Positions 1 through 64,000 are shown, counted from the first letter of the stretch. The stretch is DNA of 64,000 nucleotides from Oopsacas minuta (GCA_024704765.1 JAKMXF010000166.1:522743-586742), one strand, 5' to 3'. Numbers and translations: made by a program. Notes: generated by a model from the sequence alone, not told the origin.

Positions 1-1
1 T

Positions 2-718
2 GTATTGGATAAACAGCCAGCTGACCCTATCGAGTACATAGCATTGATGTTGTTGCAATATATTAAGAACCATGATGGAAAACCCTCAGAATTTTCCAAA
101 AGAATTGCCAATCATTCTCGGATCCCTGCTATGGTAGAGAAAGAAAAAGTAATTATTGATTCAAAAGAAATTGAGTTAGTAGAGAAGGAGGATAAGGAGC
201 AAGAACCTGACGAATCTAAGAATGTTCCAATATCAGAAGATATAGATGGACCTATTGAAAAAGTTGATGTGAGTGAACCTCACAAGGAAGAACTCACTTA
301 TGAAACCAAGGAGGATAAGGAGCAAGAACCTGACGAATCTAAGAATGTTCCAATATCAGAAGATATAGATGGACCTATTGAAAAAGTTGATGTGAGTGAA
401 CCTCACAAAGAAGAACTCACTTATGAAACCAAGGAGGAACCAGTTGATTCCACGGAACCAGAAACAGCTGATGATATTATAGAAGTTGATAAAGTAGTAG
501 AGGAAGTAAGTGCAGATATACAAATACAAGAGGATCTAGCAGTTAACGTTATGGGTGAGCAAGTAAGTAACAATGTCAAAATAGCTTCTGATATTCCTGA
601 AGAAAAGATTAGTATAGATGAAGTTAAAGAACAGAGCACTGAGGAAACTACTCACCAGGATCTGTCTGAAACATCACCCGAAGGAGATCAGTCGATACCA
701 GTGGAAACCACAGAGTAA
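2..718 (+). CDS. 3' part of a Dpy-30/DYDC-like protein with a long acidic low-complexity tail (5' end outside window)
   Basis: The frame is open from base 2. VLDKQPADPIEYIALMLLQY resembles the Dpy-30 dimerisation motif of DYDC/AK7/NME5-type proteins. It is followed by an E/D-rich tail and a TAA stop at 716-718. Confidence 0.6.
   Translation, partial: VLDKQPADPIEYIALMLLQYIKNHDGKPSEFSKRIANHSRIPAMVEKEKVIIDSKEIELVEKEDKEQEPDESKNVPISEDIDGPIEKVDVSEPHKEELTYETKEDKEQEPDESKNVPISEDIDGPIEKVDVSEPHKEELTYETKEEPVDSTEPETADDIIEVDKVVEEVSADIQIQEDLAVNVMGEQVSNNVKIASDIPEEKISIDEVKEQSTEETTHQDLSETSPEGDQSIPVETTE
185..438 (+). repeat. In-frame 123-bp (41-aa) tandem duplication: 2 full copies plus the start of a third
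   Basis: Units 185-307 and 308-430 differ at one synonymous position (CACAAG vs CACAAA). AAGGAGGA restarts at 431. Confidence 0.95.
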
Positions 719-3075
719 CTATTTATTGTTTTACCGTCGATTCACTTGATATCATTATAGATCATAATTATTTATCTTATCTATCTCTACACTGTTGGAT
801 TATTTCTGAAATCATTATTTCAATACTCTATATTTTGAACTATTCCTTCTTAAAATAATAAATGTATTTTATGGAATTATACAATATTTAGAGAATCAGA
901 ACCAAATACTTTTGGTATTTGTAAAATTCAGTAATATTTAATGATTTTTCGTAGCGCCATTTTAGTTCAGTTCCTAGCGCATTGGACATTAATTCATAGT
1001 TCTTTTGTCTAAACTTATTTGATTTTGTAAATTCTTTATACTAAGTTTCATTTTGCTTAATGAGTAGTAACACTAATTATGTTTGGTTATGTAACTGATA
1101 ATCTAATAAATTCCTTCAACCAAGCTAACCTGAGCATTTAGTTGTTAAACTTGATCATTATGATAGAGTGTTTATATAATATTGGCGCCTTACTTAGGGA
1201 TTAATAGCTCTCCCCCAATATTAAATACACACGTGGTATTTTATAGAGACATCCAGATTATCTCGCTCCGTGACCATCATATAACTCACAACTTGGTAGA
1301 GCAATGTCTACTTAATTCATTGAACTCAATACATTTCACAATTCAAACTACAAAGCACAAAGGTAGTTATTTAGCATAATTACTTCCTTCCATGACAATC
1401 ATAACCACTTAGAGAGTAAGCTATATTTTGATAGTTTAACTGCTAATAAGCACATGATTCGATACATGTTTAATGTTTGAATCCTTTTTAAATTTGACAT
1501 AATTCAATCATTATATTCACAGGTTTTTAGCAATGGATTAAAGGGAAACATCTTTCCTTATGTTGAATAGATTTAAATTGCACCAACTTTACTATGTATG
1601 TATAGGATATGGTGGTTTCTATCTTTTTCAATGTTGGAAATGTAAAATTCTTTGGATCGGTGATAGGTCACCTTTATTCTGAGGAATATGGTTAATGGAT
1701 GGCCTCCACTTAAGGTTCCAATTTTCCCTGTGGCACTTTTTAAATGATGAAGAGCTGAATTTTTTTGTTTGGAGAGATAAGATATATTTTGTGATTATCA
1801 TGATCAATGTAGATTGTAGAGATAATTTATTTGATAATTTTGTGATATTAAAGTTTTGAAATCGCTTAAGTTATAATTGAGATTATTCGAGCATTTCTAT
1901 ATTTCTGCATTGAAACGTCAAACTGCATTTAATTAATTAAAAACAGTGGAACCTGGTGGAATTTATACGCGGCCGCCAAAGCAAGCACAAATGATAACTT
2001 CAAATGTTTAATATTAATCAATATTATCTTATCTGATAAGGATCAGTTTGTTGGATATGTTTCATTTTGCACACCCCCACCCCAACAAAGTGAATTGGTT
2101 ACCTCCCCAATCTCTCCATAACTATCATTAAATTGATAGCATACTAAATGATAGTAGATATTAGTAAGGGTATATCATGTCAATAGACTTCATATTGAGT
2201 GAACTAAATGCTCAGGAAAAGATTTTATAGGGGATGGTCATAATCCTTACTAATCTACTATATTTAGTATGATATCAATTCAATGACAGTCATGGGAGAC
2301 ATTGAGAGATGAGGATGGGCAAAAATGAAACATAATCAGACATAATTAAGATTAATGTGAAAATATACATTTTAAGTTATTTATTTGTGCATGTTTTAGT
2401 GTCCACGTATCAAAATCAACCCGGTTTCACCATCAAGTAATTTCCACCATTCAGTCAGACCCTTGAACCTACATAATCCGCACACTTTGTAATCCTGATT
2501 TTCCTGATACCTTAACAGAAGTTTGAATTAACAAATATTAACAAGTATGTAGGTACCTTGATAATCCGACATTTTTCCACATAAAGAGTATTAGATTTTG
2601 TGTAAATACACAATTCTTTTATGTCTAGAAGTGCTTGTCATATATATGTAATCACTATTTTATCTTTAAACAAAAGCACTATTCACAAGAAATTCTTATA
2701 GATAGAGTGGGAAGTATATTTTATTATAGTCAGAATTGATGGAATAATATTCCCATAATTACCATAGATTACTTTAAGTTCCTATGTCACCACCATGTGA
2801 TCAGATAATTTCTATTACTCATTTTAGCTCTATTGCTTACGTGAATCAGTTTTATATGATGCATTTGAAAGAATGTACTAGTGATAATTATCTTCTCAAG
2901 TGTATAATATTTTGGGGGAGCATCTCTAAATTGTAATCGAATCATTATTTTCGCCTGTTCCGCAACAATTCAATTACAATCACCTTTGTCGAATTTTAAG
3001 TTTGCAGCTATTCCAGTTCCTCAACACTTCAATCAACCTGGCATGACCTCAAAAAACATTGAGTTTTATTACATA

Positions 3076-3460
3076 CTAGCGCGCTTCGCTTGCTCGCGCT
3101 ACGCAGTTGCGAACACTTTGTGTCCACACTCGGGCCTACGGCCCTCGAGCACATAAACTCATAATCTTAACCGTCACAAACATGATACTGCAATAATCTT
3201 AAGATCTGCTTACTTTATGTCCACAAAAGTGAACCAATATTTATGAAATGTTGTTTACAATATTTGGACTCAGCATACTCAATTACCCCAGCATAACCAT
3301 TGAAAGCATGTTCCTACCTCAATTTTGAAATTTATTTACTTTATATTCATAAAAACAACAATAAAATACATAAGAGAAACTTGAAAATGTGAACTTCGGA
3401 CTCAGCGTACTGTGTTACCCCTGCGTAGCCGTTTAGAGCAAGCCAGTATGTACATTTTAA
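3076..3460 (-). mobile_element. Non-autonomous Helitron, 3' portion
   Basis: The minus strand ends in hairpin AGCGCG-AGCAAGCGAAG-CGCGCT with CTAG|T at 3079-3076. The body aligns by eye with 21766-22050 and 33020-33160. Confidence 0.75.
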
Positions 3461-3598
3461 TAAATATTGACAATATTCATGGCGAACAGGTTCCAATGCT
3501 TAATCAGGGTGATTTAGGAAAACTTTAGCCAAGCTGTCATGGCGTTCTTCCGACATACATTAATTTCTGATAAAATTAGCTATCTCTAGAAATATACT

Positions 3599-4015
3599 AT
3601 GGATAATGTTACGAACTTTTCTGCTGAGCTCAAAGATACAAATTTGACAATTTCCTCAAACAAATTTCCTTTCAATCTATATCTTGCCAAGAACAATCCT
3701 CAAAATCTCTCTAAGAATTCTAAATATTCGGATAATTCAGGTTTTACTAGTTTAGTGAGCAAATTGGAAGATTTCTTACCCAAAATTGCTAATGCGAATG
3801 AAGAACTTCTTTCTCTCTCAAAAGATGAAGTAGATATTGAACAAGTCGAGGACCAAGATCAGATTATCGAAATGAATCTACAACTCTATGAAGATAGTTC
3901 TGATAGTGATAGTAGCGGCACACAAGATGATTTGACGGCATTAAATACAGAAATATCTCCTGAACATATTCAAAAGCCCCTGATTATTGAAGAAGAGAAG
4001 ACCACAAACAATTAA
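3599..4015 (+). CDS. NOPCHAP1: NOP protein chaperone 1 (C12orf45/DUF4598-like)
   Basis: LVSKLEDFLPKIANANEEL..DIEQVED..IIEMNLQLYE matches the DUF4598 core (FLPQMARANEKL..NIEN..IQMDVALFE). Single exon, 138 aa. Confidence 0.75.
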   Translation: MDNVTNFSAELKDTNLTISSNKFPFNLYLAKNNPQNLSKNSKYSDNSGFTSLVSKLEDFLPKIANANEELLSLSKDEVDIEQVEDQDQIIEMNLQLYEDSSDSDSSGTQDDLTALNTEISPEHIQKPLIIEEEKTTNN

Positions 4016-5282
4016 AGTATAATTTATCATTTATTTAGAACATTTTAATATTTCGTAATTAAATTCGTACTATCATAACTTAATGATTATTTCATATCGA
4101 GATTAGCATATCGTACATCACAATTGCAAGCCTGTAACACCCAGTCTTTTGCCTGCTGTACATGGCCTACCGGTTATTATGCAAAAAGATAATGGTTATA
4201 TTGCTACATTCCAACCTGAGTAAATAAATAAGGGGGAGGGAGCTACAAATTTAGCTTGACATCTCGGGACATAGCATAATATTAATGTTTTCAATTTATG
4301 TTTTTGCCAAGATTATGCGGGTTATTAGCCTCGACACATATGCCTGGCATTCACGAGTTTGAAACTGTCTTGAAATGGGTATTTTTTTTCTATCTTCATA
4401 CCCGCAATTGTTTGTATACATCACACCATGTTGTAGCTTTGAGTTTATGCTCTACCCTAAGAAATCGATCTATTTCTCCTTTATTGTCATGATTACCCTG
4501 CAAATATGAAGATTTCTAATTACTTGTAAAACGTTATAATTATGTAACTTTGTAATGACTAATTATTCAACAAGGTGAATAGATAAAAGGCTATTTATTG
4601 CATAAATCATAACTGATTACTGAAGGTCATTATGTGTGTTTGATAATATGTAAGTCAGCAAATTCTCAATATGGTATTGTCTTTAACTATTCTATAGCAC
4701 ATGTGAATGTTTAGGAGCATTTTTCATAATTCCAAGATAAGTAAGTTTGCTCATTAAAGATAAGATTCCTCGTGTTCTTGTACCAGAGTTGTAATTTCCG
4801 GCTCAACCATAATCCAGAAATATATTCTACATGGATAGCGCTAGAGAGGCTAGAACTCCTGGGAAACAGCTAAAGTAGTTTGAAATTTGTTTCTACAGGA
4901 ATCCTGTTGAAAAAAATATTGTTTCATAAAGGTTTGTATCAGGGCCGTATGAAGCATCCCATACTTTCCCCCCGCCTCCAAAAAAGGCCTATAAATATGC
5001 CACAACCTGGAAGAATGTAGACCAAAAACCAGATTCTTTAATATTTTCTTATGATTCATCATGCCATTTATTTATGTAATCTCTAACAGTTGTTCCCTAA
5101 AGGACGGGATGAGATGTTGGCGAATATTCTTAGTCGATATGACTTCGGTACAAATTTTGTTAACATTGCATACATCCCAAGTGGCCAACATTTTGTAGTA
5201 ATATCTTGTACGAAATTTCAAAATTCTAATTATTCTTGCAAATTATGCTAATTTTACACTCAATGTTGGGTTGCGGTCATAT

Positions 5283-5375
5283 TTTTCATAGAAACTATTA
5301 TCATTACTTGCTATGCTTGGCAATAACCTTAAAACTGGTGTGATGACCAGCATATAGAGAGTAATTGGTTGGCTC
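5283..5375. repeat. Dispersed repeat, copy 1 (copy 2 at about 13138-13232)
   Basis: Shared TTTTCATAGAAACTATTATC.TTACTTG..TAT..TTG.CAATAA.CC.TAAAA..GGT..G..GAGTAATT. Family unknown. Confidence 0.6.
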
Positions 5376-6346
5376 TATACTTTGTAAATGCTCGTTTCCT
5401 TTTTTCTAACTATTTTACAGTTTACCTGTTATTAAATTCGAACCCTAACCTTAAATTATGACTTTGATGTTTTCACAATTAGCTACTAAATTAGTTCCAT
5501 TAATTACAAAGGCTCATTTAGCAGTTCATGCAGTAGACCCACTGACAAAATTTTGACTTTGGATTAGTCAATTACAAATTAAACAATTCAAGTAGATGAA
5601 GTTCGAAATAGCAGCAAATATTTAAACATTTTCAGACGATAAACTATTTGTAGACATGTCTAATTTGGTAGTTTATAATTACATTCCTCAGTTGAATCTT
5701 TAAAAAATTGGCACGATTGAACATTGGAAGCATTTCCCAAAATTATTTTGGCTCTATGCTCTGATCGGATTAGCAAGGGCCTACTCTAGTAGTCATCTGG
5801 AGGGACCCCACAACCATCTAGCTTCCCTGATTTGTATACTACACATACGTTTTGGGGTGTAAAATTGCACCTGGGAATATGAAATTCTAAATTTTCCCAC
5901 ATTTGTGGCGATTAATCATACCCTCACTGATGAACCAAAATCGCTTAATTCGAAAAATTCGTGTATTTTAATTTTAATCAAATCTACTTTCTAATTTTCA
6001 TTGTTTGTAAATTACTTTAACGAAATTCATTTGATCAACTCATTTTGGTGGTGGTACTGGCTTTGTTCACAACTTTTTAGTGATCATATTTTCCACCTTT
6101 TCTCAACGGCTAGTATGGGTGATTGGGCAGCCAACATTTAATTTATATCAGCATGCTTATCATATGATTACCAGTATTTATTAAATTTATACTCCAAAAC
6201 TTTTTGGCGATTTGACACTAACGAGTTAGCATTGTTTATTTGGCAGAAATATTGGTCTGAGGTCTGAGCTGCATTCCTAATTCGTCGATATTTGTACTTC
6301 ATTAGTGTAATAATTTTGTGTATAGATATTCTGCCTTCTAGCCTTC

Positions 6347-8164
6347 ATGTCACTTTTACCGCATACCCCAATGAATGTAAGTTTGGCAGCTGACATAACA
6401 GGTCAGTATGTCGCACTCTATTCAAAACATTCCAACATTAAAATATGGAACTCTTCAAATGGGAAGAAATTTATAGAACTCCAAGTAAAGGCGAAGAAAG
6501 GGTCTTACTCGGTTGTCAGTTGGAGCATACGAGATTTGTATATTCGTAATTCTAAGAATATTATTTGGTTGTCGGCAGTTTCTGAATTTAGTGATGAACT
6601 TAGTCATAAGATTTTAGCTTACGGAACCACAAGTGGCTGTGTTGGACTGATGTATGCTTTAATTAATAGAGAAATAGTATCCAGTGACTCGGTACATTCT
6701 TCTTGTATTCAGGATGTTGTTTGGAATAAAAATTGCTCTCAATTATACTCTAGTGCAGATGATAAGACCATTGTAGAATGGACAATCTCTGAGGATGGAT
6801 TTACACCGGGTAGGCGTATTCAAGCATGGAAGAAGTCAGTAGGGAAATTAGCATTAAGTTGTGATGGGAATTTTCTGGTAGCAGCAAGTACTCGTATTCG
6901 CATTTGGGATATTCAGAATGAAGTTGTAGTACGTAAACTCACTGGACACACAAGTCAGGTAAATTGTTTAGAATTGATACATAATGGAGATGGTAGCATT
7001 AGCCATGTTATTTCTGTTGGAGAAGATGAGAGAATGATATCAGTTCAGAGAGTACAACTAGAAAATTCTTTTCATCACATCTCAACTCTTCGCTCTCCTC
7101 ACCATCCCATTTCAATGCACATATCTGAATACAATACTGTATTTATTGTAGCGTCTAACGGCATTGTGTATATGTACGAGCTTCCGTTTGATATTGAGCC
7201 TTCTAAGCCGATAAATCATGTTTGGAGTCTGCAAATATCGGATATTAGTCAGAGTAACGGTGCGGAGAAATCTCTTCTAATGCCAATTATGTCTGTGTTC
7301 TGTTTGAAGGAGGAAGGTAATCTTCTAGTCATGTATGGAAATTTGGTCAGGCCTATATTCGAGAAGATTGCAATCGATCTGAGTCAGAAGAGAATGAACT
7401 TAGAACGGTGTTCAAAACAGAAAAGCTCATTGAATGTAGATATCATTACAGAAGTAAAGTCAAGCAGTAATACAGCTGTTCCCATACAATTAATGTCTTC
7501 CCATCTTTCCAAAAAGGTTAAGAGAAAGAGACCAGCTGATGACGAAACTTCATCAGAACAAGTTAGTGACGTATCTTTAGGAGAACTTGTATCAGAGAGA
7601 GAAGAAAATTCTAAGAAAGATCCTGAAGCTCCACGCTCGATAGCTACTGGTTCTCTTGTCCATATGCTTTGTCAATCTCTACAATCTGACGACTCTGACC
7701 TCTTCAACCAAGTCATTTCTGTCACTTTGGGTAAAACAATACAAAATACTGTCAAATCTCTTCCTATGAAATATGTGCTACCTTTCATAGTAAAGGTTAT
7801 GTCAATCATGCACACCACTCCATACCGTGGTCCCAGTCTGATGAAATGGATTAGGCCTTGTCTAACCCTGCACACAGCTTATCTACTCACAGTCCCCGAT
7901 CTTACTGACAGACTAGGAATGTTATATGAATTGTTAGACTCTAGGGCAGCTAATTATGACAAGTTATGTCAGCTGAAGGGAAAACTAGATCTACTAGCTA
8001 ATACTAACCGTAATGCAACACCACCTACTCGGCAATATTCTCCAATTAAGCCTAGACTAGTGTTTGAAGATAATGACGACTCTTCTAGCGAAGCAGACCT
8101 CTCAGAATCCAATAGACAACAGAACAATTCAAGAGACGAATCTGCAGATGAGCTAATGACATAG
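6347..8164 (+). CDS. WDR43: WD repeat-containing protein 43 (Utp5, SSU processome)
   Basis: N-terminal WD40 repeats and a C-terminal Utp12-like domain (SLVHMLCQSLQSDD..TVKSLP..LMKWIRPCLTLHTAYL..PDL..RLGMLYELLDSR), followed by an acidic tail. Single exon, 605 aa. Confidence 0.9.
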   Translation: MSLLPHTPMNVSLAADITGQYVALYSKHSNIKIWNSSNGKKFIELQVKAKKGSYSVVSWSIRDLYIRNSKNIIWLSAVSEFSDELSHKILAYGTTSGCVGLMYALINREIVSSDSVHSSCIQDVVWNKNCSQLYSSADDKTIVEWTISEDGFTPGRRIQAWKKSVGKLALSCDGNFLVAASTRIRIWDIQNEVVVRKLTGHTSQVNCLELIHNGDGSISHVISVGEDERMISVQRVQLENSFHHISTLRSPHHPISMHISEYNTVFIVASNGIVYMYELPFDIEPSKPINHVWSLQISDISQSNGAEKSLLMPIMSVFCLKEEGNLLVMYGNLVRPIFEKIAIDLSQKRMNLERCSKQKSSLNVDIITEVKSSSNTAVPIQLMSSHLSKKVKRKRPADDETSSEQVSDVSLGELVSEREENSKKDPEAPRSIATGSLVHMLCQSLQSDDSDLFNQVISVTLGKTIQNTVKSLPMKYVLPFIVKVMSIMHTTPYRGPSLMKWIRPCLTLHTAYLLTVPDLTDRLGMLYELLDSRAANYDKLCQLKGKLDLLANTNRNATPPTRQYSPIKPRLVFEDNDDSSSEADLSESNRQQNNSRDESADELMT

Positions 8165-8331
8165 TTGTAGAAAATATTTTAGTAAATGATGGTCCTCTTT
8201 TATTTAATTTAGTTATGAAATAATCATAATTTTAAGGGAAATTACTTGTGCAGATTTCCTTACATAATTTGTTAGCTCATTCATATTTAGTTTTAGTCTA
8301 TGTTTTAACTTGGGTGTAGTTGATGAATTGA

Positions 8332-9273
8332 ATGGATAGAAGCACTGAATTTGCCATTTTTGTGGAAAATTGCGTATCTAACCAATCTCAGCCTGCACAG
8401 GTGTATCGTAAGGATGATATTTTGCAGAATAAATTCAACAATCTGGCAAACGCACTTCGCGATAGCTTAACAAATCTACAGAATTCAATTGATGAATTAT
8501 CTCCGCTATTATCTAACCCTAATAATTTCCTACAAAAACCAAAGCCCAAGGAAATTCTACATCAGGACAGATCTGATCATGAAACTCAAAAGTGTATTCA
8601 GAATTGTCATAAAATGATAATGGAATACTTGGACTCTCTAAACACAACAGAGATTAACTCCCCACAAGTAAAACTGTACTTCAGTAATACTATTTATTTA
8701 ATTGAGCATAAACTTGGCCAGCAGATAGACACTTACACAAAGATGAGATCTCAGAGGTACGAGCAATTACAGAGAGTTAAAAATGCTTTTAGATTATCAT
8801 CTCATTTAAATAAATCGGGTACATTTGATGGAGAGGATGACTCAAATATTCACCATTCAACTAATCCAAATTGTGCCAACGTCAGACAACGACAAAATAA
8901 TACAATCAGTGAAATATCCAATTTACCTTTGGATGAAATTGAAGGATCTAACAAGGAAGAGATGAGGCTTGAACAAGAAAACAGACAGCTAGTGCATGAA
9001 ATGAAAACAGAGTTTGATGAGATTAAATCCATCCAAACGAAACTACACGAAATATCTCAGCTCCAGCATATATTTGCTGAGGAAGTATTGAAACAAAAGG
9101 AAGAGGTTACAGTTATAGCAGACATGACTGTAGAATCTGCTTTAAATATAACAGAGGGAAATAAACATATTCGTAAAGCTATCCAGAAACAATTCACTTC
9201 TGATGGGATAGTTCTCTTCATTATTGTTATGTTTACTATAGCTCTGTGGTTCTTAGACTGGTATCAGGATTGA
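8332..9273 (+). CDS. STX18: Syntaxin-18
   Basis: N-terminal MDRSTEF, a Qa-SNARE heptad region (EISQLQHIFAEEVLKQ..NITEGNKHIRKAIQ), and a C-terminal TM anchor ending WFLDWYQD. Single exon. Confidence 0.9.
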   Translation: MDRSTEFAIFVENCVSNQSQPAQVYRKDDILQNKFNNLANALRDSLTNLQNSIDELSPLLSNPNNFLQKPKPKEILHQDRSDHETQKCIQNCHKMIMEYLDSLNTTEINSPQVKLYFSNTIYLIEHKLGQQIDTYTKMRSQRYEQLQRVKNAFRLSSHLNKSGTFDGEDDSNIHHSTNPNCANVRQRQNNTISEISNLPLDEIEGSNKEEMRLEQENRQLVHEMKTEFDEIKSIQTKLHEISQLQHIFAEEVLKQKEEVTVIADMTVESALNITEGNKHIRKAIQKQFTSDGIVLFIIVMFTIALWFLDWYQD

Positions 9274-9518
9274 ATTATTTAATTTATGTATTTGTCTTTA
9301 TTCAGATGTAATTACATTTAATAATATTTCTAATTCTATTTTTAGGATTTACAAGTTCGTAAGATATGTAGAACTGTTATGACATATTTGGTCCGGCTGC
9401 AAAAATGGTCCGCTCGGGCCATATTTGTCATTATTCTGACAAATTGACTAATTCTAGTCTGTCATGGAGTTTTATGGCCTCTCAAATACTTATCACAAAT
9501 TTGGTCCGGTATTATTTT

Positions 9519-12500
9519 GGGTGCCATTAAGTATATGGCTTCTCTAATAAACAAGAACGAATGTAATATTATCTAGCCAACTGAATTCAATTATTTTGGC
9601 AAACAAAAGCAATTAATTTGGCAATGCATATATATATGTATAATTCCAATAAGATTTTAAATTCATTCGCAGCTCCATTTCCACAATTCTTTATGGCAGA
9701 ACCTACTGATTTTGAAACATTGTCGCCAGTGACAAAAAGAAAGATGGTATGGGAAGAGATAAATGCCATTACAACATTAGAAGAGGCCCGAGAGTTAATT
9801 GAACTCTCAAATTTATGGCAAGGAGGGTGATGAAAGCAGATTATGAGTTGTATTATTGTAAATTCAGCAGGACTACATATCCTGATTGCTCAATAAAGGC
9901 CAAAATCGAAAAATATGGTTCTGAGTACAAGGTTTGCTTATTCAGTCACCACAAACATGATGAATGTAATCAAAAAGTAGAGTTGCTTAATAAAGGATTG
10001 TCTTATGAAAAGAAGCAACTGTGTTTAGAAACATTAAAATCAAACCCCTACACTCTACCTAGAAAGATATTTGATATTATGGTAACCAAAGACCTGATCT
10101 GACGTTCGTACCTGACGATATTATCAAGATTCGCCATTTTAAACATAAAACAAATCTAATATATTGGGTGTACATGTGGAAGACTCTCGTCAAGCGATGT
10201 GCGACGAAGTCTCTAAATACCATGATCATTCACAAGTATTTGTTCGTCAAAAACCGGAAGAAATATACAATGACAAAGGGGAACTTTTCTTAACGATTCA
10301 ACACATGAATATGCTGAAAAATATGTCAGTCCTCAATAAGTTCATCAACTCTGATAAAACTCATAGAATGAGTAAATCAAGATTGAACACTTTAGCATGC
10401 GGGTATGTTGTGACAATACTTTCCAGTTGATGTAGCATTTACGTGATCATGAAGTGATTTTAAACTATATTTTTCCTTTTAGCTCAGTTGACTGTCAATT
10501 AGTCTATCATCTAGGCTGTATTGTAATTGCTAGGCATGATACAGCAAAAGAATATCTAAATATGTTCCGGTCATTAAATGAAGATGTACATAAGATGTTT
10601 CAAATTAAACGAAAAGAGACTCTTACTCGCAGCATGAATGATAATGATGATGCTATTTTCGCTGCTATAAGGGAAGAATTTACAAGTCCGCAATTGATCT
10701 TAGGAAATTGTTATTTCCATTTAGCTCACAGAAGTAAATGTTTAAAAGCTACCTGGGTTAAGAAGGATAGAATCACAAAGGCTAATCTAAAACCAATGCT
10801 TGAATACTTACACAGAAATCAGGTAATGATTATCAATAATTATATTTCTAGGTGATTCATTTGGACAGCCTCCAAACTTGTTAAAATACTAGTTACATAA
10901 TAATAATACTGTCTCATTATCTTTATTTAGAAATTACCAACCTACACTGAATCTACAATTGGATTGAAGTTATGGGCAAATAAATACTCAAATACCTACC
11001 CGAATTCCATGAAGAGCTTCCTCTCAGAATATGGTCCCCCAAACAAAGATGGCTGGTTACGTGGTAAAGTTGGTCCCGGTATCCCAACTGATAATAATTC
11101 TCAAGAAAAATTTTTCCACACCTTTAAGAGAACACTCATGCAAACCACACATGGTGATATATTATATCTGAAGGAAGCGATTAAATTTATTTCATCACAA
11201 AGCAAATTGGAGTCGAGAAGTCTTCCATCACATCCACTGGATCTAGATTGTGATCCTCCCAAGCATGTCCTCAGCCGTATTAGAGGATTTTTACAAAGAG
11301 CATTTGAAATGTTAACTTCAAGTGAGTCTGGTGGCATATTTCCAGCAGAAACATTTCCATTAGACGATTTACCAGGATTATCTTTAGAAGAATCATTGGC
11401 ACAACTCCTCGCAGAAAAGGTTAGTACATCAATAATGCGTACTCAAACTTTAATCTAACTACGAAATTTATTCGTTGGTTCTCTTGACTATTTTAATATT
11501 CTATAGGATATACTTATGGAAAGGTTATATCATTCAAAAAGCAAGTATTGCTACTTGCTAGAGAAGGCAATGTACCACACTCACCAGCAGAATATGCATT
11601 ATATGGATGTTCACCAAATCCAGACTAGCTGGACGGAAGTTACAGCGCAACAACAGGAAGCGGATGAAGTAATTTGGAGATTGGATAGTTTACAACAAAA
11701 AATCTATTCAAGGTATTATCCATACTTTATATTTCCAAATATCAGCTACCTAATAACTTGACAAACCCTTTTACTCTTTCAAATTCAAAACATATTATTA
11801 ATCGAGTCTTTTTTGCTTTATTCCTATAGTGCTCCTGTTTCCTCTCGAAAGCAATTTGTCATCCTATGTAGAAGGTTACAACTTTTATACTTTTCTTCGG
11901 AAGAATATATACAAGAAGTTACCGACTTATTTTTGAAATATAAATCTGCGTCTCTACATGTGGATCAATATACGGATCTTGACTCCTTTATTTTAGAAAG
12001 AGAAGGTTTCTATGTCATTACAGAATCCTTAGATGAATCTTGTAGATACAAAGTTCAGTATTCCTGCACTTGTCCCAGCTATATGCACTACAAAGCATGT
12101 TCTCATGTTATCGCTTATGGATTATTGAATAAGAAAATGGACGCTCACCCAAATGTAACTACCCTCGTAAAATCAGCGAAAGAAAAAGCCAGGCAGGCCC
12201 AAAAGAGGGAATTGTTATTCATTCGATTAGGAGCGTTACCTTAGAGAGACACTATTAGCGAGGATTTGTTAATGTAGAACAATATCTAGTAATTAACCAT
12301 ATTTTCTATTTCAGAATTACTTGCTAGTAATTATTGACTGTTTAGAACCCAACCTAGAAGTTACTAATGTAAATAATGTTTCTATACATTTTTTTGACAT
12401 TCTGGTCTGAGTATATGAAGCCACACTCTACAAAGGGAAATGTTGAAATGATACCAACTTATAGAGCGTATAATTTTAAACATTTGCCAAGTTAATTGCT

Positions 12501-12577
12501 TTGTTTGCCAAGATAATTGAATCTTAAGTTCGGTTGCCAAAATAAATGAATTCTTTTGCCAAGTTAATGGTACATCC
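9519..12577 (+). mobile_element. Mutator-like (MULE) DNA transposon relic
   Basis: 9585-9625 is the reverse complement of 12481-12522 (about 3 differences). Probable termini are GGGTGCCATTAA (9519) and TTAATGGTACATCC (12577). The element encloses a decayed transposase. No TSD recognised. Confidence 0.75.
9693..12244 (+). pseudogene. MULE transposase with WRKY/FLYWCH-like finger, DDE core and SWIM finger; frameshifted and intron-containing
   Basis: Motifs YYCKF..C..HHKH; NSDKTH (D1); MNDNDDA (D2); CYFH; PTDNNSQE (E); CTCPSYMHYKACSH (SWIM). A phase-consistent GT-AG intron lies at 10403-10482. Several frameshifts and stops. Confidence 0.8.
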
Positions 12578-13324
12578 AAACAAGAATATTGCACTGTCAG
12601 AATGAGATGTTGTTTCGAATTATTTTAATTCGTGTTAACTTAGGGTACTGAGAATACTTTAATCGCTTTAATGTACAGATCACATTCCCCATTAATTAGC
12701 CACTTTGGGAGACGAATTCTAATGATTTATTTAAAATTGTAATGAACATAACTAAACCTACATACCTACACGACACTTGCTTTGGCTATTAGAAAGCTGT
12801 ATCTAAATACATGCATGATCGAGAATATATATTATGAAATTTACTTTTTCAGGAATTGATGTTGCATATCTACTTGGTGTCACCAGTCGAATCTTTTCGC
12901 CAGTGGGGGCCATCATCCTGTCATAGCTGTAAATTCATCGTTTATATATGTTTTAAGCGGATTATACTGTTACTGGTCCAAAGAACATAACTTACCAACT
13001 TGTGCTTGCGAAAAGCCTAATGGATATTGCGTATCACTGGTCTCCTTAGTCTACCGACCTTCTCTTTTTCTTTCTTTCTTACTCTTACTTATACTTATAC
13101 TTATTCTCTTTTCCTCCTCTTATTCCAATTATTTACCTTTTCATAGAAACTATTATCCTTACTTGTCTATATTTTGCAATAAACCGTAAAAACGGTATGT
13201 GGAAAGTGATAGGCTGGGGTATATGAGTAATTCCACGTCGTTCACTAGGTCATTCTCCTACAAATTGTAGCAACAATTCTTCATATTAGAATTATATGAA
13301 ATTAGCTACCAAAACTGACTAAAT

Positions 13325-13440
13325 CCGTATTTCTTGCCAATTGTATGTAATTTGTGTCCGGAAATCATTGCTAGAATAAACAATTCATTTGCCAAAATAA
13401 TTCAATTACAAATTATTGGCCAAAATTATGGCACACCCGT
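13325..13440. mobile_element. Fragment resembling the MULE right terminus
   Basis: Repeated TTGCCAA units ending GGCACACCC, compared with GGTACATCC at 12569-12577. Confidence 0.45.
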
Positions 13441-13877
13441 TCTGATAACTGAAATTCTATTGCATTATATGCCAGGTGTGACTAGATAATTATCATAGTA
13501 AATTCTTTTTATAGATTTGTCTAGAAATTGTCCATAAATATGGTCTTTCTCAGGCAAATTATCATAATTCAGACTCTATGTATGTATTATCTAAGCCAAG
13601 TTTAGGTATTTGGTGGGGGTCTGGCCCCCCAGGACATGTTTGGAGGCGGAGAATGTATTTATTCGAAATTTACAATAATTAGTAGTTTTCTAGTTGGAGA
13701 AAGAATGAAATATTAGTAGATGGAGAATGGTTAACCGACCTGTCCGGATACCTGACGTGCATATACTGAATTGATTACCCAAATTTGAGTCTATACGAAT
13801 CTGAAATTTATTATTCCAATATGATATTCAAGGTGAAGCTCTTCATTGAAATCTTTTGAACATAGATTTTCTTACAA

Positions 13878-16184
13878 ATGACTTCAAACCAAACAGCTAC
13901 TGACAATAATCAATCTGTAATAGACACTAAATTATGGAATTGTCTCACTAGTTTGGTATCAAACAATTCCAGATGGATTGGGAGTGTTTCAAAAGAATCC
14001 GATCTATTCCTCATCCCTCCTCTCTCTGAGACTATCCTGGATACCTCACACCAGTCCTCCCTCAATTGTGTCAGCAGAAATGTACAAGAAACAGAAGGAT
14101 TGTGTAAATTCCTAACCGGTAACTTCTATGAAGGAGAGTTCAGGAACGGTAAAATGGATGGAAAGGGAGTGTATCTCTGGGCAGACGGGGACAAATATGA
14201 AGGAGAGGTGGTTGGTAATAAGATTCAAGGTAACGGTACATACAGATGGACAGATGGTAGTGTGTACAGTGGAGAAGTGAGGGATGGGTTAAGAAATGGT
14301 TCAGGAGTGCTGAGAATGATTGATGGAAATTATTACGACGGAAATTGGAGAGATGGAAAGATGAATGGAGTTGGTAGAATGGTATTTGAGTGTGATGAAG
14401 AAGGTAACCCTGTCTCTTATTACGAAGGAGAGTTCAGAGATAACTTGAGAGGGGGACCTGGTATCAGAGTCTATCGTTCTGGGAACTTCTACAGCGGTGA
14501 ATGGCTAAATAATCTGCCTCATGGTAAGGGCAGGATGGAATGGAAGGATAGAAGAGAAGTATACACTGGGGATTGGAGTGAGGGTGTACAGAATGGCTAT
14601 GGAGAAATGCTATGGAAGACAGAGTTAGTGAATAGTGCACAGTTCCCTAACAAGAACAGATACATAGGAGACTGGAGAGGGGGACAGAGGAATGGGAAAG
14701 GTGTAATGTATTACGCTACTGGAGCTGTGTATTCAGGGGGATGGACAGCTGACAGGAAAGAAGGTACAGGAGTATATACTCAGCCAAATGGTGACAGAGT
14801 AGAGGGAGAGTTCAGAGATGATAAGCTATTCTGTGCAAAGGAAGTAATTGAATCTCGTCCTATAACTCCTATGTCTCAACTAGTTGGAGATGTAGATGAT
14901 ATAGACAGCAGCTCTAGAAGTGAAGCATTCAAGAATTCCCTTCTCCATCTGATCCCTAACAATCTCAATCCTGACTTAGAAGTAAAAGCTGTACACAATA
15001 TCCTACTGACTAATATTGGAGAGTTAAAATGGATTTATCATTTCTACTCAAACCTAGGTGTCACGCCTGGTGCTGCACACAGCTTCACTCGTCTTAAACT
15101 CTGGCAGCTGTTGATTGATTGTCAAATATTCTACAAAGAGACGTTCTGTGAAGTGAATAAACTATTATGTATACCTCTACCTGACAAGCATACTCCTGAA
15201 CTAGTACATCATCCGTATGTAGAGTTCCTGTTGAGAGAGTTCTTACAATGTTTGGTAGTTCTGGGACATCATCTCTTCTGTAAGATGTATGGTGGAGAGC
15301 CTGGCAGGTTAGCATGGTGTCTCAAGTATCTAATTGAAGAAATTGTGTTGCCTAATGCTTGTAGAGGTAAGGGATATCTGTACCAGACTCCAGAGATGGT
15401 CTTAATATCAGAGCCGTATTTCGCATCTTGTGAGAAACTATACAACGCGATTTGTGAGCAGCTGAATGGGACTATTAGCTACAGATCATTTCTATTCATG
15501 ATGGATGATTGTCACATGTTAGACCTGGTAGCAATTGAAACTGTATTGAGTTTTATTATTAACACTAATCCGTTTGTTTATGAAGAAGATTGTTATAAGA
15601 TTATGCTACAAATGAACTTCCTTGAGTTCTTCAATACTCTCCTCTCCTGCGCTAAGCTAACTGGACCTAATAACAGTGCAATACTATTCGAACAGATGAG
15701 TAAACAAGGAGCTAGCAATAATGAGGGTGCTGAGGTGGATAAGATGGGATCTCTGTATCAATCTGGCAGCAGTGCTGAGAGAGAGAGTGACAAAGCTAGT
15801 CAATCACATTCAGCTATGGATTCGGTTAACTCTAACTCAGAGGATGAAGGTATACAGATGGTAGATAAATTGGAAGAAGTAGGTAATGCTGATATTTCTA
15901 ATACCAATATGAAACCACGACAGATACTACACTCTCAAGAAGATTATTCCAGTAAAGATTCTAGTAATTTGAGTGTAAACCTAGAAGAAGAAGAAGAAGA
16001 TAAACCAATACTACCAACTTATATACCTCCAACTGCTACAGAGGAAATACCTTATCTCCCAGTAATAGAATCTGAGTCAGATAAATGGCAGAGACAGCTG
16101 ACTACATTCTTTGATGAACATCTATTCCCTGATGCTAGTATAGCTTTCCTACCTCCGAAATATAGGCCTTTTTCCCTCACCTGA
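13878..16184 (+). CDS. RSPH10B: Radial spoke head 10 homolog B-like (MORN repeats)
   Basis: About 9 MORN repeats (YEGEFRNGKMDGKGVYLWADG), then the RSPH10B-type region ELKWIYHFYSNLG..KLWQLLIDCQI. Single exon, 768 aa. Confidence 0.85.
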   Translation: MTSNQTATDNNQSVIDTKLWNCLTSLVSNNSRWIGSVSKESDLFLIPPLSETILDTSHQSSLNCVSRNVQETEGLCKFLTGNFYEGEFRNGKMDGKGVYLWADGDKYEGEVVGNKIQGNGTYRWTDGSVYSGEVRDGLRNGSGVLRMIDGNYYDGNWRDGKMNGVGRMVFECDEEGNPVSYYEGEFRDNLRGGPGIRVYRSGNFYSGEWLNNLPHGKGRMEWKDRREVYTGDWSEGVQNGYGEMLWKTELVNSAQFPNKNRYIGDWRGGQRNGKGVMYYATGAVYSGGWTADRKEGTGVYTQPNGDRVEGEFRDDKLFCAKEVIESRPITPMSQLVGDVDDIDSSSRSEAFKNSLLHLIPNNLNPDLEVKAVHNILLTNIGELKWIYHFYSNLGVTPGAAHSFTRLKLWQLLIDCQIFYKETFCEVNKLLCIPLPDKHTPELVHHPYVEFLLREFLQCLVVLGHHLFCKMYGGEPGRLAWCLKYLIEEIVLPNACRGKGYLYQTPEMVLISEPYFASCEKLYNAICEQLNGTISYRSFLFMMDDCHMLDLVAIETVLSFIINTNPFVYEEDCYKIMLQMNFLEFFNTLLSCAKLTGPNNSAILFEQMSKQGASNNEGAEVDKMGSLYQSGSSAERESDKASQSHSAMDSVNSNSEDEGIQMVDKLEEVGNADISNTNMKPRQILHSQEDYSSKDSSNLSVNLEEEEEDKPILPTYIPPTATEEIPYLPVIESESDKWQRQLTTFFDEHLFPDASIAFLPPKYRPFSLT

Positions 16185-16719
16185 GGACTTGTATACTACT
16201 AACTCATATTCTAATATTTACATCATTATGAACGAGTTAGTATTGTTTGTCTTTCTTCGGTCCCTGCATAAATATTGTACCTGTAAATTAATACTCAGAC
16301 AACACCGTGTAACGAGAATTTGTTAATGGAACATTTTAAGTGTTTAGACATGAATATTTTAATAGGTAACACAATTGGCCACCTCTTTCATGAATATCTT
16401 AGTTTATAATTTCACCATCAAGCTTTGCAGTCTCTTGCATCACACACAGTGTTCCCACAAAGCTCAAATGTAGAGTCTATGCATAGGACTAAATATAAAT
16501 ATATATCTTTGTGATCGAGGCTGTGCTCAATCCCAAATATGAGCGCTTTACCAAAATCTTATGGAAACGCTGGTCAGTGATCACACAAATGCTAGCAGTA
16601 CTTCCCAGTTCAGTGTTATTCCATATTATAGAAATCTTAATTTACTGTTTAGTAGTGAACTACGGTTTAGTGTAATTTCTTATGAGTTCTATCAATATCC
16701 GTTCCTACTCAGATCTAAT

Positions 16720-16745
16720 TATTCATTTTATGGTTCATTTTACAG
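16720..16745 (+). promoter_or_regulatory. 3'-splice-acceptor-like site directly abutting the BUB3 start codon
   Basis: TCATTTTATGGTTCATTTTACAG|ATG. This is the clearest example of the pattern seen before all 17 complete genes. Confidence 0.65.
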
Positions 16746-17750
16746 ATGAGTGAACTAACTGAATTCCAACTGAGTAATCCCCCCACTGACGGTATCAGTC
16801 ATCTTGTATTCAGTCCTAACCCTAACACTCGATATCTACTGGCCAGCAGCTGGGATACAAATGTGTATTTCTATGACGTATTACAAAATAAATTGGTTTC
16901 CTCCCATCAGCACACAGCCCCAGTTCTGACTTGTGCTTTCACAGATGAGAACCATGTGCTAAGCGGTGGACTTAGTCGTCAGCTGATTCACAGCGATCTC
17001 AGTCGTCAACATGATGAGGTTATAGGTAGTCATGATGATGCGATAAAATGTATAAATTATTCTCCTGCTCTGCGTTGTTTCATTACTGGTAGTTGGGACA
17101 AGACTATCCGTGTGTCTGATTTCAGACAAAGTCGCGGGGTAGGAACCTATATACAATCCGAAAAGGTTATTACTATGGACTTAGCGGGAGAAGTGTTAGT
17201 AGTGGGTACAGCTCAGAAGAATGTTCTTATTTGGGATTTACGGAATATGTCTTCTGTTCAGCAAAGGAGAATCTCAACTTTGAAATACCAAACTAGATGT
17301 TTGAGGTGTTTTCCAAACGAGAAAGGTTACGTAATGAGTAGCACAGAAGGCCGAGTAGCTGTTGAGTATTTATCAGGTACAACCTCAGAAGAACATGACA
17401 TTAAAGACAGATATGCCTTTAAATGTCATAGAGTTAAGGAAGGAGGTAAAGAGTACATTTATCCCGTATACTCAATCTCTTTCCATCAACAACATAATAC
17501 ATTTGCTACTGGTGGAGGAGACGGACTGGTTAATGTATGGGATAGATTCAATAAGAAAAGATTGTGTCAGTTTGCTCAATACCCTGCAGACATATCTTCT
17601 CTCTCTTTCCATCCAGACGGTACTCAGATAGCTATTGCTAGCTCTTGTGTGTATCCAGAATTAGGAAAGGATTATCCAAAGGATACGATATATGTTAGGA
17701 AAGTAGGAGAGATGGAGACTAAGCCAAAGAAGCCTCCTCTTCATAAGTAG
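16746..17750 (+). CDS. BUB3: Mitotic checkpoint protein BUB3
   Basis: WD40 protein with EFQLSNPPTDGIS, KYQTRCLRCFPN, SSTEGRVAVEY, YAFKCHR, IYPVYSISFH and TFATGGGDG. Single exon, 334 aa. Confidence 0.95.
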   Translation: MSELTEFQLSNPPTDGISHLVFSPNPNTRYLLASSWDTNVYFYDVLQNKLVSSHQHTAPVLTCAFTDENHVLSGGLSRQLIHSDLSRQHDEVIGSHDDAIKCINYSPALRCFITGSWDKTIRVSDFRQSRGVGTYIQSEKVITMDLAGEVLVVGTAQKNVLIWDLRNMSSVQQRRISTLKYQTRCLRCFPNEKGYVMSSTEGRVAVEYLSGTTSEEHDIKDRYAFKCHRVKEGGKEYIYPVYSISFHQQHNTFATGGGDGLVNVWDRFNKKRLCQFAQYPADISSLSFHPDGTQIAIASSCVYPELGKDYPKDTIYVRKVGEMETKPKKPPLHK

Positions 17751-17917
17751 TTGTATTTCAGTAGAGTATATACATTTATTTGTATTTCGTTACCATTAAT
17801 AGCTCTAATCGGCTAGGGTCATTTTCTGCACATTATATCGTCCTATTTCATTTAACTGGATTTTACTGAATGTATCAACTCTTATTAATCTTACTAACCT
17901 AGAATGTATCTACTGTA

Positions 17918-19516
17918 ATGTCTAGCAAAATATTCAAGAAAGGCAAGAGAGACACAAAAATTGATCTCAATCTTGAGTGGTTAAGTGAAATTCTGTATTC
18001 TTCGTTTCAATTATTGAAATTATCGGAAGAAAATTTGGATTTAATCAAGGAAAGCGATGTCTTTACAAAAAGCTCTATTCTATGTTTCAGAGATAGTTAC
18101 GGTAATTCAGTTCTACATTACATTATTTCTTCTTCCTTTAATAGTGTTACGAAACTACACACAATCAAAACTTATTTTACACCTGAAGACCTTTTGTATC
18201 AAAATGACGATGGTATTTCTATATTAGATTTATCAGTAATTCAATATGAAGCAATTCTACTCGATTATATTCTATCAGAAACTGTTAATATTATCAGAAA
18301 GGACCAATTACTGAAGGCCTTTAAATTGTTACTTCTATTCGATCATTTCTCTAAATATAATACCTACACTGAGTTATACAAAATATTTTCTATTTATTAT
18401 TCAAAATATTACTCAGACCTTAGTTTCTTAGCCAAGAAAGTAGCCTTGCATTCCACGGACACAGAATCCTTGGAAGATTTATCATACCTTCTACTGGACG
18501 GAAATAAATGTACACAGGTTGCGCGTGCACTTGGTGTATGTATTATTAGAACTAAAAACAAGCGTGATTTTCTCCACAGTTGTATTCTTAAGTTTTTAGA
18601 TAAAAGAATACCTCAAATATGTGAATGTATGCTTGAATTTATCCATGGTTCACAATGTGTTAAAACTGCAGCTATAATGATTGATGGTTATTTAACTGGT
18701 AGAGGACCTTGCTCTCCAATTCGCTCACAACTATCTTTTTACTGTGATTGGTACTTAACTACACTATGCATTCTACTAGAAAGAGGATTGTTTTCTAAAT
18801 CTGAACTTTTGGTTCTGAAATCTCTCTTTTCTTTCGTTTACAGCCTAAGTTTATGGTTTATTTGTTACTCTAAAAGTAATACTGAAGATTTGTCTCAAGT
18901 GAAGTTAAGCTTGTGGAACTTTGTTGATAAAACTACTACACTATCTACAGCAATTGATAATACCATTATCCCATTCAAACGATATTTCACACCAATCAAC
19001 ATATTCTGTCTAATCAAAGATAGGCTAGTTTATAATATAGATTCGAATATTGACTTAGAATTTATTCAGTTCCTAATTGAGTGTGGGTTTAGCATTACTG
19101 AGAGAGATATGTTTGGTTCATTCCCTCTACACCATCTACTACACACTAAATATAACGAAAAGGCTAAGAAACAAATAATTGAGTGTCTGATTCAGCACGG
19201 AGGATATCCTCTATCTGTTGACTGCTCTACTAAAAGCAATGCTTTTGAACTAGCTAGTGCTAATATCCGTGATGTTATAGAATCCTGCTATCCTAAGCCT
19301 TATCCTTTGAAAAGTATCGTAGCTCAATATTTATGTTCAAATGCTACAAGAATACCTCTCCATAGTATTCCTCCTGATCTTTATACTTTTGTTATGAGAC
19401 ATTCATCTGATGTACCATTCCTTAGGGTGAATAGATTCTTAGATTATTCTGTTACTTTCGAGTTGAATAATAAAGATTCTGATATCACAATTAGTCCGGA
19501 ATTGTTTAATTTTTAG
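17918..19516 (+). CDS. Divergent ankyrin-repeat protein with FEM1-like C-terminus (putative CRL2 substrate receptor)
   Basis: Ankyrin-like DSYGNSVLHY, DDGISILDL and DMFGSFPLH..IIECLIQHGG. C-terminal YPLKSIVAQYL..IPPDLYTFVMRH resembles the FEM1 BC-box/Cul2-box tail (LQCLAARAL..IPEDLEAFIELH). Confidence 0.55.
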   Translation: MSSKIFKKGKRDTKIDLNLEWLSEILYSSFQLLKLSEENLDLIKESDVFTKSSILCFRDSYGNSVLHYIISSSFNSVTKLHTIKTYFTPEDLLYQNDDGISILDLSVIQYEAILLDYILSETVNIIRKDQLLKAFKLLLLFDHFSKYNTYTELYKIFSIYYSKYYSDLSFLAKKVALHSTDTESLEDLSYLLLDGNKCTQVARALGVCIIRTKNKRDFLHSCILKFLDKRIPQICECMLEFIHGSQCVKTAAIMIDGYLTGRGPCSPIRSQLSFYCDWYLTTLCILLERGLFSKSELLVLKSLFSFVYSLSLWFICYSKSNTEDLSQVKLSLWNFVDKTTTLSTAIDNTIIPFKRYFTPINIFCLIKDRLVYNIDSNIDLEFIQFLIECGFSITERDMFGSFPLHHLLHTKYNEKAKKQIIECLIQHGGYPLSVDCSTKSNAFELASANIRDVIESCYPKPYPLKSIVAQYLCSNATRIPLHSIPPDLYTFVMRHSSDVPFLRVNRFLDYSVTFELNNKDSDITISPELFNF

Positions 19517-20199
19517 CGTATTGTTGGTACAAATGTATTACTGTATATTAGTGCTGTCTCATATACATATTTGTTAAGTTTTATTAATAGCAGAGGGCCG
19601 ATAACATATTATGTCCTAAATACCGGCTATTCCTAGTACTCTAAATTGCTATTTCATTTGAATTATACTACATGTAAACCTCCCAAAGTGGTACCTCCGT
19701 GATACGACATGAGATGCGGCAATCATCTGATATAATGTATAAATCAAACATACTCAAACCATTCATAAATACTTTTACAGATAGGCAGTTAGAACTTCCA
19801 CATTTTATTTTCTATATTATCTAATTGTATAAATTTAATAAACTAGAGGAGTCTGTCTGAAGACTGAGGAGTCACAATATCATTCATTATATCTATTTAA
19901 ATCTTAGGTTCATATAGATTATAGACGGTAGACACATGGAATCTTTGGGCCAAAACTTGCACCTCGGTTAATTTTTTTTCAATAACTATTAGTAATACTT
20001 ATTATTGTTAACATCTGATATTTCGGCCTTAAAATAGTATATTAAGCGTGTATAAGGGCAACCTCTGAGATATGGCACAAAATTATTCTCCCAATGATGC
20101 CGTATTAGAGGTTTACCAGTAATATCATAAATCCGCATTTTATCCATTCATACGTAACGTATTTCGTATAAGATACACTTAATTAATCTTCTATTCAGT

Positions 20200-23073
20200 A
20201 TGTCTCTAGCTTTTGATGAGTACGGAACTCCCTTCATCATCATGAAGGACCAAGAGTCCAAATCTCGCCTCTCCGGTATAGAAGCGGTAAGATCTCACAT
20301 CGTAGCAGCAAAAGCAGTCTCGCAGACACTTCGGACTTCTCTCGGACCCAGAGGCATGGACAAGATGATGGTTAATCCAGACGGCGACGTCACAATAACA
20401 AACGACGGAGCAACTATCCTCACCATGATGGATGTGACACATCAGATAGCTAAGCTGATGGTAGAGCTGTCTAAGTCTCAAGATGACGAGATAGGTGACG
20501 GGACTACAGGAGTAGTGGTACTAGCAGGAGCTCTGTTAGAATATGCAGAAGGACTGCTGGACAAAGGTTATTATTCTTAATATTTAATTCATTAACATAT
20601 TATAGTATTATTCAATAGGAATACATCCCATTCGGATAGCTGATGGATTTGAAATGGCAATGCAGATTTCTCTACGTCATCTCGATAAGATAGCGGAGAA
20701 GTTCCAGGTAGACAAGGACGAGAAAGAGAAGCTAATCAAGGTTGCCATGACTACGCTTGGCTCCAAGATAGTCAGTAAGTGTCACAGACAGATGGCAGAG
20801 ATAGCTGTGGAGGCTGTATTGTCTGTGGCTGACTTTGAAAGGAGAGATGTAGATTTTGAATTGATTAAGGTACAATCTTTCAAACTAAGCTGATCAATTT
20901 TCTATTAATAATAATCTGATACTAGGTGACGAGTAAAGAGGGCGGAAAACTTGAAGAGTCCCAGCTGTACAAGGGTGTGCTAATTGACAAAGACTTCAGC
21001 CATCCTCAGATGCCTAAGAAAGTTAAAGACGCTAAGCTAGCTATCTTAACTTGTCCATTCGAGCCTCCTAAGCCTAAGACTAAACATAAGCTAGACGTAG
21101 CCAGTGTAGAAGATTTCCAAAAGCTGAGAGAGTATGAGAAGAAGAAGTTTGAGGAGATGGTATGTAAATTATAATTATTATACGTAATACTTGTAATTAG
21201 GATACGAATTATAGACTATGCTCTATCATAGGAAATTTATACCCCCGACGTGCCAGTGAAAGCTATCTGGCATTTACCGGGTGATCCATATAATTCTGTG
21301 TTTTATGATCTTTATACTTATTATAATCCCGGTTAAATTGGCTGAGGTTACGGGCTTACGCTCGGAGCCAAAAGAGCCGGACATAACATACATCTACTCT
21401 TTCATAAGATTATATATTTATAATTTATAAGAATATTAAGCCATTTCCAAGTTCTATTGTGATTCTTTGCATCAAATTCAAACTTATAAGATTAACTAGC
21501 ATTCTATACATAATTATGGTAATGGCGTGCTTAATAATTTTTGAACTAGGGATAAAATAATTAATAAATATATTTACAAAGGGAAGTCTATTTGTTTTGA
21601 TAATATAAAAATGCACCATTTTTATATTATCAAACAATTATACTTCCCTTTGTAAATAAATTACAAGAAATTTCGGTTCGTCATATACATGGTTTGGCGT
21701 TCGCAAGGGCGTTGCACCATATTAACATGAATGTATTTGGAGTCTATCAAGGTATATAATAGACGCTAGCGCGCTTCGCTTGCTCGCACTACGCGGTTGC
21801 GAACATTTCGTGTCCGCACTCGAGCCTACGGCCCTCGAGTACATAAACTCATAATCTTAACCGTAGCAAACATGATACTGCCATAATCATTAAATCTGCT
21901 TACCTTATGTCCACAAAAGTGAACAAATATTTATGAAATATTGTTGCAATATCATATTTGGACTCAGCATGTTCGATTACCCCAGCATAACCATTGAAAG
22001 CATGAATCTATTACTAATTTGAAATTTGCTTACTTTATGTACCTAAAAGTAAACAAATATTCATAATATGTTGTTTACAAATATCATATATGTTTTTCTA
22101 TATGAGAGCGTGACAGACACACAGACACAAATTGAGATTTAATAATATAGATTTGGAGCAACTTCGGATTTAGAGACCTTTTTGTCCTGCCAGAATGAGT
22201 GTAGTCAAATCCGAAGTTTACTGTAATTAACTATTTTATCATTAGTCCAAAAATTATTAAGCGCGCCACTGGCTTATATATATAGAAAGCTATAGATTCA
22301 CGTATTACACATAGGTAAGGCAAGTGAAGGAAGCAGATGCTACTGTTGTAATATGTCAGTGGGGATTTGACGATGAAGCTAATCACCTTCTCCTTCAGAA
22401 CGAGCTACCTGCTGTCAGATGGGTAGGTGGACCAGAGATAGAGCTTATAGCTATTGCTACTGGAGGTAGAATTGTACCTAGATTCTCTGAACTGACACCT
22501 GATAAGCTTGGTAAGGCTGGAATGGTAAGAGAACTATATTTCGGTACTACTAAGGACAGAATGCTAGTAATTGAGGAGTGTCAGAACACTAAGGCAGTGA
22601 CTATATTCATCAGAGGTGGTAACAAGATGATTATTGAAGAAGCTAAGAGAAGTATGCATGATGCTCTATGTGTGGTTAGAAATCTGGTGAAGGACAATAG
22701 GATAGTGTATGGCGGTGGTGCTTGTGAAATCGCTTGCTCTATTGCTGTAGCAGAAGCAGCAGATAATGTATCTAGCCTAGAACAGTATGCTGTAAGGGCA
22801 TTTGCAGATGCTCTGGACTCTATTCCCATGGCGCTAGCTGAAAACTCTGGTTACAATCCTATTGAGTCTGTAGCTGAGGTAAAATCTAAACAGCTGGAGA
22901 AGGGACTATCTTCACTAGGAATAGATTGTTTGGGTTATGGTACTAACGATATGAAAGAAATGAATATTATTGAAACGTTGATTGGTAAGAAGCAACAGCT
23001 GAGTTTAGCTACACAGCTGGTGAGGATGATTCTTAAGATTGATGACATCAGAATTTCAGGCCCGCCTATGTGA
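20200..23073 (+). CDS. CCT5: T-complex protein 1 subunit epsilon, 4 exons (20200-20566, 20619-20869, 20926-21159, 22315-23073; 536 aa)
   Basis: Motifs [27 protein letters not shown] and [17 protein letters not shown] introns of 52, 56 and 1155 bp restore one continuous 1611-nt frame. Confidence 0.95.
21766..22151 (-). mobile_element. Complete 386-bp non-autonomous Helitron in CCT5 intron 3
   Basis: The minus strand starts A|TCTATATTATTAAATCTCAATT with a GTCT-type microsatellite and ends in hairpin plus CTAG at 21769-21766. No TSD. Confidence 0.8.
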
Positions 23074-23227
23074 GCTATGAATGGTGATTTAGTAGAATTA
23101 TTGTTAGATTGTTTAGTTGGAAATGATTCATTAGATTAAATTCAGTTCACTTTGTATATTCCATAATATTTCTAACAATGAAACAGGCTGGTATGTTATT
23201 GGGTGCTATTAACCTTAAATTTAGGTA

Positions 23228-23382
23228 CAGTGGATGCCGGTTATAAGAACATCCTTGGGAGTAGTAACTAGCAATAAATATGTAAATGTTTTAGTAACTG
23301 GCATAAAATAATCAGGAATAAATGAGAACTAAATCAGGTGGATGGTGCTTATATCCGGTGTTTTTATAACTGGCATCTACTG
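23228..23382. mobile_element. Tc1/mariner-pogo-type MITE, 155 bp
   Basis: TA|CAGTGGATGCCGGTTATAAGAACA ... TGTTTTTATAACTGGCATCTACTG|TT imperfect TIRs. Confidence 0.7.
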
Positions 23383-23805
23383 TTTTTTTTTTACTGAATT
23401 CAGTTTGGAATTGGACTAAGTAGGCTGGTGCATGACCAGCTATCATTATTATTTATTTCAATTTCACCCATTTTTGTATAAACACGAATATTGTAAATAT
23501 TACACTAAAACGCAAATAATCTGTAAATTTATTTCAGGGCTGGGGTTGGCTAACCGAATTAAGGGCGTAGTTATGCTAAAACAAGGCACAAAGCTCAAGG
23601 ATACGTCCACCGAAGCGCTAGTATTACAATAAAACAATGGAAATCTCTTGACTGCTCAAATCTTTGACGAAAATTCACACCTATGACAGGAGTATGACGT
23701 GCTGCTGGTCTACGGCCAATATACTTGTTGATAATATAAGATATAGCTATATAGCTGATATAAAATCACAGGTGTGATGTCCATCCATATACCAAACATA
23801 AATTA

Positions 23806-23905
23806 TCTTTATTATTGAATCTCAATTGTTGTTTGTCTGTCTGTCTGTTCGACGATTGTCAAGGAAGGATTGATGGTATGCTAGTATGAAATTGAATTTG
23901 GCAAT
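23806..23905 (+). mobile_element. Helitron 5' fragment
   Basis: A|TCTTTATTATTGAATCTCAATTG + (GTCT)n + TGTCAAGGAAGGAT, as in the copies at 32752, 33700 and 34915. Confidence 0.65.
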
Positions 23906-24918
23906 TCTGTCCACTAGACAGTTGTCGGAATTTTCGTCGCCTGTAATTAGATGATGTATAAATGTATTTGCTTGAAGACAATTCCATTGGGAAGGGATCG
24001 TGGTCTATTTATACATTTTTTGATGTTGTGGAAAATTTCATTTTTTACGAATAAATTAAAGAAAATTCAATTGGGAGTGGATTTGGGTCTTTTTATTACA
24101 AATTTCGATGTTGGGGAAGATTTTATTTGCACTAGCTCGGGATGCGGATATACTAATTTAATATCTCCTTGATTATACATCCGCATAACATTTTTACTAG
24201 CTAGAATATCGGGATATGATAGTATACTTTAGACGCATAACACATAATTTTACCTTCTAAGAACTTTTCAACTTAAATACGTATGTTTCTTCAATAAATC
24301 AATAGAAATAATCCATAATTCCATATTACAATAGTTTCTTATACTAATTGCTGGCGACGAAATTTCCGCTATTCGGCTAACTAGGGACAACAGGATTCAT
24401 AGTACATACATATGTTATAAGTATATAGATGTAGAATAAACCTATACTTGGGAAAATTCTTATCAGTTCTTCTATGAGTTATTACATATATATATAGCCT
24501 GGACTAGTGAACACTGGACATCCATTTATAAGTGCATTATGAGGAACACTACCGAACATTTGTTAAACCTATGAAAATGAAAAACAAGAACTTCTGTGTA
24601 CCAACAGTACCCCAAACATTCATTCTCCACTAATCTTATGTCTAATAGAGAAGAGCTAGTCATGTAGTATACAAATATCATTTATTTTACAAAAATTAAT
24701 TTCTACCAAGCAATGCTATATATTTTACTTATGTCTTTTGAGTCAAAACTTTAGGGCCTGCCTTTCCGTCGCACAACACATTTCTATTCTGGAAAGCATT
24801 TGAAAGTACTTCGACATTTTATTATGTGAAATTATATCATTTCAATTTGAACTTAGTATTGTTATCACCATTGATGATATAATAACATATATAACTACTT
24901 GCAGTGTTTAGTCATAAG

Positions 24919-26346
24919 ATGAGATTATCTCATTGCCGATGTGTTCTGTTTGTTTTTAGAAATGTACCTACATTTCATATTAAAAAGGCTCATAATTCGC
25001 TTTGGTCTTACGTAGAATTCAAATTACACGACTACCTCAAATCCGATCTCCACAAAGAGGCTTTGCTATTATTCAACAGATTGAGGTTAGAATGCACCCC
25101 TATATCTCCTCCCTTACTCCAGCTTATAGTGGTACTCTACCTGGAAAAGGGTCCACAGTCTGCTGGCCTGTCTCATGTCCTATCCTACATGCGCTCCACC
25201 TCTCTACACCCCTCCTCAGGACTAGCACCTATTTTGATAAATAGAGCACTTATAAAGAGAGATCACGTAAGTCTCAAATATACGCTGGACTCCTGTTTTC
25301 AAAATAAAGTGTCTGTACGACCTTCTAGTTTCACACAAGCCATACAACACTTGTTGACTAATGTAAATGACTATGAGTGTGTATACCAGTATGTATGTGC
25401 TTATCTTGATGCTGGGAGTAATGTTGAAGAGCAATTACTCTCGAGTATTTGTGAAGAACATCTCTTCTCTCAATCACCTGCACTTGTACAGAGCATCATG
25501 TGTATCCTTACTCACTACAAGAAACAAGGTAAGTATATATGTAACAAACAAGTGTTTGAATCGTTAGCTAATAGTCTCAAACTGACTAACGAATTCACTC
25601 ACGTCAAGAGGACATATCTTATCAATGACAAATGTCAGGCATGTGGTAGCTGTATAACACAGACTACCTTCTCCCCTGATACATATTCTTCATTGGAACA
25701 AGAGGTAAGAGAAGAAATCCAGCAAATGTACATTAATCAGAGAGTAATCAACTCCCCGGAAATGTACAGGATTGACAATCAAGTAGATAAGTTAATATTA
25801 TCTATTTCTAATACCAGTGACAGAGCTATGGCAGTAGTTGTAGATTGTCTATCAGCAGCAACAGCCATTGATACAGGCTGGTCTGAAACTGTTTCTGAGA
25901 GAATTAATTGTAACACTCTCCTACAGCTTGTGGAGTCTATAGAAAGAGATTTTAATCCTTCTTGTGTAGTCCTGCTAATTAGGAGAGTCTTGCTTTGGCG
26001 TAACGAGAATGAGATAGAGATGGAGGAGCTGAGAGCACGAGCATCAGTTATCGTGATAAACAAGAACTCTATTCACTCCCTGTTCTCTCTCCTGATAGCT
26101 TTGAGACTGAAGTCACGTGCTCTGCTACTGACAGCTGATACATTCAATGATTTTAAGCTTAACTTTTCTCCTGGCCTTTATTCGGCTATAACTAGCTGGT
26201 TCTTACGTCACTCTCTTCGTTTTGACATAACAGGCATTGAACCAATTATATACAAGTCTAGTCAAACTCTCTGGCAGTTAGATTTCAGCTCGGAGGGTCT
26301 ACATGTCCCTATGCGTAGTAATGAATGGATTTGTGCCAAGAAATAA
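24919..26346 (+). CDS. PRORP: PRORP/MRPP3-like protein (mitochondrial protein-only RNase P family), probably catalytically impaired
   Basis: Basic/hydrophobic transit-like N-terminus from ATG 24919, helical PPR-like region, and Zn ligands CQAC/LHVP/WIC. NYN motifs VVVD and TADTFNDFK. About 47 aa align without gaps to human PRORP as remembered (EMEE..AS..DD..ITRD.MRDHK). Confidence 0.8.
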   Translation: MRLSHCRCVLFVFRNVPTFHIKKAHNSLWSYVEFKLHDYLKSDLHKEALLLFNRLRLECTPISPPLLQLIVVLYLEKGPQSAGLSHVLSYMRSTSLHPSSGLAPILINRALIKRDHVSLKYTLDSCFQNKVSVRPSSFTQAIQHLLTNVNDYECVYQYVCAYLDAGSNVEEQLLSSICEEHLFSQSPALVQSIMCILTHYKKQGKYICNKQVFESLANSLKLTNEFTHVKRTYLINDKCQACGSCITQTTFSPDTYSSLEQEVREEIQQMYINQRVINSPEMYRIDNQVDKLILSISNTSDRAMAVVVDCLSAATAIDTGWSETVSERINCNTLLQLVESIERDFNPSCVVLLIRRVLLWRNENEIEMEELRARASVIVINKNSIHSLFSLLIALRLKSRALLLTADTFNDFKLNFSPGLYSAITSWFLRHSLRFDITGIEPIIYKSSQTLWQLDFSSEGLHVPMRSNEWICAKK

Positions 26347-27945
26347 TATTACTATAGTATCAGAAGAAAGCGGCTACGTCTCTTACTCTTTTGTTGTTTC
26401 TACTTAGGATGTCAACGACCATGTCCTGATTGTATAATGTATATTATTATATTAAATGAATGCTATAATTATACGCATTGATTAAACTGATTTCAACTCA
26501 TTATTAATTCCTGTCAATAATTTGAATATTCAATTAGGAAATCAATATTAAACACTTAACTGACTTAAGCACAGTCTGTAGCACTTAAATTAAATTGTTT
26601 ATGAGCTATATGAGAGCAGGAGACCCAACAAGTTATATATTGAATTCATTTAGCAATACGTCAGTTCTTCTCAACCTTTATTCCCCCGCGGACCTATGTT
26701 CAGTTTTAAGGGGTCTGCAGACTACTGTAATACGTAATTTCTTAATTATATTAACTCTTCTATTGTGCGTATTCCATGTTTTACATTTTATTAATCGTTT
26801 TAAAAATACAGTATTAGAGTGACAACAATCATTTCGCTGTTGTCTAAGTGCACTCAATACTTACGATAGGGGTATGAAGGTTCAAATTTTGTAAATATTG
26901 AAATTACTAGGCTCGGGGCTTTATCCACCACAAGTAAAACTCAATCCCCAAATTCATATATCTTATATTGAGTAGCTGCAACATGGTTCTGATGATGACC
27001 TGTTTCGAATATGATGTATGTACGTATGATAAGTAGGCTCTAACTTACGAGCTTAGTTTGTTCTTTTCAGATTTGGTGTTGTAGGTTGTAATTCGTAAAT
27101 TTCAGGGAAATTGGTTTTTATCATACTTGCTTGTCCTAGCATTGTATTTCATAATATGCAGAAATAGAATTCTGCATATTACCACCACCAATAGACTTAC
27201 ATTTGTTTTGATATTTAATAACATGCATCTATTGGTAATTCCAACCGTAATGCTGGTATTTTCGCGCGTCTCATTTATTCTGATGTGAAATTTTCACACC
27301 TAGCACATTTTGGTGATTTATAATAATACTCTCACCTCTTTCAATGTAACAATAACACATGCTAGAGATAAGGTTAGACAGACACTTTGCCCGCCCTGCG
27401 TAGGCATGGAGTCAAAGCCCTTGGCTTAGGTGAGAAAATTTGATTAATTAAATACAAATTAAATACAGACAGTATTCTAATGTCAAAAACTGGGAATAAT
27501 ACCAGCGGAACGCCGGTATTTTCCCAGTTTGAAAATTGAATCTATGAATTAGCCCAGTTTCAGTGACAAATATCAACAATAAATTTTTTAATAAAATTCT
27601 AACACAATGAAAATAAAATTTGGGCAAAGTTCCTAGGGAAATTAAGATAAAAGTCCCAATTAGGGCTAGTAGGAAAAAATCGGGCCGATTTCATTTTACA
27701 TTTCTTTGTAATACATAGCAGAGACGAAGTATCTGCATTTTCTATTAGGTGAACACTGCCGGGAAAATGTGTGATTTTATGACGCCAAATGGTGATAAAA
27801 TCTCGTTTTTGGTGAGGGAATTGGTTAAAAAGAAGTAAAATTTTAGTATTCCTTTTCATTACGAGCTTAACACTCCGACCGTAATCGGTTAATGATTGAA
27901 AGGGCTAGAAGATGAACAATAAAAGGCTCAAGTCCAAGTCAGGAC

Positions 27946-28089
27946 TTAATACGAATCTCCGGATAAGACGAAAAAAATTCCATAAATATCAGGTGCCTAC
28001 AATTGGAATTACTCAGGTTAATACTAACTCCGGATAAGGCAAACAAAATTTGACCTTCCGTTGGTGTTCGTATTAACAAGGATCCACTG
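27946..28089. mobile_element. pogo/Tigger-type MITE remnant (right TIR retained)
   Basis: Ends GTTCGTATTAACAAGGATCCACTG|TA. Internal TCCGGATAAG repeats are related to the 40079/41370 family. Confidence 0.55.
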
Positions 28090-28093
28090 TATG

Positions 28094-28305
28094 TTTACAA
28101 AGTATGAATCATCTATTATTGCATAGGATTAAGGTGACCTGTAAGTGATTTCGAAAAAAATTGAAATGTTGTTGGAATTTTGACAGATACCTTCGCATAG
28201 CAACGAAGAAATGTGTCAAAATTCCAGCAACACTTCAATTTTTTTCGAAATCACTTACAGGTCACCTTAACCCTATGCAATAATAGATGATTCATACTTT
28301 GTAAA
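28094..28305. repeat. Long inverted repeat: two 92-bp arms (3 mismatches) around a 28-nt loop
   Basis: 28094-28185 is the reverse complement of 28214-28305. The inner part, TTAA|GGTGACC..GGTCACC|TTAA (28133-28266), looks like a Kolobok-type MITE. Confidence 0.9.
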
Positions 28306-28977
28306 GCATAATTTCAAACGGGCTCGAAATATCTCCATAGTCCAAAAAAGGATAACACGGAATTAATTGATCACATATCATAAATGTGAGAAGCCATACG
28401 TATGCTTTACTACCCTGTTGATATGTATTGGTAATACATTTCTAGTTTGTAACTTACACAGTTACTGTGCTAAGCATTAGTCACCTCAAAACTATAATAC
28501 AGTCATTCTATGAATTTCATGCTATACATGGTTATAAAGGAATTGAGCCAGCAATGAGTTATGACGAAAATCCCCACATAAATACACTTTTCAAAAGATT
28601 TCCTTGCATTTAAACACAAAAAGTAAGGAAAAATTCCAAAGTAAAACAGAATTATGGCAGATCAAATTAGGCACATACGAATGTTAGCGTGATGAGAGTG
28701 TCACGTCCGTGAATGTACGAGTCCGTGATTGCTATTATCAAAACACGTATATTGATATTTAGGAGTTACGAAATAATCATACATCTGTGCAATTTTATAG
28801 TTAAGCACCTTCCAAGTACTTCATAGATATTCTTTTAAGAAGGGACGTATCTGCTGAATGACAACTTGGCTACAGTGGATAAGAATCGACGAGGAATAAA
28901 GATGTACCTAAATACAAAGTGCAACATAATATAACAACTATATATACACAAATAATCATTATATATATTCCGTTAGT

Positions 28978-30638
28978 TTATAAACATTTTCTAAGAATAA
29001 TTTCAGGACCGTATTCATCATAGCTATATTTAGTAAGACAAATCTTATCAAAAGCATCAGAAGAAGCTAACATAGATCCTCCAATCCATGCACTGTATTT
29101 CCTATCAGGAGCTGCTCTTATCTTTATTGATTTGATATTAGGAGTGAGTACAGAAAGCTCAGTGTATAATCTCTCTTCTATTCCAGGGAACATCGTATTA
29201 CCTCCTGCTAACACTATATTAGTGTATAAATGGTGATGAATATCTGTATCACTCTTCAGGATTGATTTGTTAATATCAACATGGATACCATCGTGTACTG
29301 ATCCAATGAGGGAAGGATTGAATAAAGCTTCCGGACATCTTAAGCACTCCTCCCTGATAGCAATCTCTTGTCCATCTGGTAGCGCGTACATCACAGGCAG
29401 AAGCTCTTCTGTGGTAAAACTCTAATCAAAATAACAGAATTAAGACGTCATCATATTTCCTGTTATTTCAGAATACCATAACAGATAATAGAAACGAGCA
29501 TCAAGCAAATTTCCAGCAAATGCATTTAATTGCTATTCACTACAAATTCGAAAAAACTTTCTGTAATCAGTACCACATCCACATGTTATACAATAATCAC
29601 ATCATTTGATATGGTGGTCACGAAGAAGTTTCAACTAGGAACTGGCTAAGTAACTCAATAGCCAATTAGTGAATTTTAATATGTTGCAATAATATATAAT
29701 TGGTAAATTTCGACCCGAATAAATGTATTATAACTATTATCGATATTTAACTATGTGGACAATCTATATCTACCAACCAGAGGGGCCAGATGGATACAAT
29801 TCAAAATCCAAATCCATCCAAACTCAATGGATTTATGGATTTTGGCCGGGCCGTGGAGAATATTAACCTGGGGAGCGATCACGTATTGATGCAATTTCAA
29901 TGATATTCTATTTTACCTTACCTTATCTTTATGATTGTTTGGATCATTCTCCACTCTCATTCTGCTGACAAATGCCAGTTTTTCCTTGATGTCATTGACA
30001 ATATTAGCGTTACGCTCATATCGCATATTGTACCCTGTATCAGTTAGTAGTTTAGCGAGATATTCAGCTAGTACTCGTCCTCCGATTTCAAATAGTACAA
30101 CACTGTGCTTCAGCACATGTCCCTTGTATATGGGTACTATGTGTGATGAGTCCTTACCTGAATCTACTACAAGTCCTGTGGTGTAACCTTTAGAGTATAA
30201 AGAGAGGACCTGATTATTAGATATGTATAAAGCCGGCGTGTTGAATGTCTCAAACATGATCTGTAACATCTTCTCACGATACACCTTAGGATTTAGAGGA
30301 GTCTCAGTGAGTAAGATAGGGTGTTCTTCTGGAGCAACACGTAACTCGTTATAGAATGTGTGATTCCATAACTTCTCCATGTCATCCCAGTTTGTTACAA
30401 TTCCATGTTCAATCGGGTACTTGAGGCTTAGAATACCTCTCTTGTTTATAGCTTCTTGTCCTGCAAAGGAGGACATCTGTTCCATCCCCACAAATAGAAC
30501 CCGCATTCTGGGCCTACCAATAGTGGAGGGAAATTCAGCACGAGGCGTGTATTCTCCTGCAAAACCTGCTTTACACGTGTCGGAACCATTGTCTACCACG
30601 ATTGGAGTTGAATTATACTCATCTAACTTATCTCCCAT
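28978..30638 (-). CDS. Divergent actin, 2 exons (30638-29922, 29421-28978; 386 aa)
   Basis: Motifs [51 protein letters not shown] and a C-terminal RKCL. A phase-0 GT-AG intron at 29921-29422 joins the two ORFs in frame. Confidence 0.9.
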
Positions 30639-32751
30639 TTCTACATCTATTACACTGGTCAACGTTTACCACTATGGAATTTCTTCTTATCTGAATCCGA
30701 ACTTTTCCTAGCAATATTTCTATACTGATTCCGAAATGAAATCCAATTTACTCCAACACGTCACAATTTGATAATATTCAACATGAAAAACTACAAAATG
30801 GATAATATTTGTAAACATTTTCCTTTATACGAAAGGATTTATCCACAACTTGTATGAATATTCAAATTCTAATATATTTGTAATCCATTGTAACGAGTGT
30901 AGCTCTGTGTAGACCAAACTGGTTATTCGGAGGCCAAAAATAAACTTTAATGATATTTTGTTGTCTCTAAATGTGAAATTATAGATTTCCTCTGCCAAAA
31001 AATGACCAGTTTCACCTGAATAAACCTCTTACCAGTTTAAAATAAAATATGAACCTGTTATTATTCAAAATTTACAACAGTTTCCCATAAGTACCTCAGT
31101 ATTCGGTAAAGATTTCTGATATTTTAGCAATTTTGTCATTTTCAAGTCACATGTCATCAAATTGCGAAGTGATGGAGCCACACGGGTTCTATATTCGGAA
31201 TCAGCATGGTTGGTAACACAACATCAAAACTCTATTCAACACAGAAGGAAATCAGTGTTGAAAAGTGTAATCAATATAACCCAGTCGAATCCACAAGTGT
31301 AAGTTAGTGTTGTCGTTGGAGGGTTTTAACGCGAACAAATTGTTATATAAACATATTTGATACTGTTGGGTGTCTAATTTTATGTTCTACCTTCTACAAC
31401 ATATCCAAAATCCGCAAAACTCGCTATGGAGACACTTTTTTGAGGAATTTGTAAAGTCATCAGATATCACTAGAGAAGGTGTAAAAATTGGAACTTCTAT
31501 GATTGAAGTCCGATCACATTATTATAGTTTTTTTCGGAAAGAAATATGTGAAAAATAGCAAGGGAGTTAACAAGGCGCGGGGACCGTTACAGTAAATTCA
31601 AGTTAAGAGATTATTTAGAGAGCTTATATGTACATAACTAGATTCAATTTGTCGAGTGACGTCAAACAAGGGTTCACTCGATAGGGTTGGATAGGACCAG
31701 AGAAATTTCCCCAAAGCGGATTTTTTATATGTTATAGAGCATAAAATTCTACGCCCAACAGCATCACATATGTTTATGTAACAATTTGTTCATGGAAAGG
31801 CCTTTTTCGGCTCCCACGACTCCACTAGCTAAAAGTAAGTTTAACTTAGAATTATTAGGAAACTAATTGTTTTTGCTTGGTGGGGAAAGAGACTGATTTA
31901 TCATATGATTAATCATATTTTACACTAAATCATGCTAGAGAATTTGTTTTAACTGCTAGTAAGGGGTAATGAGTATGTAGATTTTATATTGACATTTTCA
32001 AATCTATATTTACAATATCTATCATATTTTCACACCTTTTACATATATTTCAAATTGATGCTAGATATTCGTTTTAAAGTTAGACAGGGGATAATGTAGG
32101 ATAATTATTCCGAATTTTACCCATAGGATTTGAGGATAGAATATGAAATTCATTAGGAGACGAATAATATTGAATATCCTGAAATATTTCTCGGATCCAG
32201 GAGCCCAAAATCAGTCGGGTCCGGTGCATTGCGGCATTTACATGGGGGTCAGGGGGTTGTGCCCCCCATGAAAATAATTACATAGCCCTGAGTGCACTAC
32301 AAGTCTGTCGGCTGGACCTTATTAAAAATAATTTTAACGAAAAAGAGCAAATGTTATTATTTATATGTGAAGGGCAATATGACTGCGCATATCATATTAC
32401 GTAAATTATTTATAAGATAAGGTGGTTATCGCTTATAAGAACATCCTTGCGTAAAGCAACAATATTTACTGATAATTATAAGTCTTATTTGCAAACCCAC
32501 TGTAGTTAAATTTATGACTGTGTAAGGATGATATTCGTACTATTATTGTTCAAACATGCTCTGCCCCTATGGCCTTTTCTGTTACAAATCTCCCCTCCCT
32601 TTTCCAAGAACATACGAGTATGTTATGTTGCTATTGGTTTGTACATTATGATGGCCGCGTGTAAATTATATTACTTTAATTAACCTGGAAATGTAGGATA
32701 TATTATATGATTATAATCTATACTATCAAAACGTAATTAATCTGTATGTAT

Positions 32752-33160
32752 ATATATATTATTAAATCTCAATTGCTGTCTGTTTGTTTGTTTGTTTGTT
32801 TGTTTGTCCGTTGTCAAGGAAAGGATTTACGGTATGCAATTTTGAAATTGTAGCATAACTATGTATTTATTGTGTTTATCAAGGAAGTAAATAGAATTCA
32901 ATAAAACTTCACTAAATATATCGAACATGCTGAATCCGATTTTCACACTTTTGGATTAATCATATGTAAATTTATTGTTGTTTTTATGATTATAAAGTAA
33001 ACAAATTAGCCAAATCTCAAAATATACGTACAGGCTTGCTCTAAACGGCTACCCAGGGGTAAGTAAGTACGCTGAATCTGAATTTCGCATTTCAAGTTTC
33101 TCTTATGTTAATTCTTTTGTTATTTTATGAATATAAAGTAAACAAATTATTGAAATATTA
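32752..33160 (+). mobile_element. Helitron copy lacking the 3' end, with (TTTG)n and an internal duplicated segment
   Basis: TATATTATTAAATCTCAATTGCTGTCTG(TTTG)n..GTCAAGGA. The segment ..TATAAAGTAAACAAATTA.. occurs twice. Confidence 0.7.
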
Positions 33161-33699
33161 ATGTATTAATTCAATTAATGAGCCTACCACATTATCGCAT
33201 CTCTTTACTCCCTGCATATATTATTTATATATTGTCATAGACTAGTACAGAAGAATCTCCCAAATAAGGGAATCCAAGAAGCATTAATTAGCTAGACTCA
33301 ACACTCCACTTTGGCAAATACCTCACTTCTTACTCTCATATTTTACAACTTTTTTCGTTAATTAAATGAATTATGTCCGAGTTAATGTAAGAAAAAAAAT
33401 TTGGACCAATCTTGCTTCTTACAGTATGATTACCCAACATCGAGGAATGTGTATTAATTTTAGGTTACACAATCATTAAAAATTTGAATTTTGTCTGGAG
33501 CTTAAAGAAATTATCGATTTATTCCTAATTCTACTGCAAATCAATCACAAGTTGGACGCCATTCCATCGTTTGTACAACTTTCGGAAGCATGGGCTTCCA
33601 GATTCTATAGTATTCTTTCAATGCATTTCGTTAGTCCGGGCAACATATTAATCCCGCTTAATCGGGTGTGTATATGATAGAGTAACAAGTGAAAGGAAA

Positions 33700-34047
33700 T
33701 CTATATTATTAAATTGCATTTTTGCCTGCTTGTCTGTCAGTCTGTCTGCTTGTTCGTCGTCAAGGAGAATATATACGAAATGCTATATTGATTTCAAATT
33801 TTCGCAATTTAAGTCGCATAAATATGCATTTATCATGTTTACCAAGAAAGTAAACAGAATTCGATAATTGACATCTTAAAATAATCATATGAACTTATAG
33901 ATAGGGATAATCAGGTACGCTGAATCCAAATTTTACATATAAGAATGTGTTCAATGTTTATTTTATGAATAATTCGAAGCATGAAGTGCCGAGTTTCGTG
34001 TGAACATGTTCGCAAGCCGCGCAGCACAGACAAGCGAAGGGCGCTCG
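33700..34047 (+). mobile_element. Complete 348-bp non-autonomous Helitron (CTCG end variant)
   Basis: A|TCTATATTATTAAATTGC ... TTCGCAAGCCGCG..CAAGCGAAGGGCGCTCG|T. Inserted between A and T with no TSD. Confidence 0.75.
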
Positions 34048-34154
34048 TATATTATAATACATAAGCCTTAAGGTTAAGATATAATCTTCCCAAATAGTTT
34101 ACAACTTCTATGTATTTATTACTATAGTACATGAGTTTTAATTGTGTGCCTTTT

Positions 34155-34655
34155 TCACTCATTCAATCCAAGCCATTTTTCTATCGATAGCGCTAATTTC
34201 TTAACTTCTTCCTGATTACAATGAATTCCATATTTTGTAAGCGGTAAAGGATATCCATTCTGTAGATTGAGCCTGATGATATACCCAGTGCCTGAGTAGC
34301 GAGATTTGTCTTCCTCGAGGGTAACAGATTCTACTTCATTCATAGATGCTGCCATATAGTCTAGATTACCGCCTAAAAGGTAGGAGAATAAAGTATCATG
34401 ATAAATTCGTATTTTATTATGTTTCTTTTCGAGCAAAACTTCATCAAATGAGTCAAATACCGTATAACCACAACAGAACCCCAACAGGACAACTGATGCT
34501 TTAAAATAGTAACTTTCTACCCAGAATGAAAAGTATACACCTATTGCCGCTCCGATGTAAAGCATAACCCAAGATGTCCAGGTAGCATCTCTCCTCAGCT
34601 GCAATAAGTCTGGAGTGAAAGATAACACACGCATGTATGGTTTTTTGGAGGACAT
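34155..34655 (-). CDS. CYBC1: Cytochrome b-245 chaperone 1 (EROS, C17orf62)
   Basis: YMRV..LQLRR..SW, two TM helices, and EEDKSRYSGTGY..L.L..G...PLT match CYBC1. Single exon, 166 aa. Confidence 0.85.
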   Translation of the reverse strand: MSSKKPYMRVLSFTPDLLQLRRDATWTSWVMLYIGAAIGVYFSFWVESYYFKASVVLLGFCCGYTVFDSFDEVLLEKKHNKIRIYHDTLFSYLLGGNLDYMAASMNEVESVTLEEDKSRYSGTGYIIRLNLQNGYPLPLTKYGIHCNQEEVKKLALSIEKWLGLNE

Positions 34656-34914
34656 TCTTCTTTCAGACGTATAGCTAATTTAGTAACAGCAAGAAACAAT
34701 GTATTAAATAGTTAAAAGCTATGGTGCTAGTACATACGGGATCTTTCAAAGTATGAGAATTGTAGTATCATACTACACCTATAAATCAAATAAGATTTGT
34801 GTATGTATTAATTAAATTCCAAATTAATGTGATTTTTATGTATAACCAATACTTATTGAAGTTCCAAAATGATCGACAGGAAGTATTGAAATTACGTATT
34901 TGTTATTTTGTGAA

Positions 34915-35375
34915 TCTATATTATTAAATTGCTATTGCTGTCTATTTGACTGTTTATCTGTTGTCAAGGAAATGATTTAGGGAATGTTGTATCGTATTTG
35001 AATTTATCAATTCTGAGATGTCGAAAAACTATGAATTATCGTCTTTATCAAAAAAGTGAACAGGATTCAATAAAACTTGAGTAAATATACTGAATATGCT
35101 AAATCCGATTTTCACACTTTGAATTAATCATATGTAAATATATTCGTTGATTTTATTAATATATAAAGTAAACGAATAGTTAAAATCTCAAAATAATCTT
35201 AGACTTGCTCTTAACTTATACATGGTGGGTATTTGAGTACTCTGATTCAGAATTTCGTTATTTCAAGGTATGTGTGAATAATAGTTCTTATAAACATTCG
35301 AGGTACGAAGTGCCAAGTTACATGCGAACACAGAGTGCTCGCAAGCCGCGAAACGTGAACAAGCGAAACTGCTCG
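34915..35375 (+). mobile_element. Complete 461-bp non-autonomous Helitron (CTCG end variant)
   Basis: A|TCTATATTATTAAATTGC ... CTCGCAAGCCGCG..CAAGCGAAACTGCTCG|T. Confidence 0.75.
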
Positions 35376-36099
35376 TATGAAACCTATAATCAAATTTTAA
35401 ATTATAGTAGCGTCGCGTCTCGCGAATGCGTCACGAAGCGACGGGCCAAATGCTTGTTAAAGAAATGTTAAACTCAAATCTGAGTCATCCTAGTCTTCCT
35501 ACATAACAATGGTCAATCTTAAATCTATACAACTTACATACTTAAATATAGAAACTAACGAATGTTGCTTCGTTTAGTGTGAAGAGTTGATACCTAGAAT
35601 TTTCAAATCAAGTACTTCTGCATATAAACATTATCTAAAGACAATTTTCTTTGAAGCCACCTTTGGAACTACAGTTTTGGAAATATTGGAAATTGAATTA
35701 ATATATTCTGTTCCCAAGAATCCTGTCTTATATCAACCCCTAATAATGGAAGAATGCAATATGTAGTAAGATATCATCGAGGAAATATATTTATGTATTT
35801 GAATATGTAAACTCAAAGATATGTTTGGAAGTGTAAAGGTAGTTTCAAAACTACTTTAGTAGGTTCTGATATTGTGCATAATATCAATTCAGTGGCTTCG
35901 AATGAATTCTTTATTGTATTTTATACATTTAGAATAACGGAAATTTAAGAAGAAACCCAAAGTATAAACCAGATTCCTTTTGATTCTACTTTTGAGAGAT
36001 AATTAATTAATAATAACGAGCCTTGGGCTCATCGCTTTACTTAACACTATGTTTAGAGAATTTTCCCAATAAATATTTTTATTAGTATTATATATTGTG

Positions 36100-38807
36100 A
36101 TGACTAAACTAATTAATATAAATGAGGAATGGGTATTGACAAATCTCCAACTCACACCAGATGAGGCATTCAAACAGGAGAGCATCAATCTATCAGGATC
36201 TTATACAGATAGAATTTTAAGTCTTGGCCGTAGTCTTATGAGCTTTCACAGTTTAGTTTCACTTGATTTATCTCGTAACATGCTACAAAGTCTAAAAGGG
36301 TTACACCACCTAAAACACCTACGGTCTCTCAACTTGTATTTAAATGATATATCAAATATAAAAGAGCTGTACAGATTGAGATCTAACAAGCAGCTGAGAG
36401 AAATTGATATTAGATTGAATCCTGTGACCAAGGCGGAGCCAGACTTCAGGTTAGTTACTAAAACTACGTACGTAATCTCTAAATTAATAATCTAACCATT
36501 TAATTACTAAAAGAAAATTCATACATGTTGTTGACGGCCTTCAGGTTCATCAATTTTTGATGGATCAAAAAGAAGAAGTCATCAAATTATAGACTTTATT
36601 CATCAAAATTTGCACATACGATTCACGTTCTTCTACTTGCTTTTAATAATAAAAATGTACACAAATATATAATACACAATCGCCGAAGATATCTGCACAA
36701 TTTAGCTTGTTTTGGCAAACTAAGTATTACTGAGTATCACATGTATTAGCATGGGAAAATAATTACGATTCATTTTATTAATATTATCACCAGGTACAAG
36801 AGAACATCCGACATTTTGCACTATTGGGACAATTTTGGACGATTTTAGGAATAAAGAATAATCATCGAAAGTGATTACCTAAAAATAAATCTCATCAAAC
36901 ATTTAAGGCTAAACCCTTATGACATGGAATCTCACCTCAATCTATGAAAATTATCCATACAGATTATATTATAATCATATTTTCTTATTTAGGTTGTTTC
37001 TAGTGTATATGCTACCACAGCTACGTAAGCTAGATGACAGAGGTGTGTACGAACAGGAGAGAGCAGCTGCACTCCTCCATTTCTCTTCAGATCAAGCTCA
37101 CAACTTTTCATTTAACTCCCCAGATGAAAATGACATGTCTTATGAGCTAAAGAATGCTAGCGAGTATCATACACACCCTAGAGTAAAAATGGTACAAAAT
37201 GCATTTCCACTCACTCACAGCGCTCTAGATGATGATGATGTCACTGTTTTAGACCTTCTCTCTAAGAGCCGTATTGACGCGGCACCACCTCCAGTGACCT
37301 CAAGCGAGCCCGTTGTAGTTGGTAACCCGTTCACTGAGATCGAAGAGAGAATACAATCTCGACTGAATATTAATTCTAACATGGGACAAGTGTTTGCTAG
37401 TTTTTTAACAGACATCACTAATGTTATTAGATGTCATTGGCCGAATAAAGTAACAGTTAGTTTTGTAGATGATTTGAATGAAGTTGTGGAAAAGAATTTC
37501 CTTGACTTTTCAGAGAAAGAAGATGGAATATCTAGGAGAGAGGAGGAGTGGCAGAAGGAACAGAGGAGTTTAGAACAAAGAGTAGAGATAGCCGAGAGAG
37601 AGCAGAGAGGTTAGGCTGATAAGCCAAGTCATAAATTTAATATTATTAATGGCATAATTACATAAATTTGATTTCCTTGTCAGTATCCGAATACTGACAC
37701 TGAATAGTGTATTAATAATTATATAATTATGCCTAATTAATACAAACACGGTATGTAATTACGGAGATGTGACAAGCTTAATACTGCGCCGGGTCGGTCT
37801 GCCAGATCCTGGGACCTCTCCGAATCTCTGAGGAGCCTTGGATAGAATGTCAAGCTCATAAGTAGATGAATAATTATGCACTATCCTATACAGCACATTC
37901 TTAACATGTTTACTATTTGTAGATCATCAAGTCAAGCTGAGAGAATTAGAAGAGGAGAACAGTAATCTGAGAAGTGTGGAGAATGAGATTTCTCCTATGA
38001 AAGAAGCTTTTTCTCAGTTCAAAGGAGAAAACAAACATCTGCAGGAAAAAGTAATTTGTCTTTACGAGCCCTTATTGTAATTATAAACTCGATTGCAATC
38101 ATTGCATATTATAAATTGAAAATTACTTAAGTACGAGTATTTTAGTTGCTAGGTAATAGATTCAATATTTCGATTTTAATGTTATAAGTCTAGTCAGTAC
38201 GTAGGCATTAATAGGGTTTATAAGAGAAATCCCTCAATCCAAATAATGACTGCTTCATCAGAATCCTTTTGAAAACTGAAAATATATAATACTGAATACA
38301 CAATAGCTTATGTTTATATTTGAAAATCTATTGATACGCACCAGATTATCATTGGAGCCTGGTCTCTATAAACATTTCTACTTGTTAAGTTGCCACATAT
38401 AATATCCATCGTTATAAGCAAGATGATGTCTAACCTAGACTCCAATTGTATTAAATTTAGTAATTATTGTTTGATTTTCATAGATAAAGATACAAGAGAG
38501 TCGCATACAAGATATGAATGTAAGAATGATAGCATATGATAAAGATAGGTCAAACTTGGAGAATTCTATAGAAGAGAAGAGAAAACAATTGGAAGATAAT
38601 TTGGCATCTCTCAAAGAAATAAGAGGATTGGCTGCTATGCTACGTGAAACTCATCAGGCTCTTACTTCAAATAACAACTTCCTTTTGCAAGAAAATAGTC
38701 AACTAAAAGAAAGACATGAACAGGAAATTAATCAAATGCATTTCAGTTATCAACAGCTGAGAAAATCATTTGATGTATGGAAAGAAGCAAATAAACAAAG
38801 TAACTAA
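36100..38807 (+). CDS. CEP72: Centrosomal protein CEP72 (LRRC36/CEP72 family), 4 exons (36100-36449, 36993-37609, 37923-38050, 38484-38807; 472 aa)
   Basis: LRR plus LRRcap (SLDLSRN..LNLYLNDI..RLNPVTKAEPDFRLFLVYMLPQLRKLDDR) and a C-terminal coiled coil. GT-AG introns give a continuous 1419-nt frame. Confidence 0.85.
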
Positions 38808-40078
38808 TAATTTCATAATTCAAACAGATAATATTATTAAATAATAGCGTTGTGAGAGAGTTTGAAATTATCAGTTATAATATATTTCAATTTTCGCATA
38901 TAATAGCAGCCCAGGTCAAAGCTAGATACCTAAACAAAACGGTACCCGATAGCACCCAGGGTTCTCCTAGAATAATCACAATATATTTATGGGAGGGCTA
39001 TAATTTAGTGAGGGATTATTTTGGAAGAAATCAACAGGGATTCAACCCTCACTTGTTTTTGCTTTAGTGTAAAAACTATAAACACATATGCTTTAATATC
39101 ATGTAAATAGACGTAGATATCAAAGGACAGGTCAATGATCATATTGTGAAGATAATTTCCAAGTTAAAAGTTGCAAAGATAAAATCATTATTAAACTAAA
39201 GCATAACATTCTAATCACTAAGGCACTGGCACTGCATGTACCATGGATGGATTAATGCCGTTCAATGTGGATTTTGTAAAAATGTGTTTAGCATCAAATA
39301 TATCATTTAAATGCAAAAATGGTAGGATTGGAATATGTTCTTGACTATGTTAACTCAATATTACCCAATCAAATCGCAATAAGAATAAATTTTGAGAATA
39401 TAATAGCTTTTTACTGTGCCGACAATTACTATAACATAGTGGCTCAGTTCTATAATGGTTGACTTAGTATATATGAGATTCTTATTGACAATTTTAAGGT
39501 AAATTACAAACAAATTTACAGTTCAACAACCACAACAACAACATCAACAATAGCAGTACACATCTAGTATATTGAATTGTAATGAGTAATGAGGTTAAGT
39601 ACACATCTAGTATAGTAGTTTAATTGTATTGAGGGAATTGTGGAGAATTATCCGAGGCCTTGTGAGTATCACCAGGTCAGCTATAAGAATAAGTATAACA
39701 TAGTTCCCAAATGACCCACATTTGAGCATCAAAACCCGCTGACTTGACTCCCGAGGGTAGGCGACAAATTCGCATTTTTGGGTTTAATCCTGCAAATGCA
39801 AGCAAATTGCCTTATTTCCAAGGTTGTTACCGAATAGTTTAATAATTGGTTGGACCAAACATATTTGCCAATTACAAGTAGTTGAGTATTTGGTTGGCTC
39901 ATAAATATCAGTATCCGGTGTTCTGTTAGTCAAACAAATATCTTTGTTTGAGGAAATATTTTTCCCAAACACCGAAATAACTCTTGATAGAATACAATTA
40001 GCTCATCACTATACTTTAAAGTTTAAATCGCATAATTATCTTCATTTTCCAATATGTTTCTCTTGAATTATAGATATA

Positions 40079-40243
40079 CGGTAGAGTCTCGTTAATACGA
40101 ACACGGTTAAGGAGTACAACTTTCTACACTTTATCAGTCCCCTTCGATGCCTTTTCAATGTAAATTAGTTCGGGTAATTCGTACTCCTTATCAGGAGTAC
40201 GAATTTTGCAGTCCCTGGTGTACGTATTAACGAGAGTCTACTG
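40079..40243. mobile_element. pogo/Tigger-type MITE, 165 bp, TA TSD
   Basis: TA|CGGTAGAGTCTCGTTAATACG ... CGTATTAACGAGAGTCTACTG|TA. Internal perfect hairpin TTCGTACTCCT-TATC-AGGAGTACGAA. Confidence 0.85.
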
Positions 40244-41369
40244 TAGATATTCGCACTAAGTAACAAAGGCATGAGCAAGCATATAAAGTTTTTACTTATA
40301 ATTTCAGAGGTGTCTATATTCATAAAAGTTTCGCAAATAATATTCACATAATTCAATAACGACAAGTGTTGGTAACATAGTGCCATTATTATTTAAGGAT
40401 TTGCTTAGAGCCTACAATTATTAGAATTCCCTCATCACAAAATACAAATTAGAGATCGTGGTTCAAAGTTAGAGGTCCCAAGGTCCCTCTAATATGGCTT
40501 AAAAACACTGAAGTGAAGCTCTAATATACTCTATCTAATTAATGAAGTTATCTAATCTAATCCAGCATTTCAACCAAAATTTACTACTTGCCCAATAAAA
40601 TCTATCCATGAATCGTTTGAGCACAACAGGGCTGGAGCAGAGCATGGAGGGTTTGTGTACAAAGCTAGTACGACATTTGTGTACAAACACTACGATGCAT
40701 TTATACATACAGTGCGACAATTATGAACAGAGGCCTTTTGCCTTGGATGTTTTCAGGTATTTTAACGTAATATTCGAGTTCTTTTCGAGAGTATTATCCT
40801 TGGGTTAGTGGACAGGAAGCCTTGGATGTTGTTTCAGTGTATTTTAACTCATTATTCGAGTTCCAGGGAAGAAACTTCTGTAATTGATATCTGTATACAG
40901 ACGTCACACTAGCTTTATTCACAAATGTCCTAGCAGAGTTACTGGAAATTCTAATCAAGGATTCAAACTGTAATGTTATAATCAAATATCTAGATTATAC
41001 TTAATTTTAGATCAGTGCTGTATCTATTTTCGGATTCTCATAGTGTGTGAATTTATATTTATAATATTCAATTCAATCTACGGAAATAAATTTGACGTAG
41101 CTAGTAGGAATTGATTGAATAAATTAACCCATAGTTTGGCGATTCCCTCAAATGAGTCATATCCTCTGTATAAGGATGACACTAAAGCACCTCTCACATC
41201 TCTGTAACTTTGGAAAATGAGAATGTTGGGATACGATGCTCTTAGCTCTTGTAATTAGAATTACAACCTGATACCACCAAATCATCTTCGTTTCAATCAA
41301 AAATGAGTATTCAAGTAATAAAGTCAACAAGTAAATCGGTAAAAATGTTAGTGAAGTTTTATGCATATA

Positions 41370-41552
41370 CAGTAGACTCTCGTTAATACGTACGCCAGGG
41401 TACTGCCCAAATTCGTACTCCTTATCAGGAGTACGTATTATTCGAACTAATTACATTGAAAAGGCATACAAGGGGACTGATAAAGTGGCCAAATTTGTAC
41501 TCCTTATCCGGAGTTACGCCTTAACCGTGTTCGTATTAACGAGACTCTACTC
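41370..41552. mobile_element. Second copy of the same MITE, 183 bp, inverted relative to the 40079 copy
   Basis: TA|CAGTAGACTCTCGTTAATACG ... CGTATTAACGAGACTCTACTC|TA, with the same internal hairpin. Confidence 0.85.
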
Positions 41553-41557
41553 TAGTG

Positions 41558-41756
41558 TAAAGACTACCATACAGGATGCAACGAAATTGCACGCAAAGAA
41601 TTGCATCGTGTATGGTTAATTTTCCAACTAATCAGTTTTTGGAATTTTGAGGCAATTTATTGCAACGTGTATGATTTGTTAAGAGTTGAATGGAAATTGT
41701 AATATGTTTCTGTTCTATTTTAATGAAACATTATTGCAACGTGTATAGTAGCTTAA
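41558..41756. mobile_element. Putative MITE (possibly PIF/Harbinger-type)
   Basis: TAAAGACTACCATACAGGATGCAAC versus the reverse complement of the right end, TTAAGCTACTATACACGTTGCAAT. TTGCA.CGTGTAT occurs three times. Confidence 0.45.
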
Positions 41757-42110
41757 TATATTTATACTATACAGTATTTTAGTGAAAATTTGGCGCCTCA
41801 AAACCAGCCAATCAAATTCGAGTATTCAGTACAGTATTGGTAACCCGAATTAAAGGTAGTGCTAGTGCCTTAGTGTGTTAGAATGCTATCCTAAAAGGTG
41901 TTACTGAAATAATAATAAATTATATCAGTATGAGCGAAGAGAATACAACTTAAAGTTTCTGTTATTGAGTAATAAAGTTAAATACTCATTTAGCGCGCCT
42001 TTGATTAGAAATCGATTACATTCCAATAATAAGATAAGATGAATTATCTCACATAATTTCGAGCATAGACAGTAGACAGTAATATACACAGTAAATATTG
42101 AGAGATTTAT

Positions 42111-44195
42111 CTATGAAATACGAGGTAAGCTAGCACAACCAAATTTATCGTTCCACTGTATATACACATCTAGATCGGTCTCAGATACGCTAGGCTTGAC
42201 AAGCGAGAGAGCGCTGATAAAATCTTCATAAGTTATAGGTCTGACCTGTTCCTTTGAGACTTGAAATATGTCTGCTACATCTAAGGACCTAATAGGTCCC
42301 AGTGCTGCTTCTTTGCACAAGTTAGTCATGTCTGCTCCAGAGAAACCAGAAGTCTTTTCTACTATACCGATAAAATCCTGTTCCGTGAGAGAATGAGATT
42401 GTTCTGACATCAATCGTGATGTGATTGTCCTCCTAGCCATCTGGTTGGGTAGAGGGATGTAGAGTCGTTTGGATAGTCTCCGTCTTGCTGCTTCATCTAT
42501 TTCTTGTGGTCTATTCGTAGCTCCCACCACTAATATCCTATCCTCACTCTGAGTAGTAGCTCCGTCTAATTGAACCAAGAACTCAGTCTTAATTCTACGC
42601 GAGGACTCATGTTCATTATCAGATCTCTGAGTTAGAATAGAGTCAATCTCGTCTATGAATATGACAGCTGGTTGATGATGCTTGGCTATTGTGAATAAAG
42701 CACGTACCATCTTCTCTCCCTCACCCACCCACTTAGAGGTTAGCGAGGAAGCAGAGATGCTGAAGAAGGTAGCACCTGCTTGACTAGCAATGCATTTACC
42801 GATTAGAGTTTTGCCAGTGCCTGGAGGACCAAACAACAATATTCCTTTTGGAGGCCCTCTTAGCCCTGTGAAGATATCAGGACGTAACATCGGCCAAACT
42901 ATGATTTCTTTTATAGTCCCTTTAGCAAACTCAAGCCCTGCTATGTCATCCCAATGTACTGGAGGTCCATTATCCACTATTTCCCTTATTATCATCTCAA
43001 CAAGTTTAGGATCCAGAGCTTTCAGATATTCGTCTTGTTTAGTGTTTGTATTAATTCCATATTGAGTAGCTTCTAGGGTTCCATTTCGAGAGATGGGAGG
43101 TATAAACTTGGTACTTAAGCCTGATCTGTTACAAAACGGCTTCTGAATCTGATTTACATCTGACAGGTTCTGCTGTTTGCTAACTGGTATCTTCCCCAGA
43201 GCTGATACAAAGAGAGAGTTAGTAGCAGGAGCAGTAGAGGTGTTTTCTTCTTCCTCAGAAGATTCAGACTCGTACTTTCTGCGATATCTATTACGATAGT
43301 TATTATTAGTTTTCAGTCTTTTCGCTCTCTCTTTAGGGGGTATATAGTACTCTTCATCGTAATCCTTCACTAGCTTTGTGCCGTGACGAGATGCATTGTT
43401 AGTGGAGTTTGATTCTCTTTGACTCTCATGGAATTTCTTTAGACTACTAGTAGAGCTAATTGTTGGAGCTTCAATCGGATGGTAGTTCAGCTGCTCAGCT
43501 AGAGAGGGTATGTGTCTGGGAGGTTGAAATGTACTTATCACCATTTTCGAGGCTATATCTGGATAAACAGGCTGAGTGCTTGAAGCGAGGATTTCTGATT
43601 TAGTACTATCTAGTTCTGTATGACCAGTGCAATCAGGATCTATATCTATAATCTGAGTAGGGAGTTGGGAGTTTACCTTACCTTTGTTATTTCCTATCTT
43701 ACGTTTTCTAAGAATATTTCCAGGCAATTTTTGATGAATGCCTTTCTTGTCAGTATCTTCATATTCCTTTTCTGTTTCTCCAACTGTGTTAGTTTCTCCT
43801 TCGTTATCTTGTTGAGTACATTCATGTCTCTCATCTAAGAGATCGGGTTTATTTTTAGATTTAATTTGTATTCCTTCTGTTAGATTTTCTTTCATTGCAT
43901 TTACTTTCTCTAAAGTCAATTCGCTCTGCCAATACACTTTATACGATTGTTGAGGTTCAAAGAAATCTTGATTTACTGGAAGGTCATATTTAATTTTTCT
44001 TATCAATTCTTTATAATTTTCAAGAGATTTATCTAACAATTCTTTACAAATATTTGAATTAGCTTCATGAGGAGTTGGTTGATTTGAGTAACGAATATTT
44101 ATCCTGTTGTTTCTAATCTTTACAAATTGGACTTGCGACTTTTTCTTGCTCTGGAGTGGTTTGGAGTCTTGATAATCAGTAGTATCATCCTCCAT
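42111..44195 (-). CDS. FIGNL1: Fidgetin-like protein 1 (AAA+ ATPase)
   Basis: Walker A GPPGTGKT, Walker [54 protein letters not shown], and a Vps4_C tail ..WNDKFG. Single exon, 694 aa. Confidence 0.93.
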
Positions 44196-45313
44196 TTATC
44201 TAAATTTTATAAACTTAATTGGTTAAAATTGACTTAATTAAAGAATGACAAATCATAAAATGTCCACCCGACAGACTGGGAGAGCAGCTCGTAGTATCCA
44301 TGTTTCCCTCAAGCCGCGAAACCATAGACCATGTTTCCCTTACAATTGACTAGCCCAAACGAGAAATTGGAATTTGACCCACACTAAACACTAATACACA
44401 TGCATAGAAGAGATTAGTTATTGCAAAGTTTACATGCAAACGAACCGAAACACAAATTAGACAAATAAAGTCTCATTGCAACAAATCAAATTGTGCGTAA
44501 ATAAATATTTTTAATATTTATCGTAAAGTGGTGAAAATATAATTAATCATACAATACAAATTCCGACCCAAAATGTATGCTAACCAATTTTCATGTTAAT
44601 CGGACCGCTAGATTTCGCACCGTACGGACAGATGGTATTCCTTGAAATTTATTAACTTATGGAAATCTGAGTCATTACCTGCACCAGTGGCTGAACAGGG
44701 TATTTATTTCCCCTGGCACAATAAGACATCTAACAAACCATAATTTGACCCTAAATCTAAACATATTTAATAAGTAAATACACATTTTAGTCATTTCATA
44801 TTTAGTAATGTATCTCCAGTCAACACCCGGTAACAACTCAAACCTCAGTGGAAATCAAAATCGGTTCGAGTTAGTGGATAGCCTCCATTTAAGGTCCCAA
44901 TATCCCTGCGACACACTAGAATGATTAAAAGCTAAAATTTCTATTGCTTTTTCAGTTTTTTATGATCTTTCCAAAAATGCAATAAAAAACACTTATCAAA
45001 TTATTCAAAAATTACATTCTTAATTAAAATCTGTTCGAAAAATCGAATGTTAAGAGCTATCGGATGTGATAAGAACTAAAACAACGAAAGAAGTGTACAT
45101 TCGTTCGAAATAACGAATTTCGAGTTAACCAGCATTCGAGATAACGAATGGTTTATCCTTATAAACCGAATAGTAAAACTAGGGGAAAGGAAATTCGTTC
45201 GAGGTACCGGATGTTGAGTCTCCCCGGGACCGATACTGTAGCCACAGCTAAAAATAAATATGTGAAATCACCAATTAACACCATGATTGTATCAATGCAA
45301 ATATGATAGTGAG

Positions 45314-45733
45314 TTATGAGTTTGTTGTTCTCCCTCTACCTCTAGCCATATACCCTCCCCTCCCTCCCCTGCCTCCTCTCCCACTAGGTGCTCCCCTCAC
45401 CCCAGCACCACCCCTTCCACTTCCTCTTGTTCTTGGACCGTCTCTCCCACCCATACGTGGCTTTTTGATGGCAGACACAACCTGGCTATCTTCTTTTACC
45501 ATGTCTAACACTTCGTCTGGTATTCGTATATATTTTATTGTTGTACCACGGATGTACACCTCTTGCATCCGCCAAAATTTATCCCCATCTTTTGAAGTAC
45601 AAATAACATCTCTTAAGTGAATATTCATCCACGCGTCGACCGCAACCAAATTACCATTATAAGTTTCTCCATTTTTCAGTTCGACTAGAATTGAGTGGCC
45701 TTGAGCAACTTTCAGTAGAGTTAGTGGTAACAT
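45314..45733 (-). CDS. LSM4: U6 snRNA-associated Sm-like protein LSm4
   Basis: [61 protein letters not shown] plus an RG-rich tail. Single exon. Confidence 0.97.
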
Positions 45734-45849
45734 AGCTAGATTGGGATGATAAGTTAAATAAAATAAATTTTTTTAAATTTGTGTATTTTATAAACCTAAA
45801 CAATAACAGATATTCGCAATCTGTTGTGAATTCGAATTCAGGCTACTTG

Positions 45850-45977
45850 CAAGATTACCATTGTTTGTGTACTTTATATTCATAAAAACAACAATATATA
45901 TATATATATATAACTAATTCAAAAGTGGGAAATTCAGAACAGCATATTCGATATATTTGTCAGGTTTTATTGAATTA
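45850..45977 (-). mobile_element. Internal Helitron fragment abutting the 3' end of another copy
   Basis: The reverse complement matches 35066-35190 (TTCAATAAAAC..ATATATCGAATATGCT..TTGAATTA..TATAAAGTA). Confidence 0.6.
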
Positions 45978-46150
45978 CTAGCACGCTTCGCTTGCTCGCG
46001 CTCCGCGGCTTGCGAACATTGTATTCGTATTAGGCTCGGCACTTCGTTCATAGAATTAACTAAAGAATATAGTACAGCATATTCAGGATACGTTGGTGAT
46101 AAATTCATATTTGGAATCAGCGTACCCGATTACCCCCAGTATAACTGTTG
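45978..46150 (-). mobile_element. Helitron 3' end (hairpin plus CTAG)
   Basis: Plus-strand CTAGCACGCTTCGCTTGCTCGCGCT, and ATCAGCGTACCCGATTACCCCAGTATAAC shared with the 3076 and 21766 copies. Confidence 0.7.
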
Positions 46151-46764
46151 AAAGCAACTTTCTAGGATTAATTAGAAAATTGTTTACTTATTCAGTAGAA
46201 CCTTGTTAGTACTTACACGATCGGAGAATCGAATTTGTACTGCTTATCAGGAGTGCGTATTACCAGAGCAATATCAATTGAAAATAATTGTAGCTACATG
46301 ATTTTGTGTAAATATTTGTTCGCACTAGCTTTGTACACAATTGTTATACTCACTAATAATCGTTGTACGCAGTATGTAGAAATTCAAATATTCAAATAAT
46401 ATATAGTATGTACAATTCTGCTTGTAATAGATTGTATTTCGAAAGAATTTTTGACAATCCACCTAGTTAATACATTTATTTAGTAAACTTTTCTGAACCG
46501 AGAACTGTAGTCTCATCACAGAAAAAGAATGGCCAAAAGAACACTTAAATATAAGGACAGGTAACCATAAAAAAGATTGTACTCCTTAAAGAAGGACATC
46601 TGACCACCCTGGTATTAGGATTGTAAATATTGTAAATATTGTAAAGATTATTATTTAATTTCTCTAAACTAATTGGCGAACCAATAATACTCTAATCATC
46701 ATCTATTACATACCCTAGAATGCAGTTAACTAAATATTGAATATTAATGAACTACCAAAGATTG

Positions 46765-47358
46765 TTATAAAGCGTGAGAGTCATCTTCTCCATCTTGCAG
46801 CCTCATTCTCTCAGCTTTCTTCTGAGCTGCCCTCTCCTCACGCTTCACCTTAGTGGCCTTTGCCTTATCTCTCCTGGCTTGAGCTTGATCTGCTTGTAGC
46901 TTAGCTCGGACATCCTCTGCTTTCTTCTTGTGTATGTGCTCCATCAGAACTCTCTTATTCTTGAATATGTTACCTTTCGCCCTGAGGTATAGCTTATGAT
47001 AAAGGTGACAATCAATCTTTTTATTTGCACGGTATTTCTTGAGAAGCCTTCTAAGAATTCTCTGTCTCCTCATCCAAATTACTTTTTCTGGCATCCTAGC
47101 ATTTGCGGTTCCCTTCCTTTTGCCACGCCCCATGTGACGTCCCTTTCCTTTCGCTTCGGCTCTAATACGTACACGAGCGCGACTGTGAATAACTTCTGGT
47201 TTTTGAATAATCAGTCCATCTTTCACAAGTTTTCGAATATTTTGCCGCGAATTAGCGTTTGCTATTTCGCTGTTTTCATTGGGGTCTAGCCAAACCTTCC
47301 GTTTCCCACACTTGAGGACACTTGAAGCTAAACGTTTCTGTAGACGGAGGTTACTCAT
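46765..47358 (-). CDS. RPL19: 60S ribosomal protein L19 (eL19), 197 aa
   Basis: [57 protein letters not shown]. The ATG is at 47358; the TTG extension in the ORF track is spurious. Single exon. Confidence 0.97.
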
Positions 47359-47402
47359 AGTATTTCTAACAATATATGTAAATCTCAAAATAGATATACG
47401 TA

Positions 47403-47552
47403 TAGTCAACTCCCTGTACATCGAAGTTCAGGGCCGCGATATTTACTTCGAAAACCCGATGGATTATACGTTACTTTAATGGTTAGGAAGGGAATTGGAA
47501 CCATATTTGTACAATTTCTGACTTCGATATAAGCAGGCAGGGTTTCATACAG
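47403..47552. mobile_element. Degenerate pogo/Tigger-type MITE just upstream of RPL19
   Basis: TA|TAGTCAACTCCCTGTACATCGAAGT ... ACTTCGATATAAG. The right end is decayed. Confidence 0.5.
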
Positions 47553-48631
47553 TATCTTTCTGGGGGGTGGGAAGAATATCAGGATTACCGAGATCGAATG
47601 ATTATTTAGTATTGAGTTCTGGCCTATAGGCCTATACCCAAGATTCTTATCATAATTGTCAAGCCTCGCGGATCAAAATGAGACTCATGAATTCGAACAC
47701 AATCTCACTTTGGGAATTTTAAGTTATTACAGTGATTCATAATGTAATAGGTAATCTACACTAATAAGCTATTAAGGTGGGTAGAATTCCTATTAGTCAT
47801 CTATTTCATTTCAAAAGACTGGAATCTCACGGATAGATTTTACAAAAGTTGACAACTATGACTGCTGCTCGTTAGAGCAATTTCATATTTTATGATATTG
47901 TTGGAACCATCCACATATAGAGAAATAGTGTGTAATTATATCGTGTGCTGAAAATTTTAGATAATATTTGGTAAAATGTTTGCTGGGAATAGATAAGTGA
48001 GTAATGGCAGAAGAATTCTAAAATTAATAAGCTGTGCTTCCCCTTATTCGGACGCCTAGAGTAAGTTTTGGAGAGTCATATCTGATTCAACAAGTGCATC
48101 AGTATCTGAGAAGTTCGATAATTAACTAATTTGAGAAGAAGATCTCCATTTCAAAAGCTAGACCAAGCTCTAAACTGCCAATCAAACAATCTGGAGGTAA
48201 TCTGGCATCCGATAATATTTCCTGGAAGCCTGGACACTAATCCGAGTAAAGTAAAGTCCTGGGCATTTTTGGCCTCCCCGGACCAATTTTTAGGAGACCA
48301 AAGGGTACGGGGATGCGGACTACGCCCATGATTACACCCCAAGTCACCAACCACGGCTAGTTAGTAATTAGCTAATTGCTGTGTACAGTGTACACATAAT
48401 TAATGCTACATAGCACCACTGGGCGCAACATTATTATTTCGATAGTGCATAAACTCGGGAACCGAAACCTTTTCAAAATTAAAATAACTGAAATATATGT
48501 AAACATTATATTACGCCTTTATATACAAGTAAAAGCATATAAACAAATTAACAAACAATAAAAAAGTTTACAAGCCATATAAAATATGTTTATTCATAAG
48601 TATAAATAATCCATTGATTCTTGAGGACGTG

Positions 48632-49324
48632 CTACACCATCGCTAATGCTATATTGGTAGCATCTGCAATAGGTCCAGAACCATGCTTCTTCCGTTGATA
48701 ATATACTGTACCTCTGATAATGTATAATACGGTAAGGATAAGAAGGATTAATACTGTAATCCAAGAAGAACTTTGTGATGCATTTAGTGTATCGAATACT
48801 TCATAATTAGAACCTGTTGTTATTGTCTCCCAAATTCCTGAACCACAGGCTTGTGCGGACTTTGAATCCGCCATTTCACTACTGGCAATGTTTATGCAAG
48901 ATGAAATGAAACCGAATGTAATAATACAGGCGTTAGAGAGTGCAAACAATAAGATTATGCCACTGAGAACTGCAATGATTATTTCCACACAGCTAAGATT
49001 AACACCCATAAAAATTTTGATAGCGTGGTATAACATGAATCCGAGAGTAGTTACTCCAACTAAACATGGAGCTATTATTGTGAATATACAAATTTCACTA
49101 CCGTAGGCATCAAAAATTGGTTGATTGTCTACGAAATGAATAAATAGTGTACATTCTCCAAGCTTTGATACCGCTGTAGATGAAACAGGAATTATTCCCA
49201 TAGTTAGAAGAGTAATACAATTGCATACCAAAACAGCTACCCAACCAATCAGCAATACAAAATCAGCTATTCTACCTGGAGTAGATTTCTTAATCACAAA
49301 AGCAAGTAATCTTCTGTAGCACAT
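48632..49324 (-). CDS. TMEM179: TMEM179-like four-TM protein
   Basis: Four hydrophobic segments with the TMEM179 pattern G.C.LF, C.F, ITFGF...C, C..., and Y..L.ASQ..SW. Single exon, 230 aa. Confidence 0.6.
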   Translation of the reverse strand: MCYRRLLAFVIKKSTPGRIADFVLLIGWVAVLVCNCITLLTMGIIPVSSTAVSKLGECTLFIHFVDNQPIFDAYGSEICIFTIIAPCLVGVTTLGFMLYHAIKIFMGVNLSCVEIIIAVLSGIILLFALSNACIITFGFISSCINIASSEMADSKSAQACGSGIWETITTGSNYEVFDTLNASQSSSWITVLILLILTVLYIIRGTVYYQRKKHGSGPIADATNIALAMV

Positions 49325-49806
49325 TTAGACTATAATTATTATTCCTTGAGTTGACTAATTCTAATTTTAATAGATTGTAAATTACTATAATTCATATATT
49401 CTAAGCTTTTATAATATATATTTTCACTGAATGGCCTAATTTTTACTAAAGTTGCATTTAATTAAGTATTCAACCTAGTTACCACTGGAAGCATAGTAAT
49501 GTGAAGACAATCCATGAAGAATGTGGTTTGTTTCAATCTAATGAATATGAATATGAATCTATGATTATTAATCAATTTAATACTAAAAATATATCCAACA
49601 TTTATATGATGTAATTGGTATGATTCCCAGTTTGCATTCTTTGTTCTGAATTCTTATCTTAGTTACCTAACATCACTTAAGGAATCCTATTCTATATTAT
49701 CAAATGTTTAATATTCTAAGATTATTCTAAAAATAGTGGTTGATTAATGTATTTAATTAGAATCTAACGTTAACCTAAGGTATCTCTTAATTTTGATATA
49801 ATTAGT

Positions 49807-50008
49807 AATAATTATTACAGATTCCTTATATATAGCTTAACTATAGTATAATACAGTTTTTTGTAATACAAAAACCCCATACCCTAATTCCAAAAAAGGT
49901 GACTTTCATTAGGCCTAACAAATGACCTTTCCTCGAACATAGAAAAGCTAATACACAAAAACTGTACTATAGTATAGTTGAGCTATCAATAAGTTCTTTG
50001 TAATTATT
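49807..50008. mobile_element. Foldback/MITE-like element with about 55-bp imperfect TIRs
   Basis: TTAC..CTTAT..ATAGCT.AACTATA.TATA.TACAGTTTTT at the left end recurs inverted at 49952-50008. Confidence 0.6.
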
Positions 50009-50841
50009 AACAACATTCGATCCAGAAATACTTACGTATAATAAGATATTATTGATTTAATATTTAATCTGGTCGATATTAGCTTACTCAGTAAAATTAC
50101 AACTACCATTACGTTGTGAGTCTAGTAACATTAGACATTTTCTGTGTGGTAATACTATACTCAATTAATTTTTATTCTTAGTCACTGTGTACTTACTACA
50201 CTGGTACACGATTTTAAACGAAGGGATGTTGTAGTCTTGTTATTTTACTATACTACATATTTCATTTCTTGTCTATATGTTACATTAAACAATAATTCAT
50301 GTTGATGGCCAGCATTTTGAGTATAACAGGTTGGGATCTAAGATAAATCCCTGATGCAAACTGGATCATAAGATCACCAAAGGACCAAAGCCGTGGAAAG
50401 CAGATTTCAGTTGCTTAGGTTCTGGTTGACCTATGCAAAATATATGGAGCCACCAAAGTTTGTCTAATTGATTATAGATTTTCTATTAGCATTCCAAATG
50501 TTGGTCCGGTTTAAACCTCACCAACCTAATCGTCTCCGATGCCAGGCGGACAGTAAAGTGTAATCGCGGAGTTCGAATTTTTCTGTGTAATTATTGTATC
50601 TCAAAATTTGAATCAAAAGGTTCGAGTTCGAATTAGTACAATGATATGTCATACTTGCCAACCATCCAGGGATCCCTGAATTATCTCGGGATTTGTTATA
50701 TGAACCAGGGAAATATTGGAAAATTTCGGTCTTTTCTAATAAATATGGAACAAATCTTATTATTTGCATAGAAAATTTGAAATCCAGGGATTTCTAGAAA
50801 ATTTCTATGTAAACAGTTGCTAGTGGTTGTTAAGTATGATA

Positions 50842-51315
50842 CAGTGGAACCCCGGAAATACAGTCACCCACGGGACCGAGAAAAATGGCCGTAATTGTGA
50901 AACTTTTTGATGCGATTGTCCAGAAGAATTATGAATTAACTCCACTTTTCGTTTGAGATCCAGCTCATTGCGTTTGCTCGATGCCATTAATAACGTATGA
51001 ATTACTGTCTCATTAATCTGCTTTGCATTTACGTGTATATGTATACAATCCAATGTATTGTTATTGAATTGTCAAGAATGTGTTTTCGTTTTCAAACATC
51101 CAATAGCGATTCCTATTGTTAAGATTGGCCGTAATTCTGAGGTTAAAATAGGGTTTCGTTCTAAAAGTATGGCCGTAATTCGGAATAGCGGAGTGGCCGG
51201 AATTCTGAAATAAATTAATGTTAATGTCTATAGTATATTAAACGGGACTTTAAACAGTGTCCGGTATATCGAGGTGGCCGCTATTCTGGGGTGGCCATTA
51301 AGCGGGGTTCCACTG
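50842..51315 (-). mobile_element. Internally deleted pogo/Tigger element, 474 bp, TA TSD
   Basis: TA|CAGTGGAACCCCG ... CGGGGTTCCACTG|TA. The minus strand retains a CENP-B/psq HTH-like start MASSKRNELDLKRKVELI. Confidence 0.85.
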
Positions 51316-51426
51316 TATGTGTAAATACTAAGTTTATACATTTGACAATTATTCTATGCTGGGATGATACAGGGTAGGTTTTATGTTTTCAAACGCAGAG
51401 CTAAATTTACTTACTAAATTTTCTAG

Positions 51427-53685
51427 ATATAAACACCGACTGGTCTCTGCCTCAAGACATTGGTTGTAAGAAAGATGGACCTGCCCAACCACTAACTCTC
51501 TTCCCTACTAAACTTGATTGTAACCAACGAAAAACAAACCGATTCCAGGCATCGTGGTATAGTAAACACCCCTGGATCACTTACAGCGAATCGCAAGACA
51601 AAGCATTTTGTTTCCACATGTATACACTTCAGCATCACAAAGTTACAGGACAGGTTTACTAAAAAGGGATTTCATAATTGGCGAGTTGCAGTTGGAGACA
51701 AAAACAAAGGGCTAGACAAGCATGCTAGGTGTGAATCCCACATTATAGCTATTATGAAATGGGAAAGCTATAAGTCTAACCCTGTCGAGATTCAGGAAAG
51801 ACTTAATCCTAATCGTCGCATGCAGGTTGAGCAAAATAGAATCTATTTCGGTAAACTTGTCAGCTATATCAGGTGGTTTTGTCTTCAGGAAGTCGCTTTT
51901 CGAGATGAGGAGGAACACGCTGTCAGATCAGTCTGTAGAGGAAACTTCAGAGAACTTCTTGAATTAGAATTCGAGCTGCATCCCGAATTCCTAGCCCAGA
52001 AGAAGTCTATTATGGAGCAGTACTCAATTTACACAGATTACCTCAGTAAGACGGTCTACGAAGAATTTATCTCAATCATGGCTGGCGAGATTAGGAAAAT
52101 TATTGCAAGAGAGATTGCTCAAACAAAGTTCTACACATTAGTGTTGGACGAAGCTAAGGATGTCAGCGGCTATGAGCAGCTTTGTTTATGTGTAAGATAT
52201 TGCTCAGGATCTGTTCCAGCTGAAAGATTAATGGGGCTCATACGTCTTTCAGAGGGTCTGTTTGATGCATGTGCTATAGTCCATGAAGCTAAAGTTCTTA
52301 TTCAATTGCTGTCTGGTTTTGGGTGTTCACTAGTGGGATTAGCAGCTGATGGTGCTTCTGTTATGTCCGGTAAATTGGCTGGAGTGCAAGCACCACTTAA
52401 GGAAGAACATCCGTGGCTTATCTACGTGCACTGTGCTGCACATAGGCTTAATTTGGTTTTAGTAAAGGCTCTCAAAAATTTGTGTCCCGCTATGATCAAT
52501 ATAGTGGACAAACTCCACTCGCAATTCAATTCAGCTAAAACGAATGACAGTTTTGAAGCCGAGCAAAAGACACTCAAGATCAGGGTGCTAAAGATTCCAT
52601 AACGATCAGAAACAAGGTGGTCATCCATGTTCCACGTACTAGATGTTATATGCTCTCGCTTTAAACCGATCATGCTCACTCTTATGAAAAGGGCAGGGGA
52701 TGACGACAACGCAGCACTAACTGCTGGCGGTCTTTACCACAAGATGGCATGTGGTGAGTTCATAATTAATTGCGTCGTTCTGAGGGAAACCCTTTCAACT
52801 ATTCACAGCCTGAGTGAATATTTACAGGGAGCATCAATTGAGTGACATCACGTTGCACACGATATTAGAGCCTGTAAGTCAATGATTAGTCAGTTTGGAA
52901 ACGAAATGTCTGTTGGTGAAATGTTAGAACAAGCAGAAGAAATCAGTACTGATTGCTGTATACCCATAAATGTGACCTCACCAGTTAACATGACAAGAAA
53001 TTCAACAGAACATGTTGATTACTTGAGCCATATACAATCATTTTCAACAAAGGTTTGCCACAAAGTCTTAGCTGAATTAGAATTACGATTTCCTGACACT
53101 GGTATGGAGCTCCTCAAAGGCCTAGATGGCCTGAATAGCACTTCACAAAAGTACTTAAAAGGAAAACACTTAGTAAATTAATTGCTCATTATGGTGACGT
53201 ATTAGACGTTAATGAGACGTTACTTAATGCAGAATTAGCAAAGTATCACATGTTTGCTAATTCTGGATCAGGTATAGTAACCATGGATCCGGCTTACTAT
53301 CCCAATCTGATGAAACTCTTTAATTTAAAGAGAAGCTTGCCTGTATCATCAGCAGAAGCAGAGAGAAGTTTCTCAACGATGAAACGGGTGAAAACCCCAC
53401 AAAAAACCGTCTTGTTGACACACGTTTATCAGACCTCTGCCTCCTAGCTTCTGAAAAAGAATTGACCAAAGCTCTCAACATGAATAGCATAATAGACATC
53501 TTCAATCTGACAGAAAGAAGGGTGCCTCTATAATTATAAATTATCTATTAATTTACAATAATAAATGCTTAGTTGATTAATTGTTGATTAATTGATAGTT
53601 AAATAACCCCGGCTCAGATTCGGCTTGCTTGTCTCGCCGCTGGGCATTGCACCCCCCCAGATATTTTGTGCTGGATCCATCACTG
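51427..53685 (+). mobile_element. Decayed hAT transposon (ZMYM1/DUF4371-type transposase); right TIR present, left end not found
   Basis: TTF finger RFQASWYSKHPWITYS..DKAFCF(fs)C; LDEAKD, ADGASVM, HCAAH, ETRW and AEAERSFS; product ends at TAA 53533. Stops at 52600 and 52843 plus frameshifts. The end CTGGATCCATCACTG is at 53685. Confidence 0.85.
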
Positions 53686-53740
53686 TTGTACATTAGACCA
53701 ATATTACCTCATTTCATACTAACTACCGATTCTTTTAAAG

Positions 53741-56301
53741 GTGAAAACGTGTGATGTATGTCAGCAGACTGCCTTATTGCCACCACAACCACAAAAGAAA
53801 TTACACCCGATTCCACCTCCTGACCATCCCTGGGTGCATATAGGCATTGACCTTGTGTGTGATCTTCCTATGACTACGGAAGGATATAAACATATATTAG
53901 TAACTGTTTGTTACCTAAGCAAATATGTTCTGGCAAGGCCCCTGAAAACGAAGACTTCAGAGGAGGTTATAACGGCGCTCCAAGATATTTACCTTGAAGT
54001 AGGAGTGCCAAAGATCGTTCAACATGATCAGGGAAAAGAATTTACCAGCAATGTGATGGTGGTGTTTACTTTATACTACATATATAGGATCAAAACGTGT
54101 TGCTTTTTAGATATTTCAAGAATTCAACCGTAATCTTCGAATTGATAACAGAAGCACCCGGGCTTACCATCAAATGGCTAATGGTTTAGTTGAGGTACAC
54201 AATAAAATTCTTAAAATGTGAGGAAATTGACTTAGTATTGAATTCGATTTGTTTGAGTTTTTAAACCAAGTTCATTTGATGTAGGAAATTGAACAAAATG
54301 GGCCGTCAGACATCAAAGGAGTGGTCAATTCTTCTTAAGTCTGCCGTATTGTCCATGAACAGTACGAAGAAGAGATCTACAGGCCAAACTCCGTTCAAAA
54401 TCATGTGGGGGAGGGAATCACAGTATGAGTTTCTTCTCCCAGTTGTTAACAACGCAAGCTCGAAACCTGAGGAAGATTTATTGAGGAGGAAGAAGTATTC
54501 GCACGTTTAGATCTAGATAATCTAGATGATTTAGATGATCCCTCCCTCGACACACTCGTGCTCGAAGAAGAGAGATTTAACATATATGATTCTGCATCTC
54601 AATCAATTGCTTCTGAACAGTTGAAGCAGAAAAGTCAATATGATAAAAAAGTGACCGGAAACAGGTGCGCTTTGCTTGTATAAATCAATATGTACATTAT
54701 CTTCCTTTTAGGAAACCCATTGTTAAAGGGGATATGTTTATGTTTACAAATATTCCCAAGATGAAGAAAATGCCAAACACCAAAAAACAGCCCAAATACT
54801 TAGTCCCACACATGGTAGAAAGGGTATCTGGGGAAAACATCATTATTCTCATGACTGTGGCTGGAAAAATCGAGAAAAATGCGTTCCTATTCATATAGTA
54901 CGCCCATACTTTGAACGCGATATAAGTCATCTGGAACGAAAGCTGAAAAGACCATCAAAACGAGATTCAGAAGATGCAGACATCAAAAGAGTGCATACAT
55001 CGGTATGACTATTCGCAATACTTACCCAAGAAACTACAAGTATTGAAATATATATATATTCTTTTAGATCGAGAAGGTTTATGGGTTTTCTTGCGAATCT
55101 TTATTGGACCATCTCAGCAGTCTAAAGGTACTAGCACAAGACATGTACCTTTTTGCGTGTATCTTAAAACATGTGGTTATAACTTTTTAGGATATTTTAG
55201 GTGTCATATCCAAAATGGTACCTATTTGACATGTGTGCACAAAGTTCTTCACGAGATGTTTCACCAAAACCACAAGTACGTGCCAAACACATTTCTCTTT
55301 ACTTTCCTGAAAGATATAAGTGAATATGATATGGTAAATATCTTTCTTATATATATATATACATCATTATTATTATTATATTTACTCGTATCTTTAGAAG
55401 AGGCAAATTCGAGAGACATTATTGTGTTGGTCACATATATTTTACCCCAAGTTTGGTGATTTGTTAGCAGCCAAATACACTGAGAGTGTACATACTCAGT
55501 CGTAAGTTTCTATTAATGTTTATGAGTTCAAGACATATTTTCTCAACTCAAAATTATTTCATTGTTCTTTTCTAAAAACACATTGAATAGGTTTTATCTC
55601 TATCATATTTTTAGACCATCGAATATCTCAATACTGTAGTTTGGGACAACATTGACAACAATAGCTCTCCTATGCCACCTGCAATTCACGACAGTCCGCG
55701 AATATCTGGAATTAACGAAGCTTGGCAACACCAAAAATGCGAGATGTTAGAACTTACTTTTCATTCTGTTAGTAAACAACCCTCACAGGTGAATCAAACT
55801 CTATCTGATTACAGACCGTGGGAAACTGCTAATATTGATAAAGACAGAAATTGTTTCTTTCGTTGTCTATCTCACATAATTACTGGAAATCAAGACAGTC
55901 ATAGCGAACTGAGAAAGCTGATAGCCCACTTCATCGCTAGCCAAGGAGCAAGCAAACTAGGATGGTATTTGAAGCACAGTGGCTATACACCATTTAGTTA
56001 TTTTCAAAAGGAGAGTATGGTAAATATGGATGGAGTATGGGGAGGAGATGTAGAGATAATGGCAGCATCCGCAATTCTCCAAGTAGACATATTTGTTGCC
56101 AACAACGAATATCGATGGGATAGCCAAGAGAAAGTAAACCAAGTTATTTCTTGGAAATTAATGAGAGCCAACGCACTGAATGAAGAAGCAATCTACGTAA
56201 AGAATTTTGATTTACATTTTGAGCCAGTAACTTCACTGGTAAACAACCCTACACCAACCTTTGGAGTCGTCGTTGACCAAATTACTCTTGATTTCGATTA
56301 G
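53741..56301 (+). mobile_element. Ginger1-type DNA transposon: spliced Gypsy-like integrase plus C-terminal OTU protease, mildly decayed
   Basis: CDVC; GIDL, HDQG and NGLVE (DDE); TGQTPF; QK.QYDKK; GPY/F-like QPKYLVPH. Introns at 54053-54110, 54218-54284 and about 54665-54711. OTU exon DKDRNCFFRCLS..VWGGDVEI..LHFEPV. No RT/RNase H. Confidence 0.8.
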
Positions 56302-56763
56302 CCTTTCTATATATGAGACTCGACTCCTTCTACGTACCGTTGTGTAGGATTTGTGTGTGTGTTTATTATATATGAACTTGATTATCGATTAGTAAATTTA
56401 TATTATTGATTCAAATAAGTTGGGGATGAAAATAACTGAAATAATGGAAAAAGAGGAGTTAGTAATATGAGTTGTTATAATACACATCTGGTAATAACTG
56501 AGATTATCATCAAGTTAAACTGAAACTAAATTAATCGCACAAATTTCTATGGATTCTAACTGCCTCAAAATATTATAGATATTGAATATCCATGGTACTA
56601 TAATACAGTGCCTCAAAATATCATACAACAGCTCAATGGCAGTGGTACAGGTTGCGGGTTGCGGGTCAGGCCAAGGATTGGGTTTATTTAAACTGCGGTC
56701 CGAGGTTACAAATTTAGGCCTGCGTGCCAATGCTGCCATCTGTATTTAGATAACATTAGTAAC

Positions 56764-59561
56764 TAGGGTTGCCAGACGTCCGGGTTTGGAGCCATTTGTC
56801 CGGAGTCCGGGAATGGAACCAATTTGTCCGGGTTTGGAGGATTTTGACTTCTCATTATTTTCAAATTATGTTCCTAGTTACTAGTTATTCGTACGTACAG
56901 GCACATGGTTCAGTATTCCTTGTCTGACAACTCAGATCTATAGTAATCTATAAATACTTGTATGGAATTGAAATATGATTTTCCAGTTTCTACTGTCTAG
57001 TAAATAATTTTTCACCCATGAATTTGGTATTACTTGGATTTATACAAATAACTGCCTCAGATCCATATAATATTTCAAATCTTGTATACTACTGTCTACT
57101 CGAGGATATCGAATATGCGGTCCCGTTTATTCCAACTCTCCCTCGCTTTGCCATCTCCCCACTTATTCTGCACCCTGAGTAAGCTAGTTTAGTTACGCAC
57201 TATGTTTGATGTGTTTGCTTTCATACAAATTATGATTTCCAAGTTTGGTCTTCTGAGACTTCAGTTTTCCTCCTAAACTAATAGACAACATCTTAATAAT
57301 ATATCTTCATTGTTTATCTAAGTATTTTAATATTGATATATATTTATCTTTAGATTTCATTTCCATACGTATTTTTGTATTCTACACTCACTATAATTTG
57401 GAAAAATTAATGAAACAAAGCCTAAAAAAGCAAGAAGAGAGTGTTCATTTAATATTCAATGGCTTACCAATCCCTCTAATAGCGGTTGGTTATTAAAGGT
57501 TAATTTCAACACTGCAAGATGTACTGTTTGTAATGTTTATTTTACTGTCAAGTATGATGGGATCAAGGCTATAACTGCACATCGCAATAGCGAAAAACAT
57601 AATACCCTAATTCAGTCAGGTATTTCTTCTTGTGCTGTGTCAAGTTTTTTTACTGCGGAAAGCAGTCCCGAGGAAGATTTGATAATATCAGCTGAGCTAA
57701 CTATGATATACCATGGAGTGATGCATCACCATAGTTATTTATCAATGGATTGTTGTATGAAGATATTACCTGGTGTATTTCCTGACTCTAAAATCGCAAA
57801 GAAGATCCACTGTGGTAGAACTAAATCCGAGGCATTAATTGCTAATGTTTTATGTCCTCACTCTATAGAAGTGGTCACTAATGAATTGAATATTCCAAAG
57901 AACATATTTTACTTAATTTCTACCGACGCCTCTAACAAAGGAAATCTAAAGCATTATCCTCTTGCTGTACGTTACTTTTCAAAATCATTTGGGACTAAAA
58001 ATCGAGTTATTGACTTTTATGTCTGCTCTGAAGAAACTTCTGATTCTATTTCTAGTAATATACTTACAAGACTTGAACATAATCAAATGAATATACAGTA
58101 TTTAGTAAGTTATGGCGCTGATAATGCAGCAGTAAATTATGGAAAACATCATTTAGTTTTTACCAATCTTAGACAACTATGCCCAAAGCTTATTTCTTCT
58201 AACTGTAACTGCCAGTTATACATAATAGCGCACGTTTTGGATGTAAGGTTTTATCCCGTGATATAGAGTTACTCGTAATAAAAATATTCAATGAGTTTTC
58301 CATATCAGCAAAAAGAGTGAAAGAGCTCAAGTCTTGCTTCGATTATGTACAAATTGAATACAAAGAGTTATTACGCCATGTTCCAACAAGATGGCTTAGC
58401 CTTCTACCCGCTTTAGACCGCTTAATATGATCATGGCCAGCTATAAAGGTCTACTTTTTACAACTTGGTGAGGATGAATGTCCAACATTTATTTGGGACT
58501 TCATTAAAGATCAAGAACATGGGTTAAATGAAGAGGATGAACTATCCATGAATGAATGTTTTCTATATTTCGTACATAGTTTTATGAATGTTTTCCAAGA
58601 ATCTATTAAGAAACTTGAAGATAGCACTACTCAATCACCTGAGGTATACAACATAATGTGCAGGTTGAGATCTAATTTCAAAGATAGACTTCGAGATGGT
58701 TTTTATGGGTTCAAAGTTAATCAGTGTTTACCTAAACTTCAAGCACGAGAGCAAGTTAGGTTTAAAGATGAAGCTAATCGTGTTTTCCAAAGGATTATTT
58801 CATACCTTGACAAGTGGTTTGATTACGAAGGGAGCATTTATAAACACATTCAAATATTGAATTTAAACAGGGAAGAAATTACTTTTGATGATCTCACTAA
58901 AATTGCTTCTCACTTCCAAATCAAGATCAATGGTGATGATATGTATAATGAATTTTGTTGGCTAAGAGAATGGAGAGTTAAACAAAGAAAAAATCTCTTA
59001 CCCATCGATGAGCAGTGGGTAGCATTTTTTTCCTATGCAAATAGTCCAAATTTATTAAGTTTGGTTGAATTTGCTCTAGCATTGCCAGTGAGCAATGCAT
59101 ATGTTGAAAGAATTTTTAGCCTAATGAAAAATCTTTGGACTGATGAAAGGAATCGATTAAGTACAGAAATGGTAAAAGCAGAACTTTGCGTCAAGTTGAA
59201 CTATTCTTTATCATGCAAAGACTTCTATAATTTTATTAGACAAGAGAAACGGTTGCTGAAAATCGCCAAATCAAGTGATAAGTATTTCTCTAAATGATAT
59301 ACAATCAATATATAGTACTTGTAACATCCATAGTTAGCAATGATATGTTTTTAATTGATCTGATATATATGATGAAACCTGCATAATCCGACACAGGTTG
59401 GGACATGAAAGTATGTGAGATTAGTAAAAGGATTATTCGGTGAAATTTCAATGTAAAAATCCTATCCCTTAAAATTTTTTGTCGAATAGGAAGCAAATCT
59501 GGTTAATATTGGAAACCAAAATTATGTCCGGGTTTGGTCTTATGAAAATCTGGCAACCCTA
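56764..59561 (+). mobile_element. Complete 2798-bp hAT element (Blackjack-like TIR) with 8-bp TSD
   Basis: TTAGTAAC|TAGGGTTGCCAGA ... TCTGGCAACCCTA|TTAGTAAC. Subterminal GTCCGGGTTTGG repeats at both ends. Confidence 0.95.
57397..59297 (+). pseudogene. hAT transposase with two lesions
   Basis: BED-like CTVC..H..H; CGRTK; STDAS, GADNAA, PTRWLS and YVERIFS; dimerisation tail. One 1-nt deletion at about 58214 and one in-frame TGA at 58428-58430. Confidence 0.85.
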
Positions 59562-59611
59562 TTAGTAACCTTACCGAACATTATTTATTATTTAGTTAGT
59601 GTTTTAATTTG

Positions 59612-59863
59612 ATGGATGGCCCAGAGGAATATGGCTGTATGAAATATTTTACAAATCTGGCCAGGTGTCAGTCTCCTGTCTCACAGTTTCATTTCTACTA
59701 CCAGCATGGCTCGGTATCAAACTGTGAGTTTGAGAAGAAGCTACTAAAAAACTGTCTAAAATCAAAAACTTCCTATGGGGAAAGGTTCAAACAACTTGAA
59801 GAAGAGAGAGAAGAACTTATCTCACAGAAAATGCCTCTTCCAGAATTTTGGACAAGTAGATAG
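59612..59863 (+). CDS. Twin-CX9C protein of the PANTS/C22orf39/EMI1 (DUF3128) family, 83 aa
   Basis: CMKYFTNLARC and CEFEKKLLKNC (two CX9C motifs) around SPVSQFHFYYQHG, with a C-terminal FW..R. Confidence 0.75.
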   Translation: MDGPEEYGCMKYFTNLARCQSPVSQFHFYYQHGSVSNCEFEKKLLKNCLKSKTSYGERFKQLEEEREELISQKMPLPEFWTSR

Positions 59864-60576
59864 TATCCAATACTTGTACTGTACTTAACATATCATTTAA
59901 TTGAGGGCTATAATGAATACTTTGTATATCGAATAGTTTTCTGAACTAACGAATTTACTTTCATAAGTAGTTAATACATTTAAACCAAAATCTGCATCTG
60001 ATCATAATTCTGATATATGTATGCGAGCTTTTTGCCTCCTGTAATAGAATTAAACGGACCTGTTGCATGAAAATGGGCTCGTAAGATTTAATCTCTCAAT
60101 AAGGGACATGAATACTGTTGATGGGTTCCTTTTCCTACACTGGTTGCATGAAGAATGAACCTCCTTATCGAAAATATCATTGTAATTCCGTTTTGCTTAC
60201 CTCATAATAAATATTTCACTTTTCCTTACTTGAGCCTGACGTTTACGCTTTTTTATTTACAATCTGAGCGGTAATTTTGCTATATTCGTCCATGGATAGC
60301 GACATTTCATTCCATACATATGTTGAATCAGGTCATTTTGAAAGGAAGTGTGCTATTTCACCTACTCGTTCATCAATTTTTATTTGTTATAAGTTAACGA
60401 ATATCTTATTTGGTTTTTAAATTTATATTTTGTGTTTATATTTGACAGAAAATTCACTATTTATAGTAATAAATAATTTATCATCAGTGTTTAATTTAGT
60501 GGGGGCGTGGGGCTGTTTTGACCTCCCCTTACATTTCCAAAACTGAAGCTGGGTGAAAAGAATTTCATCACTAGTG

Positions 60577-60752
60577 CTTGGCTACCCTAAAGAATAGCAA
60601 TATTACTTGGCTACCCTAAAGAATAGCAATATTACTTGGCTACCCTAAAGAATAGCAATATTACTTGGCTACCCTAGAGAATAGCAATATTACTTGGCTA
60701 CCCTAGAGAATAGCAATATTACTTGGCTACCCTAAAGAATAGCAATATTACT
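60577..60752. repeat. 29-bp minisatellite, 6 copies
   Basis: CTTGGCTACCCTAAAGAATAGCAATATTA x6. Copies 4 and 5 carry an A>G variant (CTAGAG). No spacers. Confidence 0.97.
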
Positions 60753-61730
60753 CTTCAGTTAATAACATATATCAAATGGTAATGAGTTGCCGAAATGACA
60801 TGAATTTCAAATTAGAAATAAGAAGTGGAATTTCCATGGATTGGTCGTACAGTAGATCCTGGTTAATCCGAACAGGGCCTAAAGTTTATAAAACCTGTTA
60901 TACATTTTCCTAATCGTATCCAATTCTACTGTGGACAAATACTAAATACGATATTACACATGTTAACACTTGACAGCCTTTTCACCGTTTGTACAACTTT
61001 CGAAAACATTTACTCCTTGTTCCTATATATCAGTGGTTCCCAACCTCCGAGTCGCCATTGCATTCCTTCGGGGTCATTTGATAGACTTATGCAACTACAG
61101 TATATAATTCTAGGAAAATGTAGGAGGTGTATTGAGCATAGCGAGGGTCCATACACGGGGCCTAGGCCCTATGTATACTATTTAGGCGCCGCAACTTCCG
61201 GCACACCCTCCAACCTTTGTCACATCGATCCCTGGATGGAGCCCAAATTTCTCATAGACTTTGTGTAAAATCCCTGGACTTCTGAAAATCTTTCTCGCTC
61301 GCTACGCTCATTAGACTAGAAATTCAATTTCTGTCATCATATACTAATCTATTCCCTGACACATTTTAGTATTATATGATCCGAATTCTAAACTATTTTG
61401 TTCGCTATGAATCAACAAAAAGATATTCATGTGTGTCATCCAACAATATAATAATAGGAAAGTATTTGTTCTGGGAATCCTGGGCGCAAAAATTATATTA
61501 AATACTATTAGAACGTGGAACTGATCCAATAATGATTAATTATTGTTTTTATGATATTAAAACACAATAGACCTGATCTAAGAATTCCCTAGACACTTTT
61601 AGTCAATCTCTTGAGGTCTGGAAAAAGTGTGAGATTTGTGGACGGTTGGCAGGTATGACTGGACTTCTGGGCTTCTACTAGTTGAAGGGTATTTGATACA
61701 TAATTTCTTCATTAAATTGTTGTGCCCATA

Positions 61731-61829
61731 CAGTGGTGGTCCCAGGGTGGGGCAAACGGGGCATTTGCCCCGGGTTTAAATCTTGTCCTCGGCCTTGCCC
61801 TGGTATGCAAAATCCTGGGACCGCCCCTG
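61731..61829. mobile_element. 99-bp hAT-like MITE
   Basis: CAGTGGTGGTCCCAGG ... CCTGGGACCGCCCCTG (14/16 inverted match). TSD not preserved. Confidence 0.6.
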
Positions 61830-62877
61830 TGCATGTGCTCATATACTTAGACTTCATCGTACAATTATTTATGAAGTGATCGTAATTACGTAATAATCCA
61901 CATATTTATGATATGGAATATTAGTTACAATACAGATTTGCAATCATTGTGGTATTGATCCACAAATATAGCGGTGCAGTGGCCCAGAAAACTGTGTCAA
62001 AAAAGGAATTAAAGAGTCAATAGGTACAAGATGTCGAATCCCCTCAATTCTAAGTATCAGTGGTCACCGGGGTAAAAGGTTGGTACTACTGCTATATAGT
62101 ATTGTTTCAATACATTTCACTAATCCGAACGACTGTCGTTCACATGACGTTACGACATGAACTGTGTTGAGGGTACCTGTGATTACATTTTCAGACTTCT
62201 ATCATGTATATTGCCTGAGCAGTGGGAACTAATGTTATTTTCGAAAAAAACAATTACGTCATATAATTTCGTCATAGGCGTGAATATCGTCAAACACACT
62301 GGAACTTGTCCATGCCAGGCCAAGAATACCCTCGTATGGCCAAAAACTCTGTCAGGAGTCAATTAATACATTTTACGTTGCAAAACTTATACCATGGGAT
62401 CTAAGGCTTTTTTCATTCAAAATATCAAAAACAATTTTTATAAATGTTTGACGTTACAGAGTTTAGTTGCAACTATGGATATCACATTTTAGCTGATATT
62501 CACCAATAACTTGACAATCATTAATGTTAAGGTTAAATCGTCATGAATACGTGTAGATTATACCCGATTTCTCATACCCTGATAATTCTTTTCGATACGT
62601 ATCTTCAAAGATTATTGCGTAGTCATGGATAATACCATATATGGGCATTATCATGAATTCGTCATAATCGTCAGATTCATTAACTCTAATTCCTGTAAGT
62701 ATTATATTGTATATAAATATTTTATGAGAAATTGAACGTAATTAGTCGTATCACAATTTACATTATCGTATATATAATTTTTTGGTGATGCTATTGCCAC
62801 CACCCGATCGGTGTGAATAGACGCTTCTATTCACGCCAATTCTTATCGCCCGTATTTGTTAGAATAGCTCTTCTACT

Positions 62878-63774
62878 ATGGAATCTGAATCTCAGGTTTC
62901 TAGTAGTGTTTTTACAATTGACGAGACTCTCCCACACAACATTCCTCAATCTCCTACTTCATGTTCTGATTCCCAAAATATTCGACGGATTCTGTTATTG
63001 CATTTGAATCTAATACACGATCAGCAAGAGAAATTATTGAATCAAGAAAGAGAATTATCTACATTGCAGCAAGAAAAATCTCTTTTACAGTGCAAGTTAC
63101 AAAGAATTCAAAGGAGGCTTTCTAAATTTACTTCTGATTCTCAGAAAGATAATTTATCAACATTTCATCCTGTTCCCGCTTCTACTACTTTAAAATCTGT
63201 AACTTCCCTGCCGGTGACTAACCACTCCCTAGAACTAAAACGTATTAGCCGTAAAAAGCTGAATTCTTCTGGTACAGCCGCTGATTTGGAATTACGCACC
63301 TTAATACCTTACTTATCCTATTCTATTACAAATTGCTCAATAGGTGGTAAAGCTTCCAATTCAATTCCACATTCTTCTTTACCTGAACCTCAACTCGAAT
63401 TGCCATCCTTTATTGCCTACAATATTCCTCAATTTGATGGAAGTGAAAATTTTTCTAACGAAAACTTGAGTGACGCAACATTTTTGAAGCGCCATAAAAA
63501 ACTAGAGGAAATTGAAAAACGAAGGAAGAGGTGGGACTTACAGAGATTTCGCCAACTTCATAAAATCGTAGATTTGCAAAAGAAGGAAACAAACCTAAAA
63601 CATTTAGATAGGAAAAATCGTCGCCTCTACTTGAATTCTGAGAGCCCAACACTATTCAATTATAATACATTTCAGCTGGAGAAAATCGAAGTGGCTGACA
63701 CAGTTCCTATATTTGCTTTTGGGAGACCACTGCCAGCTATTCTTCCTAAACCATTTGAATTTAATATACTTTGA
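62878..63774 (+). CDS. MSL1: Male-specific lethal 1 homolog (coiled coil plus PEHE domain), 298 aa
   Basis: ILLLHLNLI..Q..L...E.E..L..E..L..K..RIQRR coiled coil. PEHE: ELPSF..ENLSD..F.KRH.KLE..EKRRKRWD.QR, and V..TVPIFAFGRPLP. Single exon. Confidence 0.85.
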   Translation: MESESQVSSSVFTIDETLPHNIPQSPTSCSDSQNIRRILLLHLNLIHDQQEKLLNQERELSTLQQEKSLLQCKLQRIQRRLSKFTSDSQKDNLSTFHPVPASTTLKSVTSLPVTNHSLELKRISRKKLNSSGTAADLELRTLIPYLSYSITNCSIGGKASNSIPHSSLPEPQLELPSFIAYNIPQFDGSENFSNENLSDATFLKRHKKLEEIEKRRKRWDLQRFRQLHKIVDLQKKETNLKHLDRKNRRLYLNSESPTLFNYNTFQLEKIEVADTVPIFAFGRPLPAILPKPFEFNIL

Positions 63775-64000
63775 ATTTATCTATCATTATTTACACACGT
63801 ATTAATTTGTTGAATTTATTTAATCTATTTGTCTCTTAACTGAGACAAATAAATCTTTTTAGAATGCTACAAGTTCCAAAAATTGGAATTACAGGGGAAG
63901 TAGCATGCGAATGAACCTAGCTAATTGTATTCACTTGTCGTTAAACAGGAATATAATTATTCGATTGGAAGAATCTGAATAACTCCTTAGTATTGTTTAC

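What the first reader, a model, noticed from the sequence alone, without database searches (positions are those of the whole stretch)
24919..26346. PRORP-like protein missing two catalytic aspartates: candidate RNase P pseudoenzyme
In a gapless alignment to human PRORP as remembered (ASCFFADNISEDDPFLL vs ASVIVINKNSIHSLFSL), the DD pair (human D478/D479) is replaced by His-Ser (CAC TCC at 26074-26079), and VIDGLN becomes VVDCLS. D409, D499 and D503 equivalents and all four structural Zn ligands are kept, and the ORF is intact. These aspartates bind the catalytic metals in PRORP enzymes and their mutation abolishes cleavage. Inference: the fold is retained without canonical activity. It is either a non-catalytic RNA-binding paralogue, or this lineage processes mitochondrial tRNA 5' ends differently.
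Basis: partly seen in the sequence, partly recalled or inferred. Interest (0 to 1): 0.7.

Follow-up and report, generated by a model that had tools for sequence, protein, structure and literature searches.

The report
Inactive-looking extra RNase P nuclease gene
The glass sponge Oopsacas minuta has, besides its normal mitochondrial tRNA-trimming nuclease (PRORP), a second, strongly conserved copy that keeps the whole fold but has lost half of its catalytic aspartates. It is most likely an RNA-binding "pseudo-nuclease", and I found no earlier description of one for this enzyme family.

Summary
Window 24919-26346 (+) is an intact 475-aa ORF, and CAC TCC at 26074-26079 encodes His386-Ser387 exactly where human PRORP has D478/D479.

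It is not an assembly error. DNA contigs of three runs agree, and five orthologues at 51-64% identity keep His-Ser through synonymous codon changes.

The same Oopsacas minuta assembly (GCA_024704765.1) holds a second PRORP gene on another scaffold. NCBI names it MRPP3. It has all canonical motifs (VDGMN, DSRDD, TND) and passes Pfam's PRORP cut-off. Three other glass-sponge assemblies also hold both types. So the window gene is an old paralogue, not the lineage's only RNase P nuclease.

The paralogue is under purifying selection (dN/dS 0.18-0.27) as strong as on the canonical enzyme (0.19-0.25). Its predicted fold is full-length PRORP (Z 21-23 to human PRORP structures): PPR domain, zinc hinge and NYN domain.

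The most likely function is a non-cutting (pre-)tRNA-binding protein, probably mitochondrial. This is inferred and has not been tested.

A rebuilt metal site is not excluded. It could use D309, H386, D/H407 and two invariant glutamates on a clade-specific insertion.

No RNA evidence was obtainable. The scan did not note this gene family elsewhere in the genome.

The parts
24919..26346 (+). Complete single-exon coding sequence (475 aa plus stop) of the PRORP paralogue with His-Ser at the catalytic Asp-Asp position. It is a called gene on GCA_024704765.1 scaffold JAKMXF010000166.1.
24919..25008 (+). N-terminal ~30 aa. It is net positive, has no acidic residue before position 33, and is poorly conserved (32-39% identity). 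Its composition resembles a mitochondrial presequence. Amphipathicity is not better than in shuffled sequence.
   Evidence: AlphaFold confidence (pLDDT) below 50
25009..25581 (+). Helical-repeat (PPR-type) domain, aa 31-221. In active PRORPs this domain binds the tRNA elbow.
   Evidence: pLDDT about 90 in both models. VIA Z 11.6 to the AtPRORP1 PPR domain-tRNA complex 6lvr_A over residues 27-222. Aligned along its full length to the canonical paralogue.
25600..25818 (+). Central (zinc-binding) domain, first part, plus the linker helices (aa 228-300). The CxxC zinc ligands are C239 (25633-25635) and C242 (25642-25644).
25819..26211 (+). NYN (PIN-like) nuclease-fold domain, aa 301-431, with a degenerate catalytic pocket.
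   Evidence: Pfam PF16953 covers aa 238-467. Foldseek and VIA matches to PRORP structures.
25843..25845 (+). D309 (GAT), equivalent to human D409 and AtPRORP1 D399. It is the only pocket aspartate that is invariant in both clades. It sits in VVVDCLS instead of the canonical VDGMN.
25879..25902 (+). Clade-specific insertion of about 8 aa (W321-R328), in the loop after strand beta1 and absent from all canonical copies. It carries the invariant E323 and E327. Model confidence is low here.
26074..26079 (+). H386-S387 (CAC TCC) in place of the catalytic Asp-Asp (human D478/D479, AtPRORP1 D474/D475). Invariant in six species, with synonymous codon variation (CAC/CAT; TCC/TCT/TCA).
26137..26139 (+). 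D407 (GAT), equivalent to human D499 and AtPRORP1 D493. It is kept in 5 of 6 orthologues and is His in P0005.
26212..26343 (+). Central (zinc-binding) domain, second part (aa 432-475). The zinc ligands are H462 (26302-26304) and C472 (26332-26334).

Best explanation
The gene is an old paralogue of the mitochondrial RNase P nuclease PRORP (MRPP3). In the data searched it was found only in Oopsacas minuta and closely related assemblies, which I take to be glass sponges.

After the duplication one copy stayed a canonical metallonuclease. In O. minuta that copy is P0011, on another scaffold.

The other copy, in this window, diverged fast. It lost the carboxylates of its two-metal site: D478/D479 became His-Ser, the GxN of the DGxN motif became C/S-L-S, and the D503 equivalent became variable. 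Since then it has been held under purifying selection as strong as on the enzyme itself.

It keeps the PPR domain, the zinc hinge and the NYN scaffold. I therefore infer that it still docks on tRNA-shaped RNA but does not cut it by the PRORP mechanism. Candidate roles are a non-catalytic binder of (pre-)tRNA or tRNA-like elements acting as chaperone, protector, competitor or partner of the active enzyme.

Shown here:
- paralogy and co-occurrence with an intact copy;
- loss of the pocket residues;
- conservation and selection;
- retained fold.

Inferred:
- lack of cleavage activity;
- RNA binding;
- mitochondrial location (the N-terminus resembles a presequence by composition only).
For: Canonical copy in the same genome:
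- P0001 lies on JAKMXF010000166.1 and P0011 on JAKMXF010000001.1 of GCA_024704765.1.
- Canonical clade members tested score 64 and 78 bits on Pfam PRORP, above the cut-off of 39.1 (P0008, P0007). P0011 carries a precomputed PF16953 hit and all the pocket motifs.

Co-occurrence in other assemblies:
- ERZ25069837, ERZ25072730 and ERZ25072740 each hold both types.

Tree:
- The His-Ser clade (6 sequences) and the Asp-Asp clade (8) are separated by a branch with 100/100 support.
- The species groupings are largely similar in the two clades; one node disagrees with weak support.
- Path lengths within the clades are about equal (0.62 in both for the same species pair).

Selection:
- dN/dS is 0.18-0.27 for the His-Ser clade and 0.19-0.25 for the canonical clade.
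- The His and Ser codons vary synonymously.

Pocket table:
- Of the positions invariant in the canonical clade (D, G, N, D383, D, D, D, E), only D309 is invariant in the His-Ser clade, and D407 is kept in 5 of 6.

Published work:
- Four conserved aspartates define the PRORP catalytic pocket (PMC10941002).
- Human D479N and D499N are inactive, and D478N keeps very low residual activity (PMC4477676).

Fold:
- AlphaFold model with mean pLDDT 77.9.
- The top 14 Foldseek hits are all PRORP structures; 7onu_E has E 3e-14.
- VIA gives Z 22.9 to 4xgm (327 aligned, rmsd 5.4), Z 21.2 to 7onu_E (419 aligned, rmsd 7.8) and Z 19.1 to AtPRORP1 (414 aligned, rmsd 6.1).
- The independent single-sequence ESM Atlas model also matches PRORP clusters at TM 0.65.

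Orthology:
- A Cybc1/Eros gene lies downstream in the window (34158-34655, minus strand) and in L001, L002, L003 and L005.
Against: - No activity, binding, localisation or expression data exist. No RNA run was found.
- His, Ser and Asp/His at 407 can all bind metals. Together with two invariant glutamates on an insertion next to strand beta1, they could form a rebuilt site.
- The insertion is modelled with pLDDT below 50, and the tools do not expose coordinates, so its position relative to D309 could not be measured.
- The strict invariance of His-Ser shows that the pocket still matters for something.
- The second AlphaFold model used an alignment that contained canonical PRORPs, so it is not fully independent. 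The ESM Atlas model is.
Confidence: 0.7

Rival explanations
1. It is still a nuclease, with a rebuilt active site. D309, H386, D/H407 and the insertion's E323/E327 would bind a different, softer metal (Mn2+ or Zn2+) or act by acid-base chemistry. The protein would then cut tRNA precursors or another RNA class with new specificity.
For: - H386, S387, E323 and E327 are invariant across six species with synonymous codon variation.
- The one change at 407 is Asp to His, another metal ligand.
- The insertion follows strand beta1, on the face where PIN/NYN active sites lie. This placement is inferred from the secondary structure and from general PIN-fold knowledge.
- The pseudoenzyme literature notes that catalytic residues can migrate (abstract of PMC10211241).
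Against: - I know of no PIN/NYN nuclease that works with His/Ser in place of these two aspartates (my own knowledge).
- Even conservative D479N kills human PRORP (PMC4477676).
- The auxiliary positions (DGxN asparagine, D383, E411) are also lost or variable.
- D407 itself is not invariant.
- The insertion is predicted with low confidence.
Confidence: 0.15
2. It is a non-catalytic PRORP-derived protein that works outside mitochondria, for example in nuclear or cytosolic RNA binding. In that case its link to mitochondrial tRNA metabolism is only historical.
For: - The presequence call rests on composition only, and amphipathicity of the N-terminus is not above shuffled controls.
- Plant PRORP paralogues are known to be split between organelles and the nucleus (PMC10941002).
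Against: - The first ~30 residues are net positive and acid-free in all full-length orthologues, and poorly conserved, as presequences are.
- The canonical sister copy has the same kind of N-terminus.
Confidence: 0.12
3. It is the lineage's only PRORP, and glass sponges process mitochondrial tRNA 5' ends by another route.
For: - No second PRORP lies in the window itself.
- O. minuta mtDNA has 22 tRNA genes that need 5' processing (PMC4520895).
Against: A canonical PRORP with all pocket residues is encoded in the same assembly, and canonical copies occur in six other assemblies.
Confidence: 0.01
4. It is a decaying duplicate (a young pseudogene with an ORF that is still open) or an assembly or annotation artefact.
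For: - The Pfam score is below the cut-off.
- There is no RNA evidence.
Against: - Full-length intact ORFs occur in five genomes (a sixth copy, P0006, is N-terminally truncated), with synonymous divergence (dS) above 2 between the most distant pairs.
- dN/dS is 0.12-0.27.
- Microsynteny is conserved.
- The reads agree with the assembly.
Confidence: 0.02

Closest known systems
PRORP / MRPP3 (KIAA0391), catalytic subunit of animal mitochondrial RNase P (PDB 7onu, 4xgl); Pfam PF16953
   Same: - Same three-part architecture: PPR domain, split zinc-binding central domain (CxxC...H...C) and NYN domain.
- Full-length structural match: Z 21-23 to human PRORP, 327-419 residues aligned.
- Descent from the glass-sponge PRORP gene (hhalign probability 99.9%).
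- A presequence-like N-terminus.
   Different: - Two of the four pocket aspartates are replaced (D478/D479 by His-Ser).
- The DGxN motif is changed.
- The D503 equivalent is variable.
- There is an ~8-aa insertion after strand beta1.
- The Pfam score is below the gathering cut-off.
- It coexists with a canonical copy, whereas MRPP3 is described as single-copy in animals (PMC4558845).
Canonical Oopsacas minuta PRORP (P0011, NCBI 'Mitochondrial ribonuclease P protein 3 isoform X2') and its glass-sponge orthologues P0007-P0014
   Same: - Nearly the same length (476-482 aa against 471-491 aa).
- Colinear over 427 columns.
- Same genomes.
- Similar evolutionary rate and dN/dS.
   Different: - Only 22-25% identity.
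- Different locus: the canonical gene sits between a DOCK9-like gene and choline kinase genes in three assemblies (O. minuta, ERZ25069837, ERZ20067936), and next to TANGO6/RTP1 genes in two others.
- The canonical copies keep every catalytic-pocket residue.
Plant and trypanosome PRORP paralogue sets (AtPRORP1-3, TbPRORP1/2)
   Same: PRORP duplication, with the paralogues retained side by side.
   Different: All described paralogues are active RNase P enzymes that serve different compartments (PMC10941002). None is reported with a degenerate pocket.
Pseudonucleases derived from active RNases, for example fungal Ssd1 (RNase II/Dis3L2 family)
   Same: A duplicate of an RNA nuclease loses its catalytic carboxylates, keeps the fold and persists under selection as an RNA-binding protein (PMC8097288 and PMC8934651 abstracts).
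   Different: It is an unrelated fold and pathway, so this is an analogy in evolutionary mode only.

Membership tests
PRORP (protein-only RNase P, PF16953) | N-terminal PPR (pentatricopeptide repeat) RNA-binding domain | tested here: met
   - Helical repeats at aa 31-221 with pLDDT about 90.
- Z 11.6 to the AtPRORP1 PPR domain 6lvr_A (189 aligned, rmsd 5.9) and Z 11-13 to designed PPR proteins. These values are within the range common for helical repeats, so the match counts only together with the full-length PRORP match.
- Colinear with the canonical paralogue, whose profile hits designed PPR proteins.
- No Pfam PPR model reached E of 1 or better.
PRORP (protein-only RNase P, PF16953) | Split central domain with a structural zinc site (three Cys and one His) | tested here: met
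   C239, C242, H462 and C472 are invariant in all 14 sequences of both clades. The CxxC region is the best-scoring stretch against human PRORP.
PRORP (protein-only RNase P, PF16953) | NYN (PIN-like) nuclease fold | tested here: met
   - Top Foldseek and VIA hits are all PRORP structures and cover residues up to 475.
- The ESM Atlas single-sequence model gives TM 0.65 to PRORP clusters.
PRORP (protein-only RNase P, PF16953) | Catalytic pocket of four conserved aspartates (AtPRORP1 D399, D474, D475, D493; human D409, D478, D479, D499). [quoted passage not shown] | tested here: not met
   D309 and D407 are present. H386 and S387 replace the Asp-Asp pair in all six orthologues. D407 is His in one orthologue.
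PRORP (protein-only RNase P, PF16953) | Score at or above Pfam's gathering cut-off (39.1 bits) | tested here: not met
   31.2 bits for the window protein and 19.6-36.8 bits for its orthologues, against 63.9 and 78.2 bits for canonical glass-sponge copies.
PRORP (protein-only RNase P, PF16953) | Endonucleolytic removal of the tRNA 5' leader | not testable with these tools
   This needs an in vitro cleavage assay.
Pseudoenzyme (pseudo-nuclease) | Homologue of an active enzyme that lacks conserved catalytic residues | tested here: met
Pseudoenzyme (pseudo-nuclease) | Maintained by purifying selection, so not a pseudogene | tested here: met
   dN/dS is 0.18 (dS 0.36) and 0.27 (dS 0.64), and intact ORFs occur in six assemblies.
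Pseudoenzyme (pseudo-nuclease) | Demonstrated absence of catalytic activity | not testable with these tools
   Inference only, from mutagenesis of the human enzyme (PMC4477676).

The most novel reading that the evidence does not exclude
The His-Ser paralogue is not dead but re-tooled. D309, H386, D/H407 and the invariant E323/E327 of the clade-specific insertion would form a new His/carboxylate metal site on the NYN scaffold. That would give glass sponges a second mitochondrial RNA endonuclease with a different metal requirement or cleavage specificity. I know of no description of such an active-site type for PIN/NYN nucleases.
Probability: 0.13. Interest if true: 0.8.

Novelty: new variant of a known kind. 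Interest (0 to 1): 0.55.

Why it matters
PRORP is treated as a single-copy signature gene of animal mitochondrial RNase P. Presence/absence surveys such as Pett and Lavrov 2015 count any homologue as the enzyme.

This case shows that an animal lineage can hold two PRORP genes, one of which has almost certainly stopped being an RNase P. Such surveys therefore need to check the catalytic pocket.

If the paralogue is a tRNA-binding pseudo-nuclease, it would be the first for this family. It would also be a natural cleavage-dead PRORP, useful for studying how the PPR/NYN scaffold recognises structurally eroded mitochondrial tRNAs. Glass-sponge mitochondrial tRNAs are reported to share derived features with bilaterian ones (Haen et al. 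2007, cited in PMC4558845).

If it is instead a re-tooled nuclease, it would widen the known chemistry of NYN domains.

Tried and rejected
1. Outgroups for a rooted tree could not be obtained.
   - The exhaustive profile search with the His-Ser clade found only three clusters, all from glass-sponge-type assemblies.
   - The word search with the canonical profile found only glass-sponge copies.
   - So the duplication cannot be placed before or after the split of the P0007 lineage (ERZ20067936), where no His-Ser copy was seen. Absence there is not shown.

2. RNA evidence was not obtainable.
   - The contigs laid on the region are continuous through intergenic DNA, so they say nothing about transcription (3,801 letters were laid, within the operators' limit).

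3. The first AlphaFold run, with the 6-sequence alignment, left the NYN half below pLDDT 50. It was replaced by the 14-sequence run.

4. A residue-level 3D check of whether E323/E327 reach the metal site was not possible, because the tools return no coordinates.

5. TRMT10C and SDR5C1 could not be looked for in this genome.
   - The locus collections hold no sponge genomes.
   - The scan's earlier notes hold nothing on them.

6. Assembly error was rejected. Pseudogene was rejected.

7. Rfam found no RNA family anywhere in the window.

8. The very high depth at 23727-23853 lies over a (TGTC)n-type simple repeat. It is of no interest.

9. Literature searches for an inactive PRORP paralogue or glass-sponge RNase P found nothing beyond Pett and Lavrov 2015. 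The library does not hold most subscription journals.

Full report
**What is in the window**

Positions 24919-26346 (+) hold one uninterrupted ORF of 475 codons plus a stop. A stop codon lies just upstream, because the mechanical ORF begins at GTG 24904. The protein therefore cannot extend further N-terminally without splicing.

Pfam finds only PRORP (PF16953), over residues 238-467. The E-value is 2e-7, but the score of 31.2 bits is below the curated cut-off of 39.1.

phmmer against PDB sequences gives weak matches to human MRPP3 (4rou, 4xgl; E about 0.4).
- VVVDCLS lies under VVIDGLN.
- ...NSIHSLF... lies under ...ISEDDPF..., so H386 and S387 fall under D478 and D479.
- LTADTF lies under ITRDLM.

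CAC TCC is at 26074-26079 as stated.

**The His-Ser pair is not an artefact**

A word search of 5.8 billion proteins found five orthologues at 51-64% identity (P0002-P0006). All keep H386 and S387, D309 and the four zinc ligands. The His and Ser codons differ synonymously between species: CAC/CAT and TCC/TCT/TCA.

Contigs of three runs from one sample cover the gene with no listed difference at these codons. A related organism's run (X5) shows differences nearby, but none is listed at the His-Ser codons.

**The decisive result: it is a paralogue**

An exhaustive profile search of 1.84 billion representatives with the His-Ser clade found only three clusters: the clade itself, P0007 and P0008.

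P0007 and P0008 are canonical PRORPs. They score 78 and 64 bits on Pfam and carry the VDGMN, DSRDD and TND...ELKND motifs.

P0008 lies in assembly ERZ25069837. That is the same assembly as the His-Ser orthologue P0002.

A word search with P0008 then found P0011, which NCBI names 'Mitochondrial ribonuclease P protein 3 isoform X2 [Oopsacas minuta]'. P0011 is on JAKMXF010000001.1 of GCA_024704765.1. The window's protein is a called gene on JAKMXF010000166.1 of the same assembly.

Both types also co-occur in two further assemblies, on contigs of similar depth:
- ERZ25072730 holds P0004 and P0012.
- ERZ25072740 holds P0005 and P0014.

In three assemblies the canonical gene sits in a conserved neighbourhood of a DOCK9-like gene, PRORP, choline kinase genes and an EAP30 gene. 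In two others it lies next to TANGO6 and RTP1 genes. The His-Ser gene has a different neighbourhood, with a Cybc1/Eros gene downstream. In this window that gene is at 34158-34655 on the minus strand.

**How the two copies relate**

hhalign of the two clades gives probability 99.9% and E 2e-33 over 427 colinear columns at 23% identity.

In a maximum-likelihood tree the two clades are separated by a branch with 100/100 support. The species groupings are largely similar in the two clades. The stem of the His-Ser clade is long (1.49). Within-clade path lengths are about equal: 0.62 for the O. minuta to ERZ25069837 pair in both clades.

The duplication therefore predates the divergence of the sampled species that carry both copies. 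No outgroup could be retrieved. Its age relative to the P0007 lineage is open for that reason.

**Selection (Nei-Gojobori dN/dS)**

| Clade | Pair | dN/dS | dS |
|---|---|---|---|
| His-Ser | P0002-P0003 | 0.18 | 0.36 |
| His-Ser | P0004-P0005 | 0.27 | 0.64 |
| canonical | comparable pairs | 0.19-0.25 | 0.64-1.2 |

The His-Ser copy is as constrained as the working enzyme.

**The catalytic pocket**

The canonical glass-sponge clade is invariant at D317, G, N, D383, S, D386, D387, D407 and E411 (P0011 numbering). The canonical profile aligns to human PRORP at E 5e-14 and to AtPRORP1 at 2e-8.

The His-Ser clade compares as follows:

| Position | State in the His-Ser clade |
|---|---|
| D309 | kept in all six |
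| DGxN motif | G replaced by C or S; N replaced by Ser |
| 383 | variable (N/S/K/R) |
| D478/D479 equivalents | H386-S387, invariant |
| D407 | kept in five of six, His in P0005 |
| 411 | variable (D/N/S) |

According to the 2024 review, the four-aspartate pocket is the most conserved feature of PRORPs and defines the subtype (PMC10941002). In human PRORP, D479N and D499N abolish activity and D478N leaves very little (PMC4477676).

Loss of the canonical two-metal mechanism is therefore a strong inference. It is not an observation.

**Fold**

With a 14-sequence alignment AlphaFold2 gives mean pLDDT 77.9. The PPR part is at about 90 and the NYN part at 70-88.

Foldseek's top 14 PDB hits are all PRORPs. 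VIA-align gives:
- Z 22.9 to human MRPP3 4xgm (327 aligned, rmsd 5.4);
- Z 21.2 to PRORP in the human mitochondrial RNase P-pre-tRNA complex 7onu_E (419 aligned, rmsd 7.8, model residues 26-475);
- Z 19.1 to AtPRORP1 (414 aligned, rmsd 6.1).

The ESM Atlas's own single-sequence model is independent of my alignment. It matches PRORP clusters at TM 0.65.

**What remains open in the pocket**

The His-Ser clade has an insertion of about 8 residues (W321-R328) right after strand beta1. It carries the invariant E323 and E327.

In PIN/NYN folds the loops after the strands form the active-site face. This is general knowledge and was not measured here.

The insertion is modelled at pLDDT below 50, and the tools give no coordinates. 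I could not test whether these glutamates, with H386 and D/H407, rebuild a metal site. This is the main rival, and I put it at about 0.15.

**Likely function**

O. minuta mtDNA encodes 22 tRNAs on one strand (PMC4520895). These need 5' processing, and the canonical copy can do that.

The paralogue keeps the tRNA-docking parts: the PPR domain, the hinge and the NYN scaffold. Its N-terminus is positively charged, acid-free and poorly conserved, like that of the canonical copy.

I therefore propose a mitochondrial, non-cutting binder of (pre-)tRNA or tRNA-like elements. Whether it chaperones, shields, competes with or partners the active enzyme cannot be decided from sequence.

**Novelty**

Pett and Lavrov 2015 surveyed animals, including the glass sponge Aphrocallistes vastus, and found MRPP3 homologues in nearly all their data sets. 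They cite MRPP3 as single-copy in animals and do not discuss pocket residues (PMC4558845).

The 2024 PRORP review describes only active paralogues. Searches for an inactive PRORP paralogue found none. The library is incomplete, so this is 'not found', not 'never described'.

Pseudoenzyme evolution as such is common. This is a new variant of a known kind and of moderate interest.

**Earlier scan notes**

They supplied the organism name, which I then verified. They also gave the context that glass sponges carry other duplicated or altered RNA and tRNA factors. I did not check those claims.

Noticed in passing
L006:1160-7820 (ERZ26869290 contig ctg279390, 11.3 kb): Besides the 375-aa His-Ser copy (2426-3553, +), the contig carries four further near-identical partial copies of the same gene in both orientations: 1160-1492 (+), 1796-2320 (-), 6092-6886 (-) and 7104-7820 (+). 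This is either a local amplification with inversions or a misassembly of a short contig. The full copy also lacks the first ~100 codons.
   Followed up: partly
L002 and L003 (ERZ25072730, two contigs of 1.69 Mb and 0.67 Mb): The His-Ser gene P0004 occurs on two contigs with 1 nt difference in the coding sequence and about 99% identical flanks, broken by rearranged repeats. These are most likely two haplotigs of one locus rather than a second duplication.
   Followed up: partly
window 26347-34157: In three relatives the Cybc1/Eros gene lies 0.2-4 kb downstream of the His-Ser PRORP. In O. minuta it is about 7.8 kb away (34158-34655, minus strand, 78% identical to the L001 copy). A divergent actin-like gene (28978-30662, minus strand; another first-stage note, s1-231031) lies in between, so the interval has gained genes in this lineage.
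   Followed up: partly
window 20200-23073: The upstream neighbour is a CCT/TCP-1 chaperonin gene (Cpn60_TCP1) in at least two exons on the + strand. It looks ordinary.
   Followed up: no
window 23805-23849: Summed contig depth is extremely high (up to about 100,000) in the run contigs over a short (TGTC)n-type low-complexity stretch. It is a simple repeat shared by many loci and not a feature of interest.
   Followed up: yes
another piece of the same genome (scan note s1-205458): The scan lists an 'orphan PIN/FEN-fold nuclease with retained acidic motifs' elsewhere in this genome. If anyone studies mitochondrial RNA processing in this sponge, that gene should be looked at together with the two PRORPs.
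   Followed up: no
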